Assembly: GCF_964213995.1 (NCBI RefSeq)
Contig: NC_135811.1
Location: 48,422,001 to 48,486,000 of the forward strand
Length of the DNA: 64,000 nucleotides
Origin: Mustelus asterias
Taxonomy: Eukaryota
Reading direction: 5' to 3'
Part shown: in pieces, positions 1-64,000 of the stretch
Position numbering within the stretch: the first letter of the stretch is position 1
Layout: every line of letters begins with the position of its first letter
Translations under genes and position numbers: made by a program
Notes under the pieces: model-generated
Told to the model about the DNA's origin: nothing
Databases searched by the model: none
Seen by the model: the letters and a program-made list of their open reading frames with translations, nothing else

Positions 1-1294
1 GAGTGCTCTTGGTTCAACTGCTCCATGTGTGCCGAGTTTCTGTAGGAAGTCCGTAGTGTCGCGACAAAAGCTGGGGTTCTTTGTACAATGGGTTTCAGGA
101 TGCCCTCGACATAGCCGGAGAGGTTCTCGCACAGGGTCCCATTGCCCAATACAATGGAACGGCCGGGTGTGTTTGCCTTGTGTATCTTCAGGAGGCAGTA
201 GAGACCTCCAACGCGGGGAGTACGTGGGATGAGAGCACGGAGGGTGCTCTGAAGGTCCGGATCAAAGGTCTTGATCAGAGTGTTGAGTTGACGGGTGTGT
301 TCTTCGGTCGGATCTGCGGGTAACTGTCTGTAGTGTTCCTCGTTGTTCAGTTGTCGGTACACTTCTTTGCAGTAATCCATTCTGTTCAGTATGACGATGG
401 CCCCTCCTTTGTCTGCTGGCTTGATGACAATGTTGCGGTTGGTCTTGAGAGAGTGGATGGCGTTGTGTTGTGCTTGGGTGATGTTCGGGGCTGTCTTGTG
501 AATGCGGCTGATGAATTTGGTGTTGACGCACCTCCTGATGGCTTGGGCATACATGTCAAGTCGAGGGCAGCGGCCTTCCGGAGGAGTCCAATTCGACTCT
601 TCTTCGGTTGAACTGCGGATCTCTCTGTCGGCTGTTCCGGTTCATTGGCTGTCTCATTGTGTTCGCTGTTGGCCTCTTGGGGTTTGTGGAAGAACTCCCG
701 CAGCCTCATTCGCCTGATGAATTCCTCTGTGTCTGCTGCGAGACTGATGGGGTCTATTTTGGTGGTGGGGCAAAAATTAAGCCCTCGGCTGAGAACTTCG
801 ATTTCATCTGGTTGAAGTGTGTAGTCCAACAAGTTGACAATGGACTTTCATGCAGTGGTACTGTTTTCTACTGTGATACCGGGGGAGGCTTGGTTGCTGC
901 TGGTGGTGATGCCGAGTTTCTCAAGTTTCCTGTTCTTGGTGTGCATGTAGATGGTGTAGTTCCTTTGTCTCGTCTGCTTGGCAGAGTTTTGCAGCTGTTC
1001 TGCGTCCTGAGTGCAAGTTGAGAATATGGATTCTATCTTGGTTTCCAGGCTGCGGCGTTTGCTGTAGAGCTGGTGTATGAAGTGGTTGAGGAGCGTGAGA
1101 GAGGTGCGACGGCAAAGTCTCTCAGCGTTGCCTGTGTTATAGGTTGACCTGAATGGGTTCGTGATCTGTAGTCCTTTCGGTATCTTGTCTGCTTTCTTGC
1201 ATCTTTGTAGAAACTTGATGTCTGTGTCGATATGCGCGATCTTCTTGGAGATCCTCTCCACTTGGAACCTGTTGAGAGCAGATATCCACTCCAT
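1..1294 (-). pseudogene. Disrupted PLE reverse transcriptase ORF (N-terminal region)
   Basis: ORF pieces 848-1294 and 386-832 plus the DKG-containing frame below ~470 are separated by frameshifts. Confidence 0.85.
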
Positions 1295-1327
1295 CTGACG
1301 AAGGAGCAGCGCTCCGAAAGCTAATGG
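1291..1327 (+). ncRNA. Minimal type I hammerhead ribozyme motif in PLE pLTR
   Basis: CCAU-CUGACGA-A-GGAGC(agc)GCUCC-GAAA-GC-UA-AUGG: core boxes, 5-bp stem II, stem I CCAU/AUGG, palindromic AGCU at stem III. Confidence 0.8.
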
Positions 1328-1384
1328 CTTTTGCTACCAAATAAACCTGTTGGACTTTAACCTGGTGTTGTTAAAACTCTTGCA

Positions 1385-1695
1385 GCATTTATTGCCCATC
1401 CCTAGTTGCCCGAGGGCAGTTGAGAGTCAACCACATTGCTGTGGCTACGGAGTCACATGTAGCCAGACCAGGGAAGGGCAGCAGATTTCCTTCCCTAAAG
1501 GGCATTAGTGAACCAGATGGGCTTTTCCGACAATTGACAATTGTTTCATGGTCGTCAATAGATTCTTATTTTCAGATATTTTTGAATTCAAATTCCACCA
1601 TCTGCTGTGGCAGGATTTGAACCTGAGTCCCTGGAACATTAGCTGAGTTTCTGGATTAATAGTTTAGCGATAATACCACTAGGCCATTGCCTCCC
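1385..1695 (-). mobile_element. tRNA-derived SINE, family C (not HE1)
   Basis: Head gggaggcaatggcctagtgg...ggttcaaatcc (A/B boxes) on the minus strand; homologous to 3841-4235, 13041-13522 and 30862-31197. Confidence 0.8.
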
Positions 1696-1817
1696 CAGCA
1701 AGAGGGGGCTTTCTGATAGCCACCACTGCTCTAGTTGATGACTGCCCACCCTCTTCCCCCCCCCCCGCCCCCCCCCACCCCCTCCCCACCCAGCTCCCCT
1801 CACATCATACCTGTTCT

Positions 1818-1920
1818 TGTAAAGTAAAGTAAAGTTGTAAAGTTTATTTATTAGTCACAAGTAAGGCTTACATTAACACTGCAAAGAAGTTACTGTGAAA
1901 TTCCCCTAGTGAAATTCCCT
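1818..1920 (-). mobile_element. 3' tail only of HE1-like SINE variant B
   Basis: Reverse complement of ...ttcacagtaactt...gtaagccttacttgtgactaataaataaacttta; matches 54480-54550. Confidence 0.7.
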
Positions 1921-2304
1921 GTTCTTGCTGACCTACACTGGCTATTCATTCCCAATTCTCACTCTTTAGATTAATTCACCCCATGAACCTCATTTCTTGC
2001 TACATTTGTAACCTCCTCCAACCCTCCAACCTCTTTCCTTGACTCTCTGATCCAGGCCTCTTTCCCTTCACTTTGCCTTCAGCCTAAGGTTACCTCCCTA
2101 AATTGCTTTACTTCCCCACTTCCTCTAAGATGGTCCTTAATACTATTAAACCAATCCTTCATCCCAGTCCCAATCTCTCTTCCTTTGGCTCAGCATCTGT
2201 TTTCCTTTTCCTTGCATATCTCTAAAGTACCATGGGACATTTCTTCCACATTAAAAGGGCTACACAAATGCAAGCTGCTCTTCATATTGTTGCTTTATTT
2301 TTGA

Positions 2305-2675
2305 AGAAAAGGTTTGCATTTATATAGCCCCTTTCACAACCTAAAGGCATCCCAAATTGGTTAAATTGGTTAAAAGGCATCCCAAATTGGCGAACAATGC
2401 TATAGTAGACAAAATACTTTTGAAATGTAATCACTATTGTAATATCGCAAACATAGCAACCCAAGTACTCTCAGTGAGCTTCCACCTGTAGCAACAAGAT
2501 GGTAATTTGTGTTAATACTGTTTACGAGAAAAGTGTTGGCTTGGATACCAAGGCCTAATGCTCTACTCCTCCTTGAAATCATGGCATTGATTCTTTTCCA
2601 TCCACTTGAGAAGGCACAGATTTAGTATCTCATCCAAAAGCTGGCACCTCTGACAGTGCAGCACTCCCTCAGTGC
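2305..2675 (-). mobile_element. Old Deu-domain SINE relic (AmnSINE1/SacSINE1-like)
   Basis: Reverse complement reads gcactgagggagtgctgcactgtcagaggtgcc...ttttggatgag, with tail gctatataaatgcaa; related relics at 11290-11580 and 44385-44700. Confidence 0.6.
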
Positions 2676-3840
2676 AGTAATTCCCCACTTAAACTTGACT
2701 CAGTCAATATTGTTTCACTTTAATGTCATTCAGAAATTAGAGACTCTGCATCTGTTTAACATTGTGACGTTCACTATAAGGTTATTTGCAATAGACTTCC
2801 TGTTCTGTGACCTGTACATTGCACATGTGGACATGAAACTTTCCCCAGTGCTGTTGGGTCAGTGCATTGCTACCCTCCACTCCTGCCCTCTTTTTCCACC
2901 TGCCCCATCTCCCATTCCCACCTCCCATTCTCACCGTTAAAGTCTCCGGTGTCTGTTACCACCACTGGGGACTTTTTCAGCTCGATGCTCTGCCTAGTGT
3001 TGGTTGCCCCCACCTAGGATTTCTTCAGCTGACTCGTCTTCCCTCCGCTCACACTGAAATCCTGGGGCTTCTCCAGCTACTACCGGCACTGACCCACCTC
3101 TGTCACTAGATGGAGCATGGTCAATCCAAAATCACGTAGCTGATGAGTGTATTTTTTACATCGTCAGTTACCTCCCTAAATTACATGTCCATTGCATTTT
3201 TTTATATCAAATTTATTCTATTTCAAAAGTTATTTAATTTCTCGAATGTAGGCATTTAAGAATACAAAGCATTAGTTTTAATGTTTTTTTCTGCTCAAAG
3301 TATTTGAAATATCTAACCACAGTATTTCTTTTATATTTAGTGATTTACTTAATTTTATATATTATTTCAGCTAGGAATATACAATACAGCACATATGCAG
3401 TACAGTATTTCAACTGTACATTAGCTTGATGCAGTCAAGAATCTAACTTGTGTTTTAACATTGGTTCTTATGGAAACCTATGATTCACTTGGAGTTGCTT
3501 CACTTAAAGTTGCGATTTTCACAAATGCAACCACAATGTTAAGTGAGGAATTACCTCACTGCATTGAAACGTCCACCTGAACCTACAGCCCAAGTCTCTC
3601 ACCTTTGACCCAGGCAAGAGTGTTACCATTGAGGAATGTTACCTTGAGGAAACATAACTGATTAACTTAATTAATGAGCTCCTGAGAACACTGTGATACT
3701 TCTGTAATGGGCAAATGTGCAACCCACAGAATCAATGTGTGGTACACTTTTTCCAAAATTTTAATTTATGTAGATTTGTGGTATATTTAGGCATCATATT
3801 TTTAAATGTATCGGTGTTATAGTAGATTTAAGATTTTTTT

Positions 3841-4235
3841 TTCTTTATTCTTTCATGGGATGTGAGAGTCATTAGCAAGACCAGCATTTCTTACCCATTC
3901 TAAATTGCCCTTAAACTGAGTGGCTTGTTAGACCACATCAGAGGGCAGCTAATAGTCAACCACATTGCTGTGGATTTGGAGTCACACATAGGCCAGACCA
4001 GATAAGGATGGCAGATTTCCTTCCTTTAAGGGCATTAGTGAACCAGATGGGTCTTTATGACAGTCAATAGTAGTTTCATGGTCACCGTTACTTGAGATGA
4101 ATTTTATTATCCAGATTTATCAATTGAATTTAAATTCCAGCAGCTGCCACGGTGGGATTTGAACCCATGTCCCCAGATCATTAGCCTGGGTCACTGATTA
4201 CATCCCTTGACAATACCTTTACACCACCATCTCCC
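3841..4235 (-). mobile_element. tRNA-derived SINE family C
   Basis: Aligns by eye with 1385-1695. Confidence 0.75.
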
Positions 4236-5145
4236 CACTGATATGGTAGCATATTTAAGGGAGTATAGGTGTAGAGTACTGATTTAGTATATTTAAGGTG
4301 TCTAGGCCTATCTGGTTTGAGTTTCATTACCCTGCTCGACTCAGGTAAATAAAATCCCATGGTCTTTTCAGCAAACCTTAAACGGAAAAGAATATCGTAA
4401 AAACTCTAATTGCAAACTCTCATGAAAGAATTCTCTAGTTCTCCTGAGTTCAAAGCTTCCTCTAATTGGAATTAATGTATTTAGAAAAATTGACTTTACA
4501 TTCAAAGAAATATATATTCTTTTGATATTGCCATTCCCCCAGAATTCCCTCATGTTGTTCCATTATTCACTATTCCATTATTCGGTGCAGACTCGATGGG
4601 CCGATTGGCCTCCTTCTGCACTGTAGGAATTCTATGATTCTATTCATGTCAATTCCTTCTTTCCTATCTTCAGTTTCACTTGGAACATTTTGGTTAGTTG
4701 CGCTTTATTTAGAAATATGGTTTCTTCACATTTGTTTTAACCTCTCCAGTATTTTTGAGAGTAATTGACCCTTTTGGTTCCACTAAATAACTAATGTCCC
4801 CAGGTCTTGCATCTCCTCTGTCAGAATTTCAAAGCAGAGCCAATACAACGTAGTTGCATTTTTGAACTTATTCTTGAACTGTTTGACTCAAACTTAATTC
4901 ATAAATTGTGTGTGCAGTGATTGATTTGCCTTGCCTCTTGGAAGAATCTTTGCTTTCGCCGTCACGCCAGAATATTACCATTGCTGCTCTGAGGTGAGAC
5001 TTTGACCTCCGAAGTCAGAAGCAAAGGAACAACTGCTGCACAGTGTCACCTGGAAGGAATAACTGGAAAACTCAGTGAAAATGGATACAAAGGTGGTCAA
5101 GATACTCTTGCAAGCAGGTGGGTATTTATTATATATCAGTCATAA

Positions 5146-5405
5146 GTAAGTCTTACATTAACACTGCAATGAAGTTACTGTGAAATTCCCCTCGCCGTCG
5201 CACTCCGGCGCCTGTTTGGGTCACTGTACCTAACAAGCATGTCTTTCAGACGGTGGGAGGAAACTGGAGCACCCAGAGGAAACCCATACAGACATGGGGA
5301 GAACGTACAAACTCCACCCAGACAGCGAGTGACCAAGGCAAGAATTGAATCTGGGTCGCTGGCGCTGTGAGGCAGCAGTGTTAATCACTGTGCCACCGTG
5401 CCGCC
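5146..5405 (-). mobile_element. HE1-like V-SINE, variant B tail
   Basis: HE1 head/body (ggcacggtggcacagtg...tggagtttgtacgttctcccc) joined to the variant-B tail. Confidence 0.85.
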
Positions 5406-5435
5406 CCCATGTATGTAGTGAAACAGATGACAAAA

Positions 5436-5560
5436 ACTGACATGGGGTCATCCAGACTGTTGGCTCTATTCTCTCTCCACAGATGCTGTCAGACCTGCTG
5501 AGTTTCTCCAGCATTTTCTGTTTTTGTTTCAGATTCCAGCATCTGCAGCATTTTGTCTTT
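5436..5560 (+). mobile_element. Short PLE-derived repeat, family 2 (decayed hammerhead + tail)
   Basis: ctgac..gggtcatccagact...ctctctccacagatgctgtcagacctgctgag...; shared with 6878, 12555, 14966, 31376 and 52648. Confidence 0.65.
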
Positions 5561-6409
5561 ATCGAGGTGACAGAAGCCACTTGACTCCCAAAAAGCTTCC
5601 ATACATGAGCTACCAACTCAGCATCCAGAGTTGGACCTGTTGATGGGCAACATTGTGCCATTTCCCTTTTAAAGGCACTGCAAACAAAACACGCTAAATA
5701 AACTGCCCCAAAGAATCAGCAACTTCTGTAGCGAGGTCCAAGGTTCTGTACAAGGCCTACGCTGAATGAGCCGATGTCCAGTTTATCAGCAGTCCAGATA
5801 TTCCATTTAGTCTCCGGGTTCTAGGTGTTGGAAAGATAAGTTGCTAAGTTTTCACAATGCTGGTGGCTTTCCTTGGCCCTTATGTGAGCACTTGTACGGA
5901 CAATGGGCGAAGACAAGAGTCATAAATGAGGGAAAATACAGCCCATGGAACATTCTCGTTGAAAGAACTAGATGTCACGCAAGAACATATTTTTAAAAGG
6001 TTACATCTGATATTTTAAATCTGTGAATTTGATGCCTTGATAGTTCAGTGTTGAAGGACTGAGATATGGGATTAACAATAGCCCAAACAATTGCCATCAA
6101 CCATTCACCTCCTCCTTCCAGAGAAACCTGTTATTACCTTGAGCCACTCGGCTCAAGGTATGAATTCCACTCGGGACAATAGATGTTGTGTTGGAACACA
6201 CTGCCAGGTTTTTTTATACATGTTGAACTGTTTGTTTCTATCACATCCCTCTGTTAGGTAGATTTGTTGCTCCTTGATAGAGAGAATTTCTTAAAACATT
6301 ATATGACTACCTTTTCACCGATTGTCCAGTGATTCGCGGAGATGACATCCCCCTACCCCCCTTCGTTCAGGGCAGCCTCTACACTTCCTGAATTAGATCA
6401 TTAGCCTGG

Positions 6410-6690
6410 ACAGTTTGTATTCATACATTTATATCTATATATTGTATACAATTTAGATCTATACATTTATATATTCATTTATATACAGTTTATGCCTATA
6501 CATTCAGTCCGGGCCGTTTATATCTATACATTTTGCATTTGTATCCATATATTTGTACACAGCTTATGCCTATACATTTAGTCTGGGCAATATATGTCTA
6601 TATTTATACATTTGTATCAGTATACTTATATACAGTTTTATATCTATACATTTAGTCTGGACGGTTTTGTATCTATTCATTTGGCCAGAC
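6410..6690. repeat. Degenerate AT-rich tandem repeat (tatatctatacattt / atttagtctggg motifs)
   Basis: Recurrent tatacatt(t) units. Confidence 0.7.
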
Positions 6691-6723
6691 ATCAAATAAT
6701 ATATGATGGTAAATGGATATATG

Positions 6724-6834
6724 CACTGGAATTTTTCTGTTCTGCCCGTCATGGAAATCATAGGGGGGTGGGGGTGGGGTCATGCAAAGGTCCATTGACC
6801 TCAGGTGGGATTTTCCAGCTGGAAAATCCCTCCC
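6724..6834. mobile_element. Harbinger-like MITE relic
   Basis: ctggaattttt...ggaaaatccctccc ends; internal catgcaaaggt shared with the element at 63005. Confidence 0.5.
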
Positions 6835-6877
6835 ATGCTGTCCACCCTCAGGTGCATGAATTCAACTACAATTAAAT

Positions 6878-7010
6878 TCCGTGGAAGAATCATAATGGAT
6901 CCGAAACGTTAACTCTGTTTCTCTCTCCACAGATGTTGTCGGATCCGATGAGCTTTTCCAGCAGTCTCTGTTTTTATTTCAGATTTCCGGCGTCCGCGGT
7001 ATTTAGCATT
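6878..7010 (+). mobile_element. Short PLE-derived repeat, family 2
   Basis: gaaacgttaactctgtttctctctccacagatg... Confidence 0.6.
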
Positions 7011-8317
7011 TACGATTTGATTCAGTTGCAAACTGCAGCAAAATGTTTCGACCTGAAGTGATCTCACTTTGCTGTCGTCGTCAGTCGCTGTTCTCAGTAT
7101 CACTATTTTCAGTTTGCAGCAGGGAAAATGACCTTGATGGTCTTATAGCTCCAGAGACAAATAATAGATGTGGCAAAACTGCCCCTACAAAGGCATTCAT
7201 CACCGGCCACCAAACATTAACCGAATGCTAGATATATTTTGGATTTTAATGCAAAAAAAAAACCTCACAGGAGAGCAAATATTTAAATGCTTAGACTGGC
7301 CGCATCGATTTTTAACAACAGCATTAGACTTCCTGAATTCCATCTATACCTGTTCTTTCAGATCAAAGGCAAGATATTACTGAAAGGCTCAAAGAGGATA
7401 ATTAAAACCTGCCTGTATGCAGTGAGCTAGCAGAATACAATAGTGCTGTCAAGTATCTATTCATGCTAGGAGATTTATGGTAATGAAAACCATGCTTGAC
7501 CACTCAGGAGAAATATTATATAGCCCTCTTAATTGTTTAGAATGTAGAGCAGGGAATTTTGTGATTAAACATGGTACGCAATTATGCAGGAAGCCATCTC
7601 TGCTGAAACCAATAGCAAATTAGTTTTGTATCACAACTCTTAGTGACGCAGTATTTCACCCCTGAAAGAATGCCAAAAATCAACTGATTTAGTTGACGTT
7701 TTGTTCTATTAGCCTTTAGCTGCAAAGATAGGTGAGGTAACACACAATTGCGATCTGATCACTGTGGATTTTGAGTGACAAAGCAGTACATCAAACGATA
7801 AATCAACACCAAAGTGAGGGGATGACATAAAGTTGGCAGCTCACACACTTAAAAGATACTTCAGAGCAAAGGAAAGTACTGGAACTGAAGACAGCAATGA
7901 TTAGGCGAACGTGATTTACTAAAAAAGGGAAAACAACAGATCTGTGTTTATATAGTGCTTTTTGTTACAAATATGAAGTTAATCAAATTGTTGCTTTGGG
8001 ATTACTGCTTTAACTCCTGGTCGACAGGATGAATGAAGGGGTCATGTGATCTGTTCCAAATTCTGCCTGACAACAAGTCTGGGTGGTTTGTGTTCAGTAG
8101 GAGGTCTAATCTTGGACTAATAGGAAACTACGAGGTAACTAAGTGTAAACAAACAGGAACGGTTTATTCAACATCATGTCAGTCGGGCAGCCGGCACAAG
8201 ACTGACCGAGCAAACTCCACCCAGGGTGGACCTTGTGCCCTGGATCACCTGACCCGTTCTCTCAAAGGGACATATGCCCAACCACATACATAATAGCTTG
8301 GTCGCAATGAGGATGGG

Positions 8318-9322
8318 ATAACAAAACAAAAGAACAATACAGCACAGGAACAGGCCCTTCGGCCCTCCAAGCCCGCGCCGCTCCCTGGTCCCAACTAGAC
8401 CATTCTTTTGTATCCCTCCATTCCCACTCCGTTCATGTGGCTATCTCGATAAGTCTTAAACGTTCCCAGTGTGTCTGCCTTCACCACCTTCACGTCCTTC
8501 AGGTACTGTGGCGACCAGAACTGGGCGCAGTATTCCAAATGCGGCCGAACCAACGTTCTATACAACTGCAAAATCAGACCCCAACTTTTATACTCTATGC
8601 CCCGTCCTATAAAGGCAAGCATGCCATATGCATTATTCACTACCTTCTCCACCTGTGACGTCACCTTCAAGGATCTGTGGACTTGCACACCCAGGTCCCT
8701 CTGCGTATCTACACCCTTTATGGTTCTGCCATTTATCGTATAGCTCCCCCCTACGTTAGTTCTACCAAAATGCATCACTTCGCATTTATCTGGATTGAAC
8801 TCCATCTGCCATTTCTTTGCCCAAATTTCCAGCCTATCTATATCCTTCGGTAGCCTCTGACAATGTTCCTCACTATCTGCAAGTCCAGCCATTTTTGTGT
8901 CATCCGCAAACTTACTGATCACCCCAGTTACACCTTCTTCCAGATCGTTTATATAAATCACAAACAGCAGAGGTCCCAATACAGAGCCCTGCGGAACACC
9001 ACTAGTCACAGGCCTCCAGCCGGAAAAAGACCCTTCCACTACCACCCTCTGTCTTCTGTGACCAAGCCAGTTCTCCACCCATCTAGCCACCTCCCCCTTT
9101 ATCCCATGAGATCCAACCTTTTGCACCAACCTACCATGAGGGACTTTGTCAAACGCTTTACTAAAGTCCATATAGACGACATCCACGGCCCTTCTCGCGT
9201 CAACCATTCTAGTCACTTCTTCAAAAAACTCCACCAGGTTAGTGAGGCAGGACCTCCCTCTCACAAAACCATGCTGACTATCGTTAATGAGTTTATTCCT
9301 TTCTAAATGCGCATACATCCTA
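8318..9322 (-). mobile_element. CR1 LINE, 5'-truncated, with internal deletion
   Basis: RT motifs QHGF, DFSKAFDKV, GVPQGSVLGP, FADD; CR1 3' tail gggcctgttcctgtgctgtattgttc. Confidence 0.93.
8395..9322 (-). pseudogene. CR1 ORF2 RT-domain fragment, open but lacking the endonuclease
   Basis: ORF 8395-9360; the first ~13 codons are flanking DNA. Confidence 0.85.
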
Positions 9323-10194
9323 TGGATGTGGGGGGCAGATTGACTTACTAGGAAGAACATATAAGATGTTCACATCTGCAAGCAATGGCAAGATCAGCTG
9401 TGCTGAGTGTGGGTAGGCTTTTAGTCTCCAAGTTTTGGGCTGAAAGGAGAGAGAGGGGTCTCACGGAGGCGAAAGACTACAATTAGTGTGTAGTCAGCAG
9501 AGACGAAGCTATGAATTTCCTGCAATTTACTGGACAGAATGAGGAAGGTACACAGTCTCTGGTTAAAGATATGTATCCTGTGGCCATTTGAGGAATCCAC
9601 AAGACACGTCCTAGCTCATCCGAAAGGGGAAAGAATCGCTGACAAAGGCCTTATTGCTGTCAGCTTGGGAATTCTCCAGAAACTGGGAGAAACACCTTTT
9701 GGTCATCACTCGTTGTTACAATTTGGCAAATTGGGGAGTGACAAACCTATTCGAAGCTGAGGATGATGTTTGACTGTTTCTTATAAAAGGGAAATATAAC
9801 TGATGTGGGCTTTTCAGTGATGTTATAAAGTTAAATGGGGAATATCCTTTCTGTAGAGTATAACTTGCGGACTAAATAGTGTTTAGTTAATGTTGCCTTT
9901 AGTTTGTTACCATAAAAATTTTTAAACTTAACATCTTGTTTAGCCTTTAATTTAAATTTTCAAAGTTATCTCTATGGGGGTCATTAAACGTTTATAACTT
10001 CAGGATCGTGTTTGGTGCTTTGTAATCAATTAAGTGGTTCTGAAGTGTAGTCACAAACATTATAAGACAAGGTTAGTTTATTCCACTGCCATCAAAACTG
10101 AAGAAACTTTCTAATAACGCATAACTGCAAGATACAAACTATTTACAGAAAATATTCCCCGCCAATCCTCCAGATGTCCGTCCTAATTTAGGGA

Positions 10195-10500
10195 AGCATG
10201 TTGGCACAGTGGTTAGCACTGCTGCCTCACAGCACCAGGGACCCTGGGTTCGATTCCCGGCTCAGGTCACTGCCTGTGTGGAGTTTGCACGTTCTCCCCG
10301 TGTCTGCGTGGGTTTCCTCTGGGTGCTCCAGTTTCCTCCCACAGTCCGAAAGACGTGCTAGTTAGGTGCATTGGCCATGCTAGATTCTCCCTCAGTGTAC
10401 CCGAGCAGATGCTAGAGTGGTGACTAGGGGATTTTCACAGTAACTTCATTGCAGTGTTAATGTAAGCCTACTTGTGACATTAATAAAAAATAAAATAAAA
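10195..10500 (+). mobile_element. HE1-like V-SINE, variant B tail
   Basis: tRNA head with B box ggttcgattcc, V domain, tail ...tacttgtgacattaataaaa. Confidence 0.88.
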
Positions 10501-10748
10501 GATAGCCTCCTGCACTGTGGAGATTCTATAATCAGCTCTTCAACTCAGCCACACACCAGGCTTGTCCTGCTCCCCAGCTCCTGGCTGTACTCCTGCTCTG
10601 TCTCTCTCTCTCTCTCTATGTCTCTCTCATGAGGCTTCTCAGACTCGGGGGTGCTGCCAGTGAGTCTGACTAGGTTTCCAATTCCCTCCCTGGCTCCTTA
10701 GCTGCCCTCAGGGGTTGCAAGCTGTCCTAACCTCCTGCCAACCCGCTT

Positions 10749-11166
10749 TAAGACCATAAGACATAGGAGCAGAATTAGGCCATTCGGCCCATCGAGTCTG
10801 CTCCGCCATTCAATCATGGCTGATATTTTTCTCATCCCCATTCTCCTGCCTTTTCCCCATAACCCCTGATCCCCTTATTAATAAGAACCTATCTATCTCT
10901 GTCTTAAAGATAATGACCTGACCTTCACAGCCTTCTGCGGCAAAGAGTTTCACAGATTCTTCTGGCTGAAGAAATTTCTCCTCATCTCTGTTTCAAAGGA
11001 TCGTCTCTTTAGCCTGAGGTTGTGATCTCTGGTTCTAGTTTTTCCTACTAATGGAAACACCCTTTTCACATCCACTCTATCCAGGCCTCGCAGTATCCTG
11101 TACGTTTCAATAAGATCCCCCCTCATCCTTCTAAACTCCAACGAGTACAGACCCAGAGTCCTCAAC
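10749..11166 (-). mobile_element. CR1 LINE 3' fragment
   Basis: LGLYSLEFRRMRGDLIETY and CR1 3' UTR. Confidence 0.9.
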
Positions 11167-11289
11167 TTTGGATTAATCCTTGCCGTTCTCTCCCTTGCCT
11201 CATGACCTCTGACCCTGCGCCTGCTCCTCAGCTTGTCAGAGACACTATTCGCTGCAGGGAGGGGCCACCAAGGCAGATATTTTGCCTGC

Positions 11290-11580
11290 AGCAAGTTTCC
11301 AAAGAATTTATAATGAGCAGATAATCTGATTTTCATGATGTTGGGTTTTGAGATCAAAATTTGTCATCACAACAGGACGAACTCCCCAGTTAATTTCCAC
11401 AATCATGCAAAGGGATCAATTGTGTTCACCTAAAAGTTTAGACATCTGACAGAGAGAATGTCCAAGAGTGCAGCACTCCCTGACAGCTGAATGTTCATTT
11501 AAATTTAGTGCTCAGGTCTCTTTGAATTGGTAACCTTCTGATCTTGAGTCAAGAATGCTATCATTAAACCACAACAGACA
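11290..11580 (-). mobile_element. Deu-domain SINE relic
   Basis: agtgcagcactccct core plus a degenerate tRNA-like head. Confidence 0.45.
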
Positions 11581-12554
11581 CCCCATTGCTCAGTTGCTTA
11601 CTTCCTCAGATATCTCTCCAACTCATAGAATCTCTACAGTGCAGAAGGAGGCCATTCGACCTGTAGGCCGAAACTCTACCACCTCCCCCACCCCGGGATC
11701 TCTAAAGGTTTAGGGAAACCTTGACCAAGAAATATCCTCAATGTAGAATCTATCTTCTTCACTAAAGCATCCTTCAGGGTACAGGTCTTCTTACGACGCT
11801 TGGTCTCTTCCGACTTATCGCTGGCAAACAAAGGCTGCATATGTCTTTTATCCACAATCCTCCACTCGCTTCCAGAAGATTCTTTGTCATCCAGCCAATT
11901 GTGTAACCAGAAACTGATCACATAGCTCGAACATCCAGTGAAATTACTTGCGAATAACGCCCTTATGCTTAGATCAAACTGCAAGCTCCACACATAATAG
12001 CCATATAAATTGAAGCAACGCTGTCTGGGTTAATGTAAACCAACACAGGAAGCTTCAGATCACAGCCCCAGACAAGAGCCTTACCCAGAGCAACTTTACG
12101 ACCTGCATCTGGTTTTAATCTATAAATTCATCAAAAAATCCCAGCATGCTTAACTCTCAGCCAGAAAAGCCATTTTAAAGCCACTGTTGCCATTATTGTT
12201 GTTAAATTATTGTTGCAGCCGTTCTCTCTCCATCCACACATGGCTATCACCAGAAGTGTGTACCACAGATACCATTTTGCTGCCAAAACAGTGCTTGTAG
12301 CCTGAAAAAATGGTTGCTAAGGATCTGAGTTTCATAATCCTCAAATATAAACACAGTTCTCTTTCTCATTTCTTAGTTTGAACTTGTGTCACCTGGATTC
12401 AGTTTGTGATGATTGCAAACATATTAAGGGGTTCGACTCATCTAATTGCTTATTAATCTTGAGTAATCTCTTGTCTGAACACCTTTTCTTCAGAGTAAAC
12501 AATCTCTCCTTGCGGCTCAGATGCCTGGATGATTACTTCTATTAATGTGTTAAG

Positions 12555-12692
12555 TAAAAACAGTGCTGGAAGTACGCAGCAGCCTTGGCAGCAGGGCTGG
12601 GGCATCTCACCACAGATGCTACCAGACCAGCTGAGTGTTTCCAGCACTTCCTGTTTGATTTCAGATTTCCAGCATCCGCTGTATTTTATTTT
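12555..12692 (+). mobile_element. PLE-derived family 2 tail with a short inverted 5' piece
   Basis: aaaaacagtgctggaagtacgcagcag (inverted), then ccacagatgctaccagaccagctgag... Confidence 0.55.
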
Positions 12693-13040
12693 CATTCCAT
12701 TAACATATTATTTTTCTGTTGAAACATCTCAAGTGTTTCAAGCAGGCAATTATTTTTGCAAAGGTTATGTAGGCAAACACTGCTGCTTTTCTGCATCTGT
12801 AATGTTCCATAAAGCATAAAGATATGAGTACCAGTTAATTTGCTTTGCAGGTATTGTGTGGGGGTGGTGGGTTTGTGGGGGGATGTGGTACTATTAAACA
12901 AGACACCTCAGAGAACACTGAATAGTGCCATGGAATTTTCATGAACAGATATGAGCATGTGGAACTGCATTGCATTGGGGTATACCCTGCTCCTGTTGTG
13001 GCATAGTTGTCAGTGCAGTCCTGTGCCATCATGTCACTCT

Positions 13041-13522
13041 GGGAGGCAGTGTAGTGATATTGTTGCTGGACTAATAATCCAGAAACCCAGGGTAATGCTC
13101 TGGGGATCCGGATTCGAATCCCAGCATGGCAGATGGTGAAGTATGAATTCAATAAAAATCTGGAATTAAATGTCTAACGATGACCATGGAACCATTGTCA
13201 ATTGTCATTAAAAAAACCCCATCTCGTTCACTAATGTCCTTTAGGGAAGGAAATCTGCCATTCTTACCTGGTCTGGCCTACATGTGACTCCAGATCAATA
13301 GCAATGTGGTTGACTCTTAACTGCCCTCAGGGATGGGCAATAAATGCTTCCAGCAATGCCTATAAGACCGTAAGATAGGCCATAAGATATAGGCACAGTT
13401 TTAGGCCATTCGGCCCATCGAGTCTGCCCCGCCATTCAATCATGGCTGATATGATTCTCATCCCCATCTCCTGCCTTCTTCCCATATCCCTTGATCTCAC
13501 ATCCCATGAACAAATAAACAAA
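13041..13522 (+). mobile_element. SINE family C, its tail interrupted by a CR1 3' end (13361-13496, minus)
   Basis: gggaggcagtgtagt...ggattcgaatccc head; the tail resumes cacatcccatgaacaaataaa after the CR1 piece. Confidence 0.8.
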
Positions 13523-14965
13523 AATGGTGACTGTATCTGCCACTGAAGGCAGGGACTTCAGAGTGACTCCAGCAATGGAGATCTCTTACCCTGATGCAGG
13601 TCAGCAACAGATGCAGTATCTCTGCTGTCCACCCTTTTGGCTGTGCATCTACCCACTTCTTCCTCAAATATAGGATGCACATGTAAACAAAACAGCAATG
13701 GGTAGCTGGCAAACACATTAAGTTGCTAAATAAACCTAATTCACTCTTTCAGTCTGTCATTCTCACATTATGCAGAAAATACTCCAACTGTTGTGAGACA
13801 TGTGGCAGAATGCGCTCCTGGGCTGCCACATTCTTCCCCTCCTGTCCTTGTGGTGTAATTCTGTTTTGACGACTTTGCAGGCATCTTGTGTCTCAAACCA
13901 CTTCCCGCTCTGAATCCTCAAAGCAAAAACTAGGCAAGGGGCACACGTTTTAGTCTCTCCTGATGTGATGCTATTTCACATTTATATCCACAAATACCCT
14001 TTCATTCTCATTAATGAATCAGGAATGTCCGACCCTCGAGGTTTCCGATTGCCTAATTAATTGAGTCTCATGATTACTATATATGTCATTCAATTAAACG
14101 ACAAGTACAGCAAGCCAAGGGCTAAGTTGTAATAGGGATAGTATCAGAAGCAACATTTCTGATAGTATGTCGAGTGAGAATGTAAAACTAATTGAGCTGT
14201 AAGAATTTCCACCGTACATGCCAGGGCACTTGTTACACCTTCATTGTTCTGGTGACTGAGCAGTACTGGACATGTTATGCTCGGTTGCAAATGAAAGTAA
14301 TTTAATGCCTGCTTGATATAGTACATTGGACTGATTTGCTCAGTTGTACAGAGACTTCACATAATGAAACTGTTCCATTGAATATACCCATTGATTCCCC
14401 TGGATGACTGAATCTGCCACTGAATGAATCCTGCTCCACATAAAACACTTTCTATCCCGTGGACTGGACTGAGGCTAATATTACATTATCTGTAACACTG
14501 GATGGAAAAATGTATCAGAAACACTGATTATAGTTTTAATTATATTGTTTATATTTGATTATAGTGTTTCGAGAATATTTCAAAGTTTAGTTTGCTTGTT
14601 AAACAAGAAGCAAGTAACATGTCATACCTGCTGGTGCTCCCAAGGGTGTTCCAAAGCTGTTAAATTACTTGTGAAGAGTAGTCACTGCCTTGGTGAAAAA
14701 CTCAGCAGACACTTTATTGCTCAACAAGGTCCCACAAATAGCAACTGAATGCCCCGTCTGTGTTAACTGAAGTCTCTCTCCTTCTCTCTTCAGTAATGAC
14801 AACTGCGCCTCCATTTCATCCAAACCAATAGACCCAGTAATCCCTCGGAACAGTGCTGAAAATTTAACCAGAGAAGGTTTTCAATTTCACCGCGGGGCTT
14901 GAACATGCAATGCCTGACTCTGAGGTAAAGACACAACCAACTAAACCGAGCTGACTCTTCGATAA

Positions 14966-15426
14966 GAGCAAAATACTGCAGATGTTGTAAATGTGAAATA
15001 AAAACAGAAAAACATTGGGAAAACGCAGCAAGTCCAGCAGCATCTAGGGCGGCACGGTAGCACTGTGGTTAGCACTGCTGCCTCACAGAGACAGGGACCC
15101 AGGTTCAATTCGGCCTGGGGTCACTGTCTGTGTGGAGTTAGCGCATCCTCCCGTGTCTTTCCTGGGGGTTTCCTCCGGGTGCTCCGGTTTCCTGCCACAG
15201 TCCAAACATGTGCGGGTAAGGTGGATTGGCCATGCTAAATTGACCCTAGTGTCAGGGGGATTAGCAGGGTAAATACATGAGATTATGGGGAAAGGGCCTG
15301 GGTGGGATTGTGGTCAGTACAGACTCGATGAGCTGAATGGCCTCCTTCTGCACTGTAGGGATTCTATGATCAGTGGAGAGAGGAGCAGAGTTAACGTTTT
15401 GAGTCCGAATGACTGTTCTTCAGAGC
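14966..15426 (-). mobile_element. PLE-derived family 2 copy split by an HE1 SINE
   Basis: ...cagcagcatct | SINE | gtggagagaggagcagagttaacgttttgagtccgaatgactgttcttcagagct. Confidence 0.7.
15047..15370 (+). mobile_element. HE1 V-SINE (CR1-type tail)
   Basis: Full head, V domain, tail ggcctccttctgcactgtagggattctatg. Confidence 0.9.
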
Positions 15427-15639
15427 TGTGTTGACTCTTATGTTTGTTTATTTGCAAATGACAAACACCAACAAATCTGCAATTGTCGAATTGGTACTTG
15501 TGTTGTAAGGCAAGTGTGACACATAATTCTCTTTAAAAAGCCTCTCTTCATATGTTCTTGCGTCTTTTGCAGCTTATACAATGTATTTCTGACATCTCTG
15601 AATATTTTAAGACAAATTCATTGCGCAAATCCAGACCCA

Positions 15640-16030
15640 CTCTCTACGGGACTCCTCTCATCCCCCAACACCCTAGGAGACCCCACCAACCCCTTCCACC
15701 TCTCACCCCTCGGCTACCCTGCCAATCTGTCAGGAGTCTCCCCAAAACTCTTGAACCCCAGGGGACTCCCCCATCCCCCCACACACTCTCACACTACCAT
15801 CCCCCATGGAACTCCCCAAACACCCCTCCCCAACACTCCAGGAGACTCCACCAACTCTTCCCCTCCAACACCTCACCCCTCGACTACCCTGCCAATCTGT
15901 CAGGAGTCCCCCCCCCACAAAACCCTGGATCCCCCAGGGGACTCCTCCATTCCCCCCCACACATTCTCACACTATCACCCCATGGAACTCCTCAACCACC
16001 TCCACCCCCAACTCCCCAGGAGTCTCCCAC
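15640..16030. repeat. C-rich tandem duplication, ~170-bp period
   Basis: ctcacccctcg(g/a)ctaccctgccaatctgtcaggagtc...ccccatggaactcc occurs twice. Confidence 0.75.
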
Positions 16031-16410
16031 CATTTCCAACCTACGGGGTTCCCCACGCCCGCGCAGGCCTCCTCCCCCCTTTCGTTTTCCATCACTGGGG
16101 CCAAATCTAACCCTGCCCCCCATCCACTGAAACACGACTCTCTCTGACTGGGCCCAAGGCTCCCTATCCTTGCTCCCAGGCTTTTGATCCCCCCGCATCT
16201 TGGCCTCTGACGCTCTGGCCTCTGCTTCCCTCCCTGACCTGATCTGACCCCAAGATCATGACTAACTCTTGTCACTGAGAAGTTGTCATAGAGTTGAGAA
16301 CATCAGATTAGTCACATGTTCCTTAGCTTTAGACAAATAATTCTCAACAGAGGTTCATTAAGCCAGATAAAGTAAGCTGGATTCAGCCTAGATTTGGATA
16401 CCTTCTCTCG

Positions 16411-16520
16411 GCTTACATTAACAAATCCCCTAGTTGCCACACTCCGGCACCTGTTCGGGTACACTGAAGGAGAATTTAGCATGGGCAATGCACCTAACCA
16501 GCACGTCTTTCGGACTGTGG
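16411..16520 (-). mobile_element. HE1-like variant B 3' fragment
   Basis: Matches 54400-54520. Confidence 0.7.
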
Positions 16521-16879
16521 AGTTCCATGATTGTTTTAATTGTTGGTGTTTTGTAGTGGGATTGTTAAAAGGTGACACACTGTACAATATTGGAGCAGTA
16601 AATGTTGATGGTTACTTAATTTCTAATCACATGCTGTTAATTTTATGGTTCTCATTAGTGTTGCTGGGGCTCATTTACTAAATAGTCCTGGTGAGTTACA
16701 TTCCAGGGCTGTCATAACAGACCATCAGCTTGCATTGTGCTTTCCTTCCAGCTTGTGGTTTGTATGCTTTACCTTCTTATGGCCCACAAACCCAATTCCA
16801 ATGAGTCCCTCACCTAGACTGAAGGAAGTGCAGCCTATTAATAATTCAAGCACTGAAGCTCAATGACCATATTTCATAT

Positions 16880-17630
16880 GGCTGTAAATTGGGAGAGGGG
16901 AGTGCGCAGTGGGCCCTGGGTGTCCTTGTGCACCAGTCACTGGTAAGCATGCAGGTGCAGCAGGCGGTAAAGAAGGCAAATTGTATGTTGGCCTTCATTG
17001 CGAGAGGTTTCGAGTACAGGAGCAGGGATGTATTATTGCAATTGTACTGGGCCTTGGTGGGGCCACATCTAGAATATTGTGTACAGTTTTGGTCTCCTTT
17101 TCTGAGGAGGGATGTTCTTGCTCTCGAGGGAGTGCAGCGAAGGTTTACCAGGCTGATTCCAAGGATGGTGGGACTGATTTATGAGGAGAGATTGACGAGG
17201 TTAGGATTGTGTTTTCGCTGAAGTTCAGGTGAATGAGGGGGATCTCATAGAGACTTATGAAATTTTAACAGGACTCGACAGGGCAGATGCAGGGAGGATG
17301 TTCCCGATGATGGGGGAGCCCAGAACCAGGGGTCACAGTCCGAGGATTCAGAGTAAACTGTTTAGCATGGAGATGAGGAGACATTTCTTCACCCAAAGAG
17401 TGGTGAGCCTGTGGGAATTAATTACCACAGGAAGTAATTGATGTAAAAACATTGAATGTATTCAAGAGGCGGCTGGATATAGCACTTGGGGCGAATGGGA
17501 TCAAAGGTTATGGGGAAAAAGCAGGATTAGGCTATTGAGTTGGACGATCAGCCATGATGGTGATGAATGGCGGAGCAGGCTCGAAGGGCCAAATGGCCTC
17601 CACCTGCTCCTATCTTCTATGTTTCTATGA
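16880..17630 (+). mobile_element. CR1 LINE 3' fragment
   Basis: PHLEYCVQFWSP, RGDLIETY, CR1 tail. Confidence 0.9.
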
Positions 17631-18178
17631 ACCCTTTAAGTTTCACTTGGAGAAATATGTATGCAATGTTCCTGCAGGCGTGTGTTAGGCAGACCAGTGA
17701 AGTGTTTCTGCAATGAAGATCAAACCCTGCTTTAATCCTTCTGCATTTGTTCTATAACATCTCTGTCATTTCCTTCAGCCCTACCATTCCCCAAGTTCCC
17801 TGCACTTCGGCAATCCCAATTTTAATCATTCCACCATTGGCAGACATGCCTCCAGCTGCCTGGGCCCTAAGCTCAAGGATTCCTGTTTTTTTTTTACCTC
17901 CACCTCTTTACGTCTTCCTCCTTTAAAAAAATCCTTTAAATCTAACCAAGTTTTGCAGTCTTATTACAATCTGAACCCCTTTTATTGGGGCCATTCTGGA
18001 TCAGGCACACTTTCTGATTAACCCTCGTCAACCTCCAGTGGAGAGAGAGAGACAAAACCCAAGGACACTAACTAAGTCCGCATTATGTGAGGCGCCTCTC
18101 CCTAAAGCAAAAGCGTCAGTCGAGCTTATTAACCTTCTTCTTGAAAGCCTTTTATTTTTAATAAGTTTCGAGTCAGAT

Positions 18179-18626
18179 TGTAATCTTCCCGGAGGCTCAG
18201 GGTGAAAATCCTCAGTCGATTATTTCCCCATCAGAAGAAAATAGGAGTTGGGTTCCTTGAGTTGTTGATGCAGGAAAGTAAGTGAGACAATTTAAAATTT
18301 ACAACACGCAAAACGTTTATTACAATAAGCACATTTGCAATTCAATGTTCAGATGGAAAGCTTAAATCAAGAAAAAGAGCAGTGTAGTAATTCAGTCAGC
18401 TTCCCGTCACCATCACCCTTTATTGTGCACCCAGGGAAAGGGCCGTCAGGTAGCCTTCACCTCGGGATCTACAACACCAGGCTGGGTACAATAACAGGTT
18501 TGAAAACCTCCACTGACCCCCTTCTCATTGAGTGAACCTCCACTCACTCATTAAGGTGGCTCGTACTCTACGACGCACATGGGACGATCTATTGACATCC
18601 CCGCAGCCTGCGTGGCCATCATAACA
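18179..18626 (-). repeat. 3' LTR of the old Gypsy, with PPT at 18627-18640
   Basis: TGTAA...TAACA ends; adjacent tccctcctccctta is a purine tract on the minus strand. Left boundary uncertain. Confidence 0.6.
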
Positions 18627-19995
18627 TCCCTCCTCCCTTAGGTCCGCATCTCTCCCAGCACCTCCACTGTGAGGAGGTCCTTTCCGTCGCTCGACGATTG
18701 GTTGGAGGTCCGTCGGTGGTGGGGCTGGGCCAGGTAAGCATAAACTGAACAAGAGACCTTCATTTCTGGAGGGAGAGTCGCAGGGTTACCGATGTGGGTT
18801 CTTCCTCGGGTTCTGCCTCAGACAGGAGGCCCGCTTCTTCAGCCTCCATCTCTGAGTCCATACCTTCACTCTCTGGAGGGCCTAACGCGGAGTTAGCTTT
18901 GAGTTGAGGGCTGGCACTGGCAGCAGCCATCTTCATGGCCGGTGCTAAAGCTTGATTGGGCTGGCACCCTCTGGCTCTGAGGTGGTCCAGGTGTTTCTTT
19001 AGGGTTTTACCCTGAACTTTGACCTCGTACGATATTGGTCTCATTTTCTCCATCCCAATCCAGGGTCCCATCCAAGACCATCCCTGAAGTTCCTCACATC
19101 ACCTGGTGAGAAAGATCTTTCTGTCCTTGCAGAATCGTAATCTCTATTTTGGTTTTCTGGTTGGGACTCCACCCTCCCCACCAAGTTTAGGGATAATAAG
19201 CTCAATCTGAGGCAAAGCCACCGTCCCATTAACAGCTTCACTGGAGCAATACTTGTTGTTGTGTGTGGTGTGGTCCTGTAATCAAACAAAAATCGTGCCA
19301 GCTTAGTCTCCATGGATGCCGTCAGTTGTTTCTTCATGCCCTTTTTGAAGGTTTGATCTTCTGCCAGTCCATTTGATGACGGGTGATAGGATGCTGTTCA
19401 GATGGTTACCATCGGAGAGCATGAAGTTCTGGAAATCACCGCTAGTGAAGGCTGTATCGTTATCGGAAACCAGGACTTCTGGTATTGTGTGTGCACTGAA
19501 GCTTTGTCGTCATTTCTCGATCATAGCCTGGGACGTTGTGGAATTCATGTGGTGCACCTCCAGCCACTTGGAGCGTGCATCTACCATGACTGAAAACATG
19601 GAACCCAGAAAGGGACCTACAGAGTCCACATGTATATGCAGCCATGGTCTGCCAGGCCACCCCCACTGGGCAGCTGAGGGTGGGGGATTTGATTTTCCTG
19701 GCACAGGTCACATTGCTTTACCAAGTCTGTGATGTCAGAGTCAAGGCCAGGCCACCAGATGTAACTCCTGGCTCGCATTTTTGATATCCTGGGTGGCCAT
19801 TGTGTAGTTCTGTTACCACAAGATATATGTTCCGAGATATTAAAGTAAGACTAACTTAATCCCCAAATGATTGGGACTGGTTAGGTACAAAATGAATCTA
19901 AATCTATATGCTTTAGGTTCGGATATTTATAGTAATCATATATTACATTTAATTAATTTTTATCTGTATATGTGCTTTATTAATTCATAATGAAT

Positions 19996-20335
19996 GGCGG
20001 CACGGTAGCACAGTGGTTAGCACTGCTGCTTCACAGCTCCAGGGTCCCGGGTTCGATTCCCGGCTCGGGTCACTGTCTGTGTGGAGTTTGCACATTCTCC
20101 TCGTGTTTGCGTGGGTTTCCTCCGGGTGCTCCGGTTTCCTCCCACAGTCCAAAGATGGGCGGGTTAGGTTGATTGGCCAGGTTAAAAATTGCCCCTTAGA
20201 GTCCTGGGATGCATAGGTTAGAGGGATTAGTGGGTAAATATGTGGGGGTAGGGCCTGGGTGGGATTGTGGTCGGTGCAGACTCGATGGGCCGAATGGCCT
20301 CCTTCTGCACTGTAGGGTTTCTATGATTTCTATGA
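19996..20335 (+). mobile_element. HE1 V-SINE (CR1 tail)
   Basis: Full-length copy. Confidence 0.9.
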
Positions 20336-20408
20336 GACCACTCCTTTTAATTTCCCACCAAGTTATCCATTATAATCAACGTATTTGTTTAATTCTATGA
20401 AATGCTGT

Positions 20409-21030
20409 TTTGATTTGATTTATTATTGTCACATGTATTAGCATACAGTGATAAGTATTGTTTCTTGCGCGCTATACAGACAAAGCATACCGTTCATAGA
20501 GAAGGAAAGGAGAGAGTGCAGAATGTAGTGTTACAGTCATAGCTAGGGCGTAGAGAAAGATCAACTTAATGCAAGGTAGGTCCGTTCAAAAGTCTGATGG
20601 TAGCAGAGAAGAAGCTGTTCTTGAGTTGGTTGGTACATGTCTTCGGACTTTTGTATCTTTTTCCTGACGGGAGAAGGTGGAAGAGAGAATGTCCGGCATG
20701 CATGGGGTCCCTGATGATGCTGGCTGCTTTTCCGAAGCAGTGGGAAGTGTAGACAGAGTCAATGAGTGGGAGGCTGGGCTTCATTCACGACCCTTTGTAG
20801 TTTCTTGTGGTGTTGGACAGAGCAGGAGCCATACCAGGCTGTGGTACAACCAGAAAGAATGCTTTCTATGGTGCACCTGTAAAAGTTGGTGAGAGTCATA
20901 GTGGACATGCCAAATTTCCTTAGCCTCCTGAGAAAGTAGAGGCACTGGTGGGCTTTCTTAACTATAGTATCGATATGGGGGGACCAGGACAGCTTGGTGG
21001 TGATCTGGACACCTAGAAACTTGAAGGTCT
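20409..21030 (-). mobile_element. Rex1/Babar LINE 3' fragment
   Basis: IIRDPMHAGHSLFHLLPSGKRY...NSFF C-terminus; tail tacatgtgacaataataaatcaaatcaaa. Confidence 0.85.
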
Positions 21031-21406
21031 GTTCTAGTTGGCCTATTCTTGGAAAGCTAGGCCTTGGATAGTAATTATGTTGGTCAATGTTTTTCCTTAG
21101 TCAGAGTGCAGCTTCAAGAGAGATATCAAAACTTGGGGCTTGATATCCGATTGTCTTCTAGTTATCAGCGCTGATTATCCATGCTAACAAACACCAGTTT
21201 AAGACATCTATCTGGCATAAAAGTGTGGGGCCCATATTGTAACCACATCCCTTGTACAGTTTTGTATTTATTGCCATACTAATGGTTGATGCCAAAAGAT
21301 TAAAACAACAATGGTAAAGGTTCCAATTGGCTGCCAATGGCACTGTAGGATAGGAATTGTCAGGAAAGTTGTTGTTTACAAGCACATTAGGCATTTGTAA
21401 ACATTA

Positions 21407-21586
21407 TTGTCGTTGGCAGCATTTGTCTGATGATGGATATGCAGCAAGTTCATTGTGATGGGCTAGTTCCACATGATGCACTCTTGCTGATGGCATAACA
21501 GACCAATCTGTCAAAGGCAGTTTCTGCCACATGTAGTGTTGTGAGGTCTTGTTTTTGGCGTTGGGTCCTGTTGCCAAACTGCTGCT
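21407..21586 (-). mobile_element. RTE-clade LINE extreme 3' fragment inserted in the Gypsy RNase H
   Basis: TTCGRNCL*QIGLLCHQQEC resembles the RTE C-terminal CxxCGRxCxSRIGLxSH motif. Confidence 0.55.
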
Positions 21587-22581
21587 GTGCCATCTTCTGT
21601 TTTGTGTGATAGGAGGGCTCCAATCCCATAGGGTGAAGCATCACAAGTTAAGGTTATCTGTTTGTCTGGGACAAAGTGAACTAGTAATCAGATGATTGTA
21701 GAGACAGCTTAATCTTTCTGAAGGCCTGTTGTTGCGGGTCTCCCCAGTGCTAGTGCTGATATTTGTTTTAAGAGATGGTGCAGAGGCACTAACATTGATG
21801 CTGGGTTTGGCATAAAACGGCCGTAATAGTTGACCATACCCAGAAATTATTTTAATTCTCTGACATTTCTTGGTGCAGGAACCTATCTGATTTCTTTCAG
21901 CTGATCTTCTAGGCGGTGTAGGCGTTTGACGTCAACTTTAATCCCTAGATACATTACTTCACTGGCCTGAAAAGTGCACTTGTCCCTCTTCAGTCTTATA
22001 CTAGCAGTTCTAAACCTCTTGAGGACTTTCTCCAGGTTGGTCAGATGCTCTTCCTGTGAAGTCTCTGTCACCAGGACGTTGTTCAAACGCACCATGGCTT
22101 TTGCGATTCCTTGTAGTAAATTCTCCATTATTCGTTGGAAAATTTGCACATGATATACCGAAAGGTAACTGTGTATATTGGAAAAGTCCCTTGTGTGTGT
22201 TGATAGTTGCATATGTTCTGGATTCTTCGGTTAGTTCAAGTCATAAGTAAACATATCTTAAATTTGTATATATGAGGCCCCCTGACAGCTTTGGGTAAAT
22301 ATCTTCTATCCTAGGTATCAGATACGTGTCAAGTTGGGCCGCTTGGCGTATGATGAGTTTGTAATCGCCACAGATCCTGACGGTATGGTCTGGTTTCAGC
22401 ACAGGAACAATGGGGGTTGCCCACTTGGAGAACTGTACTGGCCTTATAACTCCTGATTCCTCCAAACGCTTCAATTCAGCATTGACTTTCTGATGTAGAG
22501 TGTATGGAATGGGCCGAGTTCTAAGCAATTTTGGTATGAATTGGGGTTCTCATATATTTTGGCCTTGACCCCTTTTATCTT

Positions 22582-22902
22582 ATAGAATCCTACAGTGCAG
22601 AAGGAGGCCATTTGGCCCATCGAGTCTGCATCGGCCACAATCCCACCCAGTCCCTAACCCCATAACCCCATGCATTAATCCTAGCTAGTCCCCCTCACAC
22701 TAAGGGGCAATTTAGCATGGCCAATCCACCTAACCCGCACATCTTTGGAGTGTGGGAGGAAACTGTTGCACCCAGAGGAAACCCACGCAGACATGGGCAG
22801 AATGTGCAGACTCCGCACAGACAGTGACCCAAGCCGGGCATTGAACCCGGGTCCCTGACGCTGTGAGGCAGCCGTGTCAACCACTGTGCCACCATGCTGC
22901 CC
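22582..22902 (-). mobile_element. HE1 V-SINE (CR1 tail)
   Basis: Full-length copy between PR and RT of the old Gypsy. Confidence 0.9.
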
Positions 22903-23370
22903 TAATGGAGCTTATTTTGAAAAATGTTCTTGTCCTTGCGTAAAATGTCTTGAATGGCGCCATTGGCAATTTAAAACGTTTCTTGCCAATTTAACTTTAT
23001 CTGTCTTAATCAATCCTGCAGCATGAGTCTTGGCCTCTGAACTTTCATGACAATCATGGGTAATTGAGCTGACTGGCGTTGATATGGTGTAGTTACGGTG
23101 CCTAATATCTTTGGGGTTTCCCCTGTATAAGTGGCTATCTTGGCAACCATGCTGCTTAACTTTGGGGGCTGGACTCCTTGTAAGTACTTGCAGGTCTGTT
23201 TACCCACCACTGTGGCAGAAATGCCTGTGTCAACCTCCATAATCAACAGTTGCCCATTCACCATAAGGACTATTTCAATGGGAGCCGTCTTGCTCAACTT
23301 AACCATGTCTAATTTTTAGGTCTCGGATTCCTTTTCTGAATCTTTGTCTGCTTAATTCACTGGAATCAAA

Positions 23371-23487
23371 CGCCGGAATTCTACCGCCATGCCTGCCACG
23401 GAATCGGAGCAGGTGAGGAGCAAATGGAAATTGACCTGGGGTGGGAAATTCCGGTCTCGCTCGAGCGAGGCCGTTAAATCCCGCTCA
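23371..23487. mobile_element. Harbinger-like MITE
   Basis: gccggaattctac...gttaaatcccgctc imperfect TIRs; similar to 54701-54805. Confidence 0.55.
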
Positions 23488-23774
23488 GGGTGTTTTATTT
23501 AAACTGGGTTTGCTCTGCCTGGCTCAGCACTGTGTTTGAATGTGGCCCTTCCTGTTACAATTAAAGTAAACAAAATCTTTGCAATTGCACTAGTCCTGGG
23601 GTTGGTCTCCCCCACATTTGTAGCACTCATCATAATTCCTGGGTTGTCAGCCCAATTTCTTCCCTTGTTTCTGTCCCCGATCTGACTCCTGGGATCTCTG
23701 TTCAACCACCTCTGTGCCTGTCACTTGAGGTCCTGGTCTCACAGCCGTTTCCCTCCAAAGTTGATTCACCTCCC

Positions 23775-24072
23775 TGATGCGCGATATAACACACGAGAGG
23801 CGTGATGTACTCAGGAAATAAAGGCTTTTATTGCCAACAATAACAGAGCTACCATATACAGTATTCGATCCCAGACTAAAGGGTCACCAGGCAGAGCAGT
23901 GACCTTTATACCTCTCCCAGGAGGCGGAGCCGACTGGGGTGTACCATAACAACTATATTAACAGGTAGAACAGCCCAACCCTAACCCAAACAGTAACATA
24001 TCTACAGACTCATAGTACTGGCCAGATCATGGGTCAGCACTACCTGGTGGGAACCAACAATGGTTCACCACA
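23775..24072 (-). repeat. 3' LTR of Gypsy A
   Basis: Direct repeat of 28192-28489; PPT aaaggaggggtgaa immediately upstream on the minus strand. Confidence 0.95.
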
Positions 24073-24135
24073 TTCACCCCTCCTTTGAAAACAAAGGCCG
24101 GCGGGGTACAAAACACAGAACAATTGTTCATCTGT

Positions 24136-27100
24136 CTATAAGTTCAAACGGTCTGGGGGACCGCACCGTCGCTGTGACCTCCTCAACACCGGCGATGACA
24201 CCGGTTCAGGCAATCGCGGTGACGTTCTCTCCAAGGCGGTGTCCAGCGACTCCTCCAGTTCCTCACGGGCCGGTAGACCCCGAGGTGGTGACAATCCGCT
24301 GAACTCGGGCACGCCTTGAAGTGGCGACCATCTCCTGGACTCAGGCAAGCTGTACACGGGAGTAAGAGGGTTAAGTGGTGGTCCCGATACTGCCCGCGCC
24401 GTGTCAGGAGGGGAAATAATGGTTGGGGGGTCCCTAACAGGAGGTGTGGGAGCGACAGTCGTTTCCAAGCCCCCTGCTGGCGCCAGATCTCGAATCGAGA
24501 CTGTGTCCTCTCGCCCGTCAGGATATGCCACGTAGGCATACTGAGGGCTGGCGTGGAGGAGATGGACCTGTTCAACCAAAGGGTTGGACTTGCGGGTCCT
24601 AACATGTCGCCGCAGGAGGACAGGTCCTGAGTACGTCAACCAAGACGGTAATGAGGTCCCCGAGGAAGACTTCCGAGGGAATGAAAACATTCTCTCATGA
24701 GGAGTAGCGTTGGTTGCCGTACACAGGAGTGAGCGTATGGAGTGGAGCGCATCAGGGAGTACCTCTTGCCAACGGGAGACTGGAAGACCTTTAGACCTCA
24801 ACGCCAGTAAGACAGCCTTCCAGACTGTAGCATTCTCACGTTCGACCTGTCCATTACCCCTTGGGTTGTAGCTCGTGGTTCTACTAGAGGCAATCCCATA
24901 TGAGAGCAGGTATTGCCTCAAGTCATCGCTCATGAACAACGAGCCCCTATCGCTGTGGATATAACAGGGGTAACCGAACAGAGTGAAAAGATCACGAAAT
25001 GCCTTGGTAACCGTGGCAGCGGTCATATCAGAACAGGGAATGACAAAGGGGAATCGTGAGTACTCATCAACCACATTGAGGAAGTACACATTCCGATCTG
25101 TCGAGGGAAGGGGGCCCTTAAAGTCCACACTCAATCTTTCGAATGGACGAGTGGCCTTAACGAGTTGTGCCCTGTCAGGTCGGTAGAAGTGCGGTTTGCA
25201 TTCCGCGCATACCCGGCAGCTTCTGGTTATGGACCTGACATCCTCCACCGAGTAGGGTAGATTCCGGGCTTTTATGAAGTGGAAGAGCCGAGTGACCCCT
25301 GGATGGCAGAGGTCATTGTGGAGAGCCTGCAATCGATTCTCCTGCATACTAACGCATGTTCCACGCGACAGGGCATCCGAGGGCTCGTTGAGCTTCCCTG
25401 GACGATACATGATATCATAATTGTAGGTGGAGAGTTCGATTCTCCACCTCAAGATCTTATCATTCTTGATCTTACCCCATAACGTGTTGTTGAACATGAA
25501 CGTCACGGACCGCTGGTCCGTGAGCAGAGTGAACCGTTTTCCTGCCAAGTAATGGCGCCAATGCCGAACGGCCTCCACAATGGCCTAGGCCTCCTTTTCC
25601 ACCGCCGAATGTCGAATTTCAGGGCCTTGGAGGGTGCGAGAGAAAAAGGCGACGGGCCTGCCCACCTGGTTAAGTGTGGCAGCCAGGGCGAAATCAGATG
25701 CATCACTCTCCACCTGGAAGGGGATGGACTCATCGATAGCATGCATCGTGGCTTTCGCGATGTCGGCTTTTATTCTTGCAAAGGCTAAGCGAGCCTCTGG
25801 TGCGAGGGGAAAAGAGGGAGACTTGATGATCGGACGGGCTTTGTCCGCGTAATTGGGAACCCACTGTGCGTAGTATGAGAAGAAGCCTAAGCATCTTCTC
25901 AGTGCTTTGACGCTAGTGGGCAGGGGATGTTCGAGGAGAGGACGCATACGGTCTGGATCAGGGCCAAGGACCCCGTTTTCCACCACGTATCCGAGGATAG
26001 CTAGGCGGCGCGTGCGAAAAACACACTTCTCCCTGTTGTAGGTCAGATTCAGGCGAGATGCAGTGCGTAAGAATCTAAGAAGGTTGGCATCGTGGTCCTG
26101 CTGGTCATGGCCGCAGATGGTGACGTTATCCAGGTACGGGAAGGTAGCCTGCAGTCCGTTCTGGTCCACCATTCGGTCCATAGCACGCTGGAGACCGAGA
26201 CCCCATTCGTGACACCAAAAGGAACCCTTAAAAAATGGTACAGGCGACCATCCGCCTCAAAGGCCGTGTATTGTCGGTCCTCTGGGCGAATGGGGAGCTG
26301 GTGGTAAGCAGATTTTAAGTCGATGGTGGAGAACACCCGGTACTGCGCAATCTGGTTGACCATGTCAGATATGCGCGGGAGGGGATACGCATCCAGCTGC
26401 GTGTATCTGTTAATGGTCTGACTATAGTCTATGACCATCCGGGGTTTGTTCCCATTCTTAACCACCACGACTTGCGCTCTCCAAGGACTAGCGCTAGGTT
26501 GGATGATCCCTTCCTTGAGGAGCCGCTGAACTTCAGATCGAATGAAGATCCGATCCTCAGCGCTGTAACACCTGCTCTTTGTTGCGATGGGCTTGCAGCC
26601 TGGCACGAGATTCTGGAACAGGGAGGGTGTGGTAATCCTAAGCGTTGAGAGACTACATGTGGAGCGTGTTGGGCAATTTAGAGGCTGCGGGTCTCCCACT
26701 GAAAGCGGAGGGAGTGGCCCACCGTACTGCAGGGTTACACTCTTCAAGTGGACCATAAAATCTAGTCCTAGGAATATTGGCGCGCAAAGGTGTGGTAACA
26801 CAAGGAGCTTGAAGTTCTTGTAAACCGTGCCCTGCACCGTCAGATTGACCACGCAACTCCCTAGCACGGTGACAGACCGGGACCTTGACGCCATCGAAAT
26901 TGTCTGCTTGACAGTTCGAATCTGGAGACCACACCGCTTCACGGTGTCTGGGTAAATGAAGCTTTCCGTGCTCCCGCTGTCAAACAAACAATAAATCGGG
27001 CGTTTGTTTACCTGTATGTCCATCATGGACTTGTCGAGTCTGTGAGGCTTGGCCTGGTCCAGGATGATCGACGCCACCGTTGGTTCGTGGGCGCAACTGC

Positions 27101-28130
27101 AGGCAGCTGAGATGGTTGATGACGACCCCTGCTGGTCATTCGCGGTCGGTGCCGACCAAAATGGCTGCCCCCATAGGTCGCACGTGGACGATGGCGCCAG
27201 AACCTGCGGCCCCTGCAGGTCGCACGTGTCTTGCGACTCCGTCGTTCGGAATGGCGACGTCCTGGAGTCGCACGTGGTAGAAGACCTTGAAGATGCAGAA
27301 GACAAGGAGGCCGGCTCCGGGGAGTCACACGCCGCACTGCTGTTCTTGGATGGAAGTTTGGACCGACAGACCTTGGAATAGTGCCCCTTCTTGCCGCAGG
27401 CGGAGCACAACACTGCTTTTGCTGGACATCGCTGCCGAGGGTGTTTCACCCCCCCACAGAAGTAACACCGCGGGCCACCTGGAGCTGCTGCCGTCATCAG
27501 GTCCGAGGCTGGGAACGCAATCGCGCAGTTTTTCGGTCCCGCTGAATGAAGTGGGGTCTGTGACTGCCCCTGCCACGCTGTCTCCACGTGGTCGTCGGGG
27601 TACATCGCCAGACTTTTGGAGGCCGTTTCTAGAGCGTCAGCTAACTCTATGGATTTAGTGAGATCGAGGTTACCTTGCTCCAACAGCCGAAGGCGGATGT
27701 ACGACGAGCCGATTCCCGCCACGAACGCATCTCGAGCTAGGTCGTTCATGTACTGGTCTGCCGACACTGACTTGCAGTTGCAGGCTCTGGCTAGCTACTG
27801 AAGCTCACACGCGTACTGTTCCGTCGTTTCGCCGGGCTGCCGCCGTCGAGTGGCTAGAAGGTATCGAGCATGGATCTCATTCGGCGGTTTGTTGTATCGC
27901 TTCTTGAGAAACTCGAGGGCCCCTTTGTAGTCGGTGGCCCCACGGATCGCTAGGTATACAGCGTCGCTTACCCTCGTGTGGAGAACCCGGAGTCTGTCGG
28001 CGTCGTCGGTGACCGCTGTGGAGGCGTCGAGGTAATCCTGGAAACACTTCAACCAGTGGTTGAAAGTGTTCGATGCTCCCGCCGCACGTGGGTCCAACGT
28101 AAGCCGTTCGGGTTTAAGCATTTGCTCCAT
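24136..28130 (-). pseudogene. Single gag-pol ORF of Gypsy A with three lesions (TAG 27795, frameshift ~26190, TAG 25585)
   Basis: Double CCHC knuckle, PR LFDSGS, RT PFG/YLDN, RH DASD, IN HHCC and D-D-E. Confidence 0.93.
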
Positions 28131-28175
28131 GTTTTCTTTGTCGTTTTTTTTTCAAAACAAAAAAAAAGAATTTAC

Positions 28176-28190
28176 TTGTTGGCAATAAAA
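28176..28190 (-). promoter_or_regulatory. Non-tRNA PBS-position sequence of A, complementary to its own LTR (28243-28257)
   Basis: Sense TTTTATTGCCAACAA, 1 nt from the LTR end; no TGG. Confidence 0.75.
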
Positions 28191-28191
28191 T

Positions 28192-28489
28192 TGATGCCCC
28201 ATATAACACACGAGAGGCGTGATGTACTCGGGAAATAAAGGCTTTTATTGCCAACAATAACAGAGCTACCATATACAGTATTCGATCCCAGACTAAAGGG
28301 TCACCAGGCAGAGCAGTGACCTTTATACCTCTCCCAGGAGGCGGAGCCAACTGGGGTGTACCATAACAACTATATTAACAGGTAGAACAGCCCAACCCTA
28401 ACCCCAACAGTAACATATCTACAGACTCATAGTACTGGCCAGATCATGGGTCAGCACTACCTGGTGGGAACCAACAATGGTTCACCACA
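28192..28489 (-). repeat. 5' LTR of Gypsy A (TATAAA at 28322-28327, AATAAA at 28244-28249, minus strand)
   Basis: Direct repeat with promoter and poly(A) motifs. Confidence 0.95.
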
Positions 28490-28679
28490 CTCCCCCTCTG
28501 GCCACACTGTAGTTCGAAGGCGTCCTTTTTGGTGCTTTCAGTGGCTTGAGCTCATTCTATTGCTCTGTCCAGGGATAGCTTTGTTTCTGCTAACAGCTTC
28601 CTTTGGATATTCAGGTTGTTAATGTCGCAAACCAATTAATTTCCCCGTGGCGTAACAGGAACCGGAAACGTTCAGCACT

Positions 28680-29410
28680 ATACCCCCTCATTAAACCCCC
28701 TTCACCTCACTCCCACACCCCTTCAATAAAACCTCCACCTCACCCCCACACCCCCTCAATAAACCCTCTTCGCCTCACCCCCACACCCCCCTCAATAAAC
28801 CCCCTTTGCTTCACCCCACACCCTCTCAATAAACCTCCTTCGCTTCACCCCCACACCCCCTGAATAAACCCCCTTTGTCTCACCCCCAAACCCCCTCAAT
28901 AAACCCCCTTTGCTTCACCCCCTCAATAAACCCCCTTCACCTCACCCCTAAACCCCCTCAATAAACCCCCTTTGCCTCATCCCCACACCCTCTCAATAAA
29001 CCTCCTTCGCTTCACCCCCACACCCCCTGAATAAACCCCCTTTGTCTCACCCCCAAACCCCCTCAATAAACCCCTTTGCCTCACCCCCACACCTCCTCAA
29101 TAAACCCTCCTCCTTACCCCTAAATCCCCTCAATAAACCCCCTCCTCCCCCACATCTCCTCAATCAACCCCCTCCACCTCATCCCCAAATCCCCTCAATA
29201 AACCTCCTCTGCCTCAACACCAAACCCCTTCAATAAACCCTCCATCTTTTCCCTAAACCCCCTCAATAAACCCTCACCTCATCCCTAAACTCCCTCAATA
29301 AACCCACTTGCCTCATCCCTAAAGCCCCTCAATAAAAGCCCTCATCACTAAATCCCCACCTGCACTCTTAAACCCCTCACAATAACTAACCCGCTCAATA
29401 AAACCCCAAA
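28680..29410. repeat. C-rich minisatellite, ~33-35-bp unit, about 20 copies
   Basis: Unit ~ccccctcaataaaccccctttgcctcaccccaca. Confidence 0.9.
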
Positions 29411-29842
29411 CAGCAACAAACCACCTTGCTGAAACCCCCAGCATATAGTGGTCCGCCATTTCCCCCTGCATTAGCCAGCTGAATCCCTCTGAGCACAGCC
29501 AGGGCTCCACGCTGCATCGTTCGAGTGAATCTTCATTAAAGGTGCAATAATTTTACACCGTGCAGCAGTGGAAAACTTCTTCAGTTCTGGAATAACATCA
29601 CCCACAGGATTTGAGGGATCCATTTCTTGTTGGTCAGTCTTTTGCTTCCAAAAAGGGTGGCGTAACTCACCTTTTCTGTAAGTGCCAACTGATTTTTAAA
29701 TAAATTGTCAAAACAGCATTATCAAGCAAAGTGAAATTGAATGTGCAATAAATCAGTTGATTGTTTAGCGAAGATGGAGATGGAAAATGATTTGGATGTA
29801 ATTATTGCCTGTTGACTCAGAGCCGACTGTTCATAAAATCAT

Positions 29843-30006
29843 GATGTGGAGATGCCGGCGTTGGACTGGGGTAGACACAGTAAGAAGTCTCACAACACCA
29901 GGTTAAAGTCCAACAGATTTATTTGGAATCACGAGCTTTCAGAGCACTGCTCCTTCATCAGATGAGTGGACGGTGATTTTATTCATCAGGTCCACTCACC
30001 TGATGA
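29843..30006 (-). mobile_element. Short PLE insertion (pLTR 3' end with hammerhead at 29929-29965)
   Basis: Same terminus ...ccggcatctccacatc as 48076; TSD ATAAAATCAT (29833-29842 / 30007-30016). Confidence 0.85.
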
Positions 30007-30209
30007 ATAAAATCATAGAATAGTACAGTACAAAAGGAGGCTATTCAGCCCATTGTTGCTGTGCCAGTTCTTTGAAAGAGCTGCCATTTAGTACCCACTT
30101 CCTTGCTTTTTTCCCCATAGTACTGAAAGATTTTTCTTTTTTATTTACAGATCACTTCCGTTTTGAAAGTGAGTACTGAATCTGTTTTCAGACAGTGCAG
30201 CCATTGCAT

Positions 30210-30500
30210 TTCAGAGGAAGAATGCCTCGTGGAGAGGGGAAAAGTTTAAAAGAAATGTAAGGGGCAAGTTTTTCACACAGAGGGTGGTGAATGCCTGGAA
30301 CACACTGCCAGAGGAGGTGGTGGAAGCAGATTCTATAATAACGTTCAAGAGGCATCTGGATAGATACATAAATAGGCAGGGAATAGAGGAATATGGACCA
30401 CATAGAGGCAAGAAAATATTAGATTAGTGAGGCATCTGTGTTGGCACAGATTTGGAGGGCCGAAGGGCCTGTTCCTGTGCTGTATTGTTCTTTTTTCTCT
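30210..30500 (+). mobile_element. CR1 3' fragment
   Basis: FFTQRVVNAWNTLP and CR1 tail. Confidence 0.8.
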
Positions 30501-30861
30501 GTTCAGAGATGTCAGTATTTTGGAACGTCGTCGTGCTTTAATGGTGATGTTGTTCCCTTGACAGCAGTTACGTGAGACTGTTTGTTGTTATGATGCATTA
30601 TTATTGGGCTCTGTTGTGTCATTTCCTGAGGTTAGCAAACCTGCTTCATATTGGCATAAATACCACCCACTGTATAATGGCTTTCCTGGTGATCTCTGCA
30701 ATCCACCAATCTTGCTTGCTTTCACCCTGATGCCATGGGGGAAGGGGGTAGAAATGTAACAGAAATGGGTCCTGCTTCAAATTCCTCTCTCCTCCACCCT
30801 CCCTGATTTAATGCAAGGACTCCCTGAGCTGTTTTCATTTTAGAGTGTTCCATTAGATTTT

Positions 30862-31197
30862 TAAAAATTAATTTGTGGGACATGGGTATCGCTGGCGGGC
30901 CAGCATTTATTGCCCCATCCCTACTTGCCCAAGAGCAGTGAGGGTCACATTGCTGTGGCTCTGGAGTCACTTGTAGGCCAGACCAGGTGAGGACGGCAGA
31001 TTTCCTTGCCTAAAGGATGTTAGTTAACCAGATGGGTTTTTCCGACAATTGACAATGGTCATCAGTAAATCCAGATTTTTTTATTGAATTCAAATTTCAC
31101 CATCTGCCGTGGCGGGATTCGAACCCAGGTCCCCAGAACATTTGCTGGATTTCTGGTTAATAGTCTAGTGATAATACCACTAGGCCATCGCCTTCCC
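30862..31197 (-). mobile_element. SINE family C
   Basis: Aligns with 1385-1695. Confidence 0.8.
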
Positions 31198-31375
31198 AGA
31201 GTGTGGGGGCTGACCATCCGATGTATCTGCCCCTTTTGCCTTGCCCAAAGAGCTTCAGAGCTTTCATCTGGCCCCATTGTTCTGGGACTCCGCTTGGCAG
31301 AGATATAAGCATAGTGATCTCACTGGTGACGGATCTTCCTCCCTGCACCTAATCTGCTCAGATCAGTCTGAGACA

Positions 31376-31472
31376 CTCTGACGAAGGGTCATCACACTCG
31401 AAATTCTTGGTTCCATTCTCTCTCCACAGAAGCTGTCAGACCTGCTGAGATTTTCCAGCATTTTCTGTTTTT
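31376..31472 (+). mobile_element. PLE-derived family 2 with hammerhead core
   Basis: CTGACGA-A-GGGT(catcac)ACTC-GAAA. Confidence 0.7.
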
Positions 31473-31667
31473 GCTTGATCAGTCGATGTGCGTGAGGCCT
31501 GCGTGTAAACCCGCGCCAGCAGGAAAGGCGCAATTTCAGTCCAGAGGCAACAAGGTGAACTCAGATGGAATATCTTTGAAGTTAGCAGCCATTATTTCTC
31601 CTGCAAATCCCAGCACTAGGCGAAATGAGGATGGAAAGTGGCTTGAACTGAGAAGCACAGGAGAATT

Positions 31668-31988
31668 AGAATCCTAGAACCTACAGTGCAGAAAGAGGCC
31701 ATTTGGCCCATCGAGCCTGCACTGACAACAATCCCCAGGTCCTATCCCCGTAACCCCACGTATTTACCCTAGCTAATCTCCCTGAGACTAAGCGGCAATT
31801 TAGCATGGCCAATCAACCCAACCTGCACATCTTTGGATTGTGGGAGGAAACCGGAGCACCTAGAGGAAACCCACGCAGACACGGGGAGAACGTGCAAACT
31901 CCACACAGGCAGAGACCCGAGACCAGAATTGAAGCCAGATCCCTGGTGCTGTGAGGCAGCAGTGCTACCCACTGTGCTGCCGTGCCGC
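31668..31988 (-). mobile_element. HE1 V-SINE
   Basis: Full-length copy. Confidence 0.9.
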
Positions 31989-32687
31989 CTGTTGATGTCA
32001 GATCAAGAAGAAAGGCCTTCCAGGTACACTGTCCAACATGCACCCAGGTTTGAGGAGGGGGTGATGAACCAGGGCCCCTGAACTTTGGTGCTCTTTGAAA
32101 TAGTCCAAGCTTACAAGGTAACCTCTTGTATATTTATTTGATAATATTTTAAAGAGGGAGTCAAACCATTAATGGCAACTTAAAAACTAATTTACATAAC
32201 ATTATGATTAACAGCGGTAACCTTCGCTTTTTGAATTTTAATTTAATTGAAGTGATGCTTTGTGAAATTGGCTGCAATCCTGAGACTGTGTTTCGGAGAT
32301 ATTATTATTTTAAACAGTTTCCCCGTACTAAATTAACATCAGTAAGTGCAGTCATAAAACAAGGTTTGTGATCTTCTAATCCCTTTGTGCATGTTTATAC
32401 GGCTTAGTTCAAACAATTTGCAAAATCTACAGGAGCTAGTTAAATAAAATAAATATTGAGAAGACCACAGACTGGGAATAATCAAACATAACATTTTATG
32501 ACCGCAATTAATTTTGTTTCCGTCTAATTTCTTTCAACTTTAACAGAATCAAGGTATAAAAATAGAAGAATTGCTTGCACTTAAGGTACAATAGGAGGCC
32601 AAATGGATAGAGGAATGGCCACTGCATACGCCATGCTGTAACACTCCCCAAAAGCCCTCCTCGGAGATTCTGCATAGGCTCCTAGGT

Positions 32688-33011
32688 GGGGTGGCACGGT
32701 GGCACAGTGGTTAGCACTGCTGCCTCACAGCTTCAGAGATCTGGGTTCGATTCCCGGCTTGGGTCACTGTCTGTGTGGAGTTTGCACATTCTCCCCATGT
32801 CTGCATGGGTTTCCTCCAGGTGTTCTGGTTTCCTCCCACAGTCCAAAGATGTGCGCGGGTTAGATGGATTGGCCATGCTAAATTGCCCCTTAGTGTCAGG
32901 GGATTAGCAGGCTCAATACGTTACGGGGTCAGAGCCTGGGTGGGATTGTTGTCAGTGCAGGCTTGATGGGCCGAATGGCCTCATTCTGCACTGGGATTCT
33001 ATGATTCTATG
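32688..33011 (+). mobile_element. HE1 V-SINE
   Basis: Full-length copy. Confidence 0.9.
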
Positions 33012-33360
33012 AAATATTATGGAATAGAATATGGAAACTGTGTGCACAGAGGCAGGCACATGCCTGGTCAGCTTTGTCGGCGGGACTTTGAATTTGTAGC
33101 TATGGGACTTCTGCCATGACAGAAAGCATCTCGATCGTGGCAAAAATCCCAGCTATCGTTGAGAAAAGATTTAAATCTGTTTTGTTTCACGGACAGGAGA
33201 GAGATGCTCGAATGGTTTCCCCTTTTCCCACCTCTCGACTGTCCACAGCAAGATGTGTCTGAAATGTTTCAACCCCCTTGAGTGTTGCGGTTCTAGAACA
33301 GACACAAGATAGATTTTCTTGTAAGTTTAAACAAAGGAAGAATTAATGTTTATTTCTCAA

Positions 33361-33666
33361 CGGTGGCGCAGTGGTTAGCACTGCTGCCTCACAACACCAG
33401 GGATCCGGGTTCGATTCCGGCCTGTCTGTGTGGAGTTTGCACATTCTCCCCGTGTCTGCGTGGGTTTCCTCCGGGTGCTCTGGTTTCCTCCCACAATCCA
33501 AAGATGTGCGGGTTAGGTTGATTGACCATGATAAATTGCCCCTTAGTGTCAGGGGGACTAGAAGGGTAAATATGTGGGGTTACGGGGTTAGGATCTGGGT
33601 GGGATTGTTGTCAGCGCAGGCTCGATGGACCAAATGGCCTCTTTCTGCACTGTAGATTCTATGATT
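33361..33666 (+). mobile_element. HE1 V-SINE
   Basis: Near full-length copy. Confidence 0.88.
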
Positions 33667-33732
33667 CAGTAAGAAGTCTTGTGAGATTCAGTAAAATGTC
33701 TTACCCCAGTCCAACGCCGGCGCCTCCACATC
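33667..33732 (+). mobile_element. Minimal (66-bp) PLE insertion in a SINE tail
   Basis: Inverted cagtaagaagtct plus tail ttaccccagtccaacgccggcgcctccacatc, flanked by gatt(c/g)tatgatt. Confidence 0.7.
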
Positions 33733-35437
33733 GATTGTATGATTCAACAGCACCCACTCACACATGCACACAAAATCCACATGCTCAAGAAAAAGTGATT
33801 ACAAAAGAGGTAGCATGCACTGAGGTTTTGAGGGAAAGTGTCCAAAAAGTCAGTATTATGCTTATCTTTTCAGATGGAGGCTGGAAACATTGAAAGCTTA
33901 ATGATTTAATGTTTCACTGAAGAAAATAGATGTCAGGAACCTCTGGCGATTAATTTACAGTGGCTTACTCCTGGCAACTGGAAGTTTCTGACCTTGGTAC
34001 AGTTGAAATTGTAAATGAGTCCTTGTGATGAAAATCTGGCTTGGTTCTGCAAATCAAAAGGATAACCCCACTTCTCTGCCTGTTAGGGGATTTGAGGCAG
34101 GCTCTTTCTTTGTAGAGTGGGATCTCTTCTCCCCAGTCTCTTTGTCTCCCAGGCTGGCTGACTGCTGCTCTCAAGGTGTGTGTTAATAAACATTTCTTAT
34201 CAGAGGCTGATTTCTGTCAGATGACCATAGTATTGGTGTTACCACTGTCTGCATAAATGGTCCCAAATGACAGATACAGTAATTTTCCTTTGCACCCCTT
34301 CTGTGGCATTTCATTCTGCTGCCACGAACTCTGTGTGGCTGCATTGTACATCCATTTCTGCAGAAGTAGTTAGACAAGAGTAACTGTTAACTCCACAGGA
34401 GAGGTCTGTTGCATTTTCAATATGTTCAATGGAATGGACAATAGTAGATCATTTACATCTTAATATGTTGTCCAGACATTCAGGCTACTCCCAGTTTTGG
34501 GCAGTCTCATGGATATTTGCGGATAGTGGCGTCCTCTGATTTGTTATAATTCAGATTGTCCATTCTCCATGCTGTTTTTTAAAAAAAACTAAAGCGTTCA
34601 TTTTTCCATAAATTCCCAGGCATAAATACACGGACAAGCTATTTGTTGTTAACTATTCTTGAAAGTTGAACTGATGGTCAGACTATTTATTAAATGTGGA
34701 AGCATCTGGAATCTTTGAAGGAGATAATAAGGTTAATGGTTGAAAGCTTTCCGGTGGATATTATACATGCAGATTTGTTCAGTGGGATTTATTATAATTC
34801 TAACGTTGTTGATGGGCCACAACGGTCCATTTCAAATTATATTGATAAGCCCGATGTCAACTGACCCTAATGTTTTTTTTTCCATTGCTTATTATATCTG
34901 TCATTGCCTATGATTGGTACCGTGATACATGTTAATAGCGATAAATTCATTCATAATTATGTTCGTTCCAAATGCAAAATTGCTGGGGTAAAAGAAGGAT
35001 CAGCGAGTCTGCACTTCTGCAGTGAAGCCACATGATGACACCAAAGGATTCTATTTTCCAATAGGGATCGTGCACTTTGCAACAGCTCATTTATGCTCTC
35101 ATAATCCTCACAAGATTTATTGGCCTCCTTTCTCTGCCGTTCTTCAATTTGTAAATTTTGCCGGCCCTGTCTTTGATCAGTACTTCACTCTTCACATCTC
35201 CTTCCTTGCAGTTCCCCCCTTCCCCTATTCTTCAGCTCCCTCCCTCGGTCCCTCTCTTTCTCAAGTCCCCCCACTCTGCTCTATCAGAATGCTGCTGGCT
35301 ACTCGGCATTTTTCACCTACAGTGTCTTGGGAGATCAACTTTATCTTAAAGAAGAATAACACTCATGCAGCCAATAACATACCAGTCGTATTGTAAATAG
35401 CCTTAGCAATAGAAAGGAACAACAAATGGCAATAACA

Positions 35438-35750
35438 ATGGTTAGCACTGCTGCCTCACAGCGCCAGGGACCCAGGTTCGGTTTCAGCCTCAGGTGACTG
35501 TGTGGAGTTTACACGTTCTCCCCATGTCTGCGTGGGTTTCTTCCGGGTGCTCTGGTTACCTTCCACAGTCCGAAGATGTGCGGATTAGGTTGATTGGCCA
35601 TGTTAAATTGACCCTTAGTGTCGGGGGATTAGCAGGGTAAATATGTGGGGTTACGGGGATAGGGCCTGGGTGGGGTTGTTGTCAGTGCAGGCTCAATAGG
35701 CCAAATGGCCTCCTTCTGCACTGTATGGATTCTATCATTCTATGATTCTA
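35438..35750 (+). mobile_element. HE1 V-SINE
   Basis: Slightly 5'-truncated copy. Confidence 0.88.
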
Positions 35751-37654
35751 ACTCTGATACGAGGCTGTGAATGAAATGGAAGTTGTAAAGTTTGACCTGT
35801 AACAAGGAGAGATACTGATTACATTTATTTTCAGCTGGGTGAGTTCATTGAATAGGATTGTGTTGAATTGCTTGGTATTGACGATTAGGACCTGCCCTCC
35901 ATTTCGGTCACTTTATGCAGCAGCATAAAAACATCTATTTTCCAATGTTTTGCATTTGAACCTGTTTCTTCACCAAAACTGAAGATCAAAAATATTAGAA
36001 TCATGGAACTTTGCTGCACGTTTGATCCTGTGTTGGTTCTTTGAAAGAATTATCCACTTAGCTTAATTCCCATACCCTTTAAAAGTGTCTTTTTTTTTTC
36101 AATTATTTATCCATTACCATTTTAATAGCTATTATTAATTCATTGCTCTTGATAGGACATTCCTTATTCTAAACACCTTCCAAGTTGAAAAGAATCTTCT
36201 AACCTCTGCTCATTGATCGTAAATTTATGGGCTAGAATCTACCCCTCCTCCACAACTCCCTACATCTCCCCCTCTTTTAAAAACTTGGAATTCAAAAGGT
36301 GGTGTCAGTAAAACTGACTATAAAGGATTACTATTAAAAACCTAATTGGTTCACTAAATTTTTCAGGGGAGGACCCTGCTGCTTTACATATGGCTTCAGT
36401 CCCACATCAACATGATCGACTAGACTGCCCTCTGAAGTTGACTAGCAACCCACACAGTTGTTTCAAGCTACTGAACGCAGCAGTTCAAGAAGGAGGCCCA
36501 ATATCATTATCGCAGGGCAATTAGGTATGGGTAATCAGGATTGCCTTTTCAGTGATGCTCATACCCAGAGAACAAATTCACAAGAGCTACTTTGTAGGTT
36601 AGAGATGAACCTCAAGAGGACATAGGAAGGGATGGACACATGCCAGATGCAATTTAATGATGGGAAATTTGAAGCGATTCTGTTACGGAAGGGCTGTAAC
36701 GGAAGATTTAGTATGACTTTGAAAAGAGATGTGAGAAGCAGCTGACAGGTAAGGAAAGGCAGGACTTTGGAGAAAAGGTGGAGAGTGAGGCTAGCTAAGT
36801 TGCTCTTAATTGCGAAGAGTGGACATTAGCTTGAGAGGCTGACTAGCCCTCTGTGCTGTAATTATTCCGTGATTCTATTGGCACTGTGTCCATTTTTCTT
36901 CATTATATTTCAATGTAATGCTGGGGGACATTTTTCTACATTTAGGTCAATATTTTTCGAGGTTCCCAAAGAACAATTTCTAAATCAACGCTTTTCTTTC
37001 TTTGTAGGCTAATGAACAACATTTCCATTTGGAGAGAATGAAAGATACAGCTGGCCCTTATCTTCTGAGTTTATTGATTGGAGTTCAGTGTACCAGGAGC
37101 TGCAGTGAAATGTTTACAAACCAAAGCGATAACTGATGGGTGCTTAGATTCCAGTGGAGGTTGAGCTGCTAGGCATTCTTCAGCGTATAACTTCAGTCAA
37201 TCTATTTTGAACAGATACTCTGACAAAGGGATTAGCTGCTTTCCTGCTGAAGTAACTGAGTAGTTATCAATGTCTTCAATGTTAATCTGAATTTACTTTC
37301 GAATGTTACATTTGATTTATACTGGTTCCTTTATCTTCCGCACCCTGTTGCATTTTATTCTCCATCATAAATGCCACTAAATTGATTCCACTTTTTCCCT
37401 GACATGCAAAGGCAGAAGAACCATACAGTATGTTTTGTAGCGAAGGCTGCAAAATATATAAACATTTAACATAATATCTTTTAGTTACCCATTTCCTTTT
37501 TTCAGCATGCATCTCTGCAACATTCCTTGGTGATCAAATTATCTGAGTGGATTGAGTTGAATTTGAAGCAGAACTTTATTGAAAAAGGTCAGCGATCCTA
37601 TTCTCAGCTTTGCAATTTCCTCTAAAAGTAGGGGAATGAATAATTTCTTTCTAT

Positions 37655-38520
37655 AGGCTGGGAGAGGTGGATGCCTTAAACTGGAGCAGGTACATCCACA
37701 GTGCTCTAGAGAAGGGAGTTCCAGGATTTTGACTCAGCGACAGTGAAGGAATGCCGATATAGTTCCAACTCAGGGTGGTGTGTGACTAGGAGCTTGCAGG
37801 TGATGGTGTTCCCATGCATCTACTGCCCTTGTCCTTTGTGGTGGTAGAGGTTGTGACTTTCAAAGGTGCTGTTGAAGGAGCCTTGGTACGTTGCAGCAGA
37901 GCACCTTGTAGATGGCATACACTTCTACCAATGTGGACTGATGGTGGAGAGAGTGGATGTTTAATGTTGTGTGTAGGGTGTGAATAAGCGGGGCTGCTTT
38001 GTCCTGGATTGAGCTTCTCGAGTGTTGTTGGAGCTGCACTCATCCAGGCAAGTGGAGAGTATTCCATCATAATCCTGACTTGTGTCTTGTAGATGGTGGT
38101 CAGCCTTTCGGATGTCAGGAAGTGAGTTACTCACCGCCAAATTCCCAGCCTCTGACCCACTGCCACAATATTTATATGGCTGGTCCAGCTAAGTTTCTGA
38201 TTAGTGGCAATGTCCAGGATATCGATGGTGGGGGAATGGTAATGTCTCAGAATGTCAAGGGGAAAGGGTTAGATTCTCTCTTATTGATGATGGTCATTGC
38301 CTGGCATGTGTTTGGCAGAAATGGCACCTGCCACATATCAGCCCAAATGTTGAATGTTGTCCAAGTCTTGCTGCTTGCGGGTGTGGGCTGCTTCAATATC
38401 TGAGGAGTTGTGAATGGTACTGAACATTATGCAATCATCAACAAACATCCCCACTTCTGGCTGATAGTGGAGGGAAGGCCAATGATGAAGCAGCTGAAGA
38501 TGATTGGTTCTAGGGCACTA
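37655..38520 (-). mobile_element. Degenerate CR1-group LINE RT/C-terminal fragment
   Basis: MEYSPLAWMSAAPTTLEKL and upstream RT-like remnants. Confidence 0.7.
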
Positions 38521-38573
38521 ACTGAAAATATTCTCAGAAATCAAACATTTTCTGGAATAGCCATGTTACCTTG

Positions 38574-38889
38574 TGATGCGCTATTCAAACACGAGGCTTG
38601 AAGCTCAGTAAATGAAAGGCTTTTATTTACTGTAACGAAGCTACCAGAACTTATATACACTATCCCAGACTGAAGGGGTCCCGGCCAGAGCAGGGACTCT
38701 TATACCTCTCCCAGGAGGCGGAGCCCAACTGGGATGTGCCACAACACTACAGTACAAAGGTGTAACAACCCCACCCTAACCCCAACAGCAACAATAGCAC
38801 AACCCAACAGTAACATATGTACATCCTTGTAGTACTGGCCAGCCCCTGGCTCAGCACTATCCAGTGGGAACCAACGATGGTTCACCACA
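38574..38889 (-). repeat. 3' LTR of Gypsy B
   Basis: TG...CA; direct repeat of 42981-43291. Confidence 0.95.
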
Positions 38890-38952
38890 TTCACCCCTCC
38901 TTTGAGAACAAAGGCCGGCGGGGTACAAAAAACAGAATAAAGTGTCAGCAGT

Positions 38953-41900
38953 CTATAAGTTCAGACGGTCAGGGGGACCGCACCGTCGTTGTGACCTCCT
39001 CAATACCAGCGGTAACACCGGAGTAGGCACTTGCGGTGGCGTTCTCCCCAAGGCAGCGTCCAGCTGTTCTTCCATGGACTCACAGGCCGGTTGACCCTGA
39101 GGTGACGGTAGTCCATGGGATCCTGACCCGCCCTGCGGTGGCGACCATCTTCTGGGCTCAGGCAAGCTGTACATGGGAGTAAAATGGTTAAGCAATGGTC
39201 CCGATGCTGCCTGCGCCGTGTCCGGGGAAGAAACAAGAGATAAAGGGTTTGTTACCGGGGGTATGGGAGTGACAGGGGTTGCTACGTCCCCTGCTGGCGC
39301 CAGGTCTCGGATCGAGACCGTGTCCTCTCGCCCGTCAGGGTATGCCACATAGGCATACTGAGGGTTGGCGTGGAGGAGATGGACCTGTTCGACCAACGGG
39401 TCGGACTTGCGGGCCCTTACATGTCGCCGCAGGAGGACGGGTCCTGAGTACGTCAACCAAGATGGTAATGAGGTCCCCGAGGAAGACTTCCGAGGGAATG
39501 AGAACATCCTCTCATGGGGAGTAGCATTGGTTGCCGTACACAGGAGGGAGCGAATAGAATGGAGCGCATCAGGGAGCACCTCTTGCTAACGGGAGACTGG
39601 AAGGCCTTTTGACTTCAACGACAGTAAGACAGCCTTCCAGACTGTAGCATTCTCACGTTCCACCTGTCCGTTACCCCTAGGGTTGTAGCTCGTGGTCCTA
39701 CTAGAGGCAATCCCGTATGAGAGCAGGAATTGCCTCAAGTCATCGCTCATGAATGACGAGCCCCTGTCGCTATGGATGTAGCCGGGGTACCCGAACAGGG
39801 TAAAGAGATCACGGAATGCCTTGATAACCGTGGCAGCGGATGTATCAGAGCAGGGAACAACAAAAGGGAACCGAGAGTACTCGTCAATGATATTGAGGAA
39901 GTACACATTCCGATCTGTTGAGGGAAGGGGGCCCTTAAAATCGACACTCAGTCTCTCGAAGGGACGAGTGGCCTTGACTAAATGTGCCCGGTCAGGTTGG
40001 TAAAAGTGCGGTTTGCATTCCGCGCAAACCCGACAGCTCCTTGTTACTGACCTGACGTCCTCCACCGAGTAAGGCAGGTTGCGGGCTTTTATAAAGTGGT
40101 AGAGCCGAGTGACCCCAGGATGGCACAGGTCATTATGGAGGGCGTGCAAACGGTCCTCCTGTATACTAGCACATGTTCCACGCGAGAGGGCATCCGAGGG
40201 CTCATTGAGTTTCCCTGGACGGTACATGATGTCGTAGTTATAGGTGGAGAGTTAAATTCTCCACCGCAAGATCTTGTCATTCTTGATCTTGCCCCTCTGT
40301 GTGTTGTTAAACATGAACGCCACGGACCGCTGGTCAGTGATCAGGGTGAACCGTTTTCCCGCCAAGTAATGGCGCCAGTGCTTGACGGCCTCCACAATGG
40401 CCTGGGCCTCCTTTTCCACCGCTGAATGCCGAATTTCGGGGCCTTGGAGGGTGCGGGAAAAAAATGCGACGGGCCTGCCCGCCTGGTTAAGTGTGGCGGC
40501 CAGGGCGAAATCAGATGCATCGCTCTCCACCTGAAAGGGGATGGACTCGTCTACAGCGTGCATCGTAGCTTTCGTGATGTCGGCTTTCAATTTATCGAAG
40601 GCCAATCGGGCCTCTGGCGTTAAGGGAAAAGTCGTGGACTGAATGAGCTGACGGGCTTTATCTGCGTAGTTGGGAACCCACTGTGCATAATAAGAGAAGA
40701 AGCCTAAGCATCTTCTCAGTGCTTTTGCACTAGCAGGTAAAGGAAGTTCAGAAAGGGGGCGCATACGGTCTGGATCAGGGCCAATGACCCCGTTTTCCAC
40801 CACGTATCCTAGGATGGCTAAACGGCGCGTACGAAACACACACTTCTCCCTGTTGTAGGTCAAGTTCAGGCGAGATGCAGTGCGTAGGAAGTTCAGGAGA
40901 TTTGTGTCGTGGTCTTGCTGGTCATGGCCGCAAATGGTGACATTATCCAGGTACGGGAAGGTAGCCCGCAGCCCGTTCTGGTCCACCATTCGGTCCATAG
41001 CACGCTGGAAGACCGAGACCCCATTGGTGACACCAAAGGGAACCCTGAGAAAGTGATACAAGCGACCATCCGCCTCAAAAGCTGTGTATTGTCGGTCCTC
41101 TGGGCGAATGGGGAGTTGGTGGTAGGCAGACTTGAGGTCTATGGTGGAGAACACCCGATACTGCGCAATCTGATTGACCATATCAGATATGCGCGGGAGG
41201 GGATACGCATCCAGCTGCATATATCGGTTAATGGTCTGACTGTAGTCAATGACCATCCGGGGTTTGTTCCCGCTCTTGACCACCACGACCTGCGCTCTCC
41301 ACGGACTAGCACTGGGTTGTATGATCCTTTCTTTGAGGAGCCGCTGAACCTCAGATCTAATGAAGATCCGATCCTCAGTGCTGTAACGCCTACTTTTAGT
41401 CGCGATGGGCTTGCAGCCTGGCACAAGATTCTGGAACAAGGAGGGTGTGGTGATCTTCAGCGTCGAGAGGCTGCAGGCTGCGTTGGGCAATTTGGAGGCT
41501 GCTGCTGTTTTCCCACTGCCAGTGAAGGGAGTGGCCCACCGTACTATAGGATTACACTCCTCAAGTGGACCATGAAATTTAGTCCGAGAAGTATTGGCGC
41601 GCAAAGATACGGCAACACAAGGAGCTTGAAACGCTCGTAAACTGTGCCTTGCACCTTCAAGGTTACCACGCAACTCCCTAGCACGGCAACAGACTGGGAC
41701 CTTGATGCCATAGAGATTGTCTGTTTGGCAGGTTGAATCTGGAGTCCACGCCGCTTCACAGTGTCTGGGTGGATAAAGCTCTCAGTGCTCCCGCTATCAA
41801 ACAGACAATAAATCACGTGGTCATTTACCTGGATATTCATCATAGATTTGTCAAGTCTATGAGGCTTGGCCTGGTCCAGGGTGATCGACGCCACCGTTGG

Positions 41901-42932
41901 TTCATGAGCGCCACTGCAGGCAGCTGAAGTCGATGAGGAGGACCCCTGCTGGTCGTTCGTGGTCAGTGTCGACCAACATGGCTGCCCCCATGAGTCGCAC
42001 GTGGGTGAGGGCGCCAAACTCAGCGACCCCTGGTGGTCATACTCCTCCAACTCCGTCGACCGTAATGGCGTCGTCCTGATCTCGCATGTGGACGAACCCC
42101 GCGATGACTTCGACGATGAAGACCCGAGCTCTGAAGAATCGCAGGCCGCACTGCCGTTCCTGGGTTTAGATCGGCACACTTTTGAATAATGCCCTTTTTT
42201 ACCGCATGCGGTGCACAACACAGCTTTAGCGGGACACTTTTGCCGAGTATGCTTCGCTCCTCCACAGAAATAGCACTGCGGGCCGCCCGGGGCTGCTGCC
42301 GTCGTCTGGCCCGAATGGGAGCACGCCATTACGCAGCATTTCGAACCCGAGGGACGAGGAGGGATTAGCGACTGCTCCTGCCACGTTGTCTCCACATGGT
42401 CCTCCGGATATAATACTAAGCTTTTGGAGGCCGTCTCGAGCATCTCTGCTAACTCGATGGCCTGGGTAAGATTAAGATTACCCTTCTCCAACAGTTTAAG
42501 TCGAATGTACGACGATCTGACCACAAACGCATCTCGGGCGAGGTCGTTCATGCTCTGCTCAGCCGACACAGCTTTGCAGTCACAGCCCCTGGCTAGCTGT
42601 AGGAGCTCGTTCGCATATTCCTCCATCGTTTCGCCAGACTGCCGTCGTCGAGTGGCTAGGAGGTAACGAGCGTGTATCTCATTAGGTGGTTTGGTATAGC
42701 GCTTCTTCAGAAGCTCGAGGGCCTTAGTATAATCGGTGGCCGCACGGATCGCGAGGTAGACAGTGTCACTTACCCTCCCATGGCGGACCCGGAGTCTGTC
42801 ATCATCTGTGGTGACCGCTGCGGAGGCTGCCAGGTAGTCTTCGAAACACTTCAGCCAGTGGTCGAAGGTGTTAGAAGCGCCCACCGCACGTGGATCTAGC
42901 GTAAGGCGTTCCGGCTTCAGAATTTGCTCCAT
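38953..42932 (-). pseudogene. gag-pol of Gypsy B (stops at 41544, 40252, 39586; frameshift ~41480)
   Basis: Collinear with A across gag, PR, RT (YLDN), RH and IN. Confidence 0.93.
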
Positions 42933-42966
42933 ACTCTCTCTCTTTTTTTTCGACGAGAGTTTAACG

Positions 42967-42979
42967 ACAGTAAATAAAA
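42967..42979 (-). promoter_or_regulatory. Non-tRNA PBS-position sequence of B, complementary to its own LTR (43028-43040)
   Basis: Sense TTTTATTTACTGT, 1 nt from the LTR end. Confidence 0.75.
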
Positions 42980-42980
42980 T

Positions 42981-43291
42981 TGATGCGCTATTCAGACACG
43001 AGGCTTGAAGCTCAGTAAATGAAAGGCTTTTATTTACTGTTAACGAAGCTACCAGAACTTATATACACTATCCCAGACTGAAGGGGTCCCGGCCAGAGCA
43101 GGGACTCTTATACCTCTCCCAGGAGGCGGAGCCCGACTGGGATGTGCCACAACACTACAGTACAAAGGTGTAACAACCCCACCCTAACCCCAACAGCAAC
43201 AATAGCACAACCCAACATATGTACATCCTTGTAGTACTGGCCAGCCCCTGGCTCAGCACTATCCAGTGGGAACCAACGATGGTTCACCACA
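42981..43291 (-). repeat. 5' LTR of Gypsy B
   Basis: Direct repeat; TATAAG at 43107-43112 (minus). Confidence 0.95.
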
Positions 43292-43329
43292 CCATGCAGA
43301 TAAGATTTGATGAGGTGGGTTTTCAGGCT

Positions 43330-43506
43330 AAGTCATTGAGTGTGTTTAAGACAGAGATAGATAGGTTCTTGATTAATAAAGGGATCAAAGGTTACGGAGA
43401 AAAGGCGGGAGAACGGGGCTAAGAAATGTCTCACCCATGATTGACTGGTGGAGCAGACTCGATGGGCTGAATGGCCTAATTCTGCTCCTATATCTTTTGG
43501 TCTTAT
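43330..43506 (+). mobile_element. CR1 3' end
   Basis: SLSVFKTEIDRFLINKGIKGY and tail. Confidence 0.85.
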
Positions 43507-44224
43507 GTGGAGCATTAACAGCAGCACAGATCAATTGGTCCTAATTCTGTGCAATGCGGAAAAGCATCTTTGGACACTGCTCACTTGTTCAGCCTTCTGT
43601 GATATTCCAGCTTTTGTTTTATGTCTGGCAATAAATTCTTCCATTCCAATCTTCAACTTCTTGTAACTCTTCAGTGTTACAATTTGACAAGGATGACCAA
43701 GGACTGGCAACCCGCTGCTCTCCTTCCCTTTGGATGTAATTTCCGAGAGAAGTCTTTTTTTTAAGCCTTTTTATTTATTTAACGAGAGAATAGATGACTC
43801 ACTCTGAAGCCCAAACTGCTGTAATTTTGTGATGATTTTGACTCTACTTCACACTGACAGTGAGCCGTACACACTATCTTGTCACTGATGTGACAAGAAA
43901 ATAACAGCGTGCAACCTGAAATGTTAATGGAAGGGGTAGTGACAGTAAATGGAAAATGTGAATGAAAACGCAACAGTACTGGGTACAAATGTGGACTTGA
44001 TGAAATGCCTGGGACTTGAGAAAAAAAAGATAGAAACATGTTGCAAGTGACATGAACAGTTAGAATCAAACAATTTAATCTTACTGATGCTTAATGATAG
44101 CTAAATAGATTTTGTAAATTGTGTCATATTAATGTAACGCATTATCTTTGCAACCTCTTTTATTCTAAATGAGGTGAATGAAACAAGTAGGTAGCAATAT
44201 TTCACATCCCTATTGAATGGTAAT

Positions 44225-44382
44225 GTGTGGGTTAGGTTGTTTGGCCATGCTAAAATTAACCCTAATGTCAGGGGGATTAGCAGCGTAAATGTGCGAGGTT
44301 ACAGGAATAGGGCCTGGGTGGGATGTGGTCAGTGCAGACTCGATGGGCCGAATGGCCTCCTTCTGTACTGTAGGGATTCTAT
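44225..44382 (+). mobile_element. HE1 3' half, adjoining a Deu-SINE relic (44385-44700)
   Basis: HE1 tail followed by ctgagggcgtgctg... Confidence 0.75.
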
Positions 44383-45150
44383 AGCTGAGGGCGTGCTGGA
44401 TGGTGGGAGGTGCTGCTGACCTTCTGATGAAATGTCAAAACAAGATCTCATTTGCCCTCTCAGACCATAGTTGAAAGAAAGCCGGGGAAACACCCCGCCC
44501 CACCACCATCTAACATTTATCCTTGATCAAACACAACTAAAACAGATTATCTAGTCATTTCTTGCTGTCCTTTGTGTATGCAGTTTGACTGCCACCTTTA
44601 CCTACTCTGCATCAGTGACTCCATTTCACAATTACCTAATTGGCTGTGAAGAGCTTTGAGATGGCCTGGCGAGATAAATGGTGCTAGTTAAATGCAGATT
44701 TCTCTTCTTTCTTTCCAATGCACAGGTTTAAGACAATAATTCGTAGATAATAATTGGACATATTTTCCACAAAAATACATATTTATTTAGCCATGATTTT
44801 GGAGCAAAACATGAATAATTGCAAGGTGTTAACCCTTTATTTTTAAGTCATAAGATGGTTATAGATCTCGATCATTCATCCAGAATAATCCCAAAGACTC
44901 CCTCTTTGCAGCATATAATCATCTCATAGCAGTTTCCAGAGCTTTACTGCTGCTATTCCTCCTGGAAGTCCCTCTACTGAGACACATAGAAATTTACAGC
45001 ACAGAAGGAAGTTGGTTCGTTTATCGCATCTCTTAAGTTGGTTACTTTGTGTGAAGAAATATTTCCTGCTATCAGTGCTAAGTTTATTCATATTGTAAAC
45101 CTATATCCTGCTTTCCTACTGGTTTTCTTGAAGTAATATTCCAGGCTACT

Positions 45151-45484
45151 ATCATAGAAACCGTACAGTGCAGAAGGAGGCCATTCGGCCCATCGAGTCT
45201 GCACCGAAAACAATCCCACCCAAGCCCTATCCCTGCAACCCACCTATTTACCCCGCTAATCCCTCTAACCTACACATCTCGAGACACTAAGGGTCAATTT
45301 AGCGTGGCCAATGCACCTAACCAGCACACCTTTGGAGTGTGGGAGAAACCGGAGCACCTGGAGGAAACCCATGCAGACACGGGGAGAACGTGCAAACTCC
45401 ACACAGACAGTGACCCAAGCCGGGGATCGAACCCAGGTCCCTGGCACTGTGAGGCAGCAGTGCTAACCACTGTGCCATCATGCC
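45151..45484 (-). mobile_element. HE1 V-SINE
   Basis: Full-length copy. Confidence 0.9.
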
Positions 45485-45929
45485 GGCTTTACCCTGTTCA
45501 ATTCCCTGAACTACCTTAGGAACCTCCTATGAAATCACTTTACAGATGCCTCCTGTTAAGGCTGAAATGTTAGTTTCTCCAGTCTATCCTCATTACTCAG
45601 ACAGTGAATCAGCTTCATTGCTTTTCTCTATGCCACCTAGAAGTGCTTGAATGCCTATTCTGCGTCTCTGTGACCTGGAGGTTGTACTTAGTGTGGTCTA
45701 AGCAGAACATTCATAGCTTGATGATGACTTCCCCTGGCTAAGGGGCTTGTATTCTCTTGCTCCGCCTATGCATTTCAATATTCCATTGGCAATGTTGTCC
45801 ATTATTCTGAATTGGTTGGACATGTTACACTTTCCAAGACTTCGAAGTTGCATTTAGTTAGCCTGATTGTTAGACTTGACTATCATTCTGGCAGGGTGGG
45901 CTGCAGGTCATTGTGAGTTGGCATTACTG

Positions 45930-46580
45930 GGGACCAATCTGGGGAGGGAGGGGGTTGGTAGGGTGGGGAAATGGAGTCTGTGATCAATTATGAGGGAGAC
46001 AGATCCTGGGTGGAGGTCCAGGGTGCAATGATCAGGTTTCAATCTGGGGGGAGGGACCTGAAAGCTCAGGAGATGGCAATATAGGGTGGAAGGAGCAGTG
46101 GGGGAGAGTGAGTTGGTGGGTTTGAAAGGTGGGGTGGTGATCAGAGGCTTGGGGGAAAGGTCAAATGTCTCAGGGAGGGGCGTGGGCGTTCTGAAGTCCG
46201 GAGAATCTTAGGCCTTAGAAAGAAGGGCTTGGGAAGGTGGCAAGAGTCGAGAAGGCTCTGGTCGGATCATGGGGGGAATTCCCCAGGCAGGTACTCTGGT
46301 TTCAGAATAGACACTTGCATCCTGGATCCGACAATGTTTACCTGAGTTTAGCTGTTGACTTTCCTCAGGGTCGTTCACAATTAAATTCATAATGTTGGAT
46401 AATAATCACACTCGCTGACTCATTATAAAATTTAAAGTCCCAAACTGCCTGCTTGGACTGGGCTGGTCTCCTGGCCTATCCCAGTGTTGCTACCAGAAGT
46501 AAACCGGTTTTTGCCGAGATTCAGATTTTTAACACATTAACCTCCCCCTGACCCAGACCCGCCTGCTTTGTTGGGTTAAC
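45930..46580. repeat. Unclassified old interspersed repeat, inverted homolog of 52815-53640
   Basis: Shared anchors in order on opposite strands: aaatctga, ttctggt, tgaatttaa, acagctaaa, attgtcggatccagg, then a C-rich tract. Confidence 0.6.
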
Positions 46581-47294
46581 GTTCCTCCTGATCTATTTGG
46601 CTTTCTCCACAGTTTAATTGCAGGAATTCATTCAGGATTTCATGTTGGACAAGCCACCTGAAAGCACTGATACCGTGAAGAGATTGAGAGTGGTGGTGAT
46701 GGGATGGAAATGGGTGTCGCTGATGCCCGTCTGGAGTTTGACTTTGTGAATTTGGATGACGTTGCCAAGAGGTAGCATGTGGAAGAGAAGCGGAAGGGGA
46801 TGGATCCTGAGAGACTCTTGAGGTAACAGTGCGGGGGTTGGAAGAGGACCCTTTGCAGGACAGTTTCTGGCTACAACTGGATTGATTTGTTCTTAGCATG
46901 TACAGAAACTACCAAGCCAGGCAATAGCTTTTTCCGCAGTGGCTAAATGGAGCTCTGAATCCTCTGCTGAATTTTGTCAGGGGCAGTCTTCAGTAATGTG
47001 AATCATTGATTGGGGGGCACCACAACTGTAGTCTGGGTTCCCTGCAAGGTCCCACTTTGCCAATTTGCTGCACAAAGGTTTTGACCAGTGCGGAAACGGT
47101 TGAGAGTGCTCAATGTTGGCGTGGCAGGTTGTAGTTGGATGGGCAGGCTGTGGGATGTGTGATGAGGAAGTGGTTTTACTGCTGGTGCGTTGGTTCTATT
47201 CCTGCCACCATAGGGCTTCTGCTGTTATTCTTTGGACAGTAAGAAGTCTCACAACACCAGGTTAAAGTCCAACAGGATTATTTGGTAGCAAATA

Positions 47295-47333
47295 CCATAA
47301 GCTTTCGGAGCGTGCTGCTCCTTCGTCAGATGG
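47295..47333 (-). ncRNA. Minimal hammerhead motif (left arm)
   Basis: Reverse complement of 47945-47983. Confidence 0.75.
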
Positions 47334-47944
47334 AGTGGTCTCTGTTCTCCAACAGTGCACAGACACAGAAATCAAGTTACAGAATACTAATTAGAATGCA
47401 AATCTCTACAGCCAGCCAGGTCTTAAAAGGTACAGATAATGTGGTTGGAGGGAACATTAAACACAGGTTAAAGAGATGTGTATTGTCTCCAGACAGAACA
47501 GCTGGTGAGATTATGCAAGACCAGGGGCAAGCTGTGGGGGTTACTGATAATGTGACATAAATCCAACATCCCGGTTTAGGCCGTCCTCATGTGTGCGGAA
47601 CTTGGCTATCAGTTTCTGCTCAGCGACTCTGCGCTGTCGTGTGTCGTGAAGTCGCTGAGCAGAAACTGATAGCCAAGTTCCACACACATGAGGACGGCCT
47701 AAACCGGGATGTTGGATTTATGTCACATTATCAGTAACCCCCACAGCTTGCCCCTGGTCTTGCATAATCTCACCAGCTGTTCTGTCTGGAGACAATACAC
47801 ATCTCTTTAACCTGTGTTTAATGTTCCCTCCAACCACATTATCTGTACCTTTTAAGACCTGGCTGGCTGTAGAGACTTGCATTCTAATTAGTATTCTGTA
47901 ACTTGATTTCTGTGTCTGTGCACTGTTGGAGAACAGAGACCACT

Positions 47945-47983
47945 CCATCTGACGAAGGAGCAGCACGCTCCGAAAGCTTATGG
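47945..47983 (+). ncRNA. Minimal hammerhead motif (right arm)
   Basis: CCAU-CUGACGA-A-GGAGC(agcac)GCUCC-GAAA-GC-UU-AUGG. Confidence 0.78.
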
Positions 47984-48189
47984 TATTTGCTACCAAATAA
48001 ACCTGTTGGACTTTAACCTGGTGTTGTGAGACTTCTTACTGTGCTTACCCCAGTCCAATGCCGGCATTTCCACATCGTTATTCTTTGGCACAGTGATCTT
48101 AGCCATACAGGCTGGCGTGATGGGGGATAAACAGAAGGTGGGTTGGTAAGATCCTTGTGTAGTGGCAGGCTTGGGTTGATGCAAACCTT

Positions 48190-48538
48190 AGAATCATAGA
48201 ATCCCTACAGTGCAGGAAAGGCCATTTGGCCCATCAAGCCTTCATGGACTCTCTGACAGAGAATCTTACCCAAGCTCTTTCCCCCGCCCTATCCCCGTAA
48301 TTCTAAACATTTCCTATGGCTAATCCATCTAACCTATACATCCTGGGACAATAAGGGGCAATTTAGCATGGTCAATCCAACAAACCTGCACGTCTTTGGA
48401 CTGTGGGAGGAAACCTGAAGGAAACCCACGCAGACACAGGGAGAACGTGCTAACTCCATGCAGACAGACATCCAAGGCTGAAATTGAACCTGGGTCCCTG
48501 GAGCTGTGAGGCATCAGTGCTAACCACTGTGCCACCAT
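48190..48538 (-). mobile_element. HE1 V-SINE
   Basis: Full-length, diverged copy. Confidence 0.85.
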
Positions 48539-48842
48539 GTTCTCCAGGATCTTTCCTACTGCAATCTCCCTCCTTACGTGAGGGGGTGGGATGTTGCCCA
48601 GGACTGGGAGACAGGGGAGTTGAGTTGAAAGGAAGGTCATTCCTATTCAAGCTGGACACGAGAGGAGAGGTGATGGAGAATAGCAACTTGTGATTAAAAC
48701 AACTGAAACAAAGATGAGGAAGAATCATGGCTACAGTTACAGAGAATGTCACTTACCTTTGATGAGGATTGAGACCTTATTGGATAAATTAGGATGTGAA
48801 GTTTGAGGAAAGAGAATAGGGAAGTACAGAGGCAATGGTAAC

Positions 48843-49063
48843 TGTAATGTCCTTTTAGTGGTTATGGGTTTCAAACAAAAAAGAAAAGTGGTTTGCACAT
48901 GTAGATTCAAACTAACAACAACCGGTTTATTGAGGGAGCTGTTGCCTTTACAGAGTTCAAACTGAAACTAAAAACAGGAGCCCCTGAAACACCTCAATGA
49001 CATCACCATCAAGTAATGCGACCTGCTCTTAAAGCAATCATGCAACTATTTAAATATATAACA
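48843..49063 (-). mobile_element. Candidate short solo LTR
   Basis: TGTAAT...ATAACA ends; flanks GTAAC/GTTAC; AATAAA on the minus strand. Confidence 0.5.
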
Positions 49064-49971
49064 GTTACAGACCTGGATAATACAAAATGGGAGAGAATTC
49101 CCACTTTGGGCACAGTCGGTGATTCTGGTGCACATTTTGCCCAAGATAGAGCTGACTCAACTTGTCCATGTCCTTTTGAAGTTCTACACTGTCTTCTTCA
49201 CAGTTTACAGTACTCCCAAGTTTTGTGTCATCCACAAACTTTGAAATTGTCCCCTGCACACCAATATTTAGATCATTAATATATATATATAAAAACAAGG
49301 GACCCAATACCGATCCCTGGGGATCACCAATATAAACCTTCCTCCAGCCCAAAAAATACCTATTGACTATTACTCTCTGCTTCCTATTATTAAGCCAATT
49401 TTGTATCCACGTTGCTACTGTCCCTTTTACTCTATGAGCTTTCGCTTTTCTCATGAGTCTGTTGTGCGGCACTTTATCAAATGTCTTTTGAAAGTCCATG
49501 TATCCCATATCAACTGCATCACCCTCATCAACCCTTTCTATTACATCATCAAAAAACTCCAGCATGTTAGTTAAACACAATTTCCTCTTTATAAATCCAC
49601 ATAGGCTCTTCCTAATGAACCCATATTTTTCCATGTGACTACTGATTTTATCCTGAATAATTGTTTCAAGAAGCTTGCCCACCACTGATGTGGAACTGGC
49701 TGGTTTGTAATTGCTGGGGCTATATATCTTTTTGAACACGGGCGTAACATTTGCAACTCTCCAGTCTTTTGGCATTTTCCTGCATCTAGAGAAGACTGCA
49801 GGATTTTGACCAGCACCCCTTCAATTTCCACTCTAACTTCCTTCAATATCCTTGGAAGCATCTCATCCGATCTCAGTGCTTTGTTAACTTTGAGTACTGA
49901 GAGGCTACTTAGCACTTCCACATCAATTTTGAACCTTTTTAGGGACAGAGTTTCCTTGTCTGTCGCCATGT

Positions 49972-51052
49972 CCGGGTGCTCCAGTTTCCTCCTGCACTCC
50001 AAAGATGCGCGGGTTAGGTTGATTGGCTATGCTGTTACGACGCAGAGGTTGTTCCCCTTTAAGACGTAACACCGAATCCCTCAAAGCGGAATACCTTGCC
50101 TCATAATCTGGTAAAAGTGCGTGGGAAGGTGTGAACTGTTCTTCAGTAACGTTTAGTGGGTAACTAACAGCAATATCCGACACTCACTTTAAAATGAACA
50201 CTTAACAATTTATTTATTTAACTAACAGGGAACTTTAACTAAACAAGTGACATATCGAATAAAATAAGATTCGACTGGAATTTAGTTCAAATAAATACAA
50301 CACTCATTCATTAACCAAAAATATAAGAATAGAATTCCGTCACTCTTTAAAAAATACAACCAGGTTTTATGGCTTTTGGAAACTTTTAGAGTCCTTCTGC
50401 GGATTCCCTCTGTCAGTGAGTTCCTTTTGATTTGGTACTGGTACGATGGTGCGTTCTCTCAAGAGATATATACAGCTGGCATGGTGGAGAGCTGCTCTCT
50501 CCCTCGCGACTTGAGAGGTGGCAGTTGCTAACCCCTGTTTTCCTCTTGCACTCTCTTTTATACCTGTGATGACCTATCAATTTTTCTACAACGGGATGAG
50601 TCTGATTTTCTTCGACATCATCAAATTCGAATTTTATAGGTTCTTGGTAGCTGAGTGCTTGCTTTAAATTGATTGGGCAAAATTCAAACATTCAAATGCC
50701 TCAAATTGCCCTGAAATACCAAGGCAGCCCTGTTGTCTGGCCTTTGATTTGGATACAAATGTTTCAGCTTGGACTTTGGATGTACTTTGCATTTTAAACC
50801 TCCAAGCACTGAAACAAAATACCAACTTTTAAAGGGACTGCGCAATGTTTTGTCCCTCTAGCATTTTCTTTACATTCTTTACATCTCTACAAACTCAACT
50901 TTGCCACAATGCTAAATTGCCCCTTAGTGTCAGGGGACAAGCAGGGTAAATATGTGGAGTTGCCGGGATCGGGCCTGGGTGGGGTTGTTTTTGCTTCAGG
51001 CTCGATGGGCTGAACGGCTTCCTTTTGCACTGTAGGGATTCTATGGTTCTAT
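49972..51052 (+). mobile_element. 5'-truncated HE1 SINE split by a solo LTR
   Basis: ...gattggctatgc | LTR | atgctaaattgcccc... Confidence 0.85.
50033..50908 (-). mobile_element. Solo LTR, 876 bp
   Basis: TGT...ACA ends; perfect 4-bp TSD ATGC (50029-50032 / 50909-50912); TATAAA and AATAAA on the minus strand. Confidence 0.85.
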
Positions 51053-52647
51053 ATCCTTGGTAGCATCTAGCTCCTTGATAAAGATGAATGAAAGTATTCA
51101 TTCATAACCTCAGCCATGCCCTCAGCCTCTGTGTAAAAAACCCCCTCTAGGCATCTAATCGGCCCTACTCCTCCTTTTACCACCCTTTTAATATTCTATG
51201 TCTATAGATGACTTTGGATATCACCCGTTACATTTGCTGCCGGCCTTTTCTCATCATCCCTCTGCTTCTCTATTGTGTTTCTTTTCACCTTCAATCTAAA
51301 CCTTCTGTATTCCTCTTGATTCTCAACTGTATTTTCTACCCGACACCTGTCATAAGCACACTTTCTTTCCCCCTTATCTTAAATTTCTATCTCCTTTTTG
51401 ATCCGGGGAGCTCTGGATTTGTTTGTCCGACATTTCCCTTTAAGGGAATACACCTGAACTGTGTCAAGCTCTAAGATGTTGCTTACGTCAACCGGATCAC
51501 ATGACAAAATGGGTGGGTCAGATGTGTGAAGAGTCCTCCTGCAGGCACCAGGCTGTTCAGATGTTGCTTATTCAACACATTCAAGAGACGCAAAGGTCAA
51601 TTAGCCTACTCATTTTCACCATATGGTTATACTGCCATTCAGTATCGCAGTGTTTCCCTGCACCTGATTGAGAGCTGACTGCTGCCATTGTAAAGGTTTT
51701 ACTGTGATTCTCACAGAATCCTGCGCACTTGGAGGTGAATGGCATGGATGGCACTTGTTGCTACTTGGTCTTCAGACCACCCTTTTGGTGAATGATAACA
51801 TGGCGGCTCCACTGTGGCAAGATTCGAGCCCCTCACATGCGCGTCAGTGAAAGTTGAAGTTCTCGCTTGTTGTCAATATGCACAGTAACATCATGAACCT
51901 CTCCTCCTTTATCCTGCAGACAATTGTAAAATCCAATTCTAGCTTTTATCCTGGATTCCTCTAGGGCTGTAACTAATGGCCTTTGGTGTGGAATTTTGCC
52001 AAATATTTGTGATTTAATGAGGTGATTCTAGTTTGATGCCATCTGGGAGAAAAAGTAATAGATATGATAAAGAAATAAATTCTGTGCAAAAGAACAGTCT
52101 GGCCTTCAGGAAGAAAAGGCCTACGCTATTACTGAAATGATGCATTTCCTCTCTCCCGACTCAAATCCATCAGTATCTTGCTCCCGTAAACTCTGTGTGA
52201 CTCTCGACTCTGAGACTCAGCAGGTTATTTCACAATGGGGAAAGCAGGTATTATAGTCAGTGCCATCCCTGTCCTTGTCCAACATTGACCTGTCCACAAT
52301 CTTCTGCAGGGATCCCAGGACGATAATCAAAAGCAGAAACCTGGCTATTATTTTCTCCTCTTCCCAATTGCAGCTCCCTGACTGAGATTAAAGATTGACC
52401 CAATGACGTTTGGTGAGCAGTATGGATCAGTATCACACTGGGAGAGGCATTTGCTCCCAACCTACATAGTCTTTAGGAAGTTGAGTTTTGATTTGGAGAT
52501 TGAGAACTGTGGTGAGTAAGGATACTGCCTCCCTCTTTCTGGGAATGAAGTTACAGGTTGCTGAGTGTAAGGGTCTGATGGGCAGATGGGTGCAAGTGAT
52601 CTCGATCCAGAGCGTGAGGGCCCGTGGCACAAAACTATTGATAATTC

Positions 52648-52748
52648 AGCTCTGACAAAGGGTCATCTAGACTTGAAATGTTGGCTCTATTCTCTCTCCA
52701 CAGATGCTGTCAGACATGCTGAGATTTTCCAGCACTTTTCTGTTTTAG
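52648..52748 (+). mobile_element. PLE-derived family 2
   Basis: agctctgacaaagggtcatctagacttgaaatgttggctct... Confidence 0.7.
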
Positions 52749-52814
52749 TACTGATAATTCTTCTCCTTTTCCATTCAGCTGGTTTGGGTTAAACAATGGC
52801 TTCACATTCTACAT

Positions 52815-53640
52815 ACATAAGCGAGTTGGTTTAGATTGAGAAAGTGTTATAAATCTGATTTTTGACACTGACCTGCCTTCATTACCCCGGTTTCTGGTTT
52901 TCATTGACAGGATCAAGGGCAGGAAGACATCTCACTCCGAGGAGGAGGAGTGCCACTGTAAATATGATCAGGAGGAGGCCTGCTTCATTGGTATGCATCC
53001 GTTTGAATTTAACTCTGGTTGGTGGGGCTTCCTGGCCCCAGAAATCCTGACAGCTAAAGCCCAGATGAGGATTATTGTCGGATCCAGGAAGTAAACGCCT
53101 TTCCACTCGCCTCCTGGAACTGACTGGACGTCCTCCTGCAATCGAGCACCCGTTCCCACCCGATCATTTTGATCTATCAAACATCCCCATGATGCCGTCA
53201 GTCACGGATCCCTTGTCGGCGCCTGACTATCCGACTTGAAGCCCCTACCCCTCTCCCTGCCGCCTCCTCTGAGCGCTCCCTACGGGCCTTGACCATTACC
53301 CCACATCCCCCTGACCTTCACTCGGCTGAGGCTTGTGACACCCCCTCATGGCCTCTGCAGCCTTTTCCTCCTGACTCCCTGGTTCCCCACACTGTCCCAC
53401 CTTGGATTGGACCTCCTCCACCTGAACTCCAAAATTGGATCCCAAATCCAGAGACCACCCCCCACCAAACACATACACACACACACTGGACCCCAAAAGC
53501 ACCTCTCCCCTCTCCTCAGGAAGCTGGGATCAAATCTCCCTCTCCCCAACCATGGAGCAGGCACCCTCCCCTGGACTTCCCTGTCTCGGCCTGTGGATCA
53601 GACTGGCTTCTGGGCAGGGAGTCCTGTCGGTGATATTACG
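52815..53640. repeat. Unclassified old repeat (homolog of 45930-46580)
   Basis: Same ordered anchors as the 45930 copy, on the opposite strand. Confidence 0.6.
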
Positions 53641-54272
53641 TGCACTTTAAGTTAAAACTCCTCTGCTTGCAGCAGGACTCTCACCACTGCGTTCCCCACA
53701 CTCTACTAATCCTCCCTATTCCTAGCAGACCTGGTAAGTTAAAATCCAAGCTAACCATTCAACAATGTCTGTCCACTGTCATCAAGACAAACTCTCCATT
53801 GAAAAGCATATATGTATCAGACCAATGACTGTGTTCTTCAGGAGAATTATCTGTCTGTCTGCAGTAGGTCAATTATCTTTAAACACTTGGGTCTGATTGC
53901 TTTTAATCTTGACTCAATTATTTTCCCCAGCGTATATTTAAAATTCTGCTCCTTAAAGAATTATCTTCAGCTTGAATTGAGGAGACTGTTTTTTTTCTAA
54001 CATCAGTGACACATAATTATCTTCCTGCACAATTCTAAATTGTTGTGAGGTCAAATCTTTTGCATCGGAATTCAAATGAGTATATAACAAAGTTGTTGTG
54101 TTTTGACTGGATCGGAATTTCCATAGTGGATGGAAAACTTTGCTGTGTTTACTTTAATAGACTGGGCTGCAAAAGCAAAATGCACCATCCATCAAAGCAC
54201 ACAGTGGAAGTGAATATTAAACAAATCATTACCTAGAACGTAGAGCTCAGAAACAGACCATTTGGCCCATTT

Positions 54273-54550
54273 GGGCGGCACAGTGGTTAGCACTGCTGCC
54301 TCACAGCAACAGGGAGCCAGGTTCGATTCTCGGCTTGGGTCACTGTCTGTGCAGACTGTACGTTCTCCCCATGTCTGCATGGGTTTCCTCCCACAGTCTG
54401 AAAGACGTGCTGGTTAGGTGCATTGGCCGTGCTAAATTCTCCCTCAGTGTACCCGAACAGGCGCCGGAGTGTGGTGACTAGGGGATTTTCACAGTAACTT
54501 GATTGCGGTGTTAATATAAGCCTACTTGTGACTAATAAATAAACTTTACC
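54273..54550 (+). mobile_element. HE1-like V-SINE, variant B tail
   Basis: Head, V domain and tail ...tacttgtgactaataaataaactttac. Confidence 0.88.
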
Positions 54551-54700
54551 TTTTTTAAAGTCTGTGCCAATGTTCAGGCTCTGCACAAGCCTGTTTTCAT
54601 CCAACCTCTTCTCGAGCCAGTACCATATCTTTCTAGTTATGGGGAACATGCGACACTTTTAAAATTTCCATGATTAAGCTGCTGAAATAACTTCAAACAT

Positions 54701-54805
54701 TGGTTGGAATTTTACTGGCATTGGGGCGGGCGAGGCTCACAGTACAGAAATCTCCCCGTTGGCCTCGGGCAGGATTGTCCGAGCGAGGTTGTAAAATCTC
54801 ACCCT
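54701..54805. mobile_element. Harbinger-like MITE
   Basis: ggttggaattttac...gtaaaatctcaccc. Confidence 0.55.
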
Positions 54806-55250
54806 AATAATGCTTGTGGAGTCAGTCTGAGAGTGGGGATGAAGTTAGGGAAGTGATTGCCTGCGTGAAATACTGAGGATTACTGGACATGTGACAATGT
54901 CTGATTTCAGCATGAATGCTTCAATATCCTGTTACTTCTTGTCTCCCATGTGCACAAGCTGGAAGGATGCCTATCGACAAGAAGCTGAAATGGAGCGAGG
55001 AAGGGCAAAGGTTGCATCTCGGTTTAATGAGAAATTCCTGGATGTGCAATAGGGCCCAGGAGGAAGGTTCTGTTTCCCAGTTAGAGGGAATAGGGCTTTC
55101 CCTAATGGTGAAAGTGTGGGCGGAGGTGCTTGTGGAGGGAAGCAGCAGGGAGTTGTGTTCAGGACATGGATTTAGTGCAGGAAGCATTTTAATGAACTGC
55201 TATGTCAGGCAAGGTGAAGATGGTTGTAGATTTACCTATATTCTGTAGTA

Positions 55251-56260
55251 CAGGGTTTCCCAAACTGTTCCACAGAACCCTGCAGTTTGGTTGGTCCCAG
55301 CCAAAGATTCCGCCGTAAGCCAGACGGATGTTTAACATTGGAAAAATGTTCTAAAGCTGCTCTTCCAATCAGAGGCTGGTTTCTTCTTGCATTGGCTGCT
55401 GATAGGCCCACTAGGGGAGGGGACCAAGGAGTGAGGGAGACACTGGGCCAGGGACCAGGATTGACAGTGGCCAAGGGTTGAGGGGTGTGTGTGTGTGTGA
55501 GAGAGAGGGAGGTTAAAGTGTGTGCATGTGAGAGTGTATTTGTGTATGTGTGTGAGAGAGAGATGAGGGGGCCGTGTAGGAGAGAGGGATGAGGGGGCCG
55601 CGTGCGAGAGAGGGATGAGGGGGCCGCGTGCAAGAGAGGGATGAGGGGGCCGTGTGTGAGAGAGGGATGAGTGTGGGTGTGTGCGAGAGAGGGAGAGTGT
55701 GGGTGTGTGCGAGAGAGGGATGAGTGTGGGTGTGTGTGAGAGAGGGAGAGTGGTGTGTGGGTGTGTGCGTGAGAATGATGAAGGTTAGATTGTGCCTGTG
55801 AGAGAGGGTGAGATGAGAGTGTGTGAAGAGATGATAGTGTGAGTGCCAATACACGTGTGCACATGCGTGAGAGAGACAGAGTGAGGTTACATTGTGCCTG
55901 TGGGTAAGAAAGAGAGTGAGGTGAGGGTGAGGTGAGAGTGTTCTGATATGAGAATCCAACTCTCCAGCAGCATTCCCAATATTCAACAATTCAGAGCAAG
56001 AAGCCCAGCATCACTGCTCCCATTAAAGATGACAGGCAGGTCAGTCTTTGTTTAATAAAATAACTTTTTCATTGTAATCAATGTATACATATAAGAAATA
56101 AAAAATACTTTTTTCAAATTGTTTTTGGATGTTTGTACCTATTACACTAAAACAATCATTTTTTTTGTGGTTTAACTCTTCAATATAACAATGTTTCTCA
56201 GGGTCAGTACTCTTGGGAGGTCAGAAGGATAGCGTGACTGGAAAAGTTTGGGAAACTCTG
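55251..56260. mobile_element. Non-autonomous hAT-like element containing a minisatellite
   Basis: TIR CAGGGTTTCCCAAACT / AGTTTGGGAAACTCTG (15 of 16 match); no TSD recognisable. Confidence 0.65.
55480..55940. repeat. GT/GA-rich microsatellite with a ~27-bp minisatellite
   Basis: gagagagggatgagggggccg(c/t)gtg units grading into gagagagggatgagtgtgggtgtgtg. Confidence 0.85.
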
Positions 56261-56550
56261 CTTTTGGGTTCCCTCACTCTGGATTGTCAAGCCATGCTCC
56301 ATTCACATTACTCACCATTCACTCGCTCTGCACTTCCTCAACTCCCCCTTTCCCCATCCAACAATCTCACTCATCCCAAAGATCCTTATGTGATGTGATG
56401 GCACCTCTGGATTCTCAACATATGACCTTAAAGAGAACTGTCGGCACATCCTCCGATACATGCCAGTACCCACTTGTGGGACATCCATTGAATGTGCACA
56501 TGCACCTTACTAACATTGGCCACTTTGGAGGAGAAAAGAGCACAAAAGAG

Positions 56551-56857
56551 AGTGGCATAGTGGTTAGCACGGCAGCCTCACAGCGCCAGGGACCCGGGTT
56601 CAATTCTGGCCTCAGGTGACTGTATGGAGTTTGCACATTCTCCCCGTGTCTGCGTGGGTTTCCTCCGGGTGGTCCGGTTTCCTCCCACAGTCCAAAGATG
56701 TGCGGGTTAGGTTGATTGGCCATGCTAAATTGCCCCTTAGTGTCGGGGGGTCTGCAGGGTAATACATGGGGTTACGGGAATGGGGGCTGGGTGGGATTGT
56801 TGTTGGTGCAGGCTCGATGGGCCAAATGGCCTCCTTCTGCACTTTAGGGATTCTATG
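56551..56857 (+). mobile_element. HE1 V-SINE
   Basis: Full-length copy. Confidence 0.9.
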
Positions 56858-57892
56858 AAAATCTTCGGGTGAAGGTGAGGATAGGAGATGGATCACTAAC
56901 CACACTGTGGAAGTGTCAATCGCAGGGCCGGAGGGATTGAGGATATGAAGCATGCCAGCATCCCTGAGCAATGGAGATGGTGAGACTCAGACTTGAGTGC
57001 TGCACAGTGACAGCATTAAATACCACCAGCCCACATCTTCATTCCAGCACCGAATGAAATATGATCACAGTAATGATGTGAATAGTTATAGCCCCCATGA
57101 CTAAATCCTCTCCATCTCTCCTCTCCTGCAGGGCCATCATGTGTGATGTGATGATGCCTCACCACAAGACACATGTGTGCAGCACCAGTGCACGTACCCG
57201 CATTTTGGTAGCTCCTGTTAGATGAGCTTTCCCTCGATTGATCGTACATCACAAGTGAATACGCGCAGAGAGTCGTGCTAGGGAAAGCTATGGAGAGCTC
57301 ATGTCAGAGGGCCCAGTACTCTGCGAGTTCTGCTTAACCGGACAGAGTTATGGAACCCAGTGTGTCTCTATGTAATGGAGAATGATAGAGGGTCAGCAAT
57401 AACTGGGTGCAGACGCACTGATCACATTGTTCCGGAGGATGGAGATCAACTCCAACATTTGCAGATTGATGTTGCAAGGCCCTGGTGAGGATCTCTTCCA
57501 TGGATGCAGTGTCCTCCTCGGTGGAAGTTGAACTGCAGCAGTTTCTGCCATTCTGATGAAGGCTGTGCAAACTGTGGACATCTCTGTCGAGAATGACAGA
57601 TACACTAGCTGTGGCCTTGCAAGGAGTTGCTGATTTGCCTCAAGTTGCCCTCCCACAGTGAAGTAGGGGAGGTGTGGCTGTTAGCCTTGGAGGCAGAGAA
57701 TGACAAAAGGGGACAAGGATGTGGGAATTCCATTTAAAAAGCACTCAGGTCTTGTGTGTAACCCCCCCCCCCCCCCCCCCTCGCCCCCAGTGATCTACCC
57801 TGTGTGAACACCTCAGAGCCCTACAGGTAAGTCTCACGCCAAATATTGTCACCAAACCATATCCTAGCGGGAACTGAGAAAACAGCCGTGAA

Positions 57893-58051
57893 CATAGAAT
57901 CATACAGTGCAGAAGGAGGCCATTCGGCCCATCCAGTCTGCACCCATTACAATCCCACCCAGGCCCATAATCCCATGCATTTACCCTGCTAATTCCCCTG
58001 ACACTAAGGGGCAATTTAGCATGGCCAATCCACCTAACCTGCACATCTTTG
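57893..58051 (-). mobile_element. HE1 3' half
   Basis: Tail and part of the body. Confidence 0.8.
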
Positions 58052-58225
58052 GAGATGAAGCTTTATCTGTACAGGCCACCTGACCTTTTAACCATTCCAA
58101 TAAAGAACAGCTCAATCTCAGCTCCATTTTGCCACCAAGTTTCTTGAAGCCGTACATGAGAGATTGATATCAAATTGCTGGGAAAATCTAATCAAGGTGT
58201 CGTGATTCAGCCAAAAGCCAGTTTC

Positions 58226-58560
58226 CGTAAGACATAGGAGCAGAATTAGGCCACTCGGCCCATCGAGTCTGCTCCGCCATTCAATCATGGCTGATATTTT
58301 TCTCATCCCCATTCTCCTGCCTTTCCCCCATAACCCCTGATCCCCTTATTAATCAAGAACCTATCTATCTCTGTCTTAAAGACACTCAATGACCTGGCCT
58401 CCACAGCCTTCTGCGGCAAAGAGTTCCACAGATTCACCACTCTCTGGCTGAAGAAATTCCTCCTCATCTCTGTTTTAAAGGATTGTCCCTTTCGCCTGAG
58501 GTTGTGCCCTCTGGTTCTAGTTTTTCCTACTAGTGGAAACATCCTCTCCACTCTATCCAG
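58226..58560 (-). mobile_element. CR1 3' fragment (same subfamily as 10749-11166)
   Basis: MRRNFFSQRVVNLWNSLP and tail. Confidence 0.9.
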
Positions 58561-60058
58561 TTTCCCGTCACCAAACACCCTTTATTGTTACCAAAGAGAA
58601 GGGCCGACCCTGCATCTTACAGCGAGACAGTCTACACCTCAGGATATACAATGGTGCTGTGGTGAAGCAGCAGGGTTGAGAAGCCCCCGCTACTCACTGG
58701 GCAAGTCTCTGCTCGCTCAATAAGGAAGCTCGTTGTCCACAAAGATCACTGCGAGGTCCACCCATAATCTCCCATTGACTCTGTGGCCACCGTAACACGA
58801 GGCACCCTCATTTCAATATCCTAATGATAGATCTGCCTCTCCAGGGCAGCTTTCTTTGATGATATCCACTGAAAGCAAGTCTGTTCACTATGGGAGGGGG
58901 AATGGGCTTCAAGTGACGATGTAACCCACCCCTCCCCATTTTTTTGCCTGCATGGGGAAGGTTAATATTGATCCCAATGGCTCGCCGTCACAATCTGATG
59001 CTGACTGGTTTTACCTACCTCGTTAAATCGCATTATCACCGATTCATTAACCGCAAGCAGTCTGCTGCCTGTTAATAGATTACACGTCTGTCGGAGTCAT
59101 TTTTCTGCGCGCATTGCCATAAATCTTGAAAGAATTGTCCAACAGAGCTAAAGCCAAATGCACTGTAAAATTCTGAGATAACTAATGTTTTTTTTCCCGG
59201 GAGACATGTAGCCTATTTCCTTCACAGCGAAAGATGGAATGACGCGAGCAAGGAAATAGGTTTCATTGATTATAAAACAAACTCTGCTTCGGATGGTTCT
59301 TTCAGCACCAAGAAAAATTGACAGCTCTTATTCTAAACCAGTGACTGATCTCTGTTCAGGGCTAAAGCCAATGGGGTTAGAATAACACAGCTGAGATTGC
59401 ATTCAAGAATGTGGATTAAAATGTCATTGTTCGCCCCGGTAAATAACTCGTTGGTTTGTGAAATGCGCAGAATTTTTGTTCAAAATGTAGCGAGTGATTT
59501 AATTATTAAATGCAGACATCAGCTTCATTAATTATTAAATATAGTCTGTAAATTAGGCACAGTTAATACATTGTACTTGGTGAGTAACTTGATAAGTCGT
59601 CGCAGTTTGACGGTAATTTAACAGTCAGTAATGCCAACACAAAATGGAGTGGAAAAGACTGCATGAGGTGCTGGTAGGTGGGGGGATCCAAGCTGCATCA
59701 CCAGTCACACAGTTTTCCTGTTAAAGGTCAGCGCTGAACATTACGTAGTACATTATAAAGCTTACAAAACATGAACAATAAACATATCCTATTATGAGAA
59801 AGCTAAGTTGGGTCCTCACCAGACTGTGAAGTCTCGTCTCACTGAGGAGACTGGGTAAATAGTTGAGCTGCCTTTTCCTGCGGGAGGACCTTTATCAGGG
59901 CCATTCGAAGGGGTTTCTGAGTTGTTTACCACAGCTAACAATGAAATTTGGATTCACATTCTTTAATTCAGTTTCAATTCTGAGGGCTATTGCAGAGTCT
60001 TTGTTGTGTCCTTTGAAGGAATCTTTGCAGTGGGGCTTTTAAAGAATTATTCCAATTG

Positions 60059-60391
60059 TAGAATCCTTACGGTGCAGAAGGAGGACGTTCAGCCCATCCA
60101 TTCTGCACAGACTCCCCGACAGAGCATCTTACCCACCCCTCTGCTCTATCCCCCCATAACCCCACATAATTAACCTTCTCATTCCCCAACCTACACATCT
60201 TGGGACACTAAGGGGCAATTTAGCATGGCCAATCCACCTAACCAGCACATTTTTGGACAATAGGAGGAAACCAAAGTACCCAGAGGAATCCCATGCAGAC
60301 ACAGGGAGAACGTGCAAACTTCAAACAGTCACCCGAGGCCAGAATTGAACCCGGGTCCCTGGCAGTGCTAATCTCTGTGCCACCGTGCTGC
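60059..60391 (-). mobile_element. HE1 V-SINE
   Basis: Diverged copy. Confidence 0.85.
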
Positions 60392-61371
60392 CAAACGGGT
60401 TATATGACCCTCTGAAACATTGCCCCTTAAAGGGGTTTGCTACTACAGTTAACTGCATTGTTAATTCCTCTCTTCACTCTTTGGAAAAATGCTCTCTGTA
60501 ATGATCATCTTCATCAAAGATGGCCATTGCCTCTGGGTTGCTTCAAGTCTGTCTGAGGCTCATGCCCCATTCCCAAGATTGCCTGCACCCATCCGAGACC
60601 CAGATCTTGCAGGCTGAGCCTGGGAGTTACATGGGAACGTCCAGCGGGTTCAGGCATATAAACCATATTAACACGAAACAGCAACAATGTGATGTGAATG
60701 CAGGGTATTGATTGGAAAGCAATGTTAACACTAACTGTGTTGGGTGGTATGATGTTAAGCGAGATGTCCCTGGGTCCCTCTCTGGTCCCAATACTTTGTA
60801 GGTTTCTCCTCTCATGGGAGTTGTCTCTGAAGCACTATCAGGGTACGGGGCCTAAGTTGGACTTGGTAGGCTTGATCATGGGTAAAGGCATTGGCAGAAT
60901 CATTAACTAGATGAAGTTTGGAACACACAACAATGTATGACAATCTGACTGAAATCTAGATTCACTTGTATTAACATTAATGTTGAATTTTGTTCTGCCA
61001 TTAGTGTGGCTTCACCTTAATTATGAACAATTGACTTCAACGTGCGAACCTGTATTTTAAACCAATTGTAGACAAAATGATCTAACCCACAGTGTTTTGT
61101 GCTCGACAAGTATGTGAAAAGCATAAATAATGGAGCCAGAGTCAACATTTCTTGAACATGTTGAAAATGTTCGACGTTTCCAGGCAGCAAATAGAGTTTA
61201 CTTTATAAAGGAATTTGTGTAGCCCCCAAAAAGAAACTTCAGATCATCACCCCACTCAAAATCTTGCTCAAGATTCAACATAATTATTAGTCATCCAAAA
61301 TATCTGGAATGTTATTGAAAACCTTCTGCAACTTTATATAGTAGATGCAGCCATGACAAGTCTCTGCCCGG

Positions 61372-61684
61372 AGGCAGCACGGTGGTTAGCACTGCTGCCT
61401 CACAGCGCCAGGGACCGGGGTTCGAATCCAGCCTTGGGTGACTGTCCATATGGAGTCTGCACGTTCTCCCCGTGTCTGCGTGGGTTTCCTGCAGGTGCTC
61501 CGGTTTTCTCCTACAGTCCAAAGATGTGCTGGTTAGGTTGATCGGCCATGCTAAATTGTCCCTTAGTGTCAGGGGGATTAGCAGGGTAAATATGTAGGGT
61601 TACAGGGATAGGGTCGGGTGGGATTGTTGTTGGTGCATGCTTGATGGGCTGAATGGCCTCCTTCTGTACTGTAGGAATTCTATG
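61372..61684 (+). mobile_element. HE1 V-SINE
   Basis: Full-length copy. Confidence 0.9.
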
Positions 61685-62299
61685 AAGGTGCTCTTTGATT
61701 TAACATCAGCTGTCCATCTTATAAGCAGATCTTGCAACCCCTACAATCCCAAGTGCAACATTTTTGCCCCAGTACTTACTTCACAAGAAGGATTAATATG
61801 TACATATACAACTACTTCAATCTGACACGTGCTGCCATTTGTGTTCCCTCTGTCTTTAGGGACAGTAGAATGAAAAGCATGCTGGTGATTTGAGGTATAT
61901 TGTAAACAGGATTATCTGGCATTAAATACATGACTGAACAGGACACAGTTTTCACAATGAGGCTAACTGATTTCTTCCAACATCCTTGTGGTGATTGTCT
62001 CTTCAAGGGCAACACAGCAGAGTAAGGATCACATAGCTTGCGTGACCAATCGGGACTCAGAGTGTGGAATCACGCCATGGTGAGAGAGGCTCCTAGGCAG
62101 GCATTTTGGGAGCTAGATACAGCCCATGCAAGTTACTGTACAATTCTTATTAATAAATACCTTTTGTGAATGAAGTCTTTGGAAGTGCACCTTTCCAACC
62201 CTGTACCATTAAAATGAATGTAGCACTGCCTCAGTGAACTCACTTCTGAGCTGGTTAATCTCAAAGCTAACTGTTCGGATCTTCTTCTTTTGCATTCAG

Positions 62300-62335
62300 A
62301 GCAAGAGAGAAAGCAAGACCCTTACCTCAAGGAAG
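62300..62335 (+). other. Candidate 36-nt micro-exon
   Basis: Branch gctaac (62266-62271), pyrimidine tract + cag, donor AAG|gtaaag; open in all three frames. Confidence 0.25.
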
Positions 62336-62899
62336 GTAAAGTTATCACCTCGAAAGAAATGCGGTACTTTTTGATATGGAAGCTGATATGAATTTACTGT
62401 GTAATTCAGCCAATTGTCCTGCAGCGTGTACCAATTAAAAACAGTTCTAGTATGACGAAATTAATTCTCAGCACAAAATGCTGAGAATTAATCCTAACCT
62501 GCATTATTGTCATGAGATTAATTTTACATGAAAAAGGAAGGCTGATTTCCTCTGGGAACTATTCTATCATCAGTGGGCCAACTGTTTTGTAATCCGATAA
62601 CTCATTGCTTCACAAGTAATATTTTAAATTGCTTGTGGCCGGTTTTATGATTAGCTTTATAGGTTAAGTCAAAAAGTATTAAATTTAAAGAGGATTATTA
62701 TAAAGGAACAAAGTTTTGATAAAACTCAAAAATGTGAGAGTTGCCATGCATTAAATTAGGTAATCAATTAAATAGTTTAAGAATGTTAGTTGGGAAATTA
62801 TTGCCAACTGTTCTGAATGGTGGTTGTGTTGATGAGATGGGCCCATACTGTACAGCAGTACAGCACAGGAAACAGGCCCTTCGGCCCTCCAAACCCATT

Positions 62900-63718
62900 G
62901 GGGTTTAGAAGAATTGGAGGTGTTCTTATTGAAATGTATAAGATTTTGAGGGGACTTGATAGGGTGGATACTGGGAAGATGTTTTTCCTTGTGAGAGAGA
63001 CTAGGGGCGTAATTTTCCCGTCCCACCTGCCATGGGAACCATAGCGGGCGGGACACGGACCATGCAAAGGTTCCTGCTCCTATTCCCATTAAACTGATAC
63101 TATATAATTCGCGTTGCCTTTATTCTTCCCACTAAAACATGCCACTTCACACTTGGGTCCCGAACCTCACTTCTCTGTCCTCTGAAGTCTGCTACTGTCC
63201 TCATTTTCTGCAGATGTTTTGAGAGAACCACCAGAGGAAAGTTAAGAAAAAATGTTGCATTAAGTGTATTTTGCATAGTACTGGCAGAAAAGCAGAACTG
63301 AGCACAAATGACTTGTAAATTTTATTTACAAAACTGGAGCATCACAAAAGTTTGCTTCTCGGCGGGATCTCGGCGTGATTTTTCGACCTTGGGGAGGCCG
63401 TGGCTGGAAAATCCCACCCTAGGAATTTGGGGACATTATTTAAGAATAAGAGATCTACCGTGTAAGATGGAGATGAGGGAAATATTTTCCTCCAAGCGTT
63501 AGTATGTGGAATTCTCTCCTGCAGAAAGCAATGGAGGCTGGGACATTGAATTTATTCAGGCAGAGTTAGACAGATTGTTGATAGTCAGGGGGAGTGAGGG
63601 GTTATGAGGGACAGACAGGAAAGTTGAGCTGAGACAAGCAGATCAACCATGATTTTAGCGAATGGCAGAGCAGGCTCGAAGGGCTGAATGGCCTATTCTG
63701 CTTCCTATGTTCCTATGT
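62900..63718 (+). mobile_element. CR1 3' fragment split by a TIR element
   Basis: FRRIGGVLIEMYKILRGLDRVD...; CR1 resumes at 63420. Confidence 0.8.
63005..63419. mobile_element. Harbinger-like MITE with ~285 bp of extra interior
   Basis: TIR gggcgtaattttcc / ggaaaatcccaccc; 3-bp TSD TAG (63002-63004 / 63420-63422). Confidence 0.7.
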
Positions 63719-64000
63719 TTTTTTTCTATGGACAGAGGGGCTGGCTGGGAGAAAACGGTGAATTATAATCAGGCTGTAAGGGTGACCTGACCTATACAGA
63801 TGAGGCCATAAGAGTTGTATGCATGCATAGACGCTGGAATAAGGGGTACTGGGGTGGGGTACAAAGAACTTGCATATCCATTCCACATGGGAAGAGATCC
63901 TGAAGGAAATCCCAGGAACATTTCTCAACTCTGGAAACGGAGCAACTTGAGGCTCCAGAGGGTGCCTTGGGAAGTCTGTGAAAGGCTAATTTATTGGAGA

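Follow-up and report, generated by a model that had tools for sequence, protein, structure and literature searches.

Two Ty3/Gypsy elements in the window

The window, the whole 64,000-nucleotide stretch of the Mustelus asterias genome that was analysed, contains two LTR elements, A and B, of ∼4.7 kb each. Both lie on the minus strand and encode, by Pfam assignment, gag, protease (PR), reverse transcriptase (RT), RNase H and integrase (IN) in the Ty3/Gypsy order, with an overall identity of 82% to each other. Their features are as follows.

28192–28489, minus strand: 5′ LTR of A, TG...CA; a 5-bp target duplication, GGGAG, flanks the two LTRs
28176–28190, minus strand: primer-binding position of A, 15 nt complementary to its own LTR at 28243–28257
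24136–28130, minus strand: gag-PR-RT-RNase H-IN region of A, broken
26125–26136, minus strand: RT motif C of A, YLDN, aligning with YLDD of Ty3
24073–24088, minus strand: polypurine tract of A
23775–24072, minus strand: 3′ LTR of A, 97.7% identical to the 5′ LTR
42981–43291, minus strand: 5′ LTR of B; flanks of the element CATGG/CAAGG
42967–42979, minus strand: primer-binding position of B, 13 nt complementary to its own LTR at 43028–43040
38953–42932, minus strand: gag-PR-RT-RNase H-IN region of B, broken
40942–40953, minus strand: RT motif C of B, YLDN (TAC CTG GAT AAT)
38574–38889, minus strand: 3′ LTR of B, 97.2% identical to the 5′ LTR

The target duplication of B is 5 bp long with one mismatch. 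The reading frame of A shifts near 26193 and contains two in-frame stops; that of B shifts near 41478 and contains three. Both window copies are dead. The sequence-only reading had taken both as young insertions with near-identical LTRs, which calls for correction: the identities measured are 97.7% for A and 97.2% for B, and both copies are defective.

The assignment to Ty3/Gypsy follows from gag preceding PR-RT-RNase H-IN, the TG...CA LTRs, the polypurine tract and the short target duplication. The YxDD motif, which is typical of this superfamily but does not define it, is replaced by YLDN here, and is kept by 70 of 206 members of the wider clade described below. By sequence, the RT is nearest to that of Ty3 (E = 9e-41, compared to 5e-27 for caulimovirus RT), whereas a ranking by fold places caulimovirus RT first and Ty3 second. 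Of the named metazoan Gypsy clades (Mag, CsRN1, Cigr-1 and MolGy), Cigr-1 is a tentative lead for placing the clade. The LTR start of the family, TGTGGTG, matches the CsRN1 motif TGTGGYG given in PMC3601003.

The window holds other repeats. An old, degraded RT remnant of another Gypsy-like family (21781–22486, minus strand), ∼28% identical to the YLDN family, has a frameshift, stops and an eroded motif C. LINE-type RT fragments at 8395–9369 and 49065–49820 (minus strand) carry ordinary FADD and FVDD motifs. A C-rich tandem array with a unit of ∼35 nt (28670–29340, plus strand) lies just outside the 5′ LTR of A; tandem arrays also host two insertions elsewhere in the genome (L099 and L116). Many copies of a repeat of SINE type, which starts with a tRNA-like part and may resemble the shark HE1 SINE, are also present (for example 20004–20341, 32698–33022, 56547–56873 and 61373–61700).

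Motif C of the reverse transcriptase

Textbooks treat the three catalytic aspartates of reverse transcriptases as invariant, and in annotation YxDD serves to judge whether an element is active or dead. On the reverse complement, motif C reads TAC CTG GAT AAC in A and TAC CTG GAT AAT in B, confirming YLDN with different Asn codons in the two elements; the context, FPYLDNVTICG, is common to both. Alignment of the family with the YLDD-containing RT of Ty3 (4OL8; phmmer, E = 9e-41) places the Asn opposite Ty3 D214 (residue numbering as in PMC5371799). The two other deviating stretches that had been pointed out, SPWRAQVVVV and RMVIDYSQTIN, are both found in the window RT translations, and are shared clade-wide by members with Asp and with Asn.

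The different codons had been used to argue that Asn predates the split of A and B. The AAC codon is followed by GTC and so forms a CpG (AAC|GTC), and AAC and AAT both segregate inside each of two subfamilies. Because the site is a CpG that is polymorphic within both subfamilies, the codon argument is weak; the conclusion that Asn is older than the split nevertheless stands.

YLDN in the genomic family

A codon pattern for PYLDNVTICG has 9,898 matches in the 3.68-Gb genome, compared to none for the reversed control pattern, which argues that the Asn is due neither to chance nor to decay. The YLDD version of the pattern has 16 matches, and YLDS, a control transition at the same codon, has 27 (p = 0.13); a looser clade pattern finds N 10,964 times and D 31 times. 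Thus, the family consensus is YLDN; a YLDD consensus would have undone the original proposal.

We fetched 52 sister copies, which are not a random sample since they were selected for long open reading frames (ORFs). All 52 carry YLDN, and in 41 of them none of the RT, RNase H and integrase motifs examined is missing; sister copies have a single ORF of ∼1,330 residues. The LTR alignments are 100% identical in 9 of 32 loci (L097–L128), two of these nine alignments being partial, and 5-bp target duplications are present at most of the 32. In all 28 pairs formed by eight natural copies of different subfamilies, the dN/dS of RT is 0.03–0.11, with dS reaching 0.69, and in most pairs it does not exceed that of integrase. 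This copy number, the intact young sisters and the strong purifying selection on RT uphold the view that an active lineage tolerates Asn. We conclude from these sequence comparisons that YLDN is a real, selected and recurrent variant of an active Ty3/Gypsy lineage.

Two further observations concern the subfamilies. Loci L098–L111 and L116 (e.g. G000:C5:68645200-68651200) form a very young subfamily in which ATTAAA replaces AATAAA in the LTR, with the primer site altered in step (TTTAAT...). In the same pairs of copies (L031–L128), synonymous divergence in gag is often above 1.8, compared to about 0.4–0.6 in RT, a gap that may reflect recombination among subfamilies.

Recurrent Asp/Asn switching among animal relatives

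Among the best 120 of 977 homologs, 96 have xxDN, 23 xxDD and one another motif. Proteins with a named source carry Asn in Actinostola, a sea anemone, and in five further cartilaginous fish, and Asp in Trichuris, Ischnura and Cydia. Of 150 cluster representatives, the motif was read in 149. Those with an identity of 40% or more have N in 44 cases, D in 49 and another residue in 2, whereas DN occurs in 0 of 54 representatives below 40% identity, which are outside Gypsy RTs. Eighty metagenome loci gave 58 N and 16 D, with six unread. We found no relative among viral contigs. NCBI lists two members of the clade, P0011 and P0027, as proteins of bacterial MAGs; animal sequence contaminating the metagenome bins is their probable source.

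The tree was built after excluding 11 of 270 proteins whose cover was short or gapped, and with 18 of 53 outgroup rows. Its 206 ingroup rows group on a single branch (FastTree, support 100), within which D prevails on the deepest branches. Two of the three aspartates hardly vary, the one in motif A being kept in 205 rows of 206 and the first one of motif C in 204. The third catalytic site has N in 134, D in 70 and another residue in 2, and is the only one of 404 columns with such a two-state pattern. The D/N label changes 22 times on this tree, with a mean of 69 for shuffled labels, and 9 of the changes are forced by starred branches; some of the lone D rows may be mutated single copies. With a hand-picked subset of 55 rows, the IQ-TREE analysis forces 10 changes, and a tree that unites all N rows in one clade is rejected (p-AU = 1.6e-33). 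A starred group of 30 rows that contains all cartilaginous-fish rows has N in 29, and in this group the third base of the Asn codon varies freely. Asn is thus recurrent across animals, and both trees indicate that the clade has switched between D and N at least 9–10 times.

A possible permissive background and the third aspartate

The sequence-only reading had suggested that compensating residues might accompany the Asn. No column was found to co-switch with the D/N state among the 30 best-associated columns listed, a comparison of low power with about 9 supported independent pairs, and this part of the proposal was not supported. Many positions do set most of the clade apart from the Gypsy RTs outside it, whichever of D and N a member carries. 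These include, numbered on the open frame of copy L031, R607 and Q609 (SPWRAQ) and S626 and T628 (DYSQTIN, in which the Arg of DYR is lost) in the fingers; G699-V700 of motif B (GVTNGV), which are typical of the clade (G699 in 179 of 206); and T727 (+2, Thr in 169 of 206) and G730 (+5) beside motif C. The RNase H carboxylates are intact, and Q929 replaces the His after the third of them (TDQ for TDH). An AlphaFold model of a natural copy (pLDDT 91) predicts a standard RT-RNase H arrangement, to be read at the level of the fold and not of contacts.

Because no column tracks the D/N state, the case for a permissive background is drawn solely from these clade-wide changes. They make such a background plausible. 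Engineered Ty1 D211N is partly rescued, to 5–10%, by suppressors in the RNase H domain, as described in PMC2148107.

It is also possible, although we consider it doubtful, that no special compensation is needed: many RTs would tolerate loss of the third Asp, its lethal effect would be a peculiarity of the Ty1 and Ty3 enzymes, and the family would be active with or without special compensation. The intact nematode BEL/Pao elements with YVDN and the failure to find a co-switching residue fit this simpler account. It is harder to reconcile with the distribution of DN (134 of 206 inside the clade, compared to 0 of 54 in outside Gypsy RTs), with the clustering of the state inside it (22 changes against the shuffled mean of 69), and with the retention of N in 29 of 30 rows of the cartilaginous-fish-containing group while the third codon base is free to vary.

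Primer site and probable self-priming

One base 3′ of the 5′ LTR, both A and B have 13–15 nt complementary to their own LTR. The paired LTR stretch spans a poly(A)-like hexamer (AATAAA in the partner of A, 28243–28257) and ends in the hexamer ∼47–51 nt before the LTR end. The primer-site letters differ between A and B. An LTR-complementary site of at least 11 nt (11–15 nt) is present in 47 of the 52 sisters, in 13 variants whose letters co-vary with the LTR. Folding of the whole strand around the primer region was not unusual compared to shuffled sequences (z = −1.45 and 0.69), although the LTR/primer-site helix appears in both predicted structures; the support for the helix is therefore the co-variation.

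We scanned the metagenome loci for the same hairpin. A matched gag start was available in 46 of 80 loci, of which 44 could be scored and 38 had a motif call, with L166 counted as N since it reads YLDN. The hairpin occurs in 26 of 32 YxDN loci, many of which are near-copies from one assembly, and in 4 of 6 YxDD loci (L155, L157, L173 and L188, with 12–16 nt), compared to at most 9 nt in control windows. Since YxDD members also possess the site, it is a trait of the clade, and the specific tie between Asn and non-tRNA priming that had been suspected is not supported. The element's own RNA is probably the primer of reverse transcription, whether a member carries D or N.

Asn could still be an adaptation of RT to such priming, for instance if it made an RNA primer easier to extend or less prone to be excised, in keeping with the co-occurrence of Asn and self-complementary sites in the clade, the co-varying sites of the 47 sisters, and the ∼320-fold reduction of pyrophosphorolysis by Ty1 D211N given in PMC2148107. 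We regard this as unlikely, as the same site is found in four of the six scored YxDD members and D states recur nested among N lineages. Self-priming, being clade-wide, does not explain the Asn.

Search for a YxDD helper

The proposal would also fail if YLDN copies depended on a YxDD helper. A motif-pattern search of the whole genome, which a divergent YxDD element could escape, found no amplified YxDD helper of the clade. We examined 30 distinct D-pattern loci, each of which is either a sporadic member of a YLDN subfamily or unrelated (LINE-like, other elements or noise). The YLDD copies of the clade are scattered across subfamilies and 86–97% identical to the nearest other D copy, with the exception of one local duplicate pair (99.8%), and most contain stops or frame breaks.

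Mobilization in trans, with an inactive YLDN RT, would agree with the failure of equivalent yeast mutants to transpose and with the existence of a few genomic YLDD copies. We consider it very improbable: few domains of the YLDN elements are as constrained as RT, whereas an RT whose function was supplied in trans would escape strong constraint, and the candidate donors are scattered, mostly broken and no commoner than YLDS, the remaining D-pattern matches being LINE-like, other elements or noise. Decay or sequencing error in two dead copies, to which the broken state of A and B and the single G-to-A transition from D to N might point, is refuted by the genomic YLDN, YLDD and YLDS counts, by the intact young sisters among ∼10,000 copies with Asn, and by Asn in named proteins of other animals, five cartilaginous fish and one sea anemone, and has almost no probability left.

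Proposed explanation

The best explanation, which we hold with considerable confidence, is that A and B belong to a high-copy, recently mobile Ty3/Gypsy family in which YLDN is the normal, selected state, and whose RT very likely copies its own elements with two catalytic aspartates. The motif-A Asp and the first motif-C Asp would hold the metals, and the third position would require merely a side chain with the shape of Asp or Asn. Polymerization would survive the D-to-N change, as it does in yeast biochemistry, and the element's own RNA would prime reverse transcription whichever residue is present. In the weakest step of this scheme, the clade-wide changes in the fingers, in motif B, beside motif C and in RNase H would form a permissive background that removes the in vivo penalty seen in Ty1 and Ty3. 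The counterweight, by analogy, is that the same change is reported to cut the kpol of Ty1 223-fold and to abolish transposition of both Ty1 and Ty3.

A broader reading, which we offer only tentatively and short of an outright preference, is that a self-priming animal Ty3/Gypsy clade has rebuilt its RT active site. The third Asp would then be optional in vivo, the Asp/Asn switch would tune speed, processivity or metal use, and the clade-wide changes of fingers, palm and RNase H would act as natural suppressors of the defect found in Ty1 D211N and Ty3 D214N.

The contrast to be explained is that loss of the third Asp is fatal in Ty1 and Ty3 and not in the YLDN family. A YxDN family with ∼10,000 copies, identical LTRs and an RT dN/dS near 0.05 provides strong population evidence on a question left open in the BEL/Pao literature, and at least 10 natural D/N switches supply matched enzyme pairs for asking what the third Asp does.

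Comparison with known systems

Tf1 employs a self-priming mechanism. Tf1/sushi chromoviruses, like the YLDN family (here by sequence only), have a primer site complementary to their own LTR or transcript. They differ in carrying a C-terminal chromodomain on the integrase, for which the 482-residue integrase ORF of element A gave no Pfam chromo match. Hairpin priming in chromoviruses is mentioned in PMC3601003.

Ty3 RT (4OL8; D151, D213 and D214) is the best sequence match among solved structures, with the same domain order and fold. According to PMC5371799, Ty3 D214N is still active but less processive, and transposition is lost. This is a laboratory mutant, whereas the Asn of the YLDN family is a natural, selected state. 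Ty1 D211N represents the same substitution and is open to rescue by background, but it is engineered and belongs to the Copia superfamily; PMC2148107 describes polymerase activity kept in vitro, with kpol reduced 223-fold, and transposition lost. The statement that the equivalent change in Ty1 leaves polymerization and blocks transposition was therefore correct, and Ty3 behaves similarly.

The literature searched, which covered few subscription journals and had Repbase and GyDB outside its scope, yielded no Ty3/Gypsy precedent for YxDN. The motif itself is not unique, a point missed by the sequence-only reading: natural YVDN has been described in nematode BEL/Pao elements (PMC9094657 and its preprint), namely C. 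elegans Cer7–Cer12 and the Ancylostoma Atlas virus, the LTRs of the latter being 100% identical (PMC9094657). PMC554778 credits YVDN to Bowen and McDonald and left the activity of this type of RT undetermined. These intact LTR elements show the same natural Asp-to-Asn change at the last position of YxDD. They have a triple Cys-His gag box and an atypical env, in contrast to the two CCHC boxes, lack of env, ∼10,000 copies and D/N-switching clade of the YLDN family. As BEL/Pao is another superfamily, DN probably arose independently in the two. Thus, a natural DN oddity was already known from nematode BEL/Pao elements, and what is added here is a Ty3/Gypsy case with unusually strong population evidence and a repeated D/N switch.

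Follow-up and report, generated by a model that had tools for sequence, protein, structure and literature searches.

To our knowledge, the common view is that a host tRNA is needed by animal LTR elements other than those of the Tf1/sushi group. Tf1 and Tf2 of Schizosaccharomyces pombe, Tj1 of S. japonicus and the Tf1/sushi group as a whole instead carry a primer site complementary to their own LTR directly after the 5' LTR, and no tRNA is involved. For Tf1, the accessible parts of three papers (PMC7175516, PMC4600332, PMC5341516) describe the transcript's first 11 bases as the primer, with an RNase H cut between bases 11 and 12. Plant Tcn1 (Ty3/gypsy, a chromovirus clade) and plant TAR (Ty1/copia) are predicted self-primers in the accessible text of Neumann et al. 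2019 (PMC6317226), which uses a criterion of at least 10 bp of complementarity located 0-5 bp after the 5' LTR and names no animal non-chromovirus case. The literature available in part to us places self-priming in Tf1/sushi, Tcn1 and TAR, and holds proposals of novel routes for Skipper and GalEa.

We analysed a 64,000-nt stretch of Mustelus asterias DNA (the window; NC_135811.1, positions 48,422,001 to 48,486,000), which contains a 4.7 kb Ty3/Gypsy element, element A, on the minus strand at 23775-28489. As in the Tf1/sushi group, its primer site lies immediately after the 5' LTR and is complementary to that LTR. Its features are as follows.

28192-28489, minus strand: 5' LTR, 298 nt, TG...CA
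23775-24072, minus strand: 3' LTR, with the arm copy at 23826-23840
28490-28494 and 23770-23774: 5-bp target duplication, GGGAG
24073-24086, minus strand: polypurine tract, ending AA directly before the 3' LTR
24136-28130, minus strand: gag-protease-RT-RNase H-integrase; gag with two CCHC knuckles; without a chromodomain
28243-28257, minus strand: LTR arm, candidate self-primer, ending AATAAAA
28176-28190, minus strand: primer-binding position, exact 15-nt complement of the LTR arm (28257-28243)
28191-28242, minus strand: 52-nt loop (effective R plus U5), predicted template of strong-stop DNA, starting with the conserved RCC

The Ty3/Gypsy assignment follows from the domain order (protease-RT-RNase H-integrase), the TG...CA LTRs, the polypurine tract and the 5-bp duplication. 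The best PDB match was Ty3 RT (E 8e-50), and the acidic residues of the RNase H aligned with their Ty3 counterparts. The two LTRs differ by 5 substitutions. Stops interrupt gag and RNase H, and a frameshift interrupts RT, leaving the coding region broken.

The original prediction, that no TGG follows the 5' LTR and that the primer site is instead an exact 15-nt complement of the LTR closing a 52-nt loop, was confirmed: the terminal CA is followed by one A (28191) and then by 28190-28176, which pairs with 28257-28243. By the measure used for Tcn1 and TAR in the accessible text of PMC6317226, this length and position place element A among predicted self-priming elements. A perfect 15-bp inverted repeat occurred in 0 of 300 dinucleotide shuffles of the family-A copy L002 searched over the same space (mean 6.4, maximum 11). 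Each of the 30 family-A copies fetched had both arms, and a single change was seen in 5 of these copies (by eye). Pair probability was at least 0.95 at 13 of the 15 pairs. The regional folding z-score over 166 nt around the stem was only -1.89, with 8 of 200 shuffles folding equally well. The pairing between primer site and LTR arm is a real feature of element A.

A second family in the window carries the same arrangement in different letters.

38574-43291, minus strand: element B, 81% identical to A, also broken; 5' LTR at 42981-43291
43040-43028 and 42979-42967, minus strand: arm and primer-binding position of element B, forming a 13-bp stem whose letters differ from those of A and are matched on both sides

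At first look the genome held 3464 candidate places for A and 2562 for B; 40 were scored and 30 fetched for each. The testable loci of family A had a perfect inverted repeat of at least 11 bp in 26 of 29 cases; for B the count was 27 of 30, for a third family, C, 17 of 29, and for another set of loci in this genome, in which some C loci recur, 21 of 30. One stem pair is altered on both sides in a subfamily of C, the family-A copy L228 shows a matched change on both sides of the stem, and each of the further families of this genome has its own matched version.

The same stem was found in distant relatives. A gag alignment search gave 125 confirmed metagenome loci, of which 80 were fetched, many of them redundant; 64 of the 80 could be tested for the stem and 16 could not. 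A perfect inverted repeat of at least 11 bp was present in 47 of the 64 testable loci compared with 2 of 640 shuffles, and it started no more than 4 nt from the CA in 45 of these 47. The 17 stem-less loci comprised 8 that resemble mutated copies and 9 without a recognisable upstream LTR (by eye). In 19 loci the downstream DNA was long enough for comparison: the LTR pair stopped exactly one base short of the primer site in 7 and within -2 to +3 of it in 6 more; the rest were truncated, overextended or without a second LTR.

Loci were collapsed to 30 families, 23 from metagenomes and 7 from this genome (L109, truncated, was dropped). Cognate arms and primer sites form stems of 12-18 bp, compared with a mean of 3.9 for non-cognate combinations, 14 of 870 of which reached at least 11. 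Pairing at stem positions 1-11 is built in, since stems were selected at 11 bp or more; position 12, which lies outside this threshold, pairs in 23/23 metagenome families against 8.1 expected, and pairing drops to chance at position 17. No G-U pair was seen at positions 1-14 in any of the 30 families. The arm's last letter is A in 30/30, and an RCC-like motif directly follows it (C second in 30/30, C third in 27/30). The family-by-family comparison of primer site with LTR that had been proposed as a check thus returned cognate stems with matched letters in 30 families, and comparison of the sequences gives good support to the view that pairing has been kept through covariation, both across families of this genome and in the metagenomes.

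The arm of element A ends in AAUAAA, as originally described, but the hexamer is not a requirement: a canonical poly(A) hexamer ends the arm in 21 of 30 families (7/7 of this genome and 14/23 from metagenomes) and is missing in nine, of which 4 have one unpaired in the loop. The stem can form only at the 5' end and covers the hexamer in those 21 families, which would suit a hairpin that mainly shields the 5' poly(A) signal against premature cleavage, with priming by another route. Because nine arms have no canonical hexamer, masking cannot be the whole function of the stem, and the four hexamers left unpaired in the loop argue the same way. A masking hairpin, moreover, could do without a fixed register to the LTR end and could tolerate G-U pairs; there is no other primer site, and the aberrant junctions described below show RT using the geometry of arm and primer site. 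We consider masking as the main role improbable, though the least so of the alternatives, and masking as a second job of the hairpin plausible.

Five patterns were used to search the genome for junctions between an LTR end and the arm plus upstream bases in reverse complement. This gave 27 such junctions, and reversed-pattern controls gave 0. In 18 of the 27, a whole or partial sense LTR precedes an inverted copy whose start lies at the arm end. An exact 5-bp duplication was present at the two U3 ends in 10 of the 15 aligned insertions of this type, so they were inserted by integrase. These 18 junctions agree with plus strong-stop DNA folding back once it had copied the primer.

The other 9 junctions begin with antisense U5. 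Eight of these, which belong to families A, B and C, continue as far as AGGCT, where seven switch back to their own U5 and one switches to approximately 600 nt of host sequence. Target duplications in these eight were exact over 5 bp in 6, had one mismatch in 1 and could not be checked in one. The AGGCT stop, the first break point, was not fixed by the search pattern. The last bases at the stop overlap microhomology in six insertions, and in two (L204 and L207) the final T has no element microhomology. L207 (G000:C12:94241146-94244170) is the insertion with the host sequence, which includes a partial SINE and lies between the strong-stop end and the fold-back. The ninth, L201 (G000:C1:150825746-150828770), breaks elsewhere, earlier, and has a 5-bp target duplication; an inverted gag duplication lies between its antisense U5 and its arm junction. 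The eight insertions place the following cut.

28243-28244, minus strand: putative RNA cut AAUAAA^AGCC, with the primer 3' end at 28244 and the template 5' end at 28243

A nick at this position accounts for every base, including the final T of L204 and L207. It leaves a 2-nt AT end after CA, mirroring the AA before the 3' LTR on the polypurine side. AAUAAA^AGCC is thus the likely RNA cut; like the Tf1 cut it would lie at the loop-side end of the duplex, to judge from 8 of the 9 aberrant insertions. The primer end had originally been put 1 nt from the LTR boundary, and the insertions suggest 2 nt instead, with a 14-bp duplex. The same letters would be expected if a plus-strand end frayed at the arm, copied primer-site bases and returned, so the junctions do not prove an RNA primer. 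L223, a single ambiguous case, ends after exactly 13 matching bases, and the element is not resumed within 9.4 kb. Most of the matches in searches for plus-strand products that end within the primer site belonged to other subfamilies. The minimum-energy folds of 25/30 families, a count made without a null model, show a predicted second helix beside the cut, which recalls the U5-IR-like stem of Lin and Levin 1998, as given in the title of that paper.

Our preferred reading, which we hold with considerable confidence, is Tf1-like self-priming in cis: the duplex of primer site and arm would prime the minus strand after an RNA cut at AAUAAA^AGCC, in a lineage without a chromodomain. The RNA 5' end would fold so that the arm pairs with the primer site, and a nick, likely made by the element's own RNase H, would free a 3' OH at the arm end. 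RT would then copy AT, followed by U5 and the loop, and halt at the nick, giving strong-stop DNA of approximately 53 nt. Transfer to the 3' end would rely on a short effective R that reaches from the nick to the poly(A) site, and this may explain the frequent hexamer at the arm end. Plus-strand strong-stop DNA would finally copy the primer and rebuild the primer site, and in this way arm and site would stay matched.

Priming could instead come from the arm copy at the genomic RNA's 3' end, which would be trimmed or cut behind AAUAAA and would anneal to the primer site. The hexamer at the arm end in 21/30 families would suit this, as would the inverted copies, which run into U3 in all the aberrant junctions read out but one (L213, which stops after 38 nt); such run-through would, however, also result from normal strand transfer, or if plus strong-stop DNA folded back. 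If a 3' primer were used, the 5' arm would be open to copying, but the minus-strand copies end at the arm/loop border in 8 of 9 cases, which is what a nicked 5' copy should give. Presumably, a cut at this point in the 3' copy would also take away the repeat on which transfer depends. The original suggestion of the 3' R copy as primer is therefore disfavoured, and we rate it as unlikely, marginally more so than masking.

A tRNA, tRNA fragment or other host RNA might also prime, the LTR match being incidental. TGG was absent from the primer site in all 30 families. The host tRNA scan, including internal fragments, that had been proposed as a check was made on a partial set of 117 tRNA calls of only 9 amino-acid types, and in this set the longest Watson-Crick run was 6 nt for A and 8 nt for B (10 and 12 with G-U). 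The 12-nt pairing, which lies between an internal stretch of a tRNA-Thr call and the B site with G-U allowed, is the point in favour of a host primer. Such a primer leaves it unexplained that the site varies among families and always follows the family's own LTR, and we give it very little weight. The tRNA-Lys and tRNA-Thr genes called include a large tandem array with a spacing of approximately 1.8 kb (G000:C16:97.26-98.64 Mb). Finally, the A/U-rich stem and the modest regional z-score could be cited for an assembly artefact or for an inverted repeat that arose by chance in A/T-rich sequence; both are excluded by the family data, namely the shuffle controls, the many independent copies and the covariation across families.

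Returning to self-priming in cis, we examined where the primer may start. Element A carries two candidate promoter motifs.

28320-28327, minus strand: putative TATA-like box, starting at 28327, 70 nt before the arm start
28292-28296, minus strand: initiator-like YYAGT, with the predicted start A at 28294, 33 nt after the TATA T

TATA lies 83-87 nt upstream of the arm end in 7/7 families of this genome and YYAGT 51-55 nt upstream in 6/7, so that unlike in Tf1 the predicted starts fall approximately 52 nt upstream of the arm end and approximately 37 nt upstream of the arm start. Family B has a second TATA 38 nt upstream. In the metagenome families no TATA was found at a common distance. In a manner resembling Tf1, an initiator-like AG stands exactly 11 nt before the arm end in 20/23 of them, in a TYAGT-like context, and in 2/7 families of this genome. 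This context resembles the initiator TCA(G/T)T(T/C) given in the accessible part of PMC3601003. The G at position 10 before the arm end is kept in 29/30 families. Pairing reaches 1-7 nt upstream of the AG, which argues against a strict transcript start there.

The original prediction placed the primer inside R. The conserved TATA in 7/7 own-genome families speaks for this, and the metagenome relatives look cap-proximal like Tf1. A haplotype test for a primer of approximately 52 nt was negative: in 14 LTR-plus-inverted-LTR insertions (L206, two-template throughout, was left out), differences were 29/560 at positions 16-55 and 59/1288 at positions 56-147 (p 0.63). For family A two possibilities are about equally likely: a short primer beginning within or close to the arm, and a longer fragment of approximately 51 nt that is extended 5' to the upstream TATA/initiator. 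The conserved TATA-initiator spacing and L211, a single case with a 4-nt block change at the predicted initiator, favour the longer fragment. Against it, a full copy would be expected to mismatch the leader at the second strand transfer. An internal primer is possible for family A on these motifs. An imperfect inverted repeat, in which a U3 segment matches bases just after the initiator, flanks the TATA in own-genome families (window 28290-28350 and 43060-43145, minus strand; L177, L193, L194); folds show it partly, and it could pair only in the 3' RNA copy.

The nearest named relatives of the element proteins are from sharks and rays, and the best 120 RT relatives came from sharks, rays, sea anemone, tunicate, sea cucumber, nematode and many assemblies. 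None were found among viral contigs. No chromodomain was detected in A or B, in the 120 RT relatives listed (precomputed Pfam) or in the 24 full-length members scanned. Unlike Tf1/sushi, all 24 full-length members were without matches to chromodomain, SH3_Tf2-1, Retrotrans_gag and Ty3_capsid, and the lineage further differs in its two CCHC knuckles, YXDN in RT, the stem of 12-18 bp and an arm often ending in the hexamer. The original proposal of priming without a tRNA in elements without a chromodomain is thus well supported by the covariation, the aberrant insertions and the Pfam results. YXDN replaces YXDD in 94 of the 120 RT relatives listed (P0040-P0159) and in the RT of A and B, and members with YXDD are scattered among the others in the tree. 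Retroviral RT needs the second aspartate of YXDD.

We built an RT-RNase H tree of 151 sequences (segments of at least 300 aa from proteins and at least 200 from loci; shorter ones were left out, as were long RT frames from the RVT_1 search, presumed to be LINEs). In this tree a long branch with support 1.0 separates a lineage of 89 sequences from the remaining 62 Gypsy RTs. B and the 16 loci that have both the stem and an RT are spread through a 54-tip subclade, and the stem is known within that subclade. A Chromo search of this genome gave 17 matches, the one fetched of which is not a retroelement, and no recognised chromovirus reference was found in the genome; chromoviruses may be rare here.

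The two CCHC knuckles in the gag of the lineage are presumably a Mag-like feature. With the Mag lineage and the Cigr-1 clade, as described in the accessible text of Thomas-Bulle et al. 2018 (PMC6238403), the lineage shares short LTRs, a wide metazoan range and, in the relatives, a gag-pol of approximately 1200-1300 aa. The tree holds no named Tf1, sushi, Mag or Cigr-1 sequence, and the Mag/Cigr-1 name is a lead only, no named reference having been aligned. PBS and primer have 0 occurrences in PMC6238403, and nothing on this lineage was found in the accessible text of PMC6088434, PMC11117352, PMC6934838, PMC5006619 and PMC10886601. No account of self-priming in this lineage was found in the full-text literature accessible to the search, which lay outside Repbase and key older papers.

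Self-priming itself is described for Tf1/sushi, plant Tcn1 and TAR, and an animal non-chromovirus lineage is most likely a variant of it. Repbase entries mention self-primed Gypsy families, which could lower the novelty. The lineage is widespread, with thousands of candidate places in one genome, and would escape annotation that requires a tRNA site. If it does self-prime, it would presumably be beyond the reach of silencing by 3' tRNA fragments. It also bears on whether hairpin priming is ancestral or has arisen repeatedly, and its integrated mis-copies yield a cut prediction at the level of single bases. Only tentatively, we suggest that a pan-animal non-chromovirus lineage evolved self-priming independently and that its shark-type branch moved the promoter upstream. 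The 5' primer would then be approximately 51 nt long, with its last 14 nt paired and the cut after AAUAAA, and one hairpin would hide the 5' poly(A) signal, make the primer and set the start of the transfer repeat.

Three further sequence features were seen in the window. In the family A leader, a T-run/A-run hairpin that varies in length stands after the primer site and ahead of the start codon (28142-28172, minus strand). A minisatellite of approximately 35-nt units with a TCAATAAACC core lies at 28670-29340; the outer end of element A's 5' LTR is 180 nt away. A tRNA-derived SINE, which we take to be of the HE1 type, is present in many copies on both strands (e.g., 20004-20340, 32698-33020 and 61373-61700).
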